Shown here: in pieces, positions 1 through 64,000 of the stretch
Position numbering within the stretch: the stretch's first letter is position 1
Layout: every line of letters starts with the position of its first letter
Origin: an uncultured Planctomycetota bacterium
GTDB lineage: Bacteria > Planctomycetota > Planctomycetia > Isosphaerales > Isosphaeraceae
Length of the DNA stretch: 64,000 nt
Direction of reading: 5' to 3'
Assembly: GCA_963823665.1 (NCBI GenBank)
Contig: CAWGMQ010000004.1
Location: 768,001-832,000 of the forward strand
Position numbers and translations under genes: made by a program
The notes under the pieces: generated by a model
What the model was told of the DNA's origin: nothing
The model's input: only the letters and a program-made list of their open reading frames with translations
Databases searched by the model: none

Positions 1-394
1 TCGGATTGATTGAGGTCTCCGTGAACCAGAGTGCCCCGTCGGGTCCTGCCGTGATCGCAGTGGGGCCTGGCGGCGAACCGCTCGATCCAGCCGGTAATGT
101 GGTCGCCGGAAGGGGAAACTCGGTCACCACTCCTGCGGGCGTCATTCGGCCGATCTTGTAGGCCGCGGTCTCCGCAAACCACAGTTTCCCATCCGCGCCC
201 GTCGTGATTCCGTCGGGCTGCACGAGCGCAACCAGAGGGATCGAAAAGGTCGTGACGGTCAGCGTCAAGAGCGTGCGCGCCTCCAGTCGCTGCGACTCCG
301 GGCCTTCTGCCCAGAACAGTTTGTTCTGCTTTGACGTCCGCGAATCCGCGCGGCGCCTTCGCCGCTTGTCGCTACGATTGCTGAGAATCGTCAT
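1..394 (-). CDS. Secreted virginiamycin B lyase (Vgb)-like beta-propeller protein with LExRxLL leader; runs off the window start
   Basis: Manual translation MTILSNRSDKRRRRR...LEARTLL...PDGITTGADGKLWFAE...IGRMTPAGVVTEFPLP...ITAGPDGALWFTE; GGAGG upstream of ATG at 394. Confidence 0.75.
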   Translation of the reverse strand, partial: MTILSNRSDKRRRRRADSRTSKQNKLFWAEGPESQRLEARTLLTLTVTTFSIPLVALVQPDGITTGADGKLWFAETAAYKIGRMTPAGVVTEFPLPATTLPAGSSGSPPGPTAITAGPDGALWFTETSINP

Positions 395-615
395 CTGCTG
401 CGCCTCCAAGTTGCGGGGAAATCAATCCTGTCTCAAATGGTGAAGCACTCGAAGGTGGGGTGTGTTCCCCGGAACCCCCTTCGCGAGGCGGGGAAACGAC
501 GGCGTGGGAACGAAGCCGAAGCGATGCGAAACTCGGCCTGGTTCAAAACTGACGTTTTTCGGGTAACAGTCGGGTAACAATACGGATGATGAGCGAGCCT
601 TGGCGAGCAAGGTAT

Positions 616-2298
616 ATCAACTTCCGGCTGATAGCCGTCTCAGGCTTGACTGAAGCGGGTGTAGCCAAGCAATTCCAGCCAATGAGGGTGGGACTGCCCC
701 GTCAGTAGCTCAGCCGGCGTCTTCCCCACCCGCTCATGACGGTCGCTTCGCGCCAGTCGCCGGTGGTTCAGGAAGAATTGCAGCAAGGCTAAATAGTCCT
801 GGCCAAGGTGCCGCCGTAGGAAGAAGTAACTGCGGAGTCGGCTATTGAGATTCTCCACCAGGGAACTAGCCCGGACCGTTTCACTGGCCAACTCAGCCAC
901 CGCAGCCTGAACCTCGTGAAACCGACCGCGAAGTCGTTGTTGTAAGGCCGCATGTTCCGTCCAGCGTCGCGGGTCACGCTCGTGGCGTGCCATCGTCCTC
1001 AGAAGCTGTCGGGCAAGTTCCGCAGGAATCTCGAACTCCTGCCCAAGCTGCTCCAATTGCTCGTCGAGCACACGCGCGAAGGCTAGCAGGTCATCCCGTT
1101 GGTTCTCCAAATGGCGGCAGATCGGTGTCAGTCGGTGCGAACACTGCGGCAGCCGGATTCGCAGTTCGGCCGCCACGAAGTCGTAGAGATCACGACGCTC
1201 GTCATAGCACGGCCCAGCCACTGTGAGAACGTCGTGGCGCAGCCAACTTATCAAAAGCGCGACATCGTCGGCCAGCGCAACAGCCTTCGTGGCTGAGTCA
1301 CGAGCACAACGCAAGTGATTGGTGGCGATTGTTATTGACTTGGCACGCCCGCGCTTATCATACCGCTGGGCAGACCGCAACTCTTGCTGACGCCGTTCGA
1401 CAAGACGCAAGGCGTCATAAGCGCGATTCTCCAGGAAAGTGCTGAGTGCCTCGAGTTCGTGAAGAATATGGAAGACGTCGCCCCGGCAAGGCACGCCGGG
1501 CAGGGCCAACGCTTGGCCAGCGCGTAGACCCAAGCCCGCGTCGACGACGGTGGCATCGGGAGCGAAGCCCTGATCGACCACCTCCAGCAGGCGCACGCCC
1601 CAGGTTTCTGCATCCCGGTATTCCTCCCGACTGAGCAAGTAGCAATAGGTCGATGCGGTGCAAACGCCCACGAGCACTGGATCGCCAGCCTGGAAGATTT
1701 CATCGTGCGCACCGATGTGCACGCCGCCGAGATGGTAACCGCGGCTGAGCGCTCGAGCCGGTTCGACGGCGCTTGAGACGATGTTGTGTACCGTACCCAC
1801 GGAGATGTGCCAGTCGACGAGATCGCAGAGCAACCCCTCGATACGAGCTGTGGCTGATCAAAACCAGGCCCAGGACGAGTTGCCGTAACCAGGACTTGGT
1901 TACAGGCAGGTAAAAGAGGACATCTTCCGTCTTGGGATCAGGTTCAAAGGCTTGGGTCAGAGCCTCTTGGGCGGTGTGAGCTTTCTGATAGAGGAACTTG
2001 CGGCTGAGCCCATGTTCCCGGGCCAGTTCCGAGACTGGTTGAGCCCCTGCGAGGACCTGGACAGACAGATCCTGCCGCTCCTGGGGCAGCAACCTCCGGG
2101 CGGGCCACGGAGGGGGGCTGGGCAGTTCCGCAGCCGGGCTGAGGTCGGATTGCGTGAATGTGCACGAGAACGTAGCTTGGGCGTCCATGCCTGTTTCCTT
2201 TGTGATGGTGTGGGTTTGATACTCCCGACGCCAACATGGAGGAAACGAGGCGAAAGGGTCAGTGCCTCGGAGCGCCGGAACGAGGAACAGGCTTGATC
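616..2298 (-). mobile_element. Putative insertion sequence (~1.68 kb) of unassigned family
   Basis: Transposase-like gene flanked by exact direct repeat AGCAAGGTAT at 606-615 and 2299-2308; only a very short terminal inverted match (ATCAA/TTGAT). Confidence 0.7.
640..2188 (-). CDS. Putative DDE-type transposase with N-terminal HTH, frameshifted near 1835
   Basis: ORF 1700-2188 has an HTH (VSELAREHGLSRKFLY). ORF 640-1833 continues with DEIF...DAG...ENLNSRLR and the GKTPAELLTG tail typical of DDE transposases. Confidence 0.65.
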
Positions 2299-2516
2299 AG
2301 CAAGGTATCGGCGCTGGTTCGCCGGATTCCGGGCAGCTGTCGTTTGGGTTCGACATGATTCGGGTTCGCCGCAGAAGCGCGTTCTTGCGAATTCGGGACC
2401 GGCAAGCAACGAGTGCCGGCACTCGGCGAGCCGATGCCGTTACCATGGTTAGGGGCGTGGTAGATCTTGAGAGCGCCGCCGGCCTCGGAAGGACGGCCCC
2501 TCGCTGGCGCGCCGGG

Positions 2517-5500
2517 TCAGTCAGAAGACGCGCCCGGCGGGTATCTTCCTATCGTCGCGTGGCTGGTCAATTCGGGCGAAGCCCTCCAGAGCCTGATCGC
2601 GCCGTCGTGGCTGCCCGTTGCCAGGATCGCGCCGTCAGGAGAGAACGCGATCGCGTGGACGGGGGCGCGATGCCCGTTGAGCGTCAACAATTCGTGGCCG
2701 GTGACCGGATCCCAGAGTCGGACCGAGTGGTCTCGGCCCGCTGAGGCAAGGGTGAGACCGTCGGGACTGAAGGCAACGCCCAATACGTCACCCACATGGC
2801 CTTGCAAGAGACGGCCGGGCTTCTGGGCCACGTCGTACAACGTGATTCTTCCGAGGCGCTGCGCCACAGCCAGGGTTGCGCCGTCCGGCGAGACCGCCAG
2901 GGAGTAGACCTCTTCGTCGGCGCGCCAGGACGCACGAAGCCGGCCCTCCTCCCAATCCCAGAGCTTGACGGTCTTGTCCTTGGCTCCTGAATACAGGGTC
3001 TTTCCGTCCGGTGCGAAGATGACCGAGAACACTTTGTCGGTGTGGCCGGTCAGTGGCGCTCTCAGCTCTCGCCGGGTGGCTGCGTCCCAGGACCGGATCG
3101 TTCCTTCTTCGCCCGCGGAAGCCAGCGTTTTCCCGTCAGGCGAGAAGGCCACGGCGCGAACGAGATCGGTATGACCTTCCAGCGTGGCGAGCGGGGCTCC
3201 ACTCACGGCCTTCCAGAGCCGGATCGTCTTGTCGAAACCGGCGGAAGCCAGCAATTCGCCATCCGGAGAATACGCGACCGCGGTGACGAGCGCCCCGTGG
3301 CCCTTCAGCGTTCTTTGCTCTTGGCCGGAGCGGACATCCCAGAGTTTAAGTGTCCAATCGTCACTTGATGACACGAGCGTTCGGCCGTCGGGCGAGAACG
3401 CCAGCCCCCAGATCTCTTTCCTGTGCCCGTTCAGTGCGCCGGGCGCGCGCCAATGGCTAAAATCCCAGAGCATCGCTTGGGTATCGCGGCCGACGACCAG
3501 GAGGGCGTCTTCCTCGGGAGCGAAGTCATATGTGCAACCAGCCCACACGTCGCCCCAGGGCGACTCAACGCCAGGGCGACCCGTGCCGACGTCGATGAGG
3601 CGCAGTTTTCCGACGGGGTGACCCCGGTATGGTTCGTGAACGGCGGCAGTGCGACCGTCGCGAGAGAACCGCGCCCACAGGACCGTGCCACCCTGGCCGA
3701 TCGGGCGTGCGCGCGCACTTCCCGTGAGTGCGCAAGCCAAACGCCCGATCTCGTCGACTTCGGCCTGGGTGTAAGGAACGCCAAGGTCGGTGCGGGGAAT
3801 GAACACGACTTCGGGCCCGTGGACACGACAGACAGCCTTGCAATAACCGCCTGCGGTCGTGTAGAGCCAGATCTCGCCGCTCTCGAGCGCGACCGCAATG
3901 ATTGAAGCATCCTCTGATGTCACGGCGAGAGTGTCGGAAAGCCGGAACGGCCCTCGAGTGGAATCGGTCAATCGGCTAGAGCGAGACAGGCGGGCCTTGA
4001 GATCTTCAACACGCAACGATTCGCCGAGGGTCACGCGTTTCCGGTCACCCGAGAGCCGCCAAGAGCGAACCGGCGCAGCCGGAGAGCTGAGCGCGGCCTC
4101 GACCGTGACGAGCGTGCCTCCGTCGGGGATGAACAGGATGTGATAGCAGTAGCCGAAATCCTCGGCCATCCCGTCCAGCGTAGCGCCGCTGGCGACATCC
4201 CAGAGCTTGACCTCACTCTTGCCCTGATCATCACCATTGTCACCGTGCGACAGTGACGCGAGAGTGCGGCCGTCGGGTGAGAACACCAGGCGCTGACAAA
4301 GCTTGAGCGTGTGCTTGGCTGGAAGCTCTCTCAACGTGCCGGTATCGAGATCCATCACGAAGGTTGAGTTCGCCTCATCCGCCAGGGCGATCGTGCGGCC
4401 GTCGCGCGCATAGGCGACGGCCCTGACCCTTGCCGGCAGCGGTGACAGCATCGTTACGCGAGGGCGCACGAGCCGGTACAGATAGTTCCAGGCGAACCCG
4501 CGCGAATCGGGCAGACCTTGCGGCGGAGCGAGCGCGTCGAGGATCGACAGCACGGGCCCGCGTTCTCCGCGCTCGAGTAGTGAACCGGCGAGCTTCAACT
4601 GGTTGGCGGCCAGGTGCTGGTAGGCCAAAAGGCGATGCTGGTCGGCCAGGGCGCGCTGGGCGCGAGCCTCGATCTGGGCGACGCGAAACTCCTCGTTATG
4701 GCGCTTCTCGCGCACCCGTGCCCATTCGAGCCCACCCAGAACGACTGACACTCCCGCACCGAACACGACCAGGAGCGCCGCGTGGACGGGCCGCCGCTTG
4801 GCCCACTTGGCGGCGTGCTCCCACGCCGGAACCGGCCTGGCCTGGACGGGCTTGCCGTCGAGGTATCGTTGCAAGTCGGCCGTCAATTCCAAAGCGCGGG
4901 CGTAACGCCGCGCCGGCCGCTTCTCGAGACATTTCAGCATGATCGTCTCGAGGTCGCGCGGCAGGCCGGGGCGCAAGGCGCGAGCCGAAGGCGGATCCTG
5001 ATCCACGACCAGGCGGAGCGTCTCCAGATCAGTCTCGCCGCGGTGGGGCGGCTTTCCCGTCAACAACTCGTAAAGGATCACCCCCAGGGCGTAAACATCC
5101 GTCGCCGGCCCGTGTTCTCGAAGTCGTCCAGCAGCCTGTTCGGGTGCCATGTACTCGGGCGAGCCGATCGGCATGCCGCTGCGCGTCTCCTGCGAGACCT
5201 GGTCGAGCAGCTTGGCCAGGCCGAAGTCGCAGATCCGCGGGAGAAAGGGCAAGTCATGGCACAGCCCGCCGTTTGCCGGTTCCTCGCCATCCCGTTGCTG
5301 GAGCAAGATGTTGCCTGGTTTGAGATCGCGATGGAGAATGCCTCGCTCGTGGGCGTGCGCAACCGCCAAGGCCAGGGTCGCCACCAGGCGGCATGCCACG
5401 CGGATCGGCACCGACGCTGTCTGCAACCGCAGCCACTCGGCGAGTGTCGGCCCCTCACAGTACGCCGAGGCGATGTAGCAAATGGGCCCTTGCTCACCGA

Positions 5501-5912
5501 CCTCGTAAACCGGCACGATGTGTGGGTGGTCGAGGCGCGAGGCTGCTTCCGCCTCTCGCAAAAACCGCCGCCTGACGTCCGGCATGACCAGCACTTCGGG
5601 GCGAGGGACTTTGAGCGCGACCTGGCGCCCGAGGACCAAATCCTCTGCCAGAAAGACTACCCCGAAGCCGCCGCGGCCCAGCTCGCGGATGACCGAGAAG
5701 CGTCCGAATCTTGTCGGGAGCTGGAACGCGGGCGCACCGCCTCGGGGCCAGACGGCCTCGAGCAGACGCTGACATTCGTGTACCGGCTTCAAGAACGAGG
5801 GGGATTCGGTGTTCGCCGGCGGGTCATCGCCGGCGGCCAGTGCGAGATCGAAGGCCAGGAGTGCTTCCAGGTCGGATTCCTCGGGCACCGGCCGGTCAGA
5901 TACCGGGATCAT
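2517..5912 (-). CDS. Ser/Thr protein kinase with C-terminal WD40 repeats
   Basis: GRGGFGVV, VALK, HRDLKPGN, DFGLAK, YMAPE kinase motifs; many GH...AFSPDG...LWD repeats. Confidence 0.95.
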   Translation of the reverse strand: MIPVSDRPVPEESDLEALLAFDLALAAGDDPPANTESPSFLKPVHECQRLLEAVWPRGGAPAFQLPTRFGRFSVIRELGRGGFGVVFLAEDLVLGRQVALKVPRPEVLVMPDVRRRFLREAEAASRLDHPHIVPVYEVGEQGPICYIASAYCEGPTLAEWLRLQTASVPIRVACRLVATLALAVAHAHERGILHRDLKPGNILLQQRDGEEPANGGLCHDLPFLPRICDFGLAKLLDQVSQETRSGMPIGSPEYMAPEQAAGRLREHGPATDVYALGVILYELLTGKPPHRGETDLETLRLVVDQDPPSARALRPGLPRDLETIMLKCLEKRPARRYARALELTADLQRYLDGKPVQARPVPAWEHAAKWAKRRPVHAALLVVFGAGVSVVLGGLEWARVREKRHNEEFRVAQIEARAQRALADQHRLLAYQHLAANQLKLAGSLLERGERGPVLSILDALAPPQGLPDSRGFAWNYLYRLVRPRVTMLSPLPARVRAVAYARDGRTIALADEANSTFVMDLDTGTLRELPAKHTLKLCQRLVFSPDGRTLASLSHGDNGDDQGKSEVKLWDVASGATLDGMAEDFGYCYHILFIPDGGTLVTVEAALSSPAAPVRSWRLSGDRKRVTLGESLRVEDLKARLSRSSRLTDSTRGPFRLSDTLAVTSEDASIIAVALESGEIWLYTTAGGYCKAVCRVHGPEVVFIPRTDLGVPYTQAEVDEIGRLACALTGSARARPIGQGGTVLWARFSRDGRTAAVHEPYRGHPVGKLRLIDVGTGRPGVESPWGDVWAGCTYDFAPEEDALLVVGRDTQAMLWDFSHWRAPGALNGHRKEIWGLAFSPDGRTLVSSSDDWTLKLWDVRSGQEQRTLKGHGALVTAVAYSPDGELLASAGFDKTIRLWKAVSGAPLATLEGHTDLVRAVAFSPDGKTLASAGEEGTIRSWDAATRRELRAPLTGHTDKVFSVIFAPDGKTLYSGAKDKTVKLWDWEEGRLRASWRADEEVYSLAVSPDGATLAVAQRLGRITLYDVAQKPGRLLQGHVGDVLGVAFSPDGLTLASAGRDHSVRLWDPVTGHELLTLNGHRAPVHAIAFSPDGAILATGSHDGAIRLWRASPELTSHATIGRYPPGASSD

Positions 5913-6119
5913 GGGCGGGTCCTAACTCTTCCGTGAGGCGGTTCAATGCCCGGGACCATGGAGTAGATATAGAGTTGCGATGTAGTGATAGTCAATGTCA
6001 GATCCGCAGCAACGACGCCCCGGGGTCCAGCACGCGGCTTGCGACGGTTCGAAGGCTTGACTTATGCTGACTCATGTTGCATCGCGCGTCGATCGGATAC
6101 CTATCGGAGTTTGCGCTCC

Positions 6120-8300
6120 ATGCAAGATGTTCTGAAGGCTGCCATGTCTCTGCACCAGGCGGGCGACCTGGTGCAGGCAGCGACATTATATCAGAAGATC
6201 TTGGTAAGCGAACCCGAGAATGCCGAAGCGATGCACCTGCTGGGGGTGCTGCACCATCAGCAGGGGGCGAACGCCCGTGCGGTCGAGTTGATGGCGCGGG
6301 CGGTGGCTCTGCGGCCGAACGCTGCTTCGTTTCACGCGAACCTGGCCGAGGCCTATCGAGCGCTCGGCCAGTATGAGCGGGCTGCCGGAAGCTGTCGCGC
6401 GGCCCTGGGTCTCAAGCCCGACTATCCCGAGGCGATCGCGAACCTCGGGCTGGCGCTGCAGGCGATGGGCCGGCGCGCGGAAGCCGCCGAACAGTTCCGC
6501 GAGGCGATCAAACTGCGGCCCGGCTTTGCGTCGGCCCACAGCAACCTGGGCAACGTGCTGCGCGAGAGCGGCCGGATGGATGAGGCACTCGCACACTTCC
6601 GCCGCGCGGTCGGGCTGAACCCGGGCGATGCACTGGCGCGTACAAACCTGGGCCAGATGCTCCTGGAACGCAATTTTGCGGAGGAAGCCCTGCCGCATTG
6701 CGAAGAGGCGGTCAGGTTGCGGCCGCACGCCGCGGCGCTGCATCACAATCTGGGGAACGCGCTGCGCGAGCTGCATCGTTACGAGGACGCTCGGTCGGCT
6801 TACATCCAGGCGCTGCGGCTCGACCCCTCCCTGGCGAAGGCGCATGCGCAACTGGGGATCGTGCTCAAACACGAGGGACGACTCGACGAGGCGACAGTGT
6901 GTCTCAAGCGGGCGATCGAGCTTGACCCAGCCGACCCCGATTTTGCAGAGTTCCTCGGCGACCTGTGTGTCGCCCGCCAGGATTTTGTCGGGGCGATCAA
7001 CTCCTACTCGCGGGCGATCGCGATTTCGCCGGTGGAAAAATCCCGACTGCACGTTTCGCTCGGGTGGGCACTTCAAGAAGAGGGCCGGCTGGGCGAGGCG
7101 CATACGCAGCTTCGAGAAGCGCAACGGATAGACCCGGGCTCGGCCCCCGTTTTTATTTACCTGGGTCAGTACCATGAGGTGTGCGGCGAGCTCGCTCAGG
7201 CCGAAGCCGTCTATCGACACGCGATGCGGCTGCACGAGGGCAATCCGCTGCCGATTGCGCTGCTGGGATCGCTGTTGCGCGGCCGGCTTCCGGAAAACGA
7301 CCTGGCGGCGCTTGAGCGTCGGGCGGCCGATCACTCGGGCAGCATTGAAGTCCGCACGCGGCTCGCCTTTGCGCTGGGTCACGTGCTCGACGCTCGAGGC
7401 GAATATGCCCGTGCGGCGGCCTGCATCCGCCAGGCCAACGCTCTGACGCTCGAAAGCCGGCGCGGCCAGAGCGACTTTACTCCGGCCGACCACGAGCGAT
7501 TCGTCGACGACGTCATCAAGCGCTTCGACCGGGCCTTTCTCGCGCGGACGCACCAGTTGGGCTCGGAATCCCGCCGGCCGGTCTTCATCTTCGGCCTGCC
7601 GCGATCCGGGACATCGCTGATCGAGCAGGTGCTCGCGAGCCACTCCCGCATCTACGGAGCCGGTGAGCTGCGGCTGGGCCGGCAATCCTTCGAAGCCGTT
7701 CCGCAAGTCCTCGGCCGCAGCGTGCACCCGTTTGAATGCATCGCGGACCTCGATGCCCAATCGATTCGCCGGGTTGCCGAGCTGCACCTGGAACGGCTCC
7801 AGGCGCTCGCCCCGGCGGCCGCCCTGCGAGTGATCGACAAAATGCCAGATAATTATATGTACGTTGGATTGCTGGCGACACTCTTTCCGCGGGCGGTTTT
7901 CATTCACTGCCGGCGCGATCTTCGCGACGTTGCGCTCTCGTGCTGGATGACCGATTTCCGCAGCATGTCGTGGCCGTTCCAGACGGAAGACATCGCGGCG
8001 CGGATCACGCAATACCGCCGGTTGATGGACCACTGGCGGGCTGTGCTTCCGGTGGCCATCCACGACGTGGATTACGAATCGACCGTGAACGATCTCGATA
8101 GCGTCGCCCGGCGACTGGTCGCCCTTTGCGGGCTCGAGTGGGAGCCATCGTGCCTGGAATTCCACCGCAACACGCGTCCGGTCCGAACGGCCAGCCTCGT
8201 TCAGGTGCGCCGGCCGGTTTACACCAGCTCGGTCGGGCGCTGGAAGAACTACGAATCGGAGCTTGCGGAGCTGTTTGCCGCAGTCTCGTCACCAGACTGA
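6120..8300 (+). CDS. TPR-repeat sulfotransferase-family protein
   Basis: Many TPRs, then PAPS-binding FIFGLPRSGTSLIEQ, DKMPDN, RDLRDVALSC and VRTASLVQVRRPVY; start re-set to ATG 6120. Confidence 0.9.
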   Translation: MQDVLKAAMSLHQAGDLVQAATLYQKILVSEPENAEAMHLLGVLHHQQGANARAVELMARAVALRPNAASFHANLAEAYRALGQYERAAGSCRAALGLKPDYPEAIANLGLALQAMGRRAEAAEQFREAIKLRPGFASAHSNLGNVLRESGRMDEALAHFRRAVGLNPGDALARTNLGQMLLERNFAEEALPHCEEAVRLRPHAAALHHNLGNALRELHRYEDARSAYIQALRLDPSLAKAHAQLGIVLKHEGRLDEATVCLKRAIELDPADPDFAEFLGDLCVARQDFVGAINSYSRAIAISPVEKSRLHVSLGWALQEEGRLGEAHTQLREAQRIDPGSAPVFIYLGQYHEVCGELAQAEAVYRHAMRLHEGNPLPIALLGSLLRGRLPENDLAALERRAADHSGSIEVRTRLAFALGHVLDARGEYARAAACIRQANALTLESRRGQSDFTPADHERFVDDVIKRFDRAFLARTHQLGSESRRPVFIFGLPRSGTSLIEQVLASHSRIYGAGELRLGRQSFEAVPQVLGRSVHPFECIADLDAQSIRRVAELHLERLQALAPAAALRVIDKMPDNYMYVGLLATLFPRAVFIHCRRDLRDVALSCWMTDFRSMSWPFQTEDIAARITQYRRLMDHWRAVLPVAIHDVDYESTVNDLDSVARRLVALCGLEWEPSCLEFHRNTRPVRTASLVQVRRPVYTSSVGRWKNYESELAELFAAVSSPD

Positions 8301-9255
8301 GTATGGTCACCGGCAGATTCGGACGCGCGGGTCTTTGTCACTTGATCGAGGCGCGACGGATCGGCGAATCGCTTCATGAGATTGCGAAAAGTTGTCTCGA
8401 GCTCGTCTGGGCCCGGCGATTGCAAGTTGCCGGACTCTTCCGAAAGGGAAACGAGGCCGAACCAGGTCAGTCGAATCCTCCAGTGCGACACCTCGGCTGC
8501 GCGGTTGAAGCGCTCGAGCACGCGCAGGGCCCAGACCACGCCCCAGTTGTCCCGGAACCAGAACCAGAGCCGCTCGCAATTGCAACGGGCCGGCGGAGCC
8601 CGCCCGGCGCCCGAGCGCGCAGCGCGAGGACCAGAGCCATCGTCCACGCGATCCAGGAGCCGATCACGGCACGCCGGGAGGCCAGCCAAGGCGCGGGCGC
8701 CAAGGCGAGGTACTCGAGGATGAAGAGCACTCCAGCCGCCGCCGCGGCCCATCCGAAGCGCGTCGGCAGGTAGTTTGTCACCGCGACGGCGACAAACAGG
8801 CCATAGAAGATTGACCAGGGCGCGTCGAGATGCAGCGGCGGAAGTGAGGCCGCCCGGCGCAGGCGGGTTTGATCTTCGAGCCAGGGGATCAGGAACACGA
8901 CGACCAGTAGCGTCATCAAGACGGCCCAAGCCCTTCCTCCGGGCGTCCTCGCGTTGAGCACCGAGCCGAGCGCGGCCAGGAGCGCGAGAACGCAGAGATA
9001 CGTGAATCGCTCCGCAAGGGGGCGGCCGCTTGATAGCGGCTGCGTCAAGGCGACCACCTGTGCGAGGAGCGCAAGCCCAACCGCCAGCGCCGCCCAGACC
9101 AAGGCCGGCCGAAGTGCCGTTCCGCGGACGGCCCGCCAGGCGTCAAGCAGCGAGGGGGCCGAGGCAATGAACACCACGATCTGGCCGAGAGGAGCGTGGG
9201 ACGGGTCAATCACGATCAGAATCGCAGAGAGAGTCAAGAGCAGGGCGATGACCAT
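8249..9255 (-). CDS. Hypothetical multi-pass membrane protein, frameshifted near 8615
   Basis: Hydrophobic ORF 8467-9255 continues in the frame of ORF 8249-8929 (ERLWFWFRDNWGVVWALRV); lies directly after the OPT gene. Confidence 0.65.
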
Positions 9256-9276
9256 GATTCTGCCGCGGATTTCTAG

Positions 9277-11522
9277 CTATTGGTCGCCAATCTCGCCGAG
9301 CTGCGGCTTGTCGGCGCCGGAGGCCTCGCCGGTGACCGGACGCTTTCCGAGCGAAGCCACCGCCACGAGAGCCGCGACAAGCAGCAAGAATGCGCCGAGC
9401 GCGTATGACTCACCCACGCCCGCGCCCTTTGGGGCGAAGTCCAGCTTCGACTGCAAGTTTTCGGGGAGCGAGATCACAAACGCGCCGATGATTCCGGCGA
9501 TCGACCCACCGGCGATCAAACCGGTGGACATGAGCGTGCCGGGGCTCATATCCGCTTCTTCGTCCGTGAGCCTGCGAACCTTGTCGACCAGTTTGCGGAC
9601 CATGCCGCCGACAAAGATGGGCAGCGTCGTCGACAGCGGCAGGTAAACGCCAACAGCAAACGCAAGCGCGGAGACTCCGCAAAGCTGCATGACGATCGCC
9701 AGCACGGCCCCGATCAAGAACAGCCCCCACGGCAGGTCGCGTTCCATGATTCCCCGGATCAGTGTGGCAAAGAGCTCGGGCTGCGCGGGCGTGAATTTCT
9801 TGATCTCCCTTCCGCTCTCATCGATTGTCATGCGACCGCCAATGCCGGGATCGACAAACTCGCGGGCGGTGAGGGATTCATCAACCAGGTACTTGCCGGC
9901 CTGTACGCCCGGACGCGACTTGAGAACCCACCAGACCTTGTAGCTCTTGCCATCCTTGCCAATCGCCGTTTCTTTGAGCTCACCAGCCGGTGCCTTCACC
10001 GTCGGCAGCAAGCTCGCGTCGGTGTGGCGAGTCGTCTTTGCGTTATTGAGCGCATACAGAATGCCGCCCATGAACATGGCGGAGGTAAGCGCACCAATCA
10101 AGATCGCGACCTGCTGCTTCCAGGGAGTAGCGCCGACGAGAAAACCGGTTTTCAAATCTTGAGATGTGGTTCCGCCGTTCGATGAGGCGATGCAGACGAC
10201 GCCCGCGATCGAGAGCGCCGCCAGACGGTACTCAGGCCCGACCCAGCCCAGAACGACGAAGATCAGGCACACCAAAAGCAGAGTGGCGATCGTCATCCCG
10301 GAAATCGGGTTCGACGACGAGCCGATCACTCCCGTGATTCGCGAGCTCACGGTGACGAACAGGAAGCCGAATAAAACGACCATCAGCGCACCCAGCAGCC
10401 GGCCCATGAAGTTCGTGGGTATTAAATATGAGGCAGCGATCATGAGCACCAGGGCGAGCGAACCCAGGAAAACGACTGAAGGGGGCAGATCGCGGTCGGT
10501 GCGGGGAACGGCGCCGGCGAGCGATTGCTTGCCGGAACCGAGGTCTCTGAAACTGCCGGTGATGGACAAGACGATCAGGGGCAGGGCATTGAGCATGCTC
10601 AAGATGCCCCCGGTTGCCACCGCGCCGCGCCAATGTAACGGCCGTAAGTGTTGGCGAGATCACCGGGCTTCATCTCGGCGATCCGCTCGAGCTCGATCGG
10701 CGCCAGAGGACCGGGAAGGCCGTCGCCGAAATAGGCGATCATGGGAACGATCAGCAGCGCCGTGGTGATTCCGCCGGCGACCATCACCGAGGCGATGCGC
10801 GGCCCGATGATATAGCCCACGCCCAGGAGCATCGGGGATGGCTCAAGAGAAACAACCGCCTTGTTGTAGCCGGGGATGCCGCTGATTGCCGTTTTCCATA
10901 ACTCCGACCACAACTTGAGAGCCTGCATCGCGAGCTGATACACGAACCCGATGCCGACTCCCAGGAAAACGGTCTTGGCGTTTGAGCCACCTTGCTCGCC
11001 AACGATCAATACCTTGGCGCAGGCCGTTCCTTCAGGGTAGGGGAGTGAGTCGTGCTGCTTGACGATGAACGCGCGCCGCAGCGGGATCATCATCAAGATC
11101 CCCAAGAGCCCACCCAGAACGGCGACCAGCATGATCCGGGGCCACTCGAGCTCGTAGCCCAGGAGCAGCAACGCGGGCATCGCGGCGCCTACGCCGAAAG
11201 CAATCGATTCGCCCGCGGAGCCCGCCGTCTGCACGATGTTGTTCTCGAGAATCGTCGCCCGCCGGATGCCAAACGCTCGCGACAATCCGCGGAAGATGGT
11301 GATCGAGAGAACGGCAACCGGAATCGACGCCGAGACGGTCATCGACACCTTGAGAAAGAGATAAAGCGATGACGCGCCGAAGATGATGCCCAGCACCGAG
11401 CCCAGGAAGACGGCCGAGATCGTCAATTCCGGCAAGTTCTTGCCGTCGGGAACGTAGGGGCGGAACTGGGTCTTGCCGGGAGTCGAGTAAGCTTCCTCAG
11501 CGGAAGACGCGGGGGCCGACAT
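9277..11522 (-). CDS. OPT family oligopeptide transporter, 1-nt frameshift near 10622
   Basis: ELTISAV, ENNIVQTAGSAGES, LPYPEGTACA, SSNPISG, SQDLKTG motifs spread over two ORFs joined at YIGAGAVATGG. Confidence 0.92.
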
Positions 11523-11546
11523 GAATGGGATCACTCCGTGCGAGAG

Positions 11547-12149
11547 CTAGGGTTTCTTGATCTGAGCCAACCGGTTGGCGATGCTGCAAAGGACGTCGAT
11601 CATCCGCCTGCCGCCGTCGACATCGAAGATCAGCTCGGTGGGATAAAAGCTGAGCGTCTTGAAAGTCTCGTCGTGATAGGTCTGGATGCGGCGGAGAATA
11701 ACATCCTCACTCATGTCGTCCAGCCGGTTCTCTCGCAAGGCTCTCGCCCGCAGCCGCTCGATGGCCTTGGCTGTGTCTTTGATCTGCAAGTGGAAGATCT
11801 GAATGACGTCGATGAATCCACTCAAAATTTCCGCCTGCGAATAGCTCCGGGGCAGCCCGTCCAGAATCAGGATGTGCTGTTCGGGGATGATCAACTCCTG
11901 CATCTCGAGGATGTTCAAATGCCGCTCGAAGATCCGGACAGTCAGATCATCTGGAACCATCAGCCCTTGCGAAGTGTACGACTCGATCTCGCGACCGAAT
12001 TTGCCGTTTCGGGGAATTTTGCGGAAGATGTCACCCATCGACATATGGATCCAGTCCGGAAGCTGGCCCAGCACCGTGCCCTGGGTGCCCTTGCCACTGC
12101 CTGGCATTCCGAACAGGATAATTGAGCGATAGCGGTGACGTTCTTCCAC
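11547..12149 (-). CDS. adk: Adenylate kinase family nucleoside monophosphate kinase (short LID)
   Basis: GMPGSGKGT P-loop, SMGDIFR, LDGLPR, R.DD motif; may be a paralog rather than the main adk. Confidence 0.8.
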   Translation of the reverse strand: MEERHRYRSIILFGMPGSGKGTQGTVLGQLPDWIHMSMGDIFRKIPRNGKFGREIESYTSQGLMVPDDLTVRIFERHLNILEMQELIIPEQHILILDGLPRSYSQAEILSGFIDVIQIFHLQIKDTAKAIERLRARALRENRLDDMSEDVILRRIQTYHDETFKTLSFYPTELIFDVDGGRRMIDVLCSIANRLAQIKKP

Positions 12150-12355
12150 GATTTGAGTCCTCCGGCAGAGGTGCCACAGCCCTACTAAAGTTCACGTTTC
12201 GATTACGCCAGCGAACGGCCACCCAAGCCTGCCCCGCTTCCGTCGCGGTGTCAACCGCCGGCCTCTGGGAAAAGTCTGCCGGTGAACGGGCTCTGGTCGA
12301 TCCGGAAAACGCTATGCTACTCCACCATCTTCGGCCATTGAAGGCAAGGAGCAAA

Positions 12356-12988
12356 TTGGTGCTGGGAACTCAATTACTGCTGGCACGACATGCTGAAACC
12401 TCGGCGCCGGACCGCTTTCACGGCGCCGAGTCCGACATCGGCTTGAGCGAATTCGGAGCCTGCCAGGCCGAGCGGCTCGCGGAGTACTTGAGCACCAAGG
12501 GCGCAGGGGCAATCTACAGCTCGGCGATGCGCAGGGCTATTGAAACCACCCGGCCGATCGCACGGGCGTGCGAGCTCATTCCGATTCCGATCGCTGCTCT
12601 CCACGAGCGGCGCATCGGCCCGTTGAGCGGCCTGGCACGCGAGGAAGGCTGGGCCGTTTATGCCGCCAGCAAGACGCGCTGGTTGAACGGCGACCTCGAT
12701 CACACGCACGAGGGCGGTGAATCGTACAACGACGTGCGACGACGCGTCGTACCTGTCTTCCAAGAGCTCGTGGCCCGACACTCGGGCGAGACGATCGTCG
12801 TCGTCGCCCACGGCGTCGTCATCCGCGTCGCCTTGACGAGCCTCATTGCCGGCGCGCACCCGTCCGACTTTGACCGCTTCGCGATCGACTTCGCGTCGGT
12901 GAACGAGCTGCGCTTCGATGGCACAACCTGGACGGCCGAGAAGCTGAACCACGTCGTCGCCCCCTCGCCAACCCGGCCCGTCGGATGA
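12356..12988 (+). CDS. Histidine phosphatase (phosphoglycerate mutase) family protein
   Basis: LARHAET, SSAMRRA, GGES, VVAHG; AAGGAG before TTG 12356 (start uncertain). Confidence 0.88.
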   Translation: MVLGTQLLLARHAETSAPDRFHGAESDIGLSEFGACQAERLAEYLSTKGAGAIYSSAMRRAIETTRPIARACELIPIPIAALHERRIGPLSGLAREEGWAVYAASKTRWLNGDLDHTHEGGESYNDVRRRVVPVFQELVARHSGETIVVVAHGVVIRVALTSLIAGAHPSDFDRFAIDFASVNELRFDGTTWTAEKLNHVVAPSPTRPVG

Positions 12989-13088
12989 TTCTGGACTGAC
13001 ACGCGCTCGTTGACTCTGCTGAGCCGGCATGTTGGGATGTTTGTGCAGACTGCGGGGTCGGGATCGTTTCAACGGCGAGTGGTTGTCC

Positions 13089-14432
13089 ATGGCAGAACCG
13101 AATCGGGCGGGTGCACGGAGGTGCTGGTGGGGCCGGCGGCCCCCCAGTGCGCGAAGCCGTGTGAGGGGCGAGATTGCAATCGAGCAGCTCGAATCGCGCA
13201 CGATGCTGAGCGGGTCGAGCGAAGGAGTGCGCCTGCTTGGCGTCCGGCCGCCGCACGAATCCGCCGCACTGGCGGGTAGCCGAAACCCTGCGTTCTTCAC
13301 GTCATTGATGGGGTTGCTGCAAGCTCGGGCGACCGCCGGTCCGCTGGCTGCGCTGGCTGGCGGCAAGGTTGGCGGCAGTGCCTTCGTTGCAAAGCTATCT
13401 AATCTCATTTCCGCATTCGACCAAGGTGCGGCACGGTTCTTGAAGCCGATCGCGCCGCGGTTAATCCCGCTGGTGGATCTGCAGGGAAACGCGCTTGCGG
13501 CCACCGAAAACCAGTGGAACCAGCGACGGCTAGCCGGGTTATATACCGGCAGCAACGCCACGTATTTCTACGTCAAGGATGCGACGACGACGATCCGGCA
13601 GTTAACTCTGAGCCGGCCGCTATGGCCAATGGGCACGCCCAATCTCTCGCTTTACCAGCGTGCCGACACGCTGGCGCATAACCTGGAATTCGACGTCGTG
13701 AATCCGCTCGAGAGCCAGAATCCGCCGAGCCCAGCGACCGCGAAGGCCGTCGGTTTGGCGGAGGCGAAGGCGTTTCAGGCCGATTTCGACGCCACGCTCA
13801 CGGCCCGTCCCTTCTTGAAATTCCTGGCTGATGTTGCCGCGGCTTCTCTCGAGAAAAACCTGAGCGTCATCGGGCAGCCCGGCATCAACCCGGCCTCCCA
13901 GGCGCAGGTCGCTCAATTGCAGTTCTCGTCGACGATGTTTGCCGGCCAGGGCTTGTTTGGGCCCCAGGGTCCTCTGAGTGCGGTCTTCACCGCGCCGGTG
14001 AACCCTTTCCCGTATAGCCAGTATTACCGGCTCTACACCTTCGCGGGTGCCCAGGTCGCGGTGAACGTGCTCGCGCAGGCGACGACGTACTACCGTACCT
14101 TCAGCGACCCGGTGAACAACGTTCCCCCGGTCGTCGAGAATAATTACAAGGGAGCCTACCTTTCGACGCAGGACTCGTTCGATTCGAGCGTGGCAATCCA
14201 GCAGCTTGCGCTCGATCAGAGCTGGTACCATCCCAACCTGGCGACGTTGAAAGTGAATGTGACGGTCCCCGCCGGGACAACGATCTACGTCGGCACGGTG
14301 GCTCCGATCTACCAGGGAGTCTATGCGCCCGAACTGATTCCGTCGCTCTACCCTGGAGGCGTCAATCAGACCGTCGTGCTGAGCCGGAACACGACATATA
14401 GCAATCCGAGGCCGATCAGCGCGCAGCCGTGA
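13089..14432 (+). CDS. Secreted hypothetical protein with LExRxLL leader and toxin-like C-terminal domain
   Basis: Arg-rich leader then IEQLESRTMLS; C-terminus YYRTF...GAYLS...LAL..SW...VPAGTTIYVGTVAP...PGGVNQ. Confidence 0.7.
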   Translation: MAEPNRAGARRCWWGRRPPSARSRVRGEIAIEQLESRTMLSGSSEGVRLLGVRPPHESAALAGSRNPAFFTSLMGLLQARATAGPLAALAGGKVGGSAFVAKLSNLISAFDQGAARFLKPIAPRLIPLVDLQGNALAATENQWNQRRLAGLYTGSNATYFYVKDATTTIRQLTLSRPLWPMGTPNLSLYQRADTLAHNLEFDVVNPLESQNPPSPATAKAVGLAEAKAFQADFDATLTARPFLKFLADVAAASLEKNLSVIGQPGINPASQAQVAQLQFSSTMFAGQGLFGPQGPLSAVFTAPVNPFPYSQYYRLYTFAGAQVAVNVLAQATTYYRTFSDPVNNVPPVVENNYKGAYLSTQDSFDSSVAIQQLALDQSWYHPNLATLKVNVTVPAGTTIYVGTVAPIYQGVYAPELIPSLYPGGVNQTVVLSRNTTYSNPRPISAQP

Positions 14433-14603
14433 ACTGAACGAACGGCGGCGTGCGAGTGAGAGTCGTTTTAATTTGACGCCGCACGCCTGCGAGTCTAGGC
14501 TACGGAGACAGAGAATGGGGCGAACCATGGTTCTTCTCACGCTCATGCTCGGCGCGAAGACACGGATCCCGACCGATGTTTCCCACAAACAAGGAGAATC
14601 ACC

Positions 14604-15326
14604 ATGAAAAGAACCTGGATGATGCTGTTGATGCTGGCTCCGGTGACCATCATGTCGCTGCCGGCCGCTCGAGCGGATGATGACGCTCGGGCACGTAAGT
14701 TGATGGAGGAGGCGTTCAATCGCCGTTACCACTGGAACGACGGGTTCAAAGGATTCTCGGCTGATTTCTCGTTGACCCGCGAGGGAAAGGCGGTCAAGGG
14801 GACCATCAAGGCCGACGCAACCAAGTCGCACGGCGGCGTGGCTGTCGAATGTGACGACGCCGATGTCAAGAAACTGGTGAGCGACACCGTCGCCAGCGCG
14901 ATCACGCACACGCGTGCCTCGAGCTTCGAGAAGGCGTTCGGCTCGTGCACGTTCGCAATTGCCGGGGATGGCGCTCACGGCGGCACCAAGATCGCGATCA
15001 CGGGACATGGTTTCTTCAAGGACTTCACGGTCAAAGACGGCAACATCATCGAGAATCACGGCGGCCATGATGCGATGTCCACGGAGGTGAAAGTCGAGCA
15101 GATCGTCTGGCTGGCCTCGAGCGGCAAGACGCTGCCTCGCGCGTATGCCTTCACGATCAAGAACGGCGATAAGGAGCAATCGGGCAAGAACATGGAAATG
15201 TGGCGCGAGGTCGATGGCACGTGGCTGCCCACCCGGTGGCACCTGGTGCGGAATGAAGGGAGCGCGGCCCCGGTCGAGAGCACGCTTGTCCTCGAGAACG
15301 TAAAGATCGACCAAGCCGGAAACTGA
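14604..15326 (+). CDS. DUF3386 family protein with signal peptide
   Basis: AAGGAG RBS; signal peptide ending ARA; ARKLMEEAFNRRYHWNDGFKGFSAD resembles the DUF3386 N-terminus. Confidence 0.75.
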   Translation: MKRTWMMLLMLAPVTIMSLPAARADDDARARKLMEEAFNRRYHWNDGFKGFSADFSLTREGKAVKGTIKADATKSHGGVAVECDDADVKKLVSDTVASAITHTRASSFEKAFGSCTFAIAGDGAHGGTKIAITGHGFFKDFTVKDGNIIENHGGHDAMSTEVKVEQIVWLASSGKTLPRAYAFTIKNGDKEQSGKNMEMWREVDGTWLPTRWHLVRNEGSAAPVESTLVLENVKIDQAGN

Positions 15327-15335
15327 CGCGACGGG

Positions 15336-15362
15336 CGAGCCGGTCGTAACACGACCGGCTCG
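15336..15362. terminator. Hairpin between convergent genes, likely bidirectional terminator
   Basis: Perfect 12-bp stem CGAGCCGGTCGT-AAC-ACGACCGGCTCG. Confidence 0.7.
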
Positions 15363-15365
15363 GAT

Positions 15366-15803
15366 TTAGCCTAACCCGGAGGCTGACGTGGCGGGGTATC
15401 GTCCGACGGCCTCCAGTTCCTTCCGCTCCATCAGTCGCTGTACCTCATTAAACTTGAACACTCGCTCAGTCACCTCGCCGATTGCTGTGAGCGGACGAAT
15501 GAACGAACCGTCCAGAATAAAGTGATCCGACCACGTGTCGAGGCGGGGATTCAAGAACCGAACTAAGTGACTCGGCACGCCCGTGACGGATCCCAGATCC
15601 GTTCCCTTGGAACGGTTACAAGGAAGACAGCAGTAGGCGAGGTTCTCGGGGACCGTCGGACCGCCGTGCTTTTCACTGATGATGTGATCGATCTCGCAGC
15701 CGTAAAAAGTATCATCTTCGTGGATGAGACAGTACTCACAACGTCCCTCGGCCCTGGCGGAAACCAGTCGACGGAAGTCGGCTGGGACGTGTGTTTGGCT
15801 CAT
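15366..15803 (-). CDS. HNH endonuclease
   Basis: RAEGRCEYC...EIDHIISEKHGG...NLAYCCLPCNRSKG...NPRLDTWSDHF. Confidence 0.9.
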   Translation of the reverse strand: MSQTHVPADFRRLVSARAEGRCEYCLIHEDDTFYGCEIDHIISEKHGGPTVPENLAYCCLPCNRSKGTDLGSVTGVPSHLVRFLNPRLDTWSDHFILDGSFIRPLTAIGEVTERVFKFNEVQRLMERKELEAVGRYPATSASGLG

Positions 15804-16035
15804 TGCGCCAGGCGCGTGCGCGCGCCTTCGCCAGCCGCATGAGATGTTCAAACTGAAGGTAATGATCGAGCTCAGACGTCTCCTCAGCAGACAACCCGGT
15901 CGTCTTCTCTCGCGCAACTAAATCCGCAACATGCTGACGCGTCGCCTCTGAAGGCTGAAACGTCGCGACTAGCTCCGAGGAAGGCCCGGCGGCGATGAAG
16001 TTAACGAACTCCTCATAAGCACGCGATTCTGTCAT
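15800..16035 (-). CDS. Small protein coupled to the HNH gene (putative antitoxin); small indel near the 3' end
   Basis: MTESRAYEEFVNFIAAG...LSAEETSELDHYLQFEHLMRLAKARA; correcting one base gives ...LAQ-stop in an ATGA overlap with the HNH start. Confidence 0.7.
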
Positions 16036-16225
16036 GAGAGAACCTCTCTTCAGAGCCCGAGCCGCCACGCCCGGCACGAGCACACGCCCAGACCATTGGT
16101 TGCAACTTCAATCGATTCTATCGCAGCCTGATTGCCGAAGGAACGGATATTCATCGCGTTGATACGGCCCGTCAGAGAAAAGATATTGGCGAAAGAGACC
16201 TTCCTCAAGACTCGCCACCAGACCC

Positions 16226-18532
16226 TCACGCCGCCGCGTCGCCCTTGCCCTCGCCGCCGTTCTTGAGCGCTTCCCATTCTTCCCACGTGTAGAGAACCTC
16301 GCGGGCGGAGCCGCTCTTGAACTCGCCGACAATGCCATCCTCGGCCATGAAATCGATGAGCCGGGCGGCGCGGCCGTAGCCGATTCCAAGAGCGCGCTGG
16401 AGAAGCGAGCAAGAACCACGCCCTTCGCGAACCACAACCTCGATCGCCGGCTCGTACAGCTCGTCGCGGTCCTTGAGTGCGCCGGCGCGTTCCTTTCCTC
16501 CGGGCCCGCCGGCGACTTGCATCTGCAGCAGCTCGCGGCTGAACTCGACCGGATAGCGCTCGAGATACTGACAGATGCGAACAACCTCCTGGTCTGAGAC
16601 GAACGTTCCCTGAGCCCGCACAATGTGCGAAGTGCCCGGGATCAGGAACAGCATGTCGCCGTTGCCCAGCAGCCGCTCGGCACCCATTTCATCGAGCACG
16701 ACCCGCGAGTCGCTGCGATTGGTCACCTGGAAGGCGATCCGCGCCGGCAGGTTGCCCTTGATCAACCCGGTGACGACGTCAACCACGGGCTTCTGGGTCG
16801 CCAGTATGAGATGAATGCCGACCGCACGCGCGAGCTGCGCCAGGCGAACGATGTGCTGCTCGACCTCTTTCTCGGCCGTCATCATGATCTCGGCCAGCTC
16901 GTCGGCGATGATCACGATGTAGGGCATGAACGTCGGGATGCGCTTTCGCTCCTCGTCGTCTTCAGGGGCAAGCCGCGTGTAGATCTCCTGGGCTCCCAGC
17001 CGGTTATAGGCCTGGATGTTTCGCACCTCCGCCCGGCGCAGGAATTCGTAACGTTCATCCATTTTCTCGCAGGCCCAGGCCAGGAGCGACTCGGCCTTTT
17101 TCATGTCGGTGACAACCGGGTGCATCAAGTGCGGAATGCGCTTGTATTGGGAAAGCTCGACCTTCTTGGGGTCGATCAAGATCATCTTCACTTCGTCGGG
17201 CCGCTTGGTCATCAGAATCGAGAGGATCATGGCGTTCAGGCAGACGGATTTGCCCGTGCCGGTGCGGCCGGCCATCAGAAGGTGCGGCATCTCGGCCAGA
17301 TCAAAGATGAGCGGCTGTCCCTTCACGTCTTTCCCGAGAAACAGCGGGATCCGGCATTCCTTGGACCGGCCCGAGATCCCCGCCATCACCTCGCCCAGGC
17401 GAACCATATTGCGGTGATCATTGGGCACCTCGATGCCGACCGTCGTCTTGTTGGGAATCGGGGCCACAATGCGCACGCTGGGAACTGCCAGCGCGATCGC
17501 CAGGTCATCAGCCAGGCTCATGATCTTCGAGACTCGCAGCCCGGCCTCGAGCTCGATCTCGAATTGCGTGATCACCGGGCCGGTATCGATCTGCACGACA
17601 CGCACCTGATAGCCGAAATCAAGCAGCGTTCGCTCCAGGAGCATCGCCCGCGCGCTCACCTGCGCCTCGTGCTCTTGCACCGGATAAGCTTTCGCAGGCT
17701 CGAGGATCTCGATCGGCGGAAGCTCGAACGGCGCGCCGGGCTCGAGCGCGGGAAACATGTATGCAGCGGGGTTGGCATTGGGTTGTTGAAGGGCCGTCCC
17801 CGGCGGCAACAGCCGGCGCATTCCGGGGTCACCCCCACTGGCGGGTGCCCCGGGGGCGGCCAGCGCGGGCGCTGGGTGTGAGGATGTTGCCGGCGCGAAA
17901 ACCGGATGATCGCGGTCAGGTGTATCGGAAAGGACGATCATCGACCCTGGTCCGCCCTTGTGAGCAAAGCCCGAGCCGCGCCGCCGCAAGCGGTGAGCAA
18001 TCCAACCGCGCAGCTCCTGGAACGGCCAGACGAAGAGCACTTCGTGGCAGAGGGCGAGCCCAAAAAGTCCGATCGCGGCGAGGATGAGAACCATGCCGGT
18101 CAGATGGAAGTATGCCTCGAGGAAGATCGCGACGGTCGCCCCGATATAACCGCCGGTGCCGACCGTGGGGCTGGGGCTGAGTCGGGGAGCCAGCCGGTGA
18201 ATGAAGCCGGCGGTTGCGATCAAGGTGATCACGAAACCGATGGCGGGGCCGAGGCGGTCGGGCACCGACCGTCTCGCGATCACGAGCACATTGATGACCG
18301 CCAGCCCCAGGAGCAGCAGCCACGAAGACCAACCGAGACTGATGAAGAGGATGTGGGCGAAGAGCGCGCCGACGGGTCCGCACGGATTGGCCGGCGGGTC
18401 GTTCGGGGGATCTGCCCCCCAGCCAGGTGGATCAGCCGGGCTGTATCCGCCCAGGCTCAGGCCCAGGAATACAATCGCCAAGCCGAAGGCAACAAGGGGT
18501 GCTGACCGCAATACTCTCTGGCGCACAGACAT
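16226..18532 (-). CDS. ftsK: DNA translocase FtsK
   Basis: N-terminal TM domain (NPCGPVGA), GPVITQFE, PHLLMAGRTGTGKS, LILATQKP, gamma domain LQRALGIGYGRAARLID. Confidence 0.96.
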   Translation of the reverse strand: MSVRQRVLRSAPLVAFGLAIVFLGLSLGGYSPADPPGWGADPPNDPPANPCGPVGALFAHILFISLGWSSWLLLLGLAVINVLVIARRSVPDRLGPAIGFVITLIATAGFIHRLAPRLSPSPTVGTGGYIGATVAIFLEAYFHLTGMVLILAAIGLFGLALCHEVLFVWPFQELRGWIAHRLRRRGSGFAHKGGPGSMIVLSDTPDRDHPVFAPATSSHPAPALAAPGAPASGGDPGMRRLLPPGTALQQPNANPAAYMFPALEPGAPFELPPIEILEPAKAYPVQEHEAQVSARAMLLERTLLDFGYQVRVVQIDTGPVITQFEIELEAGLRVSKIMSLADDLAIALAVPSVRIVAPIPNKTTVGIEVPNDHRNMVRLGEVMAGISGRSKECRIPLFLGKDVKGQPLIFDLAEMPHLLMAGRTGTGKSVCLNAMILSILMTKRPDEVKMILIDPKKVELSQYKRIPHLMHPVVTDMKKAESLLAWACEKMDERYEFLRRAEVRNIQAYNRLGAQEIYTRLAPEDDEERKRIPTFMPYIVIIADELAEIMMTAEKEVEQHIVRLAQLARAVGIHLILATQKPVVDVVTGLIKGNLPARIAFQVTNRSDSRVVLDEMGAERLLGNGDMLFLIPGTSHIVRAQGTFVSDQEVVRICQYLERYPVEFSRELLQMQVAGGPGGKERAGALKDRDELYEPAIEVVVREGRGSCSLLQRALGIGYGRAARLIDFMAEDGIVGEFKSGSAREVLYTWEEWEALKNGGEGKGDAAA

Positions 18533-18692
18533 CGAACCCCCTGAGAGCGCCGACGTCACGGGTGTACTGGCGATTAAAGACCGCTCCCGGTTTTGAATCG
18601 GGAGCGGCGCGCTAGCACCTAATCATCGGCCGGACCGGGGGAGGGTCTTGCGAGTTCCGCAACCCGAAACGCGGGGATCGGTCGGGCTCTGT

Positions 18693-18965
18693 TCAATCTC
18701 CGGGTTGGGTAAGATCCACGGTTTCGCCATTGCCCATCGGCTCGTCGGTGGGCTCGACGGTCCGGAGCTTGCCCGACAGATCCAGGTAGATTTTGTCCTG
18801 GACGATTTCCTGGATGACGATCGTCATGCGGTCGACGCCCCTCACGTCCACCAGGGCACGCGCGCCCTGGTTCAGTGCGATCATCCGCTTTTGAATCAAC
18901 GTGGAGAGCTTGAACCGCCCCCCCACTTTGTTGACGATTTCTTCTTCCTTCAGCTCATCAATCAT
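18693..18965 (-). CDS. rpoZ: RNA polymerase omega subunit
   Basis: [15 protein letters not shown]; position directly after gmk. Confidence 0.88.
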
Positions 18966-19563
18966 GGTCGTTCCTCGCTTCGCACCCGGTTCGGGTCAAG
19001 ATTGCGGCAAGATCGTCGACAGCCCGGTCCAGGTCGTCGTTGATCACGCGGACATCATAAGACGCCGCGAGCTCGAGCTCGCGACGCGCGCCGGTCAGCC
19101 GGCGCGCGATTGTATGCTCATCATCGGTTCCCCGCGCCCGGAGGCGGCTCTCCAGGACTTCGAGGCTCGGGGGCTCGACAAAAATCAGCAGGGCGCTGCT
19201 CGCTTTCTTCCGGACTTGCAGACCTCCCTGGACATCGATCACCAGCAGCACGCAGTTTCCCTCAGCCATTGCCTGGCGCACCGGCCCTGCCGGCGTGCCG
19301 TAATCATTTCCGTGAACCTGGGCCGATTCGAGCAGCTCGCCGCGCATTCGCTCGAACTGCTCCTGGCTCACAAAAAGGTAGTCACGTCCAGGCTGTTCGC
19401 CCGGCCGCGGCGAGCGAGTCGTCGCCGATATCGAGACTTTCAGGCGCAGGCCCGGCCGGGCCAGCAAACGCCGGGCAAGCGTGCTCTTTCCCGACCCGGA
19501 AGGGCCAGAAAGCACGACCAACCGCCCGGGCAGATTCGCCCAATCGTCACCTTCACTCGACAT
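18958..19563 (-). CDS. gmk: Guanylate kinase
   Basis: [31 protein letters not shown]. Confidence 0.96.
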
Positions 19564-20431
19564 TTTGGACAAGCTCACGGATCTTTTCCAGAATCGCTTT
19601 CACCTCCACGACCAGGCGGCTGATCCGCACGTCGCTCGCCTTGGAGCCGATCGTGTTGATCTCGCGCCCGATCTCTTGCGCCACGAACTCGAGCTTCCTT
19701 CCCGCACTCTGAGGCTCGTCGATGATCTCGTCATACTGGCTCAGGTGGGCCCGCAGCCGAACGATCTCTTCACTGATATCGCAGCGGTCGGCCAGGATCG
19801 CCGTTTCTCGGGCCACGTCGGCCGGCTCGAGCGTCACGCCGCTATTCTTCAGCAGAGATTGAATCCGCTCGCGAAGCCGGTCCTGCAAGCTCTGCACGAC
19901 CAAGGGCCCGCGCTCGGCGATGGCATTCAGATGCTCGAGGATCGCGCGGCCTGAGGCCCGCAGCTCATCGGCCATGGCCTTGCCCTCCTGCGCACGGCTG
20001 GCTTCAAGCTTGTTGAGGGCTTCCGTCACAACGCGAGCGATCTCGGGCCAGTCCTCAAGCGGGGCTGCCGCCCCCGGCAGAGCGTCCTCGACGACGCCCG
20101 GCAGCGCAAGGAGCGACGAGACGTCGAGGGCCCGGTCGTCAAATCCACGCAGTCCCTTGAGCTGATCGCGATAGCTCGCGATCGCGGTCAGATTGAGGCG
20201 GTAATCTTCGGGCCGGTGCGGGCGCTCGATTCGCAACGTGGCCTGGACCGTGCCGCGCCGCACCTTCTCTCGAATGAGCTGTTCAAGGGCGGGCTCGACC
20301 ATCGCGTGGGAATCGCTGATCTTGGCGCTCAACTTGAAGTGCCGGTTGTTGACGGTGCGCACCTCGACCGTGATCGACCATCGCGGGTCTTGAAGCCGGG
20401 CTTCTCCAAATCCGGTCATGCTCAGAAGCAA
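19553..20431 (-). CDS. yicC: YicC/YloC family endoribonuclease
   Basis: SMTGFG, VNNRH, DISEEIVRL, GRKLEFVAQEIGREINTIGSK. Confidence 0.93.
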   Translation of the reverse strand: MLLSMTGFGEARLQDPRWSITVEVRTVNNRHFKLSAKISDSHAMVEPALEQLIREKVRRGTVQATLRIERPHRPEDYRLNLTAIASYRDQLKGLRGFDDRALDVSSLLALPGVVEDALPGAAAPLEDWPEIARVVTEALNKLEASRAQEGKAMADELRASGRAILEHLNAIAERGPLVVQSLQDRLRERIQSLLKNSGVTLEPADVARETAILADRCDISEEIVRLRAHLSQYDEIIDEPQSAGRKLEFVAQEIGREINTIGSKASDVRISRLVVEVKAILEKIRELVQNVE

Positions 20432-20560
20432 GGGTGCCTCACCGATTCACCTGCCAGATCTCGATCGAACGAAAAAACACGACACCGTGCGAGCGGCCGG
20501 GAGACTGTCGCAAATGACACGTTCGCCGCGCGATTGATTCATGCCGGCACGAGTATGCGA

Positions 20561-21013
20561 TCACTGTTTTTTAGCGGGGATCGGCGACGTATCGAGCGAG
20601 TCGGGCATCTCGCTGAGTGCCTTGAAGTCGTCAGGAAGCGGGCTTTTGCCCGGCGGCGGCATGTCGCTCCTGGAGGATGTCGATCCTGTGCCGCTTGAAT
20701 CCCTCAACTTGGAGTTGGAGTCGCGGGCTGAGTCCGCCGCGGCCACGGCGGCTTTGTCGTTCCAGTCCGAGGGCGGCTTGCGATTGGTGAGAACGACCAT
20801 GAACATCGAAAGCAAGATCCAGGCGATGGCCACGCCCACGGTGACCTTGGTGAAAACGTCGCCAGTCCTCGCGCCGAAGGCACTCGATCCGCCCATCCCG
20901 CCGAACGCGCCGGCGAGCCCGCCGCCCTTGCCCCGCTGGATGAGGATGAGAATGATGAGAAACAATGTCAGGATGACGATGACGATGTTCAGAAAGCCCA
21001 GGAGGATGTCCAT
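20561..21013 (-). CDS. secG: Preprotein translocase subunit SecG
   Basis: [20 protein letters not shown]; position after tpiA. Confidence 0.92.
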
Positions 21014-21040
21014 GGATCGCCCTTCCAGTTATCGAATCAC

Positions 21041-21822
21041 TCAAGCCGTCTTCCGCGGGGTCACATCCTGTCCCGCCCGCACAATTGCCAGAAAGTCACT
21101 TGATTTCAAGCTCGCGCCCCGACCAAGGCCCCATCGATGTCCGGCGACGCCAGGAGCTCGGCCGCGTTGTCGGGCTTCACGCTCCCTCCGTACTGGACAA
21201 TCACTCGGGCCGCTGTCGCTGCACCGAATTGCCCGGCGAGCCAGGTTCGGATGAATGCATGGGCCGCCTGGGCCTGCTCGGGAGTAGCGGTCAATCCCGT
21301 GCCGATCGCCCAGACCGGCTCGTACGCAATCACCGTGCCTGCCATCGTTTCCGGCTCAAGACCCGCCAGTGAGCCAGTCAACTGGGCCAGCAGCACAGCT
21401 TCGGTCTGGTCGCCCTGCCGCTGCTCTTTCGTCTCACCCAGACAAACGATGGGGATCAACCGCGCCCCGAGCGCCGAACGAAGCTTGCAATTGATCTGTG
21501 CATCGGTTTCACCCAGCCCATGGCGTCGCTCACTATGGCCGAGGATGACATGGGTGCAGCCAGAATCGAGGAGCATTGCCGAGGAAAGCTCGCCGGTGAA
21601 AGCCCCGCCCGGCTCCCAGTGCATATTCTGGGCTCCCAGGCCGATCGGCGTATTTTCGAGAACGGTGTCGACGTCGCTCAGGAACACGGCCGGCGGGCAG
21701 AGTACGACGCGCACCACGGTCGACTGGCCGACGCCCGACTTGACGGCTTCCGCCAAGGCCATGGCCTCGGTGCGAGTGCCGGGGTTCATCTTCCAGTTTC
21801 CCGCGATCAGCAAGGTGCGCAC
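21041..21822 (-). CDS. tpiA: Triosephosphate isomerase, 1-nt frameshift near 21118
   Basis: [39 protein letters not shown]; restoring one base gives GALVGGASLK...KTA-stop at 21041. Confidence 0.95.
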
Positions 21823-22859
21823 GTTGCCGGTTCTCCTTTGCATACGTCGATCGACTTGCCGAGGAGCTCGGCAAGCTGGCGGATTTCGTCCATGAGACGG
21901 TCGAACTGAGCGGGTACGAGCGCCTGTGGGCCGTCGGAGAGAGCACGTTCGGGGCAGGAATGCACCTCGATGTGGATGCCGTCGCAATTGGCGGCGATGG
22001 CGGCCTTGGCCATCGGGGGAATCAAGTCCGGCCGCCCGGTGGCGTGGCTGGGGTCGACGATGATCGGCAGGTGGCTTTGCCCCTGAATATTGGGCACAAC
22101 CGACAGATCGAGGGTATTGCGCGTCGAGTCCTCGAACGTACGAATCCCGCGCTCGCAAAGGATGACCTGCCGGTTGCCCTCCGAGAGGACGTACTCGGCC
22201 GACATGAGCAGGTCTTTCACGGTCGCGCTCATGCCTCGCTTCAAGAGAATGGGGTTCTTGGTGCGGCCGCACTCCTTGAGCAGGTCGAAGTTCTGCATGT
22301 TGCGGGCGCCGATCTGGAGGATGTCGGCATAGCGCTCGACGTCCGGCACCTGCCGCGGGTCCATGACCTCGGTGACAACAGGCATACCGAATCGGTCGCC
22401 GGCAGCGCGCAGGATCTTGAGCCCGTCGCGCCCGAGGCCCTGGAAGCTGTAAGGGCTGGTGCGGGGCTTGAACGCGCCCCCGCGCAGGATGTTGGCACCC
22501 GCGTTGCGCACGCGCCCGGCGATCTCGAAGAGCAGCGCCTCGCTCTCGATGGCACACGGCCCGGCGATCACCGCCAGGTATCCGCCGCCAACCTTGACTC
22601 CCTTGATCTCGAAGACCGAGCCATCCGGATGAAACTCACGGCTGGCGAGCTTGAACGGTCTCAAGATGGGAACGACCTGCTCGACGCCCGGAATCGCCTG
22701 GAGCGGCTCGGCCTGAAGCTTCGCTTCGTCGCCGATGACGCCGATGATGGTCCGAGCGACACCGCGGCTTAAATGGGGCGTGAACCCCAGCGCGGTGATC
22801 CGATCGAGAACGTGGTCGACAACCTCATTCGAGGCGTGCGGCTTGAGGACGATGATCAT
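21807..22859 (-). CDS. aroF: DAHP synthase (class I-beta) with N-terminal regulatory domain
   Basis: [40 protein letters not shown]. Confidence 0.93.
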
Positions 22860-23030
22860 CGGCGAATGTCTCGAGTGGTCGGGAGGCGGCAACTTCATTC
22901 CCGCAAAGCTGCCGGACCCGGCGCAGCACGACCGGTTCCCTTGGGTGAGCTTTACAGTTTATCGTCTCGACCTGTGATGGGGAAGTGGGTTTCGGGTATC
23001 GTCGCCGCAGCCGCCGGTGCTGCTCGTGCT

Positions 23031-23068
23031 CTTAATCCTAATCGTAATCTTAATCTTAATCTCAATCC
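23031..23068 (+). repeat. Hexamer tandem repeat (AATCNT)x~6
   Basis: cttaatcctaatcgtaatcttaatcttaatctcaatcc. Confidence 0.8.
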
Positions 23069-24019
23069 TGCCCTTCACCCCCCATCCCGACCAGCCGGTT
23101 CGTTTTGTAAGTTCGTCGCGAGCCCTTACCCCGCAAAGATTAAGGGAACCAAACAACACTCCTCCCCCCTTGTGGGGCCCCGTGGGGGAGTGCCGCCTCC
23201 GACCGCTCAAGGCATGGCATTCGCCCCCCTGGCTATGGAGGAGATGCCGCCGCACGACCGGTCCAGCCCCGCGCTCTCGCACCCGTTTGACGACAACGCA
23301 ACATGCAATCGGTCAGCGCATGGACCGATGCGTTCCAGACGCCTCCGCGCTCTGCGCCCGCGACTGGGTTGGCTCGCTCTGCACAAGTACAAGAGCGACT
23401 TGCGCTTTCGTCCATGTTTTGGGCTCTTCAGCCATGGAGCAAAATGATCACTTTTGATAGCAAAACAAAGGTCTCTTCCGATCCCCCACTCGCGGTTCTC
23501 AGCGCACGGCGCCGCCGGCCCGATGCACCCCTCGTGGACAGGTAAATGACGCGATCGAGACCTTGCGTCTAGAGATCGAATGACGCTCCTCGGGAATGAC
23601 GCTGAGAGATAGACATCTCGCGATGTGGTAATGGACGAAATGAGACTCAAGCCCCGGACCAACCAGCGTGGTTGCCCAGCCTACGGACAGCTTCGCGACG
23701 CGCCTTACCAGCCATCCGCGCCGACGACGCACCTTCCCCCAAGTACTATTATGCGACAGGTCTTCGCCATTGGCCGTTTCTCGATCGCACTCATCAATTC
23801 TCGTGGAAATCGCAAGTTCAATCGCGATAAGTGATTAGCTGCCAAGTATTCTCGCAATGTTGTGCAGGTTCAATACGCTTTGAAACGGCATTCCTCCCAC
23901 ACCGTGGGGGGACGCGCCGCCCGGAGCGGCGTGGGGGGCGGGCAGGCGTGAGCCCGCAGCCGCGGGCTCGTATACAGCGAGGGCCGCCCAGGTCAGCTCT
24001 CCGCCGCACCACGCCAGGT

Positions 24020-24174
24020 CCTCCTCCTACTCGTACTCATGCTCGTACTCGTACTCGAATTCCTGCTCCTACCCGTACTCATACTCATGCTCGTACTCTT
24101 GGTCCCACTCTTAGTCCCGTCCACTTCGCCGCCCGCTCCCTCAACAACTGACCGCTGACAACTGACCACTGACA
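24020..24174 (+). repeat. Degenerate (ACTCGT)n hexamer tract followed by (ACTGACN)n heptamer tract
   Basis: tactcgtactcatgctcgtactcgtactcg...; caactgaccgctgacaactgaccactgacaa. Confidence 0.8.
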
Positions 24175-25064
24175 AGGCAGTTCGTTTTGTACATTCGTCG
24201 CGCGCCCTGCGCCACAAGGATTACGGGAACAGCGCGGGGTGATGCGTGCTCGACGAACCGTAGCTCCAGTCGTCTGGGGATCGTGCTCTCACGATGAGAA
24301 TCCGCGATCAAAAATTCGTTCTCCCGTCCCGCCTCATCTCCGTGACCTCGGTGTGCTCCGTGGTTCAAATTCTGATCTGACTCGATCATCTCCGTGAGCT
24401 CCTTTCCCTCGTTGTTTCCGCATCGAAAAAAGCCGTTCAAACATAGTGAACAAAACCGTCGGATCGATTTGGCAATTTCGCGTGGCACGTGCCAAAAGTT
24501 TTTTTGATCGCGTGGAAACACACCCGCCAGGTCCGATCCTTCGGTGCAGATTCAACATGCGGAATGCCCATCCCCTCCCTTAATGACCGCTAGAACGATC
24601 GAGAAATGGCAAAAAGTGGCAATTTCTAGAGGCCTGTAAAGCATCCGTACACAAGTGTAAATCGGCGTCCATCAGCGGCGACCAGTGGTCGTGATCCGCT
24701 GATGGTAGAAGCTCGCTCAGCACAGTTGAAATCATGCCCTCTTCTCCCGAGTAGACCAGGCTTTCAGCCTGACGTTCTACAAGATCACCCATGCAGCCTG
24801 AGCCGCGAACGACTCGCTCCTCGAGTTCCCGCTTGTTGGAGTTGACCTCAGCGGTTCCCGCACCGCCGGCCGGAGCGCGCACGCACGGCTCCTATCTAGA
24901 TGATCTACAAAACCCCCGATCCTTTTGCGCCGTAAATGTGGTATTCGTCCATTTCGAGCGAGATTCCAGCATCATTCGTCGCGCGTCCTTTCCCCACAAG
25001 GACTACGGGAACGGCCACACGGCGGTCGAGTGACGTGAGGCGCTGGCTAGGCCAGTGCTCCGGT

Positions 25065-25093
25065 GTAGCAGGCACACTCCGTGTGCCGCCCGC
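25065..25093 (+). repeat. GTAG-type REP element
   Basis: GTAGCA-GGCACAC-TCC-GTGTGCC-GCCCGC hairpin; second copy (28/29 identical) on the minus strand at 40882-40910. Confidence 0.75.
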
Positions 25094-26151
25094 TCCGAGC
25101 CACTGTCTGACTCATAGTCCCGCTCACCACGCCGCCCGCTCCCGACAACGGATCGCTGACAAGGCAGTTCGTTTTGTACATTCGTCGCGCGTCCTTTCCC
25201 CACAAGGATTACGGGAACAGCGCGGGGCGATCCGTACTCGAGGAACAGTAGCTCCAATCGTCCGAGGATCGTCCTCTCGGACGAGGGAATGCCAACGCCA
25301 TCGCCGCGCCACGATCTGTCTCAGCCCCGAACACTGGCGACCTCGTAAGGTAATACCAGGGGCAAGAGCGAGCCCCCGGATCTCCGCACCGCTTCATCGG
25401 TTGCACTTTCTTGCACTCCATTGCACTAATCTCGAAGAATCCTCTTTCCTCCCACTCGCGGTTCCCGGTCCAGGCCAAGGCTTTGCGTCGCACGCTCGCG
25501 GCGGCCGGCAACAAAAGTGCGCGTGCGACCGACAAGAGCGGCCCTCTCACCCGAATCCAACACGCGTTGGGTGTCATGATCGTTGTTGTGCACATGTATT
25601 CCTCCCGCCCTTGTGGGGAAGGTGCCGCCGCACGGGGCGGAGGGGGGCGTGGCCGCGGGGAAGACCGCGCACCCAAAGTAGCGCTGATCTCCCTTCGAGC
25701 GGCGTTTCGGGCGTGCGTTCAAAACGCGGCTTCCGCCACGAGCCGTCCTCGCGCGTCACGCTCGGGTTCAAGCGTCGCGACAAGAACGAACTGGTGGCCG
25801 CAGATGCTGAGCGTCCGTTACCCTTGGTCTTGTAACTGCGCTCATCTCCGTGATCCAGACCGTTAATAGGGTGAAGATACTTCAGACGCTTTCGCTTCGG
25901 GATGAGACGTCACGCCAAGCTTCGAAGGCATACGAAGCTGTGAGCACGTTTGACTGCGCGCCTTTTGTTTGCGATCATGAATGCGTTGATACTGCTGTTG
26001 GACGCCGAGCCCGAGGTATCATCAGCATGCGCGGGCTCGACCTTCCTTGCACCGCTAGCCCGACGCGGCTAAGTTCATCGGGGGCAGGACCCGCCTCCTC
26101 AGTTACGAACCATAGTTGAACCGGACAGTGCGACCCGATGGACACCCAGCC

Positions 26152-26328
26152 ATGCGACTGCCCCGGATGACGATGCGGCGATGGATGGTCACGGTGGCGG
26201 TAGTCGCTCTTCTCATCGTTATAGTCCCCCATGTCATACGCGAACTGAGGCGGCGGTACATCATCGGCTCACCTGCTACGGGAAGACCATTATGGGTGGG
26301 CTCACCAGGGATTAGATTCAGAGGGTAG
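26152..26328 (+). CDS. Small single-pass membrane protein (MRLPRMTxRRWM-type planctomycete leader)
   Basis: MRLPRMTMRRWMVTVAVVALLIVIV... Confidence 0.5.
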   Translation: MRLPRMTMRRWMVTVAVVALLIVIVPHVIRELRRRYIIGSPATGRPLWVGSPGIRFRG

Positions 26329-26711
26329 ATATCGTTCAACTCGAAGTCGATCGCCGCCGGGGCCGCCCTAGCCGGGTTCTGGCGCGATCATCCGGCTGTG
26401 AACGTGACCACGGAGCCCTCTCCGCTCTACCGCGAAGCGGTTTCGTTCAACGAGGGTTTTCTTTACAGCGCCGGTTGCTTAACGACTTGATCTCAAAAAA
26501 CCCACTCCGACGGGTCTCTTTACTCCAGGGGCTAGCCGGCGGAGGATGATCATCGGCTATGCGAGGCTTTCGACGACGAAGCAAAATCTCGGCTTGCGGC
26601 ATGATGACCTGAAGCCGGCATTCGACGCTTCGTTCGATGTGACCGACGCGCGCTGGCGCGACTCGGCCTCCTTTCGGTCCCAAGCCTGAGAACGACCGTT
26701 TCGTAGTGCGA

Positions 26712-29072
26712 CTACTTCAGCTCCACTGTTACCTTGTCCAACTTCCCCGTGAAGACGAACGGAGCCTTGTACTCGTGGCTCACCGGCGTACCGGTATTCC
26801 GGCCGATGAGCAAGCCGTAGCCGGTCACCGCGCTGTACTGTCCCGCCACCCTGACGCCCTTCAGTTCACCAACCCGCTCGCCGTCCACAGACAGCGTGAC
26901 GTTTCCGGTGAAGTAGTCAGGCTTCAGATGCTTATCGGTGGGCGTGAAATGGACACTCAGCGTATGCTTACCGGCGGACAGGACTTCGCGGGACGAAACC
27001 GAGAACTGATCCAGCTTCAAGTAGTTGTGGACGTAGTGAAATTTGCCGTCCTTGAGGAACAGCGTCCAGCCGCCGAATTCGCCGCCGCTACATGCGAGCA
27101 CGCCCTCCGCGCCCGTTTCCGGGATCGTGATGTGTGCGGTGATCGTGTGCTCGACTCCCAGGATCTGCGGCGCGGCCAGCGGGTGCAGGATCGACGTGCC
27201 GGGGTAATAGACATATTGCTTCTTGGGTAGAGCCGCCACCGGCCGGGTGGGGTCCGCGACCCGCTCGTATCGGCGGTCGTCGAGGGGGAAGACATTGTAT
27301 TTCTTCGCCTCGACCGCCCAGAGCGCGATCAGCTCCCGCAGCTTCTCCGGCGCCTTTGCGGCGAGGTCGTCCGACTGGGTGAAATCCGCGTCCGAGTGGT
27401 AAAGCTCCCATTTGTCGTCTTCCCATGGCGTGTCCTTCTTATGCCAGGTCACTGCCGTCCATCCGTCTGCCCAGATCGCCCGGCTGCCGAGCATCTCGTA
27501 ATACTGGGACTTCTTGCGGGTCTTCGCGTTCGCGTCGGTGAAGGTGTACGCCATACTGACTCCGTGAATCGGCATCTGCTTCACGCCGTCGACGGAGGTT
27601 GGCGCTGGCAGCCCGGCCGCATCGAGGATGGTCGGAACGACGTCGATGATGTGGTGATACTGGCCGCGGATCGCACCGCCGTCCTTGATCCTCGCGGGCC
27701 AGGAAACAATGAAAGGATCGGTGTTGCCGCCCGCGTGCGTGTCCTGCTTCCAGCGCTTGAGCGGAGAGTTGCCGGCCATCGCCCAGCCCATCGGGTAATG
27801 AGAGTCTGTGAAAGGTCCGCCCGCCTCGTCGAGCTTGGTGAGCATCTCCGCGACCGTGTCCGGGAAGTAGTTGCGGAAGCGATCGGTGTTGAGCGTGCCG
27901 TTCGGCAACCCCTCCTGCGACGCGCCGTTGTCCGAGACAAGCACGGTGAGCGTGTTGTCGCGAAGACCCATCTCATCGAGGGCGGCGAATACCCTGCCGA
28001 GCTGATCATCCGCATGTTCGACATACCCGGCGAAGACCTCTTGTAGGCGGCAGTAGACTTTCTTCTGGCTATCATTCAGGTCGGCCCACGCCTGGACGCC
28101 CGGATTCGCCGGCGGCAGCACGGCATCCTTGGGGATGATGCCGAGCTTCTTCTGACGTTCGAAGGTCTCTTCCCGCACCTTGTCCCAGCCTTGATCGAAC
28201 GCCCCTTGATATCTGGCAATGAAAACTTTGGGGGCGTGCAAGGGCGCGTGGGCCGCGCCCAGGGCGAGATAGGAGAAAAACGGCCGGCCTGTGTTCGCTT
28301 GCTGCTGGTCGCGGATATCGGCGATGGCGTGGTCCGCCAGGTCTTCGCTCAGGTGGTATCCGGGTCGTGTCGGCGTTTCGATGAAGTGGTTATCCTGCAC
28401 AAGCAAAGGTGCCCACTGGTCGGTTTCACCCCCGAGGAAGCCGTAGTACTTCTCGAATCCCATGCCGAGCGGCCAGCGATCGAACGGACCAGCGGCCGTG
28501 TAGGCGGTGTACGGGGCCAGGTGCCACTTGCCGAGGGCCATCGTGTTGTATCCGTTCTGCTTGAGCGTCTCGGCGATGGTGCCCGCGCTCTTCGGGATCG
28601 ACCCATAATTGCTGGGGAACCCGGTCGCGGCCTCCGTGATCGCCGCCATTCCGACAGCGTGGTGATTGCGGCCGGTCAACAACGCGGCGCGCGACGGCGA
28701 GCAGAGGGCCGTCGTGTGGAAGTTGTTGTACCGCAGCCCGCCGGCCGCGAGCTTGTCGATGTTCGGCGTCCGGATCGGCCCGCCATAACAGCCCAGTTGG
28801 CCGTACCCGACATCATCAAGAACGACGAGCAGGATGTTCGGGACGCCTTCCGGGGCGGTCACCGGCAACGCCGGCCCGAAATCGGGAGTGGATTCCTTGT
28901 AGTTCGGCCCGATCTTCCCCTTGAACTCCGGTGTGGGCGGCGGGAGCACCGTGCGGTCAATCTTCGTTGTATCTTTAGGCTCAGCCGTCTTGTCTTGGGC
29001 GTTGGCCGCCAGCCAGCCGAGAGCGCAACTGACCGCAATGAATACGGCTTGCAGTAAGGATCGCAATCGCAT
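26712..29072 (-). CDS. Arylsulfatase (Cys/FGly type) with C-terminal ConA/LamG-like domain
   Basis: DDVGYG, CSPSRAALLTGR, GKWHL, SDNG; signal peptide; start re-set to ATG 29072. Confidence 0.95.
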   Translation of the reverse strand: MRLRSLLQAVFIAVSCALGWLAANAQDKTAEPKDTTKIDRTVLPPPTPEFKGKIGPNYKESTPDFGPALPVTAPEGVPNILLVVLDDVGYGQLGCYGGPIRTPNIDKLAAGGLRYNNFHTTALCSPSRAALLTGRNHHAVGMAAITEAATGFPSNYGSIPKSAGTIAETLKQNGYNTMALGKWHLAPYTAYTAAGPFDRWPLGMGFEKYYGFLGGETDQWAPLLVQDNHFIETPTRPGYHLSEDLADHAIADIRDQQQANTGRPFFSYLALGAAHAPLHAPKVFIARYQGAFDQGWDKVREETFERQKKLGIIPKDAVLPPANPGVQAWADLNDSQKKVYCRLQEVFAGYVEHADDQLGRVFAALDEMGLRDNTLTVLVSDNGASQEGLPNGTLNTDRFRNYFPDTVAEMLTKLDEAGGPFTDSHYPMGWAMAGNSPLKRWKQDTHAGGNTDPFIVSWPARIKDGGAIRGQYHHIIDVVPTILDAAGLPAPTSVDGVKQMPIHGVSMAYTFTDANAKTRKKSQYYEMLGSRAIWADGWTAVTWHKKDTPWEDDKWELYHSDADFTQSDDLAAKAPEKLRELIALWAVEAKKYNVFPLDDRRYERVADPTRPVAALPKKQYVYYPGTSILHPLAAPQILGVEHTITAHITIPETGAEGVLACSGGEFGGWTLFLKDGKFHYVHNYLKLDQFSVSSREVLSAGKHTLSVHFTPTDKHLKPDYFTGNVTLSVDGERVGELKGVRVAGQYSAVTGYGLLIGRNTGTPVSHEYKAPFVFTGKLDKVTVELK

Positions 29073-29145
29073 GTTTGTACTCTTCAGAAAAGGTGATTCG
29101 TCATCGGCCGGGGTTGGCTCCCGGTCCGACTGATCCACCTAGACG

Positions 29146-31527
29146 TTATTCTTGGTCCAACTCGAAGGTGATCTTCTCGATCGTGCCGGTGAAGGCGAAC
29201 AGCGATTTGTAGTCCGGCGAGACCGGTGTGATCGAATCGCGACCGACCTCGAACGGCTCCAGGCCGTGCCGGAAGAAGGTGCGCTTGATCTTTCCCTCGC
29301 CGGCCGGCTTGCCGTTGACGAACAACTTAAGCGTGCCCGCCCCTTCTTTTGAGCCGTCTGGGGTGAACTCGGTCTTGAGAGTCACGTTCCCCTCGGGAAC
29401 GGCGACCGTTCCGACAATGGTGATGTCCGAGAGTTCAAACCCCGTGTAGCGGAAGTTCGGCTTTCCGTCCTTGACGTAGAGCGACCAACCGGCGGAGAAA
29501 GCCCCCGCGCAAGTTATGACCCCTTCCGCGCCACCCTTCGGGATCGTCAACTCGGCGGTGATAGTGTGGCCGCGCGGAAACAGTTGCGGCCCGATCGGTT
29601 CCGGCAACCAGACGTTGTTGCCGTAGTACGTCCAACTCGCCCTCGGTTCGCCGGACTCCCGCATCTTCGGGTCGAGCCGCTCCGAGAACCGCGGATCGAG
29701 CGGAAACACGTCGTACTTCTTGGCCTCCTCCAGAAACTTGGCCTGCAGCATCTTCAGTTTCTCCGGTTCCTCTGCCGCAAGATTGACCGCCTGGCTGAAG
29801 TCGTCGGTGATGTGGTAAAGCTCCCACAGGGCGTTGACGAAATCCATGCCGCGGCCCGCCGTTACCCACGGGTAGCCGTACCGGCTGCACGCCACCCAAC
29901 CGTCGTGGTAGATCGCCCGGTTGGTCGCGAGTTCGAAGTACTGCGTCATCCGCCTGCTTTTGGCCTTCGCGTCCTCGAAGGAATAGAGCATCGACACGCC
30001 TTCGATCGGCTTCTGCACGATGCCGTTCACGACCTTCGCCTCGGGGATTTTGCACGCTTCCAGGATGGTCGGCACAATGTCGATGACGTGGTGAAACTGG
30101 TCGCGGATTTCGCCCTTCGCTTTGATCCCCTTGGGCCAGTGGACGACCAGCGGGTTGCGGGTGCCGCCGAAGTGGGAGGCCACCTGCTTGGTCCACTGAA
30201 ACGGGGCGTTCATGGCCCACGCCCAGCCGACCGGGACGTGTGGCTCGCTCGTCGGCCCGCCGATCTCGTCGATCCGCTTTATCATGCTTTCCAGTCCGAG
30301 TTGCACGCCGATGAGACTGGCGAGTTCGCTGAAGGTCCCTTCCAGCCCGCCCTCGGCGCTGGCGCCGTTGTCGCCGACGATGTACATCACCAGCGTGTTG
30401 TCGAGTTCGCCGGACGCGGCCAGGCTGTCGATCAATCGCCCGACCTGATGGTCGGTGTACTCCATGTAACCGGCGTAATTCTCCATGAGGCGGGTGTAGA
30501 CTTTCTTTTCGTCCGCCGAGCGGGTGTCCCAGGACGGGATACTCGGGTCGCGCGGCGTCAGCTTAGTCCCCTTGGGAATGATGCCGATCTCCAGTTGCTT
30601 CGCGTGGGTCAACTCGCGCTGCCTGTCCCAGCCGTAATCGAATGTTCCCTTGTACTTGCCGCGGTATTCCTCCGGAGGCTGGTGCGGGGCGTGGACGCCG
30701 GAGGTGCTGAAGTAGTTGAACCAAGGCTTGTTGGGATTCGCGGCCCGCACGTTATGCGTCCAGGCGATGGCCTCGTCGGCCATGTCCGCCATGAAGTGGT
30801 AGCCTTGCTCCGGCGACTTCGGCTGGGCCACCGGCTTAGTGTCGCGGTAGAGCGTGGGGTAGTACTGGTTCGTTTCGCCCTGGTTGAAGCCGTAGAAGTA
30901 CTCGAATCCCTGGCCGGTGGGCCAGTTGTGGAACGGACCGGCGGGGCTGATCTCCGGCTCCGGGGTGTTGTGCGCCTTGCCGAACATGGCCGTAGCGTAG
31001 CCGTTGTCGCGGAGCGTCTGCGCCACGACGGACGTACTCTGGGGGATGATCCCGGTGTAACCAGGGTAGCCAGTCCCCATCTCGATGATGACTCCCGTTC
31101 CGCAACTGTGATGGTTGCGCCCTGTGAGGAGAGCCGCTCGGGTGGGACTACAGAGAGCGGTTGTGTGGAACTGGTTATAAGTCAGCCCGTTCTTCGCGAG
31201 CTTATCGAGGTGCGGCGTCGGCACCGGTCCGCCGAAGGTCGAGCACATCCCGAAACCGACATCATCGAGCAGGACGATTAGCACATTCGGCGCTGCTTTC
31301 GGAGCCTTCACCGGCTGTGGATAGTCTGGCGTCGAGTCCTTGTACGTCTCGCCGATCTTGCCCTTGAACGCCGGATCGGGTTTAGGCAGTTGCGTGCCGA
31401 GGGGCTGCGCGGGCTGAATCTTGGTTTCCTGGGCGGACGTCTCGGCTAGGCGGCCGGAAACCGCCAGCCATCCGAACAACGAACCGATGGCGACGAGGAC
31501 GGCCGGCAACATGAATCGCGAACGCAT
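29146..31527 (-). CDS. Arylsulfatase (Cys/FGly type), tandem paralog
   Basis: DDVGFG, CSPTRAALLTGR, GDNG; signal peptide. Confidence 0.95.
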   Translation of the reverse strand: MRSRFMLPAVLVAIGSLFGWLAVSGRLAETSAQETKIQPAQPLGTQLPKPDPAFKGKIGETYKDSTPDYPQPVKAPKAAPNVLIVLLDDVGFGMCSTFGGPVPTPHLDKLAKNGLTYNQFHTTALCSPTRAALLTGRNHHSCGTGVIIEMGTGYPGYTGIIPQSTSVVAQTLRDNGYATAMFGKAHNTPEPEISPAGPFHNWPTGQGFEYFYGFNQGETNQYYPTLYRDTKPVAQPKSPEQGYHFMADMADEAIAWTHNVRAANPNKPWFNYFSTSGVHAPHQPPEEYRGKYKGTFDYGWDRQRELTHAKQLEIGIIPKGTKLTPRDPSIPSWDTRSADEKKVYTRLMENYAGYMEYTDHQVGRLIDSLAASGELDNTLVMYIVGDNGASAEGGLEGTFSELASLIGVQLGLESMIKRIDEIGGPTSEPHVPVGWAWAMNAPFQWTKQVASHFGGTRNPLVVHWPKGIKAKGEIRDQFHHVIDIVPTILEACKIPEAKVVNGIVQKPIEGVSMLYSFEDAKAKSRRMTQYFELATNRAIYHDGWVACSRYGYPWVTAGRGMDFVNALWELYHITDDFSQAVNLAAEEPEKLKMLQAKFLEEAKKYDVFPLDPRFSERLDPKMRESGEPRASWTYYGNNVWLPEPIGPQLFPRGHTITAELTIPKGGAEGVITCAGAFSAGWSLYVKDGKPNFRYTGFELSDITIVGTVAVPEGNVTLKTEFTPDGSKEGAGTLKLFVNGKPAGEGKIKRTFFRHGLEPFEVGRDSITPVSPDYKSLFAFTGTIEKITFELDQE

Positions 31528-32199
31528 TCGAGAACATCCTTAAGCCCTGGAACCACTCGATCGCGGTTTTCCAACGAAGGACGTGGGTGCTTCCACGTTT
31601 TAGGAATCAATGATCGCGAGTGATGACGACTGATCCTGGAAGGCGATTCTATCGGCCCGTCTTCGGATTAGCCACATCGCATGGTCGTTACGTACCTACG
31701 AACGAGCCTGCTCAGAAGCGGTTTACGCCGTCACGCCGGGCGACCGGCGTTGAGCCGGTGAGTGCGCTTCCACTCGTAACTAATTCTCCATTGACCTTGC
31801 CGTCGTTCTTGCGTGCGTCGGTGTCCCACGCGACGACCGAAACGAGTTCGAGGCATAAATCGACTTCAGGAACGGGCAGCGGTGCTCGATCTCAGGGGCC
31901 TTTAATCGATCCGACGGATTCTTTACCCGCGGCTCTGGCATCGGTGGCGAATCGATTCCCTCGCGTGCTTCGGCGGTCATCAATCAAAGGGCCGTTTGCC
32001 TTACGCCTGGTTCGTCACGGCACCGGGATCAAGCGCCCTCGCCCTTTGGAGTAAAGGAACCCGGTAATCAAAAAAAAGTGAACATTCTCGGCGCTGCAAC
32101 GAATTCCTTGACTCCACGCAGCGGACGCTGCTCGGCACGGTACGAAAATCGCTCGGTCGGTTCGCATTCAATCTGTGGCTTGCCCAAGCCTGCCACGCA

Positions 32200-32610
32200 C
32201 GGGCTGGGGACGGGCCCGCGCTCGGTGAACTTAGCCCACCGGAACGAGCACGACCAACAGTGCGGCGCACATCGCTGCTGCCCATACTGACCGCGGTCAG
32301 GACTCCGGGATGACGCCCCCCGCGATGAACTGCCCGCGGCTCGCGGACCAGGTACTGCGGGAAACCACGCGGAGCCGGAACCTGGCATCCCGACCGCGAA
32401 GCTCGGCCTCGTCGGCGAATTGTGACCCGACGAGTTTGCGACATCCTCTTCGGTGAGAATCGGCAACCCGAACAGCGCGCACAGGGCCACGCACTCCGGC
32501 GGCGTGAAATAGCCCGAGATCAGGATCTTTCGAGCCGCCTCACGAAAAGACGAGTCCTTGAGGCTGGCCTCAAACTCCGGGTCAAACTCCTCAAATCTCG
32601 CCGAACGCCG
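32200..32610 (-). pseudogene. Fragment of an HNH putative restriction endonuclease
   Basis: Consecutive minus-strand frames give SLKDSSFREAARKILISGYFTPPECVALCALFGLP then EAELRGRDARFRLRVV, the segment that precedes the HNH core in this family; degraded afterwards. Confidence 0.5.
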
Positions 32611-32629
32611 GTCTGTTGTTGGACTGCCG

Positions 32630-33060
32630 GTTCCATCAAGCGCCTTCCAGAAACCGTCGCTCTGATCGAATGCTCCGCCCGCGCCTATCTCGGCGAAATC
32701 GACGACGCCAATCTGATCAAGCTCCACCGCCATTCCGGAAAAGTCTCCTACCTCACCTACCCCGACTTCGAAACCAACCCCCCACCGCGCCTTGCTCCGC
32801 AGCGTCAAACTCCCGCTCCGCACCCGCGAAATCGATTGCCTCGACTACCAGCCCAGCCCCAACCCGCCGATCCTCCACCGCAAGGAATCCGTGCTCGCAC
32901 CTTCGCACCCACTCCACGCCAAATTCACCAAGCTGACCCAGCAAGAAGAAAAACACAGCCCCCTCGACGACACCGCCACCATCGGCACCCGAGACGGATG
33001 GCAGGCCCGGCCCAATGCGGCTGGATTCGAGTTGCGCGGGCATCGGCTCGTGCGTGGGTG
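32630..33060 (+). pseudogene. 3' fragment of DNA phosphorothioation-associated putative methyltransferase (TIGR04096-like), copy 1
   Basis: ARAYLGEIDDANLIKLHRHSGKVSYLTYPDFETNP / LLRSVKL.LRTREIDC.DY...NPPILHRKE...TIGTRDGWQAR; no start, frameshifted. Confidence 0.7.
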
Positions 33061-33237
33061 GCGGATGTGCAAAGGACCAAATCAGCATCAAAGCGGACGT
33101 TTGCCACGGCAGAGCTTGCATACGCGGGCGGCGGGTCATGGTGAGCGTGATCCTCGCCAGCCTGACTGAAGGAGATTCGCCAGAAAAGTTGTAAATGGGG
33201 ACGCGACGCTCACGCCCGACGGGTAGAATCGAACAGC

Positions 33238-33717
33238 ATGCCTGATCGCGTCTACATCGAGACCACGTTCGTCAGCTACTTGACCGCCCGGCCCAGCCGC
33301 GACGTGGTGTTCGCTGGTCACCAGCAGATCACTCATGAGTGGTGGAATACCCGACGGACGAATTTCGAGCTTTGCGCTTCCCAGCTCGTGTTGGATGAAG
33401 CGGGGGCAGGTGATCCTCAAGCGGCCCAAGAGCGGCTTGAGGTCTTGAATGACATGGCCATACTTGAAATGACGCCCGAAGCATTAGCTTTGGCAAAAGA
33501 GCTGATCCGCGCTGGCGCGGTGCCGGCAAAGGCCGCCGACGATGCGCTGCATATCGCCATCGCGGCCACGAATGGAGTGCACTTCCTCTTGACCTGGAAC
33601 TGCCGCCACCTGGCGAATGCGACAATGCGCCCCTCAATCGAGGCTGTCTGTGTGGCCAGGGGCCTCAAAGCCCCGATCATTTGCACACCCGAAGAACTTT
33701 TGGAGGTCAAGCCGTGA
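33238..33717 (+). CDS. PIN-domain (VapC-like) toxin
   Basis: VYIETTFVSYL...SQLVLDE...DALHIAIA...LLTWNCRHLAN...IICTPEEL. Confidence 0.88.
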   Translation: MPDRVYIETTFVSYLTARPSRDVVFAGHQQITHEWWNTRRTNFELCASQLVLDEAGAGDPQAAQERLEVLNDMAILEMTPEALALAKELIRAGAVPAKAADDALHIAIAATNGVHFLLTWNCRHLANATMRPSIEAVCVARGLKAPIICTPEELLEVKP

Positions 33718-33950
33718 ACGACCCCATCATCGACGAAATTCGCAAGGTCCGAGAGGCCCACGCGTCCCAGTTCAATTACGATTTGGACGCGATCTTCCGC
33801 GACATCAAGGAGCGGGAGAAACAAGGTCGGCGCAACGTCGTCTCTTTTCCTCCGCGCAAGGCAGAGCTGAACCAGGTGCTACGGCCCATCGGAGCCGCGA
33901 TTTCGGCTGCTCAGGATAGGACGCCCCTACAGGGCGCCCCGGCAAGTTAG
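33714..33950 (+). CDS. Small partner protein of the PIN toxin (putative antitoxin)
   Basis: GTGA overlap, GGAGG RBS; MNDPIIDEIRKVREAHASQFNYDLDAI. Confidence 0.75.
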   Translation: MNDPIIDEIRKVREAHASQFNYDLDAIFRDIKEREKQGRRNVVSFPPRKAELNQVLRPIGAAISAAQDRTPLQGAPAS

Positions 33951-33952
33951 GC
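33866..33952 (+). other. Degenerate attC-like recombination site
   Basis: Starts GCTGAAC, ends GTTAGGC (GTTRRRY), 87 bp, partial inner complementarity; the right inner box looks deleted. Confidence 0.4.
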
Positions 33953-34188
33953 CGACGGCGAGGCGGAGGAGAGGAGACGGTGTCCAACGCGGACCAGGCG
34001 AAGCCCGAGCTCAAAGCAGTGTGGGTTCCGGGGACACCATACATAACTCAAGACAATAATTGGGTGTCGCGCCCTCGCGCGAAAAAGCTCGGGAAAAGAG
34101 AATCATCACAAATGTGAAACCTTTCATCGAAACCCTGCGGGTAAGTCCGGCAAGGCCGGCCGGGCCAGCAGCCGGAGGCGTACGCGCC

Positions 34189-34535
34189 CCAATCTGATCA
34201 AGCTCCACCGCCATTCCGGAAACGTCTCCCACCTCACCTACCCCGACTTCGAAACCAACCCCCACCCCGCTTTGCTCCGCAGCGTCAAGCTCTCGCTCCG
34301 CACCCGCGAGATCGACTGCCTCGAATACCAGGCCAGCGCCAACCCGCCAATTCTTCACCGTAAGGAGTCCTTCCTCGCACCCGATCACCCACTCCACGCG
34401 AAGTTTGTGCGATTGACCGAGCAGGAGCAGAAACACGGCCTCCTCGACGACACCGTCACCCACCAGCACCCGAGACGGCTCGCAGGCCAAGCCAGCCGCG
34501 GCTAGCGTTCAATTGAAAGGCCATCGTCTGTGCAG
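34189..34535 (+). pseudogene. 3' fragment of the same methyltransferase family, copy 2
   Basis: Aligns with 32708-33053: NLIKLHRHSG.VS.LTYPDFETNPHPALLRSVKLSLRTREIDC...NPPILHRKESFLAPDHP. Confidence 0.7.
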
Positions 34536-35120
34536 AGAGTCGCACGTTCGGTAGGCCCGGTAAAGCGCGCCCGCGCTGTCGCCGCCCACCGGGGCGCCCA
34601 CCACCTGACCAATCTCATTAGATGCGCTGCCCGATAAGCAGCGAATGTCGTGCACCCCAAGCGTCACCTTCCAAGCCCGAACCCCATCCCGTGTCCTCGC
34701 CCTCGGTCTGTCGACTTGCGCCTTCGCGTGAGCCACCCTTCGCATCCTTGTTCGTCGATCGCATTTTCCAGCCGCCTTCGACCGCATCGGGCCACTCTTA
34801 CCGACAGAGAAACAGGGTCAGTTCCGGTATTGGTCAAACACGTGGTCGATTGCTGGGTTCCAGGGACACCAGGATTCCGCCGACACCATCCATGATCCAC
34901 GACAATAATCGGCTATGCTGTCCGCGCGCCAAGAGCAGAGGAAAAGGGGGCATAGCTAACTAATCACTCCCAGAGCGCACACCAACGGCGGTTCAGCTCC
35001 GTGTTCACCCCAATCCACGCGGGTCAGCCCCTGATTTCAATTCAATTCAAAATCCGGCCAACCACCGCAGCATCCGGAATCAATCAGGCCCCACCCGGTC
35101 CAAGACCAACGCAAGCCCGA

Positions 35121-35765
35121 TTAATTAGCATCGATGCGGAGCTCCGTCCGATTCGGTAGCCGCACGACCATCGCGGTTCCCGACTTGATCAGGTACTCCT
35201 CACCCGGGCTCAAAACACGCCCTTCGGGCGCGATCAGAGTGGTCCCATTGCGCGGTGGTCGAATGCCCCCTCCCCGCCGAGGAACACCGTTGACGAAAAG
35301 AATCCCACGCGAGACCCCCAGGAGCATGAAGTGCGCACGGCTGACGCAGATATCCGTCCCGTAGCCTCCCGAATGAAGGACTGCCTGCCCGGTGCCCGGG
35401 ACGATCGTCGTCGGTCGGTAAGCAGGGTCGAGGTAAGGGGGCAGAAGACCATCGCACCGTCCGACGACAACCGGCGAGTCGGGCATGAGTCGGATTGCGT
35501 ACTCAGTCTGGCTGCGTGCGGTGAGAGCAAGAGAGGACCAAGTGGTGAGGGGGCTCCCTGACAGAACAGAGATCCCGCCAGGTCTCGAACCGTCGTCCTG
35601 GTCGCCTCGAAGGTCTCGCGGTGCTCGTGTCCCGCCCGGTTTCTTCACTACGGCGGGCGGATCGAATGCAGAATCGTACAGCCGTGAGCCAGCCACGGCA
35701 CGCATAATTCTCACACCGAAACACTTCTTTAGCCGGAACACCAGATCGAGCAGGTCAAGTCCCAT
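35121..35765 (-). CDS. FHA-like domain protein with short acyl-carrier-like N-terminus (possibly chimeric)
   Basis: VVVGR...VSRAH...NGT pattern; N-terminus MGLDLLDLVFRLKKCFGVRI; GAGGAG RBS. Confidence 0.5.
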   Translation of the reverse strand: MGLDLLDLVFRLKKCFGVRIMRAVAGSRLYDSAFDPPAVVKKPGGTRAPRDLRGDQDDGSRPGGISVLSGSPLTTWSSLALTARSQTEYAIRLMPDSPVVVGRCDGLLPPYLDPAYRPTTIVPGTGQAVLHSGGYGTDICVSRAHFMLLGVSRGILFVNGVPRRGGGIRPPRNGTTLIAPEGRVLSPGEEYLIKSGTAMVVRLPNRTELRIDAN

Positions 35766-36031
35766 GGATCTCCTCCCCCCGCGCCGATCGTCCGCGCCAG
35801 CTATGGATCAACCTACCCGGCGGTCGTCGGTACCTTCGCCGCCGGGCCGGCGCGGCGCGTCCGGCGGGATCGCCCCGCCGCGAGTCGGAGTTGTCCACAT
35901 GAGTCGTCAGCTCCGGGAACGTGGTGCAGTGCGGACCCTGTTCGGCCGCCTTCACCCGATCATAACACGAGACCAAGGCACGAGGCACTACCTCAAGGCA
36001 TTCTCGACATGTCCAATTGCTTTGAAGGGAC

Positions 36032-36059
36032 TTGACATGCAACCAAATGGTTGCATAAT
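36032..36059 (+). promoter_or_regulatory. Sigma70-type promoter overlapped by a palindromic ArsR operator
   Basis: TTGACA (36032-36037), 16 bp, CATAAT (36054-36059); palindrome ATGCAACC-AAAT-GGTTGCAT at 36037-36056. Confidence 0.8.
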
Positions 36060-36065
36060 GGCGTC

Positions 36066-36395
36066 GTGGACGCAGAGATGGACAGAGTGTTCAAGGCGCT
36101 GGCCGATCCTGGCCGCAGGCGACTGCTGGACCGGCTGCACGCCGAGAACGGGCTGACGCTGAGCGAGCTTTGCGAGCACATGAACATGACGCGGCAGGCG
36201 GTGACCAAGCACTTGAGGTTGCTCGAAGAGGCGAACCTGGTTGCCACCGTCTGGAGGGGCCGCGAGAAGCTGCATTTCATCAACCCGGTACCGATTCTCG
36301 AAATCGCGGATCGCTGGATCGGCAAGTACGAGCGTGGACACCTTCGCGCCCTGGCCGATCTCAAGAAAAACCTCGAGGGGGAAACCAATGGCTAA
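36066..36395 (+). CDS. ArsR/SmtB family transcriptional regulator
   Basis: VFKALADPGRRRLL...MTRQAVTKHLRLLEEANLV...GRE; start GTG 36066 or ATG 36078. Confidence 0.92.
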   Translation: MDAEMDRVFKALADPGRRRLLDRLHAENGLTLSELCEHMNMTRQAVTKHLRLLEEANLVATVWRGREKLHFINPVPILEIADRWIGKYERGHLRALADLKKNLEGETNG

Positions 36396-36849
36396 GTCGC
36401 GATTCGTTTACGTGACGTACATTCGCACGACGCCCGAAAAGCTTTGGCACGCGCTCAAAGACCCCGAATTCACACGCCAGTACTGGAGCGAGACCTGGCA
36501 TGATTGCGACTGGAAGCAGGGTGCCTCCTGGCGGCTCATGTTGCCTGACGGACGGGTTGCCGACAGCGGCGAGGTGCTTGAAATCGTACCGGAGAAGCGA
36601 CTCGTCTTGTCGTGGCGCAACGAATTCAAGCCCGAGCTGCGCGAGGAAGGTCATTCGCGCATGACCTACGAGCTTGAACAGATTGGCGACACCATGAAGC
36701 TGACGGTGACTCACGAGATGGACGGGCCCGAGTCGAAGTTCATCGAAGCGGTATCAAACGGCTGGCCTGCCATCATGGCGAGTCTGAAGAGCCTGCTCGA
36801 AACGGGCGATTCGCTCGAGATGACCAAGCGCTGGCCGAAAGGAATTTGA
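36388..36849 (+). CDS. SRPBCC/AHSA1 domain protein
   Basis: YVTYIRTTPEKLWHAL.DPEFTRQYW...GWPAIMASLKSLLETG; overlaps the ArsR stop. Confidence 0.9.
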   Translation: MAKSRFVYVTYIRTTPEKLWHALKDPEFTRQYWSETWHDCDWKQGASWRLMLPDGRVADSGEVLEIVPEKRLVLSWRNEFKPELREEGHSRMTYELEQIGDTMKLTVTHEMDGPESKFIEAVSNGWPAIMASLKSLLETGDSLEMTKRWPKGI

Positions 36850-37391
36850 GTCGGCGCACACGGTACAAGACATGCCGCGAGAGCGGGTGGCCCGCCGGCA
36901 GCAGCGGATGATCGAAGTCATCGGCAGGCGACCGCATCATCCCGATCCGTTCCATGACTCCCCTCGACCGCAGATTCGCCGGCACCGTGAACGACACGAT
37001 TTCTTCCAAAGCGAGCTGCCGGAAGCCGAAGTCGAGTGCAGCGCGAGCGGCCTCGGTGGCATAGCCGTGGCCCCAGTGGTCATACGCGAGCCGCCAGCCG
37101 ATCTCGACGCACGGCGTGAAGGCAGCCTGGAAGTTGGGCATCGTCAGGCCGACGTAACCGACGAACCCGGCGACACCCGAGAACCTCGACAGCCCAGCGG
37201 CCGAAGCCAAGGACGGAGAACTCGCCGCGGATCCGCGCCGCCTGCGCATCGCTCTCGGCGCGATCGAGCACGGACGGGAAGAACTCCATCACCCGGGGGT
37301 CGGCGTTCATCGCGGCGAACGCGGGGAGATCATCGTCGCGCCACTGGCGAAGCTGGAGGCGGGTGGTGTGGATGATCGGATCGGACGTCAT
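36773..37391 (-). CDS. GNAT (RimJ/RimL-type) N-acetyltransferase, frameshift near 37178
   Basis: TTRLQLRQW...DPRVMEFF / EIGWRL...WGHGYATEAA...NLRSRGVMERIGM; true 3' end uncertain. Confidence 0.85.
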
Positions 37392-37482
37392 GACACTCCT
37401 TTCTTGCCGTTCGGGAGGTTAAGCTTTGACAGAGTCGAATTCAACAGCATGACAGGCAGCGAGTGATGCACTTGGATCTGGA

Positions 37483-39139
37483 ATGGGCTTGAATCCGGTG
37501 CCCATGTTCGTGTGCGCGGGAGTGGTCGCAATGGGCCGCTTGCAGGTTCCCTGCGTCTGCGTCTGGTTTCTTCTCTCTGGCATGTTGACCCGTCCTCAGC
37601 CAGCCGGGGCGGCTGGGACAAGGGATGAAGATACTCGCGCCCTTTTTGCCGCGATCCGCGACGGCAATTTGGCGACCGTGGAATCCCTTCTCCAGAATAA
37701 GGAGATAGTAAACGGGAAAGACAAGACCGGAACGACCGCCTTGATGCAAGCCGCTTCAAGCGCAGACGCCGCCATCATTCGCCTTTTGCTGGATAAGGGA
37801 GCAGATCCAAACGCGCGAGTCGAAGTCTCCGCGCCGGCACGCGACGTGTTCACACCAGTCATGGCCGCCGCGATGCGGGGCGACATGGAAACTCTTGAGC
37901 AACTGCTTTCCGCCGGGGGTGACGTTAATCTTCAGGGGGGCGACTTTGGTCGATCCGCGTTGCTCCTGGCCGCAACGACCGGCAGTGAAGAGGTCGTCCG
38001 GCTGATACTGGGCAAGGGTGCTCGCGTGAACGTGAAGGACAACCGTGGCGATACGCCCTGGAACTGGGCTTCCAGGCGTGGCGAGATGAAAGTCGTCGAG
38101 TTGATCGCGAAGGCCGGGGGTGGAGAGCAACCGCGAAAGGACCCCGGCGGCGCCTTGCCTCGCTTGCACGAGAATCCAGGTGCCGGCGGTGTGAAGCAAG
38201 CAGTGTCGAAGAGCTTGCAGCGCTTACAGCGAAGCGGCGAGTCATTCACCAAACGGAAAGGTTGCATCTCGTGCCACCAGCAGTCACTCGTGGCAATGGC
38301 GGTCGGCCTGGCGCAAGCACGGTTTCGAAGTTGATGAGAGCATCGCCAAGCAGGAGCGGTCCGGTGTGCTTCGCGTCCTGGAACGAGGTCGTGAGCGAAT
38401 CCTCGTAGGCACCGGCGTAACCGATGAGCTCGTGCCTGCATACGCCCTCGCAGGACTGGCAGCCGAAGGGCAAGAGCCCAGCGCGATCACCGATGCGCTC
38501 GTCCAGTTCCTCGTCCTGCGCCAACGACAGGATGGCTCTTGGCGCAGTCCCGTGTATCGGCCGCCCCAGGACGCGAGCGAGTTCACGTTCACCGCGCTGG
38601 CCGCGCGGGGATTGGCGGTCTTTGCTGCAAAGGGACGAAGCGAGGAGATCGCCCAGCGGATCACCCGCGCCCGCGAGTGGCTCGTGCATGCTGTGCCTTC
38701 CGAAACGGAAGACAAGGCCTTTCATCTTCTTGGACTTGTGTGGACGAACGCCGACCGCGGGCTGATTCAGAAGTCTGTCGCAGCGCTGGTTCGCGAGCAG
38801 CGAGCCGATGGCGGCTGGGCCCAACTGGCAACGCTGAGAAGCGATGCTTATGCAACCGGCGAGGTGCTTTACTCCCTTCATACGGCAGCCGGGCTCGCCA
38901 CGAGCGATCCAGAATACCGGCGTGGCGTCGAGTTTCTGCTGAGGACACAGCTTGCTGACGGTTCGTGGTACGTCCCCACGCGCAGTTTTCCGCTCCAGCC
39001 ACATGTGGAAACCGATTTTCCTCATGGGCAATCACAGTTCATCTCCATCGCGGCGACAAGCTGGGCCACGATGGCCCTGGCTTTGACACAAGCGGCGCCA
39101 ACGAGCTTCCGCGCCGGGCCGTCCGTTCCGCAATCTTGA
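37483..39139 (+). CDS. Ankyrin-repeat protein fused to a prenyltransferase/squalene-cyclase-like alpha barrel; frameshift near 38310
   Basis: Ankyrin repeats, CISCH, then QW motifs QRQDGSW, QRADGGW, QLADGSW; start uncertain. Confidence 0.8.
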
Positions 39140-39153
39140 AGAGCGATTGCCCC

Positions 39154-39819
39154 ATGGAGCAGACTTCTCGCCACATCCAAGCCTGTTACAACGCGGTCGC
39201 GCGGGAGTACGCAGAGCAATTCGCCGACGAGCTTGCACACAAGCCGCTGGACCAGGAGTTGCTGCGCCGCTTTGCCTCCGAGGTGCTCGATCGCGGGCTA
39301 GTTTACGACCTCGGCTGCGGGCCCGGGCAAACGACCGCGTTCTTGCACGACTGCAGCGCGAGCGTGCGAGGTCTGGATTTTTCGCAAGAGCTGTTGCGCG
39401 AAGCCCGCGGGCGGCATCCCGGCATCGAGTTTGAGGCGGGGGATATGCTGTCGCTGCCGCTTGCTGATTCGTCGCTCGCGGGAGTGATCGCTTTCTACTC
39501 GATTGTCCATTTTTCGCCGGGCGAGCTTCGCCGCGCCCTCGAAGAGATGTACCGAGTGCTCTGTCTCCGGGGGCGGCTGCTGCTGGCGTTCCACATTGGC
39601 GACGGTTCCGTTCATGTCGAAGAGTTTCTCGGCCACGCGGTTTCCTTGGACTTCGTCTTCTTCGACCCGGCGTTCATCACCGACGAGCTCTCCCGGGCGG
39701 GCTTTGCGGAGGTCGAATTGATCGAGCGTGATCCTTATCCCGAAGTGGAATACCCGAGCCGCCGGGCGTATCTGTTTGCGCAAATCCGACCGTGGCGTGG
39801 AGTGATCGAGCGAGACTAG
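39154..39819 (+). CDS. Class I SAM-dependent methyltransferase
   Basis: VYDLGCGPG, GLDFS, GDMLSLP, FYSIVH. Confidence 0.9.
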   Translation: MEQTSRHIQACYNAVAREYAEQFADELAHKPLDQELLRRFASEVLDRGLVYDLGCGPGQTTAFLHDCSASVRGLDFSQELLREARGRHPGIEFEAGDMLSLPLADSSLAGVIAFYSIVHFSPGELRRALEEMYRVLCLRGRLLLAFHIGDGSVHVEEFLGHAVSLDFVFFDPAFITDELSRAGFAEVELIERDPYPEVEYPSRRAYLFAQIRPWRGVIERD

Positions 39820-39824
39820 CCCTC

Positions 39825-40799
39825 ATGCGATTCCTGATTCTCGGCGGCACGCGGTTTATTGGTCCGGCTGTCGTGCGGCTCGCGGCGGACCAGGGGCACA
39901 CGGTCGCCGTCTTTCACCGCGGTGATAGCGAGGCCGATTTGCCCTCGTCCGTCGTCCGGCTTCTGGGTGATCGCAAGTGCCTGGCCAGTTTCCGAACCGG
40001 GTTTACTCGATTCGCTCCCGATGTCGTGATTGACACGTTCGCGATGACGGAACGGGACGGCCAGGACGTCATGCAGGTCTTCGCCGGTGTGGCCAGACGC
40101 GTCGTCGTGCTGAGCAGCATGGACGTGTACCGGGCGTACGATCGGTTTCGCGGAGTTGACCCAGGCGAGCCGGAACTCGAGCCACTGACCGAGGACGCTC
40201 TGTTGCGCGAGAGGTTGTTTCCGTACCGCACTCAGGCAAAAAATGAAAACGATCTGCTGTACCATTACGAGAAAATCCTCGTGGAACGGGCGGTTCTCGG
40301 TCAGGCGGGCTTGCCGGGGACAGTGCTGCGGTTGCCCTGCGTATACGGGCCGGGCGACTACCAGCATCGAACATTCGAGTATCTGATGCAGATGGACGAT
40401 GGCTGCTCGTCAATCCTGCTCGGCAGGCTTCGGGCAGCCTGGCGGTGGACTCGGGGCTACGTGGAGGACGTGGCGGCGGCGGTGGTGCTCGCGGCAACGG
40501 ATGAACGGGCCGCGGCGCAAATATTCAACGTCGGCGAGCCGGAAAGCCTTTCGGAGGCGGAATGGGTGCGACGGATTGGCGACGCGGCGGAGTGGACGGG
40601 CGACGTGGTGGTCGTACCTGACGACCAACTTCCGCAAGGCCCGCGGGCGAAGTTCGACTGGCGGCACTTCATCGTCGGTGACACGAGCAAGATCCGGCGC
40701 GTGCTCGGGTACCATGAGCGCGTGGCCGCTCAGGAGGCGATGGCGCGGACCGTGGCGTGGGAACGGAGACACCCACCTGATCCGATCGACTCGAAGTGA
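39825..40799 (+). CDS. NAD-dependent epimerase/dehydratase family protein
   Basis: LILGGTRFIG, LSSMDVY, YEKILVE, LRLPCVYGP. Confidence 0.9.
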   Translation: MRFLILGGTRFIGPAVVRLAADQGHTVAVFHRGDSEADLPSSVVRLLGDRKCLASFRTGFTRFAPDVVIDTFAMTERDGQDVMQVFAGVARRVVVLSSMDVYRAYDRFRGVDPGEPELEPLTEDALLRERLFPYRTQAKNENDLLYHYEKILVERAVLGQAGLPGTVLRLPCVYGPGDYQHRTFEYLMQMDDGCSSILLGRLRAAWRWTRGYVEDVAAAVVLAATDERAAAQIFNVGEPESLSEAEWVRRIGDAAEWTGDVVVVPDDQLPQGPRAKFDWRHFIVGDTSKIRRVLGYHERVAAQEAMARTVAWERRHPPDPIDSK

Positions 40800-40881
40800 T
40801 TCAACTTCGTTGCTGAGGATGCGGTTGTTTGGCGCGGCGGCGCGAGCTGAGGGCAGTCGTGCGTTTTCGCGCGGCTGAAAG

Positions 40882-40934
40882 GCGGGCGGCACACGGAGTG
40901 TGCGTGCTACAGATTCCCTTCGCGGAGCGAAGGG
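40882..40934 (-). repeat. GTAG REP copy plus a second hairpin between convergent genes
   Basis: Reverse complement GTAGCACGCACACTCCGTGTGCC; CCCTTCGC-GGA-GCGAAGGG at 40916-40934. Confidence 0.7.
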
Positions 40935-40968
40935 TGACACTGGGGAAGCGTTCCGGCTCGTACGGTGG

Positions 40969-42455
40969 TTACGGGCGTTGCAGTTCGTTTCGAAGGCGTC
41001 CGACGATCTCGGGGTGGTCGCTGGCAACGTTCTTGAGCTCGCCGGGATCGGTCGCGAGGTCGTAGAGCTGGGGCTCGGGGGCGTTGCCTAGCTCGGAGTT
41101 GGTCGGGATGTTCTTCTTCGGTCCGTTCGAGGGCGGAATGAACTTCCATTTGCCTTGACGCACGGCGAGGCCGCCCGCGTGTTCGATCAGCGTCTCCCGG
41201 CCGACCGGGTCTTCGCCGAGGAGCGCTGGAAGATGGTTGCGCGCTATCAAGGCTTGTCGGGATGGAGGCGGGAGAGCCGGCGAGGGCGGCGAAGCTCGCG
41301 AGAAAATCGATTTGACTGACAAGTGCCTTCGAGGTTCCGGGCTTGACCTTGCCTGGCCAGCGCACCATGAATGGGACTCGCGTTCCGCCCTCAAATCTGC
41401 TGTACTTGCCGCCGCGAAACGGGCCGGCGGGTTTGTGGCCGCCCAGCTTCTCGACGGCGTCGTCGCGATAACCGTCATCCACGACCGGGCCGTTGTCGCT
41501 GGTGAAGATGACCAGCGTGTTCGCGGCAAGCCCGTTTTCGTCGAGGGTGCTCAGCACCTCGCCGACCGACCAGTCGAACTCGACGATCGCGTCGCCTCGC
41601 GGGCCCATCCCGCTCTTGCCCGCGAAGCGAGGGTGCGGCACGCGCGGGACGTGGATGTCGTGGGTTGCGAAGTAGAGGAAGAATGGTCTGGATTTGTTCC
41701 GGTTGATGAAAGCGACCGCCTCGCGCGTGAAGGTCTCGGCCATGGTTTCATCGTTCCAGAGGGCGGATTTGCCTCCGTGCATGAAGCCGATGCGGCTGAT
41801 ACCGTTCACGATCGCCATGTCGTGGCCGTGGCTGGGATGGAGATGCAACAGATCCGGATCGGTCTTGCCCGACGGGATGCCGGGGAAGGGCTTGTCGTAA
41901 CGGACTTCGATCGCGTCGGCCGGGTCGAGGCCGACGACGCGATGGTCTCTGGATGTAGACGCACGGGACGCGGTCGCCGGTGGCGGCCATGATGAACGAC
42001 TCGTCGAAGCCAACCTCGAGCGGGCCTGGCTTGATCTCGGCATTCCAATCGAGCTTGTCGCCGCCCAGGCCGAGGTGCCACTTGCCGACGACGCCGGTGC
42101 GATAGCCGGCACTTTTCAGCACGCTTGCCAGCGTGGTTGTTCCGGGCTCGATGATCAGCCGGGCGTCACCGGGCAGAACGCCGGTGCCGCGTTTACGCCA
42201 GGGGTATTGACCGGTGAGCAAGGCGTATCGGGATGGCGTGCACGTCGCGGAGCTGGAGTGGGCGTCGGTGAAATTCAGGGCGTGTTTTCGCAAGTTGTCG
42301 ATGTTTGGGGTGAGGCCGGCTTTTGCTCCGTTGCAGCTTATGTCGCCGAAGCCGACGTCGTCGGCGTAGATGAACACGATGTTGGGATTGTCGCGGGCAG
42401 CATTGGCGGGCGTCGCAAACGAGAGGACGAGAAGAGCGACGACGAATCGAATCAT
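40969..42455 (-). CDS. Sulfatase (Cys/FGly type), frameshifts near 41948 and 41241
   Basis: Signal peptide, ADDVGFG, CTPSRYALLTG, GKWHLG / FTSDNGP, GGKYSRFEGGTRVP / QLYDLATDPGE. Confidence 0.9.
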
Positions 42456-42619
42456 GAGATGGGGCCCTGCATCGGAACGGGTGGGCGTCTCGGCGGTTCG
42501 AGGTGATTTACCGTGTACGATTCACTCGCGAGGTTCCATGATTGGGCGTCGGACATCGCCGGTGACTTCCCGAGGTTTGGATCGGGAGAAATGCGGGTGT
42601 GGGCGCGCTCGGCGAGAGC

Positions 42620-45600
42620 CTATCGTTTCTTTTTTCGTCGTGCGCGGTCTGGGTGCGTTGTGGGGCGTTTCGATTGGGCGCCGACGGTCACATCCCACCC
42701 CAGAAGCTGCGACAGCTCGGCCAGTGCCTTTGCCAATTGATCGGGCGGGATGCTGGCCTTTGCCGCGCATTGGTGGATACGCTCGGGTGACAGAGGGAGA
42801 TGGGGATCGACATAGAATGGCATCGAGTTCATGTGTCGGTTGAAGAGCAGGCGCCCGAATTCGGAGTGGGTCTGCGCAAGAAAGCTGGCTGCAGCGCCTC
42901 GCGCGCTACCGCCTGCATCCTCGACCGCGCGTCTGGCGAGCAGTTCTCGCGTCGCCTCGTCAGGCCACATCGTGGCCAGTGATTCCAGTGCCTGGCCGCG
43001 CGGCGCCTCGTCTGGGTCTTTTATGGCGCGCTCAGTGACCAGCGATCGTGTTCTTTCGTCAGGCCACTTCCTCGCCAAGAACCGCAGTGCTTCCGCTCTG
43101 ACGTTGTCGCGCGGATGTCGAAGGGCGTATTCGGTGAGCAGCGCTCGCGTCCGTTCGTCCGGCCACCCCTTCGCCAACGACATCAGCGCGACGAAGCTTA
43201 CGATGCGATCCGGATCTTCAACCCCGCTTTTAGTGAGCAGTGCTCGTGTCGTCTCGTCAGGCCAATTCTTCACCAACAATTCTAGCGCGTGCCGCCTGAC
43301 CAAGCTGGAGCCATCGTGGACAGCGCATTCGCACAGCAGCGATCGAGTCGATTCATCGCGCCACAGCCCGGTCAGCCTTTCCAGCGCACGTTTTTTGACG
43401 AAAGTGTTACCGTCCTGGATCGCGCGCTCGGCGAGCAGGGCTCGCGTCGTTTCATCAGGCCACCACGCCGCCAATGACCCAAGCGCGGACTCTCTCGTAT
43501 CCGCTTCCTCATCTTGAACGGCAAGCCCTGTGAGCAGCATGCGCATCGACTCATCCGGCCACTGCTTCGCCAACTTCGACAAAAGACTCCCTCTCATGTT
43601 GTCGTTCGGCTTGAGGATGGCTCGTTCCGTCACGAAGACTCGGGTCGTTTCGTCTGGCCACTTCTCCATCAGTGATTCAAGCGCGATCCTTCTTGGGCTG
43701 CCGTCCCGATCTTGATCTTCGATTGCGCGGCGGGTCAGCAGCGCTCGCGTAGTCTCATCAGGCCACTTCTCCGCCAATGACTGTAGCGCGACATACCGCG
43801 GGCTGCTGTGCTCATCTGCAACGGCGCGACGGGTCAGCAGCTCTCGCGTCGTCTCGTCAGGCCATTTCTCGGCCAAGGACTTCAGCGCGGCAGATCTTGG
43901 ACTGTGGTGCTGATCTTTCACGGCGCGACGGGTTAGCAGCTCTCGCGTCGTCTCGTCAGGCAACTCCCCCGCCAGCGCGAGCAACGCGGCCGCTCTGAGT
44001 TCGCTCGCCTGATCGTCGATGGCGAGTTGAGTCAGCAGCTCGCGCGTCGTCTCATCCGGCCACCTCTGGGCAAGCGCCGCGATCGCGCTTGCAGGAAGGT
44101 AGGGGTTTTCACAGCGGCACAGCGCCCACACCGCTTCGCGATTGCCCGTCACGTATGCGACGAAATCTGACCAGTGCTTGGTCACCAATCCCGTTTTCAA
44201 GGTGGTTCCGACAGACAGCGCGATGCTCAAGAGCTCTTCGCGACCAGGCCAGCGCGAGCCGAGCTCCCGATAAGCGGTCTGTAGGTCGTTCACGAAGCGT
44301 GTGTTGATCGTCTCAATATCGTCTGATCCTCTAAAAAGGGCAATGACCGACCGAATCAATTGCCTTCCCGCCGAGTCGAGGCGGTCGAGCTTCCGACATT
44401 CAGACAAGCACCAGATTGCCAACGGCAACTCCGGCAACGGGGCTACGCCACCCCACTTTCCGAGATCCGGCGCGCCACCAGATGCTCGACGATTTGGCCG
44501 ACGAACAGCTCATCGATCTGACCGCAAACCAGGCGCAACACTTCTCGCCAATCGTCATCGCGGCGCCGGAGGTCGAACAAGCCGATCAAGCCTTTTTCGT
44601 CCAGCGTCCGGGAGATGTTGAACTGATGCACGATCTCGGCGGCGCAGAAGTATTCCAGAAATGTGCGATGCACAAAGCTGTAGGTATCGGCACCGACGAA
44701 GCAGAGGATGAAGTTCCGCGTTCGCAGGTGGTCGACGACCGAGCGCGCGGCGGCGCGCAACTGCGCGAAGTTCAGCTCGGTGCGCAAGTGTTCTTCGATC
44801 AGACCTTCCAACTGGGAACCGCTGATCATGTTTCCTCTCAGGCCGTCAGTGCCGCATTGCATGACGGATGCGACGCGACGGAGCATGTCGCTTTTCTCGC
44901 GCCAACTGACGTCCTTGCTTAAGCCCGGGAAGTCCGCGAGCGCGCGTTCCGTGTCCCATTGATGCAGCAACAGCCGAGACGCCTGGGTATACAGATCAAC
45001 CCGGTCGCGAGGCAGTTCCTGATTGCGGTTCAGGATCGCCATCATCGTCAGGAGTAGCGGATTGCCGGCAAGCATCGCAATCGATTTCGAATCGCGAATC
45101 CCTGCCTTCAGGCGCTCCCGCTTCGGGGTAGACTGCTCGGCGCTTTCAAAGGTTTCCTCGTGCCAGCGATCGATAAATGCGTCGATTTGCGTGGCGTTTA
45201 GATCTTCCAACATGAAGTGCCTGAACTCGGCATTGCGCAGGCGCTGGGGCTGATAACCGACAACGCGCGAAGTGACGATAACTCGCGTGTGCGCATGCTC
45301 GTTGCTGAACCGCTGAATGTCGTTCACAACGTCTTCGCGTGTCTTCACGTCGAAGATTTCGTCGAGGCCATCGAGGAGCAGGAAGACGCGTCCGGGCTGT
45401 TCGAGCATCTGTTCTAAGAGTCCCTGCGGCCATTTGTGCCAGACCGGAGCTTCTTCCAGAAAGCGGAGCAACCCCTTCTGACCCTCGCACTGCCAACGTC
45501 CATAGCTGCCGAGCTCGATTACAAGCGGAACCGGCAAGGCATCACGCGCTGTGGGGTCGGCAATACTGGCCCAACGGAGGGCGAGGTACCGTACGAGCGA

Positions 45601-46598
45601 TGACTTCCCGGAACCAGGGTCGCCGAGGATCACGAGACGGTGGCTCGCACGCGACGGTTTCGGCTGCAAGGCTTCGTCGATGATTTCCAGCACCGCACGC
45701 AACGGCTGGCTGAAGTATTTCAGCCGGAGCTCCTCCGCCTGGAGCTCGCTGGCGGTGAGCCCTTCGGCGGTGAGCTGGCCCGACTCCAGCAGGCGTTTTT
45801 GGTGTTCTTTGGGAATCTCTAGCAAGCGTGGGTTGTATTCGTCACATTGCGCGCTGACTGGGGCACGAAGACACTCCACAATCGCACGCTGTAGAATGCA
45901 CCTGTCGTGTCGAGCATCTCAAAATTGAGCTTGTCGAATTGCTCGAGAACGGCGGTTCGGTAGCGCACGGAATCGAATTGGGCCGGCAACGCGATAGACG
46001 CTCCGTCACGGTCATCGGCCCACGACCGCGACGGATCGGCGAGCCAGAGATTCAAATCGCGGTCGAACACGTCGCGGAATTTGTCGGGACCCGCGTATTC
46101 CGTGTAGAAGACGGGATTGTTGAAGTTTTGCATTCGCTCGCGGAAGGCGAGCAGTTTTTGCCACTGTTCGACGGCTGCTGTCAATTCAGCCAGATCAGAT
46201 GGCATTTCCAACTTTTCTGCTTTGCGGAAGAACCACTTGATCTCCGGGAATCCGGTGTCCTTGCGGCTCTTCATCGCCCAGTTGAATTCTTCTTCCGTGC
46301 CTGATTCCGCGACGCCGGTGCGCGAGCCGAACCGCTGGCCCATGATGCCGACGACGAGGGCCAGCGAGTCCTTGTACTTTTCGAGTGTTTGCTGCGTGAT
46401 GAGTTCCTGAGGCCGGCCGACGCCGGTCGTCGCGTAGTTTTCCCAGTCGATGACGACGAATCTTGCGTTCCAGAGATGGGCGGTGCTGCGATTGTAGTCG
46501 TCGAAGAAGCGGCGCACGTGCTGGCGTTCGGCGCTCACGTCGCCGGGGGATGCGAGGAAGACGTGGTATTCCTTGACGAGTGGGGGAGTGAGCGGCAT
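42620..46598 (-). CDS. NLR-like STAND NTPase: DUF4062 - NACHT - 12 HEAT-like 33-aa repeats - C-cap (copy 1; frameshifts near 45850 and 44472)
   Basis: VFLASPGDV...RFGS.TG..SGTEEEF (DUF4062); GDPGSGKSS, LLLDGLDE, NPLLLTM, HRTFLEYF; WPDETTR repeats. Confidence 0.85.
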
Positions 46599-46814
46599 CG
46601 GAGATCACCCCTGGAAATCTGCGTTCATGTCGGGTCGTCGGGATGGGGTGATTTTCCGATACGGTGCGAGACCGGGCAAGGTGGGTGCGGTTGGCGGGAC
46701 GGAGGATTCCTGTCGATGGCTTGATTTGATGCGTTTGAACAGGGAGTTCGGAAGTCGCGATGAATCATCGCGAGATCTCCGGACGTGTGCGCGATCCCAG
46801 GCTAATGCTCGCTC

Positions 46815-46874
46815 GGCTCGGCGGGACTTCGCACTCCCAAGGCACATTCAGCTCGGCGCGAGCCTCGCACTCCC
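46815..46874 (+). repeat. Two degenerate REP-like direct repeats
   Basis: ggctcggcgggacttcgcactccc and agctcggcgcgagcctcgcactccc. Confidence 0.55.
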
Positions 46875-46894
46875 GGCAGCCGTTCAGGTCCGCA

Positions 46895-49465
46895 TCATTT
46901 CTGCGATCGACTAAGCACCCGATCGGCTTCCGCACGAAGGGACGGCACGTACGGGCCGGGCGATCGACGCGGGGAGGATTTGTCCAGCGCCTGGATGTAC
47001 CAATCAAGGGCCGCCTCTTTCTCCCCGCGGCGCCAGGAGATCATCGCCATCAAGAACTGCGCGGAGGCGTCCAGGTCCGAAGATCGGAGCGTCATCGACT
47101 TCCTCGCGGTCTCTGCGGCGAGCGGCACCTCGCCTGCGCGCAGGTAGGCCAGCGCGAGCGTGCACATGAAAGCGCGATCGTTTGGCTTCCTGACCACAGC
47201 TTTTTTCGCAAGGTCGATCGCCTCGGTTGCGCCAGGCGACGGCGCGTCTGCCCTCAATACGAGTAAACGGGCAAGGTCGCTCTGCGCGTCGGGGTCGTCA
47301 GGAGCAAGCTTGAGGGCACGACGGAGGGCTTCTTGCGCTTCGCCAAACCTTTGCATCTGTTCCAGCTTATGCGCGAGCCCGCGGTATGCGGACGCCCAGT
47401 ATTTCGCTAACGCCGTCGATCCTGACACAGCGGCCGACTGCGTCTTGTAAAAAGCCAGAAGCTGATCCCAATCCGGGACGGACCCCCCAGATCCCGTTGG
47501 GGAATGCTGGCGCCACGTGGCGATCTGGATCCAATGTTCAGTCAAGTGGTCGAGGATTGCAGGATCGTCAGGGAATTCGGCTAGAAGGCTCGCGTCCATT
47601 GACTTGACTCGACTGAACGCTGCCTCCGCTGCGCCTATTCCGCCCGTGATCGTCTGATACATGCTCACATTCAGCTCCACGTCGCTGATTGTGCGCCGGA
47701 TCTCGGTATCACCTGGCGAGCCTGCCAGCAGCTCTTTGTAGAGCTCGAGCGATCGCTGTAAATCCTTTGCGGCGCGAGGATCGCCCATGCCCACCATGCG
47801 AGCGAACCCCAGACGCCTGAACGCGAGCGCTTGCATCGGCTTGGCGATGTGGGGCTCTTGCAGCAGCTTTTCGTAGAATTCGATGGCCTGCCGGAAAAAC
47901 TCGGCACGAATCTTATTTGCCTCCGGGGACTGGGCGGCTTCGGCGTAGCGGGACATTCCCTTCATGGTCAATTCATCAGAGAGACGGAGGATCTGCTCGA
48001 ATCCTCGGTCTGCCTGCTGGAAGGTGAGGCGCAGATTATTGTTCACCTGCGCCGTGGTTCGTTGCTCCCACCAGAGCACCGGAGCGGCAATGGCCAGGGC
48101 GAGGAACGCGACTGCGCCCGTTGCTCCGAGGACGGCGCGGTGGCGGCGAGCCCATTTGGCCGCGCGCTCGGCAAACGTGGGACGGCGGGCGAGAACCGGC
48201 TTGTCCTCGAGGAAGCGACCGAGATCATCGGCGAGCTCCTGTGCGGTGGGGTAACGCCGCTCCGGATCTTTGTCCATGGCCTTCAGAACGATCGTCTCGA
48301 GATCGCGGGGGATCGCCGGGTCGAGCCTGGCCGGTGCCACCGGCTCGTCCTGGGCGATCTGCCGCAGCAGCTCCTGGCGGTCATGACCGTCGAATACCGG
48401 CTTGAGCGTCAGCAACTCGTAGAGCGTGGCACCGAGCGAGTAGATATCGGAGCGCGGGTCGTGGACATTCCGGCGGCGCAAGACCAGCTCCGGCGCCATG
48501 TAGCGCAACGTGCCGAGAAGGTCGCCGGTGCGAGTGACGCCCGGCTCGTCCTGGAATCGTGCGAGGCCGAAGTCGGTGACCCAGAGGTTGCCTTTCGAAT
48601 CGATCAAGAGGTTCGAGGGCTTGATGTCGCGGTGGAGGATCCCCATCGCGTGGGCGTGGGCGAGGGCGTCGGCGGCCTGAATGGCCAGTTTCGCGATCGC
48701 CCGAAATGCGCGGCGAGTGCGGACGGAGGTCGTCCCCGCCGGAGTTACCGTTGAGGGTGAAAGCTCGCGCGCGCCGCCGTCAACCCCGTCCACGATAAGC
48801 CCGCTTGCGGCCGGGCTCAGTCTTGCCGGTGACGGCCGCCCGGCGGGTGTGCCCGGCTCGCCCTGCGGAGATGACCCGGCGGCGCGTTGCTGGCGGATCA
48901 GCTCGGCAAGCGTGGGCCCCTCAATGTATTGCATTGCATAGAAGTGACTGCCTCCTTCGCTGCCGACGGCGAAGATCGGCACGATATGCGGGTGGTTGAG
49001 CTGGGCGACCGCCTGGGTCTCAACGCGAAATCGCTGCAATTTGAGCGGGTCGAGGGCCGCAGTCCCGGCCAGGACCTTGAGCGCGACCCGGCGGCCGAGC
49101 GAAGCTTGCTCGGCCTCGTAGACGATGGCCATTCCGCCGCGGGCGATCTCGCGAACGAGCCGATACTCGCCCAGCAGAGTCTCAGGTGGCAGGGAATCCT
49201 GGGACGGCGAGTGCGCGCGATTCGAGTAGCCCGACTCGGCAGCGGAGTGGACGAACTCGACGATGTCGAACCAATCGGCGAGTGAATCGGCGATCTCGGG
49301 GTGCTCCTCGAGCCATTGTTCGCGCGAGGGCCGTCTGCCCGCTTCGAGCTCGGCCAGATAAGCGGCCAGGGCCGATGCCACCCGTGGGTCATCGTGCGAG
49401 GCGAGGACGCCCGTTGAAACAGACGGCGTCGCACCCGCGCTGCTAATGTGATTGTCCACGCTCAT
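46895..49465 (-). CDS. Ser/Thr protein kinase with TM segment and C-terminal TPRs
   Basis: ARGGMAIVY, VALK, HRDIKPSN, DFGLA, YMAPE; ATG 49465 in ATGA overlap with the sigma stop. Confidence 0.92.
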   Translation of the reverse strand: MSVDNHISSAGATPSVSTGVLASHDDPRVASALAAYLAELEAGRRPSREQWLEEHPEIADSLADWFDIVEFVHSAAESGYSNRAHSPSQDSLPPETLLGEYRLVREIARGGMAIVYEAEQASLGRRVALKVLAGTAALDPLKLQRFRVETQAVAQLNHPHIVPIFAVGSEGGSHFYAMQYIEGPTLAELIRQQRAAGSSPQGEPGTPAGRPSPARLSPAASGLIVDGVDGGARELSPSTVTPAGTTSVRTRRAFRAIAKLAIQAADALAHAHAMGILHRDIKPSNLLIDSKGNLWVTDFGLARFQDEPGVTRTGDLLGTLRYMAPELVLRRRNVHDPRSDIYSLGATLYELLTLKPVFDGHDRQELLRQIAQDEPVAPARLDPAIPRDLETIVLKAMDKDPERRYPTAQELADDLGRFLEDKPVLARRPTFAERAAKWARRHRAVLGATGAVAFLALAIAAPVLWWEQRTTAQVNNNLRLTFQQADRGFEQILRLSDELTMKGMSRYAEAAQSPEANKIRAEFFRQAIEFYEKLLQEPHIAKPMQALAFRRLGFARMVGMGDPRAAKDLQRSLELYKELLAGSPGDTEIRRTISDVELNVSMYQTITGGIGAAEAAFSRVKSMDASLLAEFPDDPAILDHLTEHWIQIATWRQHSPTGSGGSVPDWDQLLAFYKTQSAAVSGSTALAKYWASAYRGLAHKLEQMQRFGEAQEALRRALKLAPDDPDAQSDLARLLVLRADAPSPGATEAIDLAKKAVVRKPNDRAFMCTLALAYLRAGEVPLAAETARKSMTLRSSDLDASAQFLMAMISWRRGEKEAALDWYIQALDKSSPRRSPGPYVPSLRAEADRVLSRSQK

Positions 49466-50089
49466 TGCAGGTCCCCCAGCGTGCCGCGAAGATGGCGCAG
49501 GGCGCGGAACCACATGTTCTTGACACTGTCTTCCGTGCGGTCGAGCTCCATGCGCCACCTCGGCGAAGCTCAAGCCCTCGAGATGCCTCAGAGCAATGAC
49601 ACTGCGATAGGGTGCCGGTAAGTGCTCGATCGCCTCGGCCAGGCGAGCGGCCCGCTCTTGCTTCAGTACCCGCTGGCTCGGCGATGTGTCAGGGGCGACC
49701 GGATCGAATAATCGCCCAGCGCACGAATCATCCAGAGTGACCAGTCGATGTTCCCGGCGCAGGTCGCGCCTCGCGGTGCCGAAGTAATGGCGCAACTGAT
49801 TCATCAGGATTGTCGCGAGGATTTTCCTCAGCCAGCAGAGGAACTCGCGCTCGGTGCTGCCGCGGAACCGGCCGATGTCTCGATATGCCTCGAGCGAGAC
49901 GTCTTGCAGCAGGTCTTCAATATCCAGCTTCACACGCAGGCGGCGGCCAAGGCGGCCCTGGACCTGCTCGACAAGCGGGTCACGGCAACGGTCAAGCAAT
50001 CGAACCAGGGCAGGGCTCGACCCTGCCTTGGCGAGAGTCAACAAAATCTCGGGGTCTGTGTGCATCTCGAACGTCACGCGCGAATTCAT
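49462..50089 (-). CDS. ECF sigma-70 factor (planctomycete type), frameshift near 49552
   Basis: DIEDLLQDV, FRGSTEREFLCWLRKIL, DTSPSQ, LRHLEGLSFAEVA; the shifted frame continues DRTEDSVKNMWFRALRHLR...-stop. Confidence 0.88.
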
Positions 50090-50350
50090 AAGTCCTTCAG
50101 TCACCGAACGGATGAAAACGCGCCGCGGCGCGCGAAATTCTGACGGATTTCCGGCGCAAGTTTTGACTATATCCAAGACTTGCGGCTTCAACCACGCGCT
50201 CGGGAATTCCGCATTCCCACTCGCGCGGCGCAAACCCTGGGGAACCGTGACCTCTGGCTCGCCCAGGAGAAACATCCTGCTTCGACCATTCGAACCAGCA
50301 TCCGCGGGGCGATTGCCTCGTGTGCGCAACGACACCCGGGAGGAACGAAG

Positions 50351-53300
50351 ATGGCCGCTCGCAAGTCACCTCGTATCAGTCGGTCCCTGCGAACCTCCGG
50401 ATCCTGCGCACCGCAAACGCCGCTGCCTGATGCCGCTGGTGGAAGGACTCGAGAACCGCGTCATTCTCAGCGGCACTCTCTCGGCCATTCCACCTAGCTT
50501 GGCCCTGGTGCCGGCCGCTGACCTTGTGACGACCACGAACACGAGCGATGGACTCATACCGGTCCGGCTCGCCAGTGGTGCGATCGGCTGGCTCGAGGCG
50601 CCGGCGGCTAGGGAACTGCAACTGCCGCCGGGCTCGGGCTCGTCTGGCGGCCCGACTCTGCCCTCGCAGCAAACGATCCATGCCATTCCCGGCGCGATTC
50701 TCGGCAGTCTGCCCGTGAGCTCGCCTTTTGATAACGCGGGAGACCAGGGGTCGGTGGGACCTGCCGGATACACCCCGGAGCAAATCCAGACGGCATACGG
50801 GCTCAGCACCGGCGACGGCTACAACAACGAGATCAGCTTCGGGACAGTCAAGGGAAATGGTGCCGGCGAGACCATCGGCATTTATGAGGAGGGTTACAAC
50901 CCGTCTTTCGTCGACACGAGCGATCCCACTTACAGCTCGAGCGCACTGGCGATTTTCGACAAGACATTCGGCCTGCCCGAACCGCCGAGCCTGACGTTCG
51001 TCGACCACACCGAGACGCCGATGTCAGCGACCAATAACAGCTCGAACAACCCTGACTTCGCTAATTACGGCGCGGGAGATGAGGTCGCACTCGATATTGA
51101 ATGGGTGCACGCGATGGCGCCGGCTGCCAGCATTGTCGTCCTCTGCGCGGTTCCCCAATCGAACAACTACTACGAGGACATCCCGCTGGGAATCGCGACG
51201 CTGGCCGGCCTTCCCGGTATTTCCGTGATCTCGGCGAGCTATGGCTGGTATCTCGACGACTTCGGCGTCGAATCGCTCGAGCAAAGCTGGGACAGCACGA
51301 TCATCGGGCCCGCGCTCGTGGCGAACCCCAACGTGAGTGTCTTCGCTGCAACCGGCGACAACGGGGCGTACTACGGGGTGACTTACCCGTCGGCCTCGCC
51401 GGAAGTCGTCGGGGTCGGCGGCACGAGCCTGGATCTCACGCAAAAGAATGAGTGGAGCAGCGAAACCGGGTGGAGCAGCGGCGGCGGCGGATACAGCGAC
51501 GCGTTTACTCTTCCTTCCTTCCAGCAGAACGACGGCTTCTCGGGCAATGTCTACGATCAGCGAACGACGCCCGATGTCGCAGCGGATGCCGACCCGTATA
51601 CCGGGGTGGCGTTCTACGATCCCTTCGATCTCGGCGCGGCCACGCCGTGGGCACAGATCGGCGGCACAAGCCTGGCGACTCCGCTCTGGGCCGGCATGGC
51701 CGCAATCATCGATCAAGGGCGCGCCGCAGCCGGCGGCAAGTCGATCGGCTCGACGGCGATGCTTTCAGACATTTACGAATTAGACAACCTCGCGCCCGGC
51801 GATTTTCACGATGTGACGCAGGGGAACAATGGCTACCAGGCGGGCCCGGGATACGATCTCGTCACGGGCGTGGGATCGCCCAAGGCCAACCTGCTTATTC
51901 CTGCGCTCGCCGCGCTGGGGCAAGCCAGCACCGCGAGCATCTCCACCCAGCCGCCGCCGAGCGTGGTCACCGGCGCCACGTTCGGCATCATCGCGTCGGC
52001 GACCGACTCTCTTGGGATTATCGATCAAGGCTACAGCGGCAGTGCAACGCTCTCGCTGGCGAGCGGGCCGAGCGGGGCCACCTTCACTCCCCTGACCGTG
52101 CCAGTCACGGATGGTCTGGCGGTTTTCACAAATGTTTCCCTGGGCAGCAAGAAGGGGAGCGGGTACACGTTCCGAGTTTCCATGACCGGCCTTCCCTCGA
52201 CGCTGACCAATCCGACCGCTCTCGTTGCGCCGCAGTCGAACACAGGCTACTTCTATCCGTTCCCGCTGTCGAACAGCTTGGGGACCGCGGTCGCCGCGGC
52301 TGACTCGAATGCGCTTGCGAGCGAGGTCATCACGCTCTCGGTCTCGAGCATTCCCTATGCGGTGACCGGCGGCCAGCTCTTGATCCAGAACACGTCGACG
52401 CAGAAGAGCAAGTCAATCACGATTACCGGACAAGGCGAGTCGAGCTCGGTCATCAGCGCGCTGTCGACAAGCCGCGTGTTCGAGATCGTGGGGAACAGCT
52501 CGCTCTCGGTGCTCATGCACGGCCTGGCGATCAGCGGCGGCCGGGCGAGCGACGGCGGCATCCTGGGGGGCGGCGCGGCGCTGGGCGGGGGGCTATTGAT
52601 TGACGGGGGCAACGTGGCGCTTTCGAGCGTCGCCGTGATGGGCAACGCCGCCAGTGGTGCGGCCGCGGCGGGGGGAGCTGTCGGCCACTCGGCGACGGCG
52701 GCGCATCCGACTGGAGGGCCCGGCGGCAACGGAGGCGCGGGCGGCAATGCGCTCGGGGGCGGCATTTATCTGGGCACGGGGACGCTGACGCTCACGAGCG
52801 ACGTCATCGAGGGTAACGTGGCGCAGGGTGGTGCGGGCGGCGACGGCGGGCGCGGCGGCAATGGATTCTCCGAGTACCAGACGACGTCGGGCAACAGCTT
52901 CATCGGTTCGTTCTACGCGGGCAATGCTGGCAATGGTGGCGCCGGCGGTGCCGGCGGCAACGGTAATGGCGGCGGACTTTACATCGCCGGTGGGAGTCTC
53001 GCTCCCCTGAATAGCAGCGTCGTGCTGGAGGGCAACTCCGCGCAAGGGGGTACGGGAGGCGATGGAGGAGCAGGAGGACGTGCAGGACTATACGGAGATT
53101 TTCGCGCCGGCAACGGCGGTGCCGCGGGACCTGGCGGCGACGGCGCCGGCGGCGGAATCTTCCTGGGCAACGTGAGCGTGCAGGTGTACCGCCCGAGCCA
53201 GATCGAAGGTAACACGGCCGCTGGAGGCGTGGGTGGGCGCGGCGGCAACGGAGGCACGGGGGCGCTGGGAGCGAACGGCGCGTTCGGCGTATCGGGCGGA

Positions 53301-56300
53301 CCAGGCGGGAATGCCGGCAACGGGTACGCCGGCGGCAACGCCGGCGCCGGTGGTGCCGGTGGATGGGGGCGCGGCGGCGGGATTTATGTGCCCGGTGGCG
53401 GCGTACTCGTGCTGAACCAGGGGAGCAGCCTCGCGGGCAATCTTGCAGCCGGCGGAGCGGGCGGCGATGGCGGCGACGGAGGATCAGGCGGCTTCGGTGG
53501 TGACGGCGGCCGCGGTGGCCTTGGAGCTGCCGGGGCTCTTGGCGGCGGTGCAGGCGGGCCGGGGGGTAAAGGCGGCGAGGGCGGTAACGCCGGGCGCGCT
53601 GGACTTGCCGCGGCAGGTGGCTACGGCGGCAGCAGCGCCGGCGGTGGAATCTATCTCGGCGGCGGGCTCGTTCAGGAGAACGCCGGTGCTTCCGTTGCAT
53701 CGAACATCGCCCTTGGCGGGGCGGGCGGAGTTGGTGGACATGCTTACGTGGGCGAAGTCGGCTTTGCCGGCAGCGGTGGACCGGGTGGGCCAGGAGGCGC
53801 GGGCACGGCATTGCATCCGACCGGCGGCATGGGAGGAGCAGGGGCGCAGCCGGCACCGTCGGCTTGGTTGCGGCGGCCAATAACGGCGCTAACGGAGGAG
53901 CCGGCGGGGCCGGCTACGGCGGAGGAGTTTATCTTCAATCTGGATTGTTGACGTTCGACGATGGGTCGCTCTCCGGCAATCAGGCGATCGGCGGCTCCGG
54001 TGGTGCGGGCGGCGTCGCGGGGTATGGCGACCCCGGCGGCTATGGTGCGCAGGGCGGTCGCGGCGGCACAGGGGGCCCCGGTGCGGCCGGGGCTGCCGGA
54101 GGGGCGGGCGGCGTCGCCGGCCTCTTGGGGCATGTCGACAATGGCGGGCGCGCAGGCAACGGCGGTATTGGCGGAGCAGGAGGCATCGGTGCGGGTGGCG
54201 GCCTGTATTTCGGCGGAGGCTTGATCGTGGACAACGGCGCGACGATCACGCTGAACATCGCTCGCGGGGGAGCCGGTGGAGCAGGCGGGTGGGGATTCTC
54301 GGGCGGGCAGGGCGGATTCGCAGGGTATGCCGGCCAGGGAGGCGGTGGTGGAGCGGGCGTGCCCGCGGCAGCGGGCGAGCTCGGTGCAATCGCGGCGCCG
54401 GGTGCCAACGGCGGAACTGGCGGTATCGGCGGCGCCGGCGGGGCTGGCGGAGCAGGCCTCGGTGGTGGCATGTACATATCCACGGGCGCCGTCGCACTTG
54501 CCACAGACTCGATCACGAACAATCAAGCTGTGGGCGGCGCCGGCGGCGCAGGGGGCACGGCTGGCGCTGGAGGATACGGCGGCTCGGGTGGATATGGCGG
54601 CTATGGCGGGGGCGGCGGCGAAGGAACGGGACGAGCGGCAGGGGCAATCGCGGGTGCGGGTGCGCTCGCAGGTCGCGGCGGCAACGGCGGCGTGCCGGGA
54701 ACGCCCGGCGCGGCGGGTGGTGGCGGAATAGCAGCGGGCGGCGGCATTTACTTCGGTGGCGGCTTGCTGCTCGATGGAGGCGCGGCGATCAATGGCAATG
54801 TCGCTGTCGGCGGCGCGGGAGGAGTCGGCGGCGCGGGCGACGTCGGCGGGCGCGGCGGCTTCGGCGGCCCCGGTGGTGGCGGATTCAACGGCGGTTTCGG
54901 GGGTAAGAGCGCGGCCGGAGGCAATGGCGGCGCAGGAGGAACCGGCGGCGCAGGGGGCAACGGCGGAGCGGGCCAGGCGGGAGGCCCGGGCGCAACCGGA
55001 GGCGCCGCCTATGGTGGCGGTGTCTACATCGCATCGGGTACGGTGACATTCATCGGCGGCTCGATCGACGGCGATCAAGCAGTGGGAGGCGCTGGCGGGG
55101 CGGGGGGCGCGGGCGGGGCAGGTGGTGCTGGCGCGAGAGGAGGCCGAGGGGGCGCGGCGCAAACGGTCAGCAAGGGGCGTTCGGAATCTACGGCGGGCAC
55201 GGTGGTGAAGGAGGCGCGGGGGGACGCGGCGGCAATGATGGAATTCCAGGTGTCGCGGGGGCAGGCGGCGCGGGGGGCCAGGGAGGCGCTGGAGATGGCG
55301 GAGGAATGTTTATCGGCGGTGGGACGGTGACGGCAAACGGCACGATCGCGAGCGACGACGAGGCCGTTGGCGGCGCGGGTGGCGAAGGCGGTGCAGGGGG
55401 CAAGGGTGGATTTGCTTATCGGGCAGGGTATGGCGGCGATGGGGGAGGTGGCGGCAACGGCGGCTGGGGCTCGACCGGAGGCATCGGCGCGTCGGGTCAT
55501 GGCGGTGTGGGTGCCAACGGCGCGAATGGCGGCGGCGCGGGTGTAAACCACGCCGGAGGGAATGGCGCCGCAGGCGGAGCGGGCGGGGCGGGCGGCAACG
55601 GCGCGGGGGGCAGCATCTATCAAAGCGCAGGCACACTCGTATGGACCGCGGGGAACATCACTGGAAACACCGCTGTCGGTGGCGTGGGCGGAGCCGGCGG
55701 CGACGGCGGGATTGGTGGAACCGGGGGTGGCGGAGACTCGGGCAACGTGTACACGAAGGGAGGTGGAAACGGAGGATTCGGCGGACGGGGCGGTCCCGAG
55801 CTGTCTGACGGACTTGGCGGCCCGGGCGGGAATGCCGGCAACGACGCGAGTGGCCCGAACGGAGGCAACGGCGGCAATGGCGGCAAGGGGGGCAACGGCG
55901 GCTCCGGCGGCTCCGGCGATGGCGGCGGCTTATATATCAATGGCGGCATCTTGACGCTGAACCAGGGGAGCGTCTCCGGGAACGAGTCTGGTGGCGGCGC
56001 CGGCGGCCACGGCGGAGCGGGCGGAGCGGGCGGCATCGGGATGGACGGCGGCAACGGCGGCGGCGTGTACCAGGGCGTGAGCAGCAGCGGCTCGGCCACA
56101 AGGACAGACTCGGGTTACTACGTCCATTTCGTGGGCGTTAACACGGGCGGCCAAGGCGGAACGAACGGGCCGGGCGGCGCGGGCGGTAATGGAGCCAACG
56201 GTGGAAATGGAGGCAACGGCGGAAACGGCGGGAATGGAGGCAACGGCGGAAACGGCGGGAATGCAGCCGGCGGTGGGATGTACATGAACGCCGGGCTCGT

Positions 56301-56643
56301 GACGGTGAATGGCACGGTGTTCAGCAAAAACACGCTGATGGGTCCGGCGCTGGGCGGCCCGGTTGGCGCGGCAGGCGAAGGCGGCGGCATCGCAACCTCA
56401 CAAGGCGTGCCGCTGGTCGGCCTGGGAGGTCCGGGCGGCTCGGGCGGGTTCAGCAATGGAACCGAGTTCGGTTCGATCGGGACGCAGCGCGGGCCGGACG
56501 GGAAAGCGGGTAAGAACGGAGCGGCCGGTCATGCTGGGGCCGGCGGCGCGGCGGGAACGGCGGCAGGGGCCGCGGGAAGTAATGCTAAGGATACCAACTC
56601 GGGGGGGATTTATGTGGCTAATGGGAAGTTGATTGTGCACTAG
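50351..56643 (+). CDS. Large secreted S53 (sedolisin-like) peptidase with Ig-like domain and long Gly-rich beta-helix/PGRS-like region (~2,100 aa; frameshifts near 50408, 53846, 55157)
   Basis: GGAGG RBS before ATG 50351; LENRVILS leader; EVALDIE, TGDNG, GGTSLATP, GYDLVTGVGSP; ~16 GGG(I/L/V/M)Y...GNxAxGG units separated by GGxGGx tracts. Confidence 0.85.
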
Positions 56644-56770
56644 GTGGTTGATGGTGGGGCGGCGTTGGTACTGGGACAGGGTTGTGATTCGGCTGTGAGT
56701 CGGGCAAGGCGATCTGGGTCTGCGCGGGCTGCTTGATCGACGGATTGTGTGGGATGCGGGGTTCTGCCTC

Positions 56771-59700
56771 TCAGGCGTCTGCACGACCGGTCGCGGCTGC
56801 TTCAGGGCGGGCGCCGACCCTGACGTCCCAGCCGAGGAGTAGCGAGAGCTCGGCCAGAGTCTTTTCCAGTTCGTAGGGCGGGAGGTTGACCATCGCCGCG
56901 CACTTCTCGATGTGTTCGCGCGGGAGAGGATTGTGGGGATCGAGGTAAGGCTTGGGTTCGAACGACTCGAAGAACAGCAGACGGCCGAATTGTGAGTGAG
57001 TCTCGCCAACGATGCTGGCTGCGATGCACCGCGTGCCACGATTGGGATCATTGACGGCGCGTTCGATGAGCAGCTTTCGCGGCCGCTCGTGTGGACACGT
57101 TACCGTCAAGAAGCGCAGTGCGATGCCTCTTACGAAGCCGTCCTGATCCTGGACGGCGCGATCGATCAGCAGCGCTCGCGTCGTCTCGTCAGGCCACGTT
57201 TTCGCCAACAAATGCAACGCGACGTGTCGCGAGGAAACGTCGTGGTCTTGAACCGCTCGTTGGGTGAGCAACTCTCGCGTCGCGTCGTCCGGCCACGTCT
57301 CCGCGGACCGCTGCAATGCGACGCGTTGTACGGAGCGATCGTTATCTTGAACGGCGCGTGTGGTGAGCAGCGTTCGCGTCGTCTCGTCAGGCCACGTCTG
57401 CGCCAGCAACTCGAGCGCGGCGGCTCGTACGGAGCCGTCCCCGTCTTGAACCGCGTGTTTACAGAGAAGCTCTCGGGTCGCCTCGTCCGGCCATCTTCCG
57501 GCAAGAGCACGAATCGCGGGCAATCGGATCAAGGGGTCGTCGCAAACGCACAGTTGTAAGACCAGGTCGCTGCTCGCCATGACGTTTGCGACGAACCCGG
57601 GCCAGCAAGAGGGGCCCAGACTACGGCGAGACTCATTTCGCACGGGTACGACACTACCCAGAAGTTCATCGCGTCCAGGCCAACGCGGCCCGAGCTCCCG
57701 GGATGCGTTGTGAAGGTCGCCCACGAAGAAACTGTGTATGGCAGGCGAGAATCCGGCGGCTCTAAACACACCAGCGACTTGTCGCAACAATTGCCCTCCC
57801 GCCGCAGCGATCTGCTCAGGATTGCGGCATTCAGACAGACACCAGATTGCCAGCGGTAATTCCGGAAGAGGAGTGTCACCGTCCCATTGCTCCAAGTTCG
57901 TGTGTGTGGCCAAACGCTCGACGATGAGGCCGACGTGCTTTTCATCGATCTGACCGCAAATCAGCCGCAAGACTTCTCGCCAGTCGTCGTCGCAGCAGTG
58001 GTCGACGAAAAGCGCGATCAGGCCCTTTTCATCCAGTGTCTTGGCAGTATTGAACTGATGCACGACGTCGGCCGCACAGAAGTACTCCAGAAATGTGCGG
58101 TGCACGAAGCTGTAACTATCCGCGCCCACGAAGCAGAGGATGAAGCTCCGCTGGCGCAGGTGTTCGACCACGGCTCGGGCGGCGGCGGCTCCTGCCTGCG
58201 CGAAGCGCCGATCGTTGCACAGGTAGTCTTCGATCAGGCCCTCCAGCCTTTCTCCAGCGATTATATTTCCCTTAAGTCCGTCGGGACCGGACTGCATGAA
58301 CGACGCGATCTTTCGAAGTATTTCATTCTTTTCACGCCGACCGATCTCTTTGCTCAATCCGGGAAAGTCCGCCAGCGCACGTTCCGTGTCCCATTGATGC
58401 ATCAGCAGTCGAGATGCCTGGGCATACAACTCGACCCGGTCGCGGGGCAATTTCTGGTTGCGGTTGAGGATCGCCATCATCGTCAGGAGCAGCGGGTTGC
58501 GCGCGAACATCGCGATCGATTTCGAATCGCGAATTCCCTTCTTGAGCCGTTCCCGCTTCGGGGCCGCTTGCTCGGCGCTTTCAAAGGTTTCTTCATGCCA
58601 GCGATCGATAAATGCGTCGATTTGTGCTGCGTTCAGGTCTTGCAGCATGAAGTGTCGGAACTCGGCGTCGCGCAGACGCTGCGACTGGTAACCGACGACG
58701 CGTGAAGTGATGACAACTGGCGTCTGCGCTTGCTGGTTGATGAATCGCTGGATGTCGTTGACAACATCCTCACGGGTCTTCGCGTCAAAGATCTCGTCGA
58801 GACCATCGAGCAGAAGGATCGCGCGGCCTGACTGATCGAGCAGTCGTTGCAGAACTCCCGCCGGCCACGTGTGCCAGACTTGACCTTCTTCCAGGAATCG
58901 GACCAACCCCTTCTGACCCACGCACTGCCAGCGACCGTAGCGGCCCAGTTCGATCACCAGCGGAACCGGCACGGCGTCACGCGCTTGGGGATCGGCGATC
59001 CTGGCCCAACGGAGGGCGAGGCACCTAACGAGCGAAGACTTGCCGGAGCCTGGGTCGCCGAGGATCACAACGCGGTGACTCGCGGACAGTGATGTCGTCC
59101 GGAAGGCTCCGTCGATGACTTCCAGCACGGAATGCAACGGCTGGCTGAAGAATCTCCGGCGCAAGTCCTCCGCCTCGACTTCCATCGCGTTGAGTGGTTT
59201 AGCGGTGAGCCGGCCGGATTTCAACAGTCGATTCTGGTGTTCTTTGGGAATTTCGAGCAGCCGCGGGTTATACTCGTCACATTCGCGCGGACTGCGGCAC
59301 GAAGACACTCCATAATCGCACGCCGCTGTAAAACGTGCCTGTTGTGTCGAGCACTTCAAAATTGAGCTTGTCGAATCGCATACGGACAGCGCTTCGGTAC
59401 CGCTCGGAATCGAACTGGGCGGGTAACGCGGAAGACTCCGCGCCGCGCTCAGCAACCCACGGTCGTGACGAATCGGCAAGCCAGAGATTCAAATCCCGAT
59501 CGAACACGTCGCGGAATGTGTCGGGGCCGGCGTATTCGGCGTAGAAGACGGGATACTCGAAGGCCTGCATTTTCTTGCGAAAGTCGAGCACCTGTTGCCA
59601 TTGTGTGAGGGCGATCATCGCTTGGGCAGGCTCGGCCGGGATTTCCACCATGTCCACCTTACGGAAGAACCACTTGATCTCCGGGAAGCCGGCTTCTTTG

Positions 59701-60035
59701 TGGCTCTGCATCGCCCGGTTGAATTCTTCTTCCGTGCCGGATTCCGCGACGCCAGTCGGGGAACCGAATCGCTGGCCCATGATGCCGACAACGAGTGCGA
59801 GGGATTTCTTGTACTTCTCAAGCGTTTGCCGCGTGATGAGCTCCTGGGGCCGGCCGACGCCCGCCGTTGCGAAGTTTTCCCAGTCGACGACCACGAATCT
59901 TGCATTCCAGAGATGGGCGGTGCTGCGGTTATAGTCGTCGAAGAAGCGGCGCACGTGCTGGCGCTCGGCGTTCACGTCGCCGGGCGAGGCGAGGAAGACG
60001 TGGTATTCCTTGATCAGTCGGGGCGTGAGCGGCAT
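56771..60035 (-). CDS. NLR-like STAND NTPase: DUF4062 - NACHT - 5 HEAT-like 33-aa repeats - C-cap (copy 2; frameshift near 59286)
   Basis: Same motifs as copy 1 (VFLASPGDV, GDPGSGKSS, LLDGLDE, HRTFLEYF, WPDETTR, LLGWDV.VGA). Confidence 0.87.
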
Positions 60036-60346
60036 CGGGAGTCACCCCTGGACATCGGCGTGCGTGATGAGTCGTCGAGATAAGGCGATTTTCGGGTATC
60101 GCGCGGTGCTGAACAAGGTGTGAGGTGGCGCGGCTCGGGATCGGTGAATCAACACTCGGGTGCGCTGGCTGATCGAGAATGCGATCGGACTCACGTCCGA
60201 GGTTGGCGGTTCCCCGTCTGAACCACGGTCTCACGACCGTGGTGACGTGGTGGTGACTCGCGGCCGGTCGTGGTTGAAAACTGGATGGGCGGTGTAAGCT
60301 TGGGACTGGTGGGCTCTCTTCTTGGGTCATCGATAAGGAGCCGAAC

Positions 60347-61510
60347 GTGGTGCGAAAGCCGCGTGCGTGGCAAGTTGATCGGGCATGGCTTGCATTGTTT
60401 GCCTTTGGGCTCGCAGGCGGGACGAGCGGCGCCGATGATCCGCCGCGCGTTCTTGAACTGGTCAAGGTCTATTCGGAGGCAGGGCGGTTTGCGGGCTGGC
60501 CGGCCAACCACGGCATCTGGTCGTGGGGGGAAGAAGTCCTGGTCGGTTTCAGCCGAGGATACGAAAAGGACAACGGCGCGGATTATCACATCGATGCGGA
60601 CCGGCCCGAAGACTTCCTGCTGGCCCGTAGCAAGGATGGCGGAGCCACCTGGTCGATTGAAGTGCCAAATCCGCCCGGCGCGATGGTGGGCACGCGGGGC
60701 ATGCGTCACGCAGCGATGCCGCCGGGCGTCCCTGAAGAGCGGCCGTTGCCGCTTCGGGAACCGATCGATTTTACAAATCCGGATTTCGCGCTGGCTGTGC
60801 ACATGGAGGATCACCGAAAGGGCACCTCGTGTTTTTATTCCTCTTACGACCGTGGCAAGAGCTGGCGCGGGCCGTTTGGTCTTCCCGTGTTCGGGCAGAA
60901 GGGCGTGATGGGCCGCACCGATTACATCGTCGAGGGACGCCGCACCTGTTTGCTCTTCCTGACGGCAACCAAAACCGACGGGACCGAAGCGCGACCATTT
61001 TCGGCTCGAACGACGGACGGAGGCCTGACCTGGCAATTCCTCGGATTCATCGGCCCGGAGCCGCGCGGATATGCGGTCATGCCGTCGACGGTTCGCCTCT
61101 CATCAACCGACCTGGTCACAACCGTGCGCCTGCGAGATTCTCCGCGCCGGTGGATCGACGCATATGTCTCGCATGACGACGGCCGGACGTGGTCTTTCCT
61201 CGCAACGCCGGCGCCCGACATCGGTGGCGGAAACCCGCCGTGCCTGGTGCGTTTGGCGGACGGACGGCTTTGCTTGACGTATGGGTACCGTGCTCAGCCC
61301 TATTCCATTCAGACGCGGCTGAGCGCCGATCAGGGCAAAACGTGGACGGAGCCATTCATGCTTCGTGGCAACGGCGGCAGCCAGGACATCGGGTATTGCC
61401 GTTCGGTCGTTCGGCCCGATGGCAAGGTTCTGACGGTTTATGCGTTTCATGACCGCGTTGGGTCCTTGCGCGAAATTGAGGCGACGATCTGGGATGCTGG
61501 GGGCCGGTGA
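60347..61510 (+). CDS. BNR/Asp-box (sialidase-like) beta-propeller protein
   Basis: Five Asp boxes SKDGGATW, SYDRGKSW, TTDGGLTW, SHDDGRTW, SADQGKTW; signal peptide. Confidence 0.88.
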   Translation: MVRKPRAWQVDRAWLALFAFGLAGGTSGADDPPRVLELVKVYSEAGRFAGWPANHGIWSWGEEVLVGFSRGYEKDNGADYHIDADRPEDFLLARSKDGGATWSIEVPNPPGAMVGTRGMRHAAMPPGVPEERPLPLREPIDFTNPDFALAVHMEDHRKGTSCFYSSYDRGKSWRGPFGLPVFGQKGVMGRTDYIVEGRRTCLLFLTATKTDGTEARPFSARTTDGGLTWQFLGFIGPEPRGYAVMPSTVRLSSTDLVTTVRLRDSPRRWIDAYVSHDDGRTWSFLATPAPDIGGGNPPCLVRLADGRLCLTYGYRAQPYSIQTRLSADQGKTWTEPFMLRGNGGSQDIGYCRSVVRPDGKVLTVYAFHDRVGSLREIEATIWDAGGR

Positions 61511-61819
61511 CGGGAAGCTTGTTTCGAGTCTGTCGATCGCCACGGCCGACCGTGCCGATCGAATGGGTGTGGACCTGGTTCCTGGCGATTGCCAGTGGCG
61601 GGAGAATTTCGTGGGAGAAGTGTAACCAGCCGATCCGCACGAGCCTCGATACATTCATCTTCAGATCGTTCTCGCCGATGCCGAGCGTGCCTTCCCGAGG
61701 CGGCGGGCAACGGTCTGGATCTTGCAGGCTGGGGCTCAGATCTCGAAAATGGCGTGGAACCGAGAATGCCGGGCTGGCTAGGATTCCAGCACAATTGCCG
61801 GGAGCGCCGGACGGAGATT

Positions 61820-62287
61820 ATGTCTCACGCCCAGACGAAAAGCCCACTCAGACGCTGGCGCTTTCGTGGAATGCGAGCGACCGCATTGGTCTTGCTTGTG
61901 TGGACCTCCGCGGGCTGCAGCGCGGGCGACGGCCTGAATCGCCAAGCGATCTCGGGAGCCGTGACATGCGATGGTCATCCGCTTTCGACTGGGGCGATTC
62001 TGTTCGAGCCGGCGACGGATGGGTCTGGCACAGCGGTCGGCTCGACGATCCGGCACGGGAGTTTTGCGGTCCCGCGGCACGACGGGCCGGTCCCGGGTCG
62101 CTACCGTGTGCGGATCTATGCGAGCTCGGGAACCCAGGCTCCGCCGACAGAGGGACATAGTGATCGCACGCCCCGGCCGATGGTCGAATTGCTCCCTGAA
62201 ACGTACAATACGCGTACCGAGCTCGTTGCGGAAGTGATCGTGCGGCGAGCGAACCACTTTCGGTTCGACCTGCGCTCCCGTCATTGA
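61820..62287 (+). CDS. Carboxypeptidase-regulatory-like domain lipoprotein (usual DUF1559 partner)
   Basis: Lipobox SAGC, ISGAVTCDGHPL..G.I.FEP, GPVPGRYRVRI, LPETYN..TEL. Confidence 0.82.
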   Translation: MSHAQTKSPLRRWRFRGMRATALVLLVWTSAGCSAGDGLNRQAISGAVTCDGHPLSTGAILFEPATDGSGTAVGSTIRHGSFAVPRHDGPVPGRYRVRIYASSGTQAPPTEGHSDRTPRPMVELLPETYNTRTELVAEVIVRRANHFRFDLRSRH

Positions 62288-62352
62288 CCAGCCGGTCAGC
62301 ATGAACCGTCGGCGCCCGAGCCCTATAATCCACCTTTGAGAAGGTCACACGC

Positions 62353-63327
62353 ATGAAATTCCGGCCTCGCGGCTTCACTCTGATCGAGCTGCTCGTCGTG
62401 ATCTCGATCATCGCGGTCGTGGTTGCTTTGTTCCTGCCTGCGGTCCTGGCGGCTCGCGAGGCGTCTCGCCGAGCCCAGTGTGCCGCCAACCTCAAGCAGA
62501 TCAGCCTGGCGATGCACCAGTATCACGGTGTTCACTCCGTGCTCCCGCCCGGCAAGAAAGGCTGTTGCTGGGGCACGTGGCTCATCTATGTGTTGCCTTA
62601 CCTCGAGCAACAGGCGCTCTACAACTCGTGGAACTCCTGCGGCATCAACGCCGTGGGTGCGCCTGAGAACATCGACCTCGACTTGCGTTACTTCGGAGTG
62701 ACCAACCGGACCGTGACCTCGACGTGGCTTAGCGTTTATCTCTGCCCGAGCGACCAGACAAACGCGCCCATCGCGGCGGCAATGAACGGCATCACTTATG
62801 CCTGTACGTCGCAGAATTACGCCGGTAACTTCGGCAACTCGATCGTGACGCAGACCGATTTCCAGGACATCCGATTCGGCGGTGCGCCCTTCGTCGACAT
62901 CGGATCGCCGGAGGGTGATTACGGCCAGCCGGGCCGAAAGACGGTCGGCTTCAGCTCCATTCGCGATGGCCTGAGCACCACGCTCCTGGTATCGGAGGTG
63001 ATCGTGGGGCAGGCGCAGGACCTGCGCGGGTTTTCCTGGTGGGGCGACGCTGCGACCTTTGAAGCGTTTGCGTCCCCCAACAGCTCATTCCCGGATGTCA
63101 TGTTTAGCCCGTTCTATTGCATCAACCAGCCGCCAAACCCCCCGTGTATCGGCGCGACCACAGCGCTGCCTGACATGTATGCGGCTCGTAGCCGCCACCA
63201 AAGCGGCGTGAACGCTGGGATGTGCGACGGCTCGGTGCACTTTATCAAAAACTCCATCAACCTGCGTACCTGGCGGGCGCTGAGCACCACGCAGGGCGAT
63301 GAGGTCATCAGCGCCGACCAGTATTGA
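62353..63327 (+). CDS. DUF1559 family prepilin-type N-terminal cleavage protein
   Basis: [14 protein letters not shown]...[27 protein letters not shown]9-DG ([16 protein letters not shown]). Confidence 0.95.
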
Positions 63328-63381
63328 CGGATTGATTGTGACGACGGCCGGGGGAAATCACCCGAGTGATGAAAACAAGCA

Positions 63382-63414
63382 CCCCACTCCGAACCTTGAG
63401 GATTCGGAGTGGGG
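63382..63414. terminator. Hairpin between convergent genes
   Basis: 12-bp stem CCCCACTCCGAA...TTCGGAGTGGGG. Confidence 0.65.
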
Positions 63415-63506
63415 CTTCGGCTCGCCTTGGCCAAAATCCGCGCACAGCGTCGTGACGCGGAACGTTCGGGACGCCGGCACGAACGGATGCCGCGTTTGCT
63501 CGTGAC

Positions 63507-64000
63507 TCACGTTGACGCGGATCGTGAACAAGAAGGCCGTCTGCGGAAATGCAGCGCGGTCATCACGACGAGCCCACCAAGGACCAACAGAACGATCGAC
63601 GACGGCTCAGGGACGCTGGCCGTCGAGATAAACGCTTGATACGGACCATCCGTGCCAGTGATTCCGAAACTCGAAGTCACGACGCTGGCATTGCCGATAG
63701 TCGACCAGCCGGTGAAATCACCTGTGCCAAATGATCCGTTCACGATGGTTCCCGAAGTCAGCGAGATGCCGCTGAGCAACAGGCCAGAGCTGAACTGATC
63801 GGACGTTACATCGACGACCCCGATGCCCCAGGAGTAGGTCCCGGGTGCAAGGTTCGCGGAGAATGTCTGGTAGCCGGTTTGGGACAGGAAGCCCGTTTGG
63901 GCCGGCGCCGCCGTCAATGTTGAAAAGTTATCAGCGAAATCGGTGAGCGCCGGCTGCGTTGTGAAGGCGAACGGATTGAGTGCAGCGAGCGGGTTGCTGG
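63507..64000 (-). CDS. PEP-CTERM sorting domain protein; 5' end outside the window
   Basis: VPEPSSIVLLVLGGLVVMTALHFRRR C-terminus; IVNGSFGTGDFTGW. Confidence 0.88.
   Translation of the reverse strand, partial: SNPLAALNPFAFTTQPALTDFADNFSTLTAAPAQTGFLSQTGYQTFSANLAPGTYSWGIGVVDVTSDQFSSGLLLSGISLTSGTIVNGSFGTGDFTGWSTIGNASVVTSSFGITGTDGPYQAFISTASVPEPSSIVLLVLGGLVVMTALHFRRRPSCSRSAST

Follow-up and report, generated by a model that had tools for sequence, protein, structure and literature searches.

Two genes on the reverse strand of the window, the whole stretch of 64,000 nucleotides that was analysed, encode proteins of the same build. Copy A (42620..46598) has the order DUF4062, NACHT, 12 HEAT repeats and C-terminal cap, and gives 1326 amino acids when read through the two places where the assembly shifts frame, near 45848 and near 44460. 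Copy B (56771..60035) has the same order with 5 HEAT repeats, 1088 amino acids and one frameshift at 59283. The starts of the two genes are 13,437 bp apart with 10,173 bp between the genes, and the copies share 75% DNA identity across 2998 aligned columns. Pfam finds DUF4062 (borderline), NACHT (PF05729, above the cut-off) and HEAT_2 in both. The domains and motifs thus bear out a preliminary description of the locus as same-strand genes sharing DUF4062, NACHT and the cap, and its counts of 12 and 5 tandem 33-residue repeats were confirmed (one unit in copy A has 35 residues). The 5' leader of copy A (46599..46715, reverse strand) has about 58 nt in common with copy B, and not the 20 bp or so given before. 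A promoter and terminator scan stayed at chance level. Both paralogs were confirmed, and to them is added a third, copy C, which lies on another contig (G000:C11:753243-758087) and has 21 repeats. The block between A and B (46895..56643, both strands) holds unrelated, frameshifted genes that are syntenic in the sister genome G001, with a planctomycete-type ECF sigma factor and a Ser/Thr kinase-TPR protein on the reverse strand and a subtilase and a Gly-rich protein on the forward strand. The copies had been described as paired, but a functional pair or operon is unsupported: each has an effector of its own, unrelated genes fill the roughly 10 kb between them, and relatives are mostly solitary with no conserved partner nearby.

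A 525-nucleotide read contig matches copy B with no other letters and carries the two bases missing at 59283 (depth 3.6). The contig restores the frame and so identifies the break of B as an assembly error. The reads behind the contig possibly come from the source sample. Both breaks in copy A are probably assembly errors too; none of the contigs listed from four runs bridged these two breaks or the GxP codon of copy B. Repair of the indels from reads, which had been proposed for both genes, therefore succeeded for B and left A unbridged among the contigs listed. A tripartite polypeptide of effector, NACHT and repeats is supported by the read contig for B and by intact homologs, and would by extension hold for A. 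An alternative is that a biological cause (programmed frameshifting, phase variation or decay) accounts for the frameshift at the matching place in both copies, and that the genes are split or dead. The breaks of A and B do fall within the same GC-dinucleotide run, and near-invariant columns are departed from at 22 of 386 in A and 25 of 386 in B, in the upper tail of 79 rows; the unbridged breaks of A also agree with this alternative. We consider it very improbable, because the read contig supplies the bases missing in B, the breaks in A and B are unequal in size, the reading frame is kept at that place in copy C and in the homologs, and comparison of the neighbouring genes with G001 gives 10 frame-breaking indel clusters over 11.3 kb (both assemblies summed). 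The dN/dS between A and B, 0.15-0.26 in the core, also argues against it. Programmed frameshifting at the common break was rejected on the frames of copy C and the homologs, the read contig and the neighbouring indels.

The N-terminal DUF4062 domain, a TIR-like candidate effector, spans 46029..46574 in A and 59466..60011 in B (all feature coordinates of A and B are on the reverse strand). It scores 24.7 and 24.3 bits (A and B) with PF13271 against a cut-off of 24.7, and 26.0-27.1 bits in the genome search. In the model of the domain five strands alternate with helices, and its VIA matches are headed by TIR-STING (Z 9.7, rmsd 3.4, 133 aligned) and Cat1 (Z 9.3); these Z values are middling, and the TIR matches are tied with non-TIR folds. 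Foldseek gave a best E of 7e-4 with mixed folds for the same model, and the homodimer prediction of the domain scored 0.00, a score from which no verdict is taken. The acidic GTEEEF motif (46284-46301 in A, 59721-59738 in B) had been described as intact, and the effector Glu, the putative catalytic Glu104, is present in both copies. Glu104 is kept in 82 of 83 DUF4062-type rows and invariant in a set of 52 rows, and it aligns with the Glu of the E-Y motif of a canonical DUF4062, in an alignment outside which KpSwz and TEP1 lie. Copy B has Arg in place of Trp107, as the read contig confirms.

According to two 2026 preprints (bioRxiv 10.64898/2026.05.01.722283; 10.64898/2026.06.25.731849), DUF4062 is a TIR-like NADase that acts against phage; the NADase requires the conserved Glu in Swarozyc and TEP1, and Eva01 requires E87. 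The earlier view of DUF4062 as a predicted effector has moved beyond prediction, as NADase activity has been demonstrated in other proteins. The domain could instead be a TIR/NDT-like enzyme with another output, such as a signalling nucleotide or nucleoside/nucleotide hydrolysis, that does not deplete NAD+. The divergence of this DUF4062, at or below the Pfam cut-off, points that way, as do the NDT-type folds MilB and RCL, which lie less than 2 Z units from the TIR matches, and the Evangelion preprint, which leaves the common mechanism unresolved. Yet no conserved partner gene that would receive a signal lies near the relatives, the Glu aligns with that of a canonical DUF4062, and the in vitro assays of the Swarozyc preprint show NAD+ consumption for both DUF4062 proteins tested. 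Another output is decidedly unlikely.

The NACHT module of copy A occupies 44530..45670 (ends approximate), with Walker A at 45598-45624, Walker B at 45358-45381, the sensor-1 TSR at 45265-45273, GxP at 45049-45069 and the winged-helix motif at 44647-44676. In copy B the NACHT motifs span 58079..59059, with Walker A at 59033-59059, Walker B at 58793-58816 and the winged-helix motif at 58079-58108. Walker A, Walker B and sensor-1 are intact in A and B, and GxP and the winged-helix motif are intact in A and C. At the HD1 GxP motif (58484-58507) copy B reads RNP; the homologs aligned there carry G in 76 of 76 cases. For the homolog P0038, the top Foldseek matches of a full-length model (pLDDT 84) include the animal NLRs NOD2, NLRP3 and NLRC4, with E values from 1e-7 to 6e-9 and low global TM-scores.

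Downstream of the NACHT module, copy A has a hypervariable helical pre-repeat segment (44105..44365), 12 alphaRep-like HEAT repeats of 33 residues (42911..44104) and the C-terminal cap (42677..42871), followed by a basic tail; copy B has five such repeats (57041..57535) and the cap (56810..57001). Protein identity between A and B is 79% in DUF4062 and 72-78% in the linker, NBD and winged helix, against 60% in HD2, 40% in the pre-repeat segment (family mean about 30%) and 56% in the cap, so that the copies diverge more downstream of the NTPase, as first described. The repeat number varies across homologs, also as proposed, from 1 to 16 in 82 complete homologs and to 21 in copy C. Because there are complete homologs with a single repeat (4 rows), the array as lone sensor fits poorly. 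Short-read collapse could be a cause of such single-repeat homologs. Copy C has five exact DNA duplicates among 20 units, and 25 of 118 rows have at least one unit pair at 90% identity or above, while the highest DNA identity between repeats within the gene is 81% in A and 72% in B.

By sequence the repeats match the alphaRep binders, whose six variable positions correspond to unit positions 20, 21, 24, 25, 28 and 32. All six are among the top 7 of 33 positions for nonsynonymous change (80% threshold), at 3.35 times the helix-1 surface sites (bootstrap 2.4-4.8). Relative to the array-wide pS their pN is 1.39-1.85, and the bootstrap intervals lie above 1; relative to their own pS it is 1.05-1.15, with intervals that span 1 (0.77-1.48 for the ratio of 1.05). 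The pattern suggests positive selection at the binding-face positions; since pN is close to own pS at the six sites, it is also compatible with relaxed constraint.

The family has 4148 homologs in several phyla, usually as solitary genes. Full-length relatives, 54-66% identical, come from records whose titles name Rhodoferax, Chlorobium, Prosthecobacter, Rhodocyclaceae, Acidobacteriota and Verrucomicrobiia. Of 120 further genomes from the host family, only 5 gave a match. The idea of a planctomycete immune module was therefore dropped. NNH2 replaces DUF4062 on the same NTPase and sensor in 24 of 120 among the matches listed, so the proposal of one effector wired to different sensors stands for the variation in repeats and not for the single effector. 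Defence- or toxin-antitoxin-type genes lie within 4 kb at 7 of 21 loci with called neighbours, in a hand classification made without a background control, and the neighbours of A, B and C are housekeeping or planctomycete signalling genes. Plasmid relatives are all below 60% identity, and 0 of 39 records cover 80% of the query. A phage-borne gene was rejected, as no relative was found in viral_contigs or the phage collection. In G001 copy A is deleted, with a scar of the leader and first codons, and the site of B holds a different TIR-like gene, in which no similarity to the effector of B was detected; a helicase/methylase island lies further on.

Among the closest known systems are the bNACHT proteins of Kibby et al. 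(bioRxiv 10.1101/2022.07.19.500537), who class those with HEAT repeats as 'antigen receptor-type' and those with a small C-terminal domain as 'hybrid'. The portion of that preprint available to us describes single genes with an effector-NACHT-repeat order, HEAT as a named sensor class, NAD+-targeting effectors, effector swapping and paralog sets; within the same portion DUF4062 is unnamed, and variation in repeat number and binding face is undiscussed. Swarozyc and Evangelion are likewise single genes with an N-terminal DUF4062, a conserved Glu and a C-terminal part thought to sense, but they combine a small DUF4062 with an auxiliary domain lacking an NTPase, and their motif is E-Y, unlike the E-F here; with a NACHT switch and a HEAT solenoid, A and B fall outside both. 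TEP1, NWD1/2, NPHP3 and bacterial TEP1-like proteins also have DUF4062 beside a NACHT ATPase, with WD40 or TROVE in place of HEAT repeats and cap, a likeness of domain content. The effector region matches PDLC05050, the model of the PADLOC candidate PDC-S60 (E about 1e-25), but the match extends over only about 170 of the 906 positions of the model, and the NTPase is weak against PDLC05051; lacking a full-length match, the genes were not assigned to PDC-S60, on which a literature search found nothing. Avs1-21 (PMC13581612) and EruA (NF058535) share the plan of STAND NTPase, helical-repeat sensor and toxic effector, but the score against EruA is about 50 bits with a cut-off of 1000, and the words DUF4062, HEAT and NNH2 are absent from the seven Avs1-21 supplementary files searched. 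PADLOC and NCBIfam gave no full-length match to a tested system, and literature searches found no experimentally tested family member and nothing relevant on NNH2 with NACHT.

Two likenesses concern the array. Near-identical repeats, length variation and variable sites on the concave face are also features of the fungal NLRs whose repeat arrays are highly conserved (het-e/HNWD type; PMC4986451); these are eukaryotic, with WD, ANK or TPR repeats, and positive selection and allelic polymorphism were demonstrated there. The fungal criterion of repeats more than 85% identical within one gene holds for copy C and not for A and B. The alphaRep artificial binders (PMC3754942) belong to the same HEAT-like repeat family and vary at the same six positions, but their engineered units are about two residues shorter, while the array here is a natural one of 33-residue units in a receptor.

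We propose, with a probability of about 0.62, that each gene encodes a stand-alone bacterial NLR for which ligand-triggered oligomerisation and NAD+ depletion are predicted. From STAND biology, the HEAT solenoid and cap would keep a nucleotide-bound NACHT shut at rest. A foreign protein, most likely from phage, may bind a concave face built from the variable helices ahead of the repeats and from those helix-2 positions that vary within them. Nucleotide exchange would then drive oligomerisation and cluster the TIR-like DUF4062 into an active NADase, and NAD+ would fall and the infected cell stop, as other DUF4062 proteins suggest. Gain, loss and duplication of repeats and binding-face substitution are observed as a pattern, and we propose that they retune specificity. 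A and B stem from an old duplication and are held under purifying selection. The architecture, the NLR matches of the P0038 model, the TIR-like model and Glu of the effector, its partial match to PDC-S60, the alphaRep-like sensor with its binding-face variation, the exact repeat duplicates of copy C and the dN/dS between A and B favour the NLR reading. So does a defence-like ecology, seen in the patchy distribution, the loss of A in G001 and, in that genome, the different TIR-like gene at the site of B with the helicase/methylase island further on. Against it count the few defence-gene neighbours and the housekeeping or signalling surroundings of A, B and C, the middling fold-search Z values, the lack of a full-length match to a tested system, the altered GxP in copy B at an otherwise invariant motif, the complete homologs with a single repeat, the closeness of pN to own pS at the six sites, and the interspersion of defence and non-defence STAND clades (Roberts et al.).

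The same death switch may answer to another trigger, by guarding a host protein or sensing a non-phage invader or the product of a neighbouring cell, a non-self recognition such as that of fungal NLRs with conserved repeat arrays. Near-identical repeats of varying length resemble the fungal arrays of PMC4986451, the genes do not clearly belong to defence islands, and cyanobacteria and Streptomyces are well represented in the wider family; Kibby et al. associate multicellular bacteria with NACHT expansions. In the published work compared, however, those bacterial NACHT, Avs and DUF4062 proteins that have been tested respond to phage. Close relatives are also found in records of Rhodoferax and Chlorobium, which are probably unicellular. 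We therefore regard another trigger as unlikely. There is a slighter chance that the proteins are non-immune STAND signalling proteins, in which the HEAT array is a scaffold or spacer drifting by slippage with no selection for specificity. Such drift agrees with pN near own pS at the variable sites, the tolerance of 1-21 repeats, the existence of non-defence STAND clades and the mostly housekeeping neighbourhoods. Against it speak a level of variation at the alphaRep binding face that is about threefold that of the other exposed helix and 1.4-1.9 times array-wide pS, the patchy spread across phyla, the clean loss in the sister genome and an effector family proven cytotoxic in defence.

The NLR reading brings together two recent findings handled separately in the work compared: that DUF4062 is an anti-phage NADase, and that NACHT proteins are bacterial NLRs. 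Should the repeats determine specificity, the sensor obeys alphaRep design rules, retargeting becomes possible, and repeat-driven receptor diversification becomes testable in bacteria; otherwise the family adds a further pairing of effector and sensor to the many bacterial NLRs that are predicted. A more speculative extension, doubtful but worth stating, is that the genes form a self-shuffling natural library of binders wired to a suicide NADase, in which recombination between near-identical HEAT units and selection at the six sites would yield new specificities inside populations, as in the fungal het-type NLRs. We found no description of such a mechanism for a bacterial NLR in the literature searched. 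If true, it would offer a tractable bacterial model for the DUF4062-NACHT part of human TEP1, NWD1/2 and NPHP3.

NPHP3_N matches also occur in the DUF4062-NACHT-HEAT family, and the cap has weak matches to PF24410 (wHTH-Hsp90_Na-associated) in homologs. A weak search with the last repeat and the cap against longer proteins gave five matches, four of them known family members and one a fragment.

The feature is a real DUF4062-NACHT-HEAT variant of the bacterial NLRs, widespread and usually solitary, and most likely (probability about 0.6) a ligand-gated NADase whose activity would lead to abortive defence. Copy A (46598 to 42620; 1326 aa read through its breaks, 12 repeats) and copy B (60035 to 56771; 1088 aa read through its break, 5 repeats) both lie on the minus strand with their starts 13,437 bp apart, as the preliminary description had it (same strand, about 13.4 kb). 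Pfam matched DUF4062 (borderline), NACHT and HEAT_2 in both copies, and the repeat counts of 12 and 5 hold as well. The shared 5' leader, put at about 20 bp, is longer, as similarity begins some 58 nt before the ATG. Aligned over 2998 bases, the two genes share 75% identity. Since the most similar pair of units is 81% identical in DNA within A and 72% within B, the difference in repeat number is not due to assembly collapse. Copy C, a third paralog with 21 repeats on another contig (G000:C11:753243-758087; L021:10244-15086 in the extracted stretch), has 15 distinct units among 20. Four of its unit types recur as exact duplicates in DNA, and its effector and NTPase core shares 86-94% identity with homologs found in other assemblies. 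The source genome G000 (16.5 Mb) has 9 NACHT and 7 DUF4062 matches in total, including four more DUF4062 genes (C3:724375, C10:285558, C10:750712 and C10:2059703) and six more NACHT matches (C8:616062 and five other loci).

As assembled, copy A has two frameshifts and copy B one; one of A's and that of B fall in the same GC-dinucleotide run. The proposal that the indels could be repaired from reads held for copy B: a 525-nt contig from a public run adds 2 bases at 59283 and restores the frame. This single contig (depth 3.6, library type unrecorded, possibly from the source sample) spans 59212-59734 and differs from B in no other letter. Copy C and homologs read through the same point in frame, and comparison of the flanking genes with the sister genome G001 gave 10 frame-breaking indel clusters in 11.3 kb (both assemblies summed). 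We conclude that B's frameshift is an assembly error, and infer the same for A's.

To find homologs, we searched with B's long frame and scored 8000 candidates of 461-1469 aa. There were 4148 matches, and the best 120, B itself among them, were examined; the others were 39-65% identical to B. By the motif rules of this analysis, 80 of these 120 carry DUF4062 at the N-terminus, 24 carry NNH2 and 16 are truncated or other. The helical NNH2 domain (e.g. in P0005, P0079 and P0069) stands in place of DUF4062 on the same NTPase and sensor. Repeat number, whose invariance would have spoken against a diversifying receptor family, ranged from 1 to 16 (median 6) in 82 complete homologs among the matches listed; the size range of the candidates hides longer homologs, and short-read collapse may create some of the short ones. 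The suggestion of a planctomycete module did not hold, as the record titles among the matches listed span Proteobacteria, Chlorobium, Verrucomicrobia, Acidobacteria, Planctomycetes and Cyanobacteria, and of 120 further genomes from the host family, many of them incomplete (47 of 121 at least 90% complete), only 5 had a match at E<=1e-60.

The tree, built from 115 of 123 rows (the 8 others had a truncated N-terminus, lacked repeats or were B itself), groups A with B as sisters (SH-aLRT 99) and puts C in a different subclade. Repeat number differs widely between close sisters (e.g. 21 in C versus 5 in the homolog P0044), and one DUF4062 row is nested among NNH2 rows. The A-B dN/dS is 0.15-0.26 across the core. 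Between A and B, synonymous divergence is 0.53 in DUF4062 and reaches 1.3-1.5 at the 3' end. No such trend is seen against C; gene conversion of the 5' part is possible. A and B are ordinary old paralogs; what makes the family of interest is its alphaRep-like, length-variable sensor.

In the PDB, the family profile matched only 7 artificial proteins by sequence: alphaRep binders, built on an artificial HEAT-like scaffold, and an E4-NB2 synthetic fusion. Every one of these matches lies in the repeats. Across 674 units (119 proteins), entropy has maxima at unit positions 18-22 and 24 and, within helix 1, at position 8. The alphaRep binding-face positions, taken from the accessible text of PMC3754942, correspond to unit positions 20, 21, 24, 25, 28 and 32 in this register. 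Among recent duplicates (units at least 80% identical; 71 spanning-tree edges, 18 of 24 arrays), all six are in the top 7 of 33 positions for nonsynonymous change, and they stay within the top 8 at thresholds of 85% and 75%. They change 3.35 times (2.4-4.8) faster than helix-1 surface sites. At the six positions pN reaches 1.55 times (1.10-2.19) the array-wide pS, yet only 1.05 times (0.77-1.48) the pS of the positions themselves, compared with 0.15 in the framework. The variation is therefore directed at the probable binding face, and positive selection there is suggested. Some agreement with alphaRep is to be expected, because its positions were chosen from natural variation in the same fold. 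The most variable region overall is the helical segment before the repeats (family mean identity about 30% versus 68-80% in the core), which may carry specificity. Exact duplicate units occur in 3 of 24 arrays.

The Walker A, Walker B, sensor-1 and winged-helix motifs are intact in all three copies, and a full-length model of the homolog P0038 (pLDDT 84, pTM 0.62) matches animal NLRs. At 386 near-invariant columns, A departs at 22, B at 25 and C at 4. The GxP motif is invariant in 76 homologs and altered in the assembly sequence of B (58484-58507). In addition, Arg replaces a conserved Trp adjoining the catalytic helix of B (59715-59717), a change confirmed by the read contig. Copy B may be weakened, or the GxP change may be a base-calling error.

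In the model of B's N-terminal piece (pLDDT 74.5), helices alternate with five strands, and Glu104 sits in the helix that follows strand three. The VIA structure search ranked TIR-STING (Z 9.7) and Cat1 (Z 9.3) first, closely followed by receiver, GTPase and NDT folds. Glu104 is kept in 82 of 83 DUF4062-type rows, and alignment to a canonical DUF4062 encoded in the same genome pairs it with that protein's Glu. According to the available text of Osinski et al. (bioRxiv 10.64898/2026.05.01.722283), DUF4062 is a TIR-like NADase dependent on a conserved Glu, is activated by phage portal in Swarozyc, and is active in human TEP1, where it adjoins a NACHT. The accessible part of Ibarra-Chavez et al. 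(bioRxiv 10.64898/2026.06.25.731849) likewise reports Glu-dependent defence with lowered NAD+. Neither available text was found to mention a NACHT-HEAT form, which may figure among the domain architectures of their supplements.

HEAT-type and hybrid receptors were already described among bacterial NACHT proteins, together with NAD-targeting effectors, effector swapping and paralog sets, in the accessible text of Kibby et al. (bioRxiv 10.1101/2022.07.19.500537), and the available part of Dyrka et al. (PMC4986451) offers a fungal parallel to the family. A word search of the accessible text and 7 supplementary files of Roberts et al. (PMC13581612), whose tables may list members by accession only, found no DUF4062, and HEAT only inside unrelated words. 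A literature search that reached few subscription papers turned up nothing on the DUF4062-NACHT-HEAT family, nor on diversification of bacterial NLRs by repeat number.

The surroundings of 22 relatives, with 127 mechanically called ORFs (none at one locus), showed no conserved partner gene. Defence- or toxin-antitoxin-type neighbours occurred at 7 of 21 loci, two of the seven being close kin; this is an uncontrolled count under the author's own classification. The block between A and B (ECF sigma factor, kinase, subtilase/Gly-rich gene) is also present in G001, a genome of the same genus that is 84% complete, where it lies 150 bp from the sulfatase gene. Since that spacer (G001:C5:2110856-2111006, L226) retains the leader of copy A together with its first codons (local score 66, against at most 30 for shuffled sequence), copy A was most likely deleted there. 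B's site in G001 (L225:3269-15125) holds a broken TIR-like gene and a remnant that, as we read it, resembles Uma2; about 3 kb beyond the broken gene is an island with an SNF2 helicase, a DUF1156-type methylase and PDC-M02B. In the window, a frameshift that probably stems from misassembly interrupts the sulfatase gene (40907-42455); the ECF sigma factor (TIGR02984-like) and a Ser/Thr kinase-TPR protein are seemingly fused in one 1146-aa frame (46895-50335), probably by an assembly indel; and the large subtilase and Gly-rich repeat protein are spread over three frames (49854-56643).
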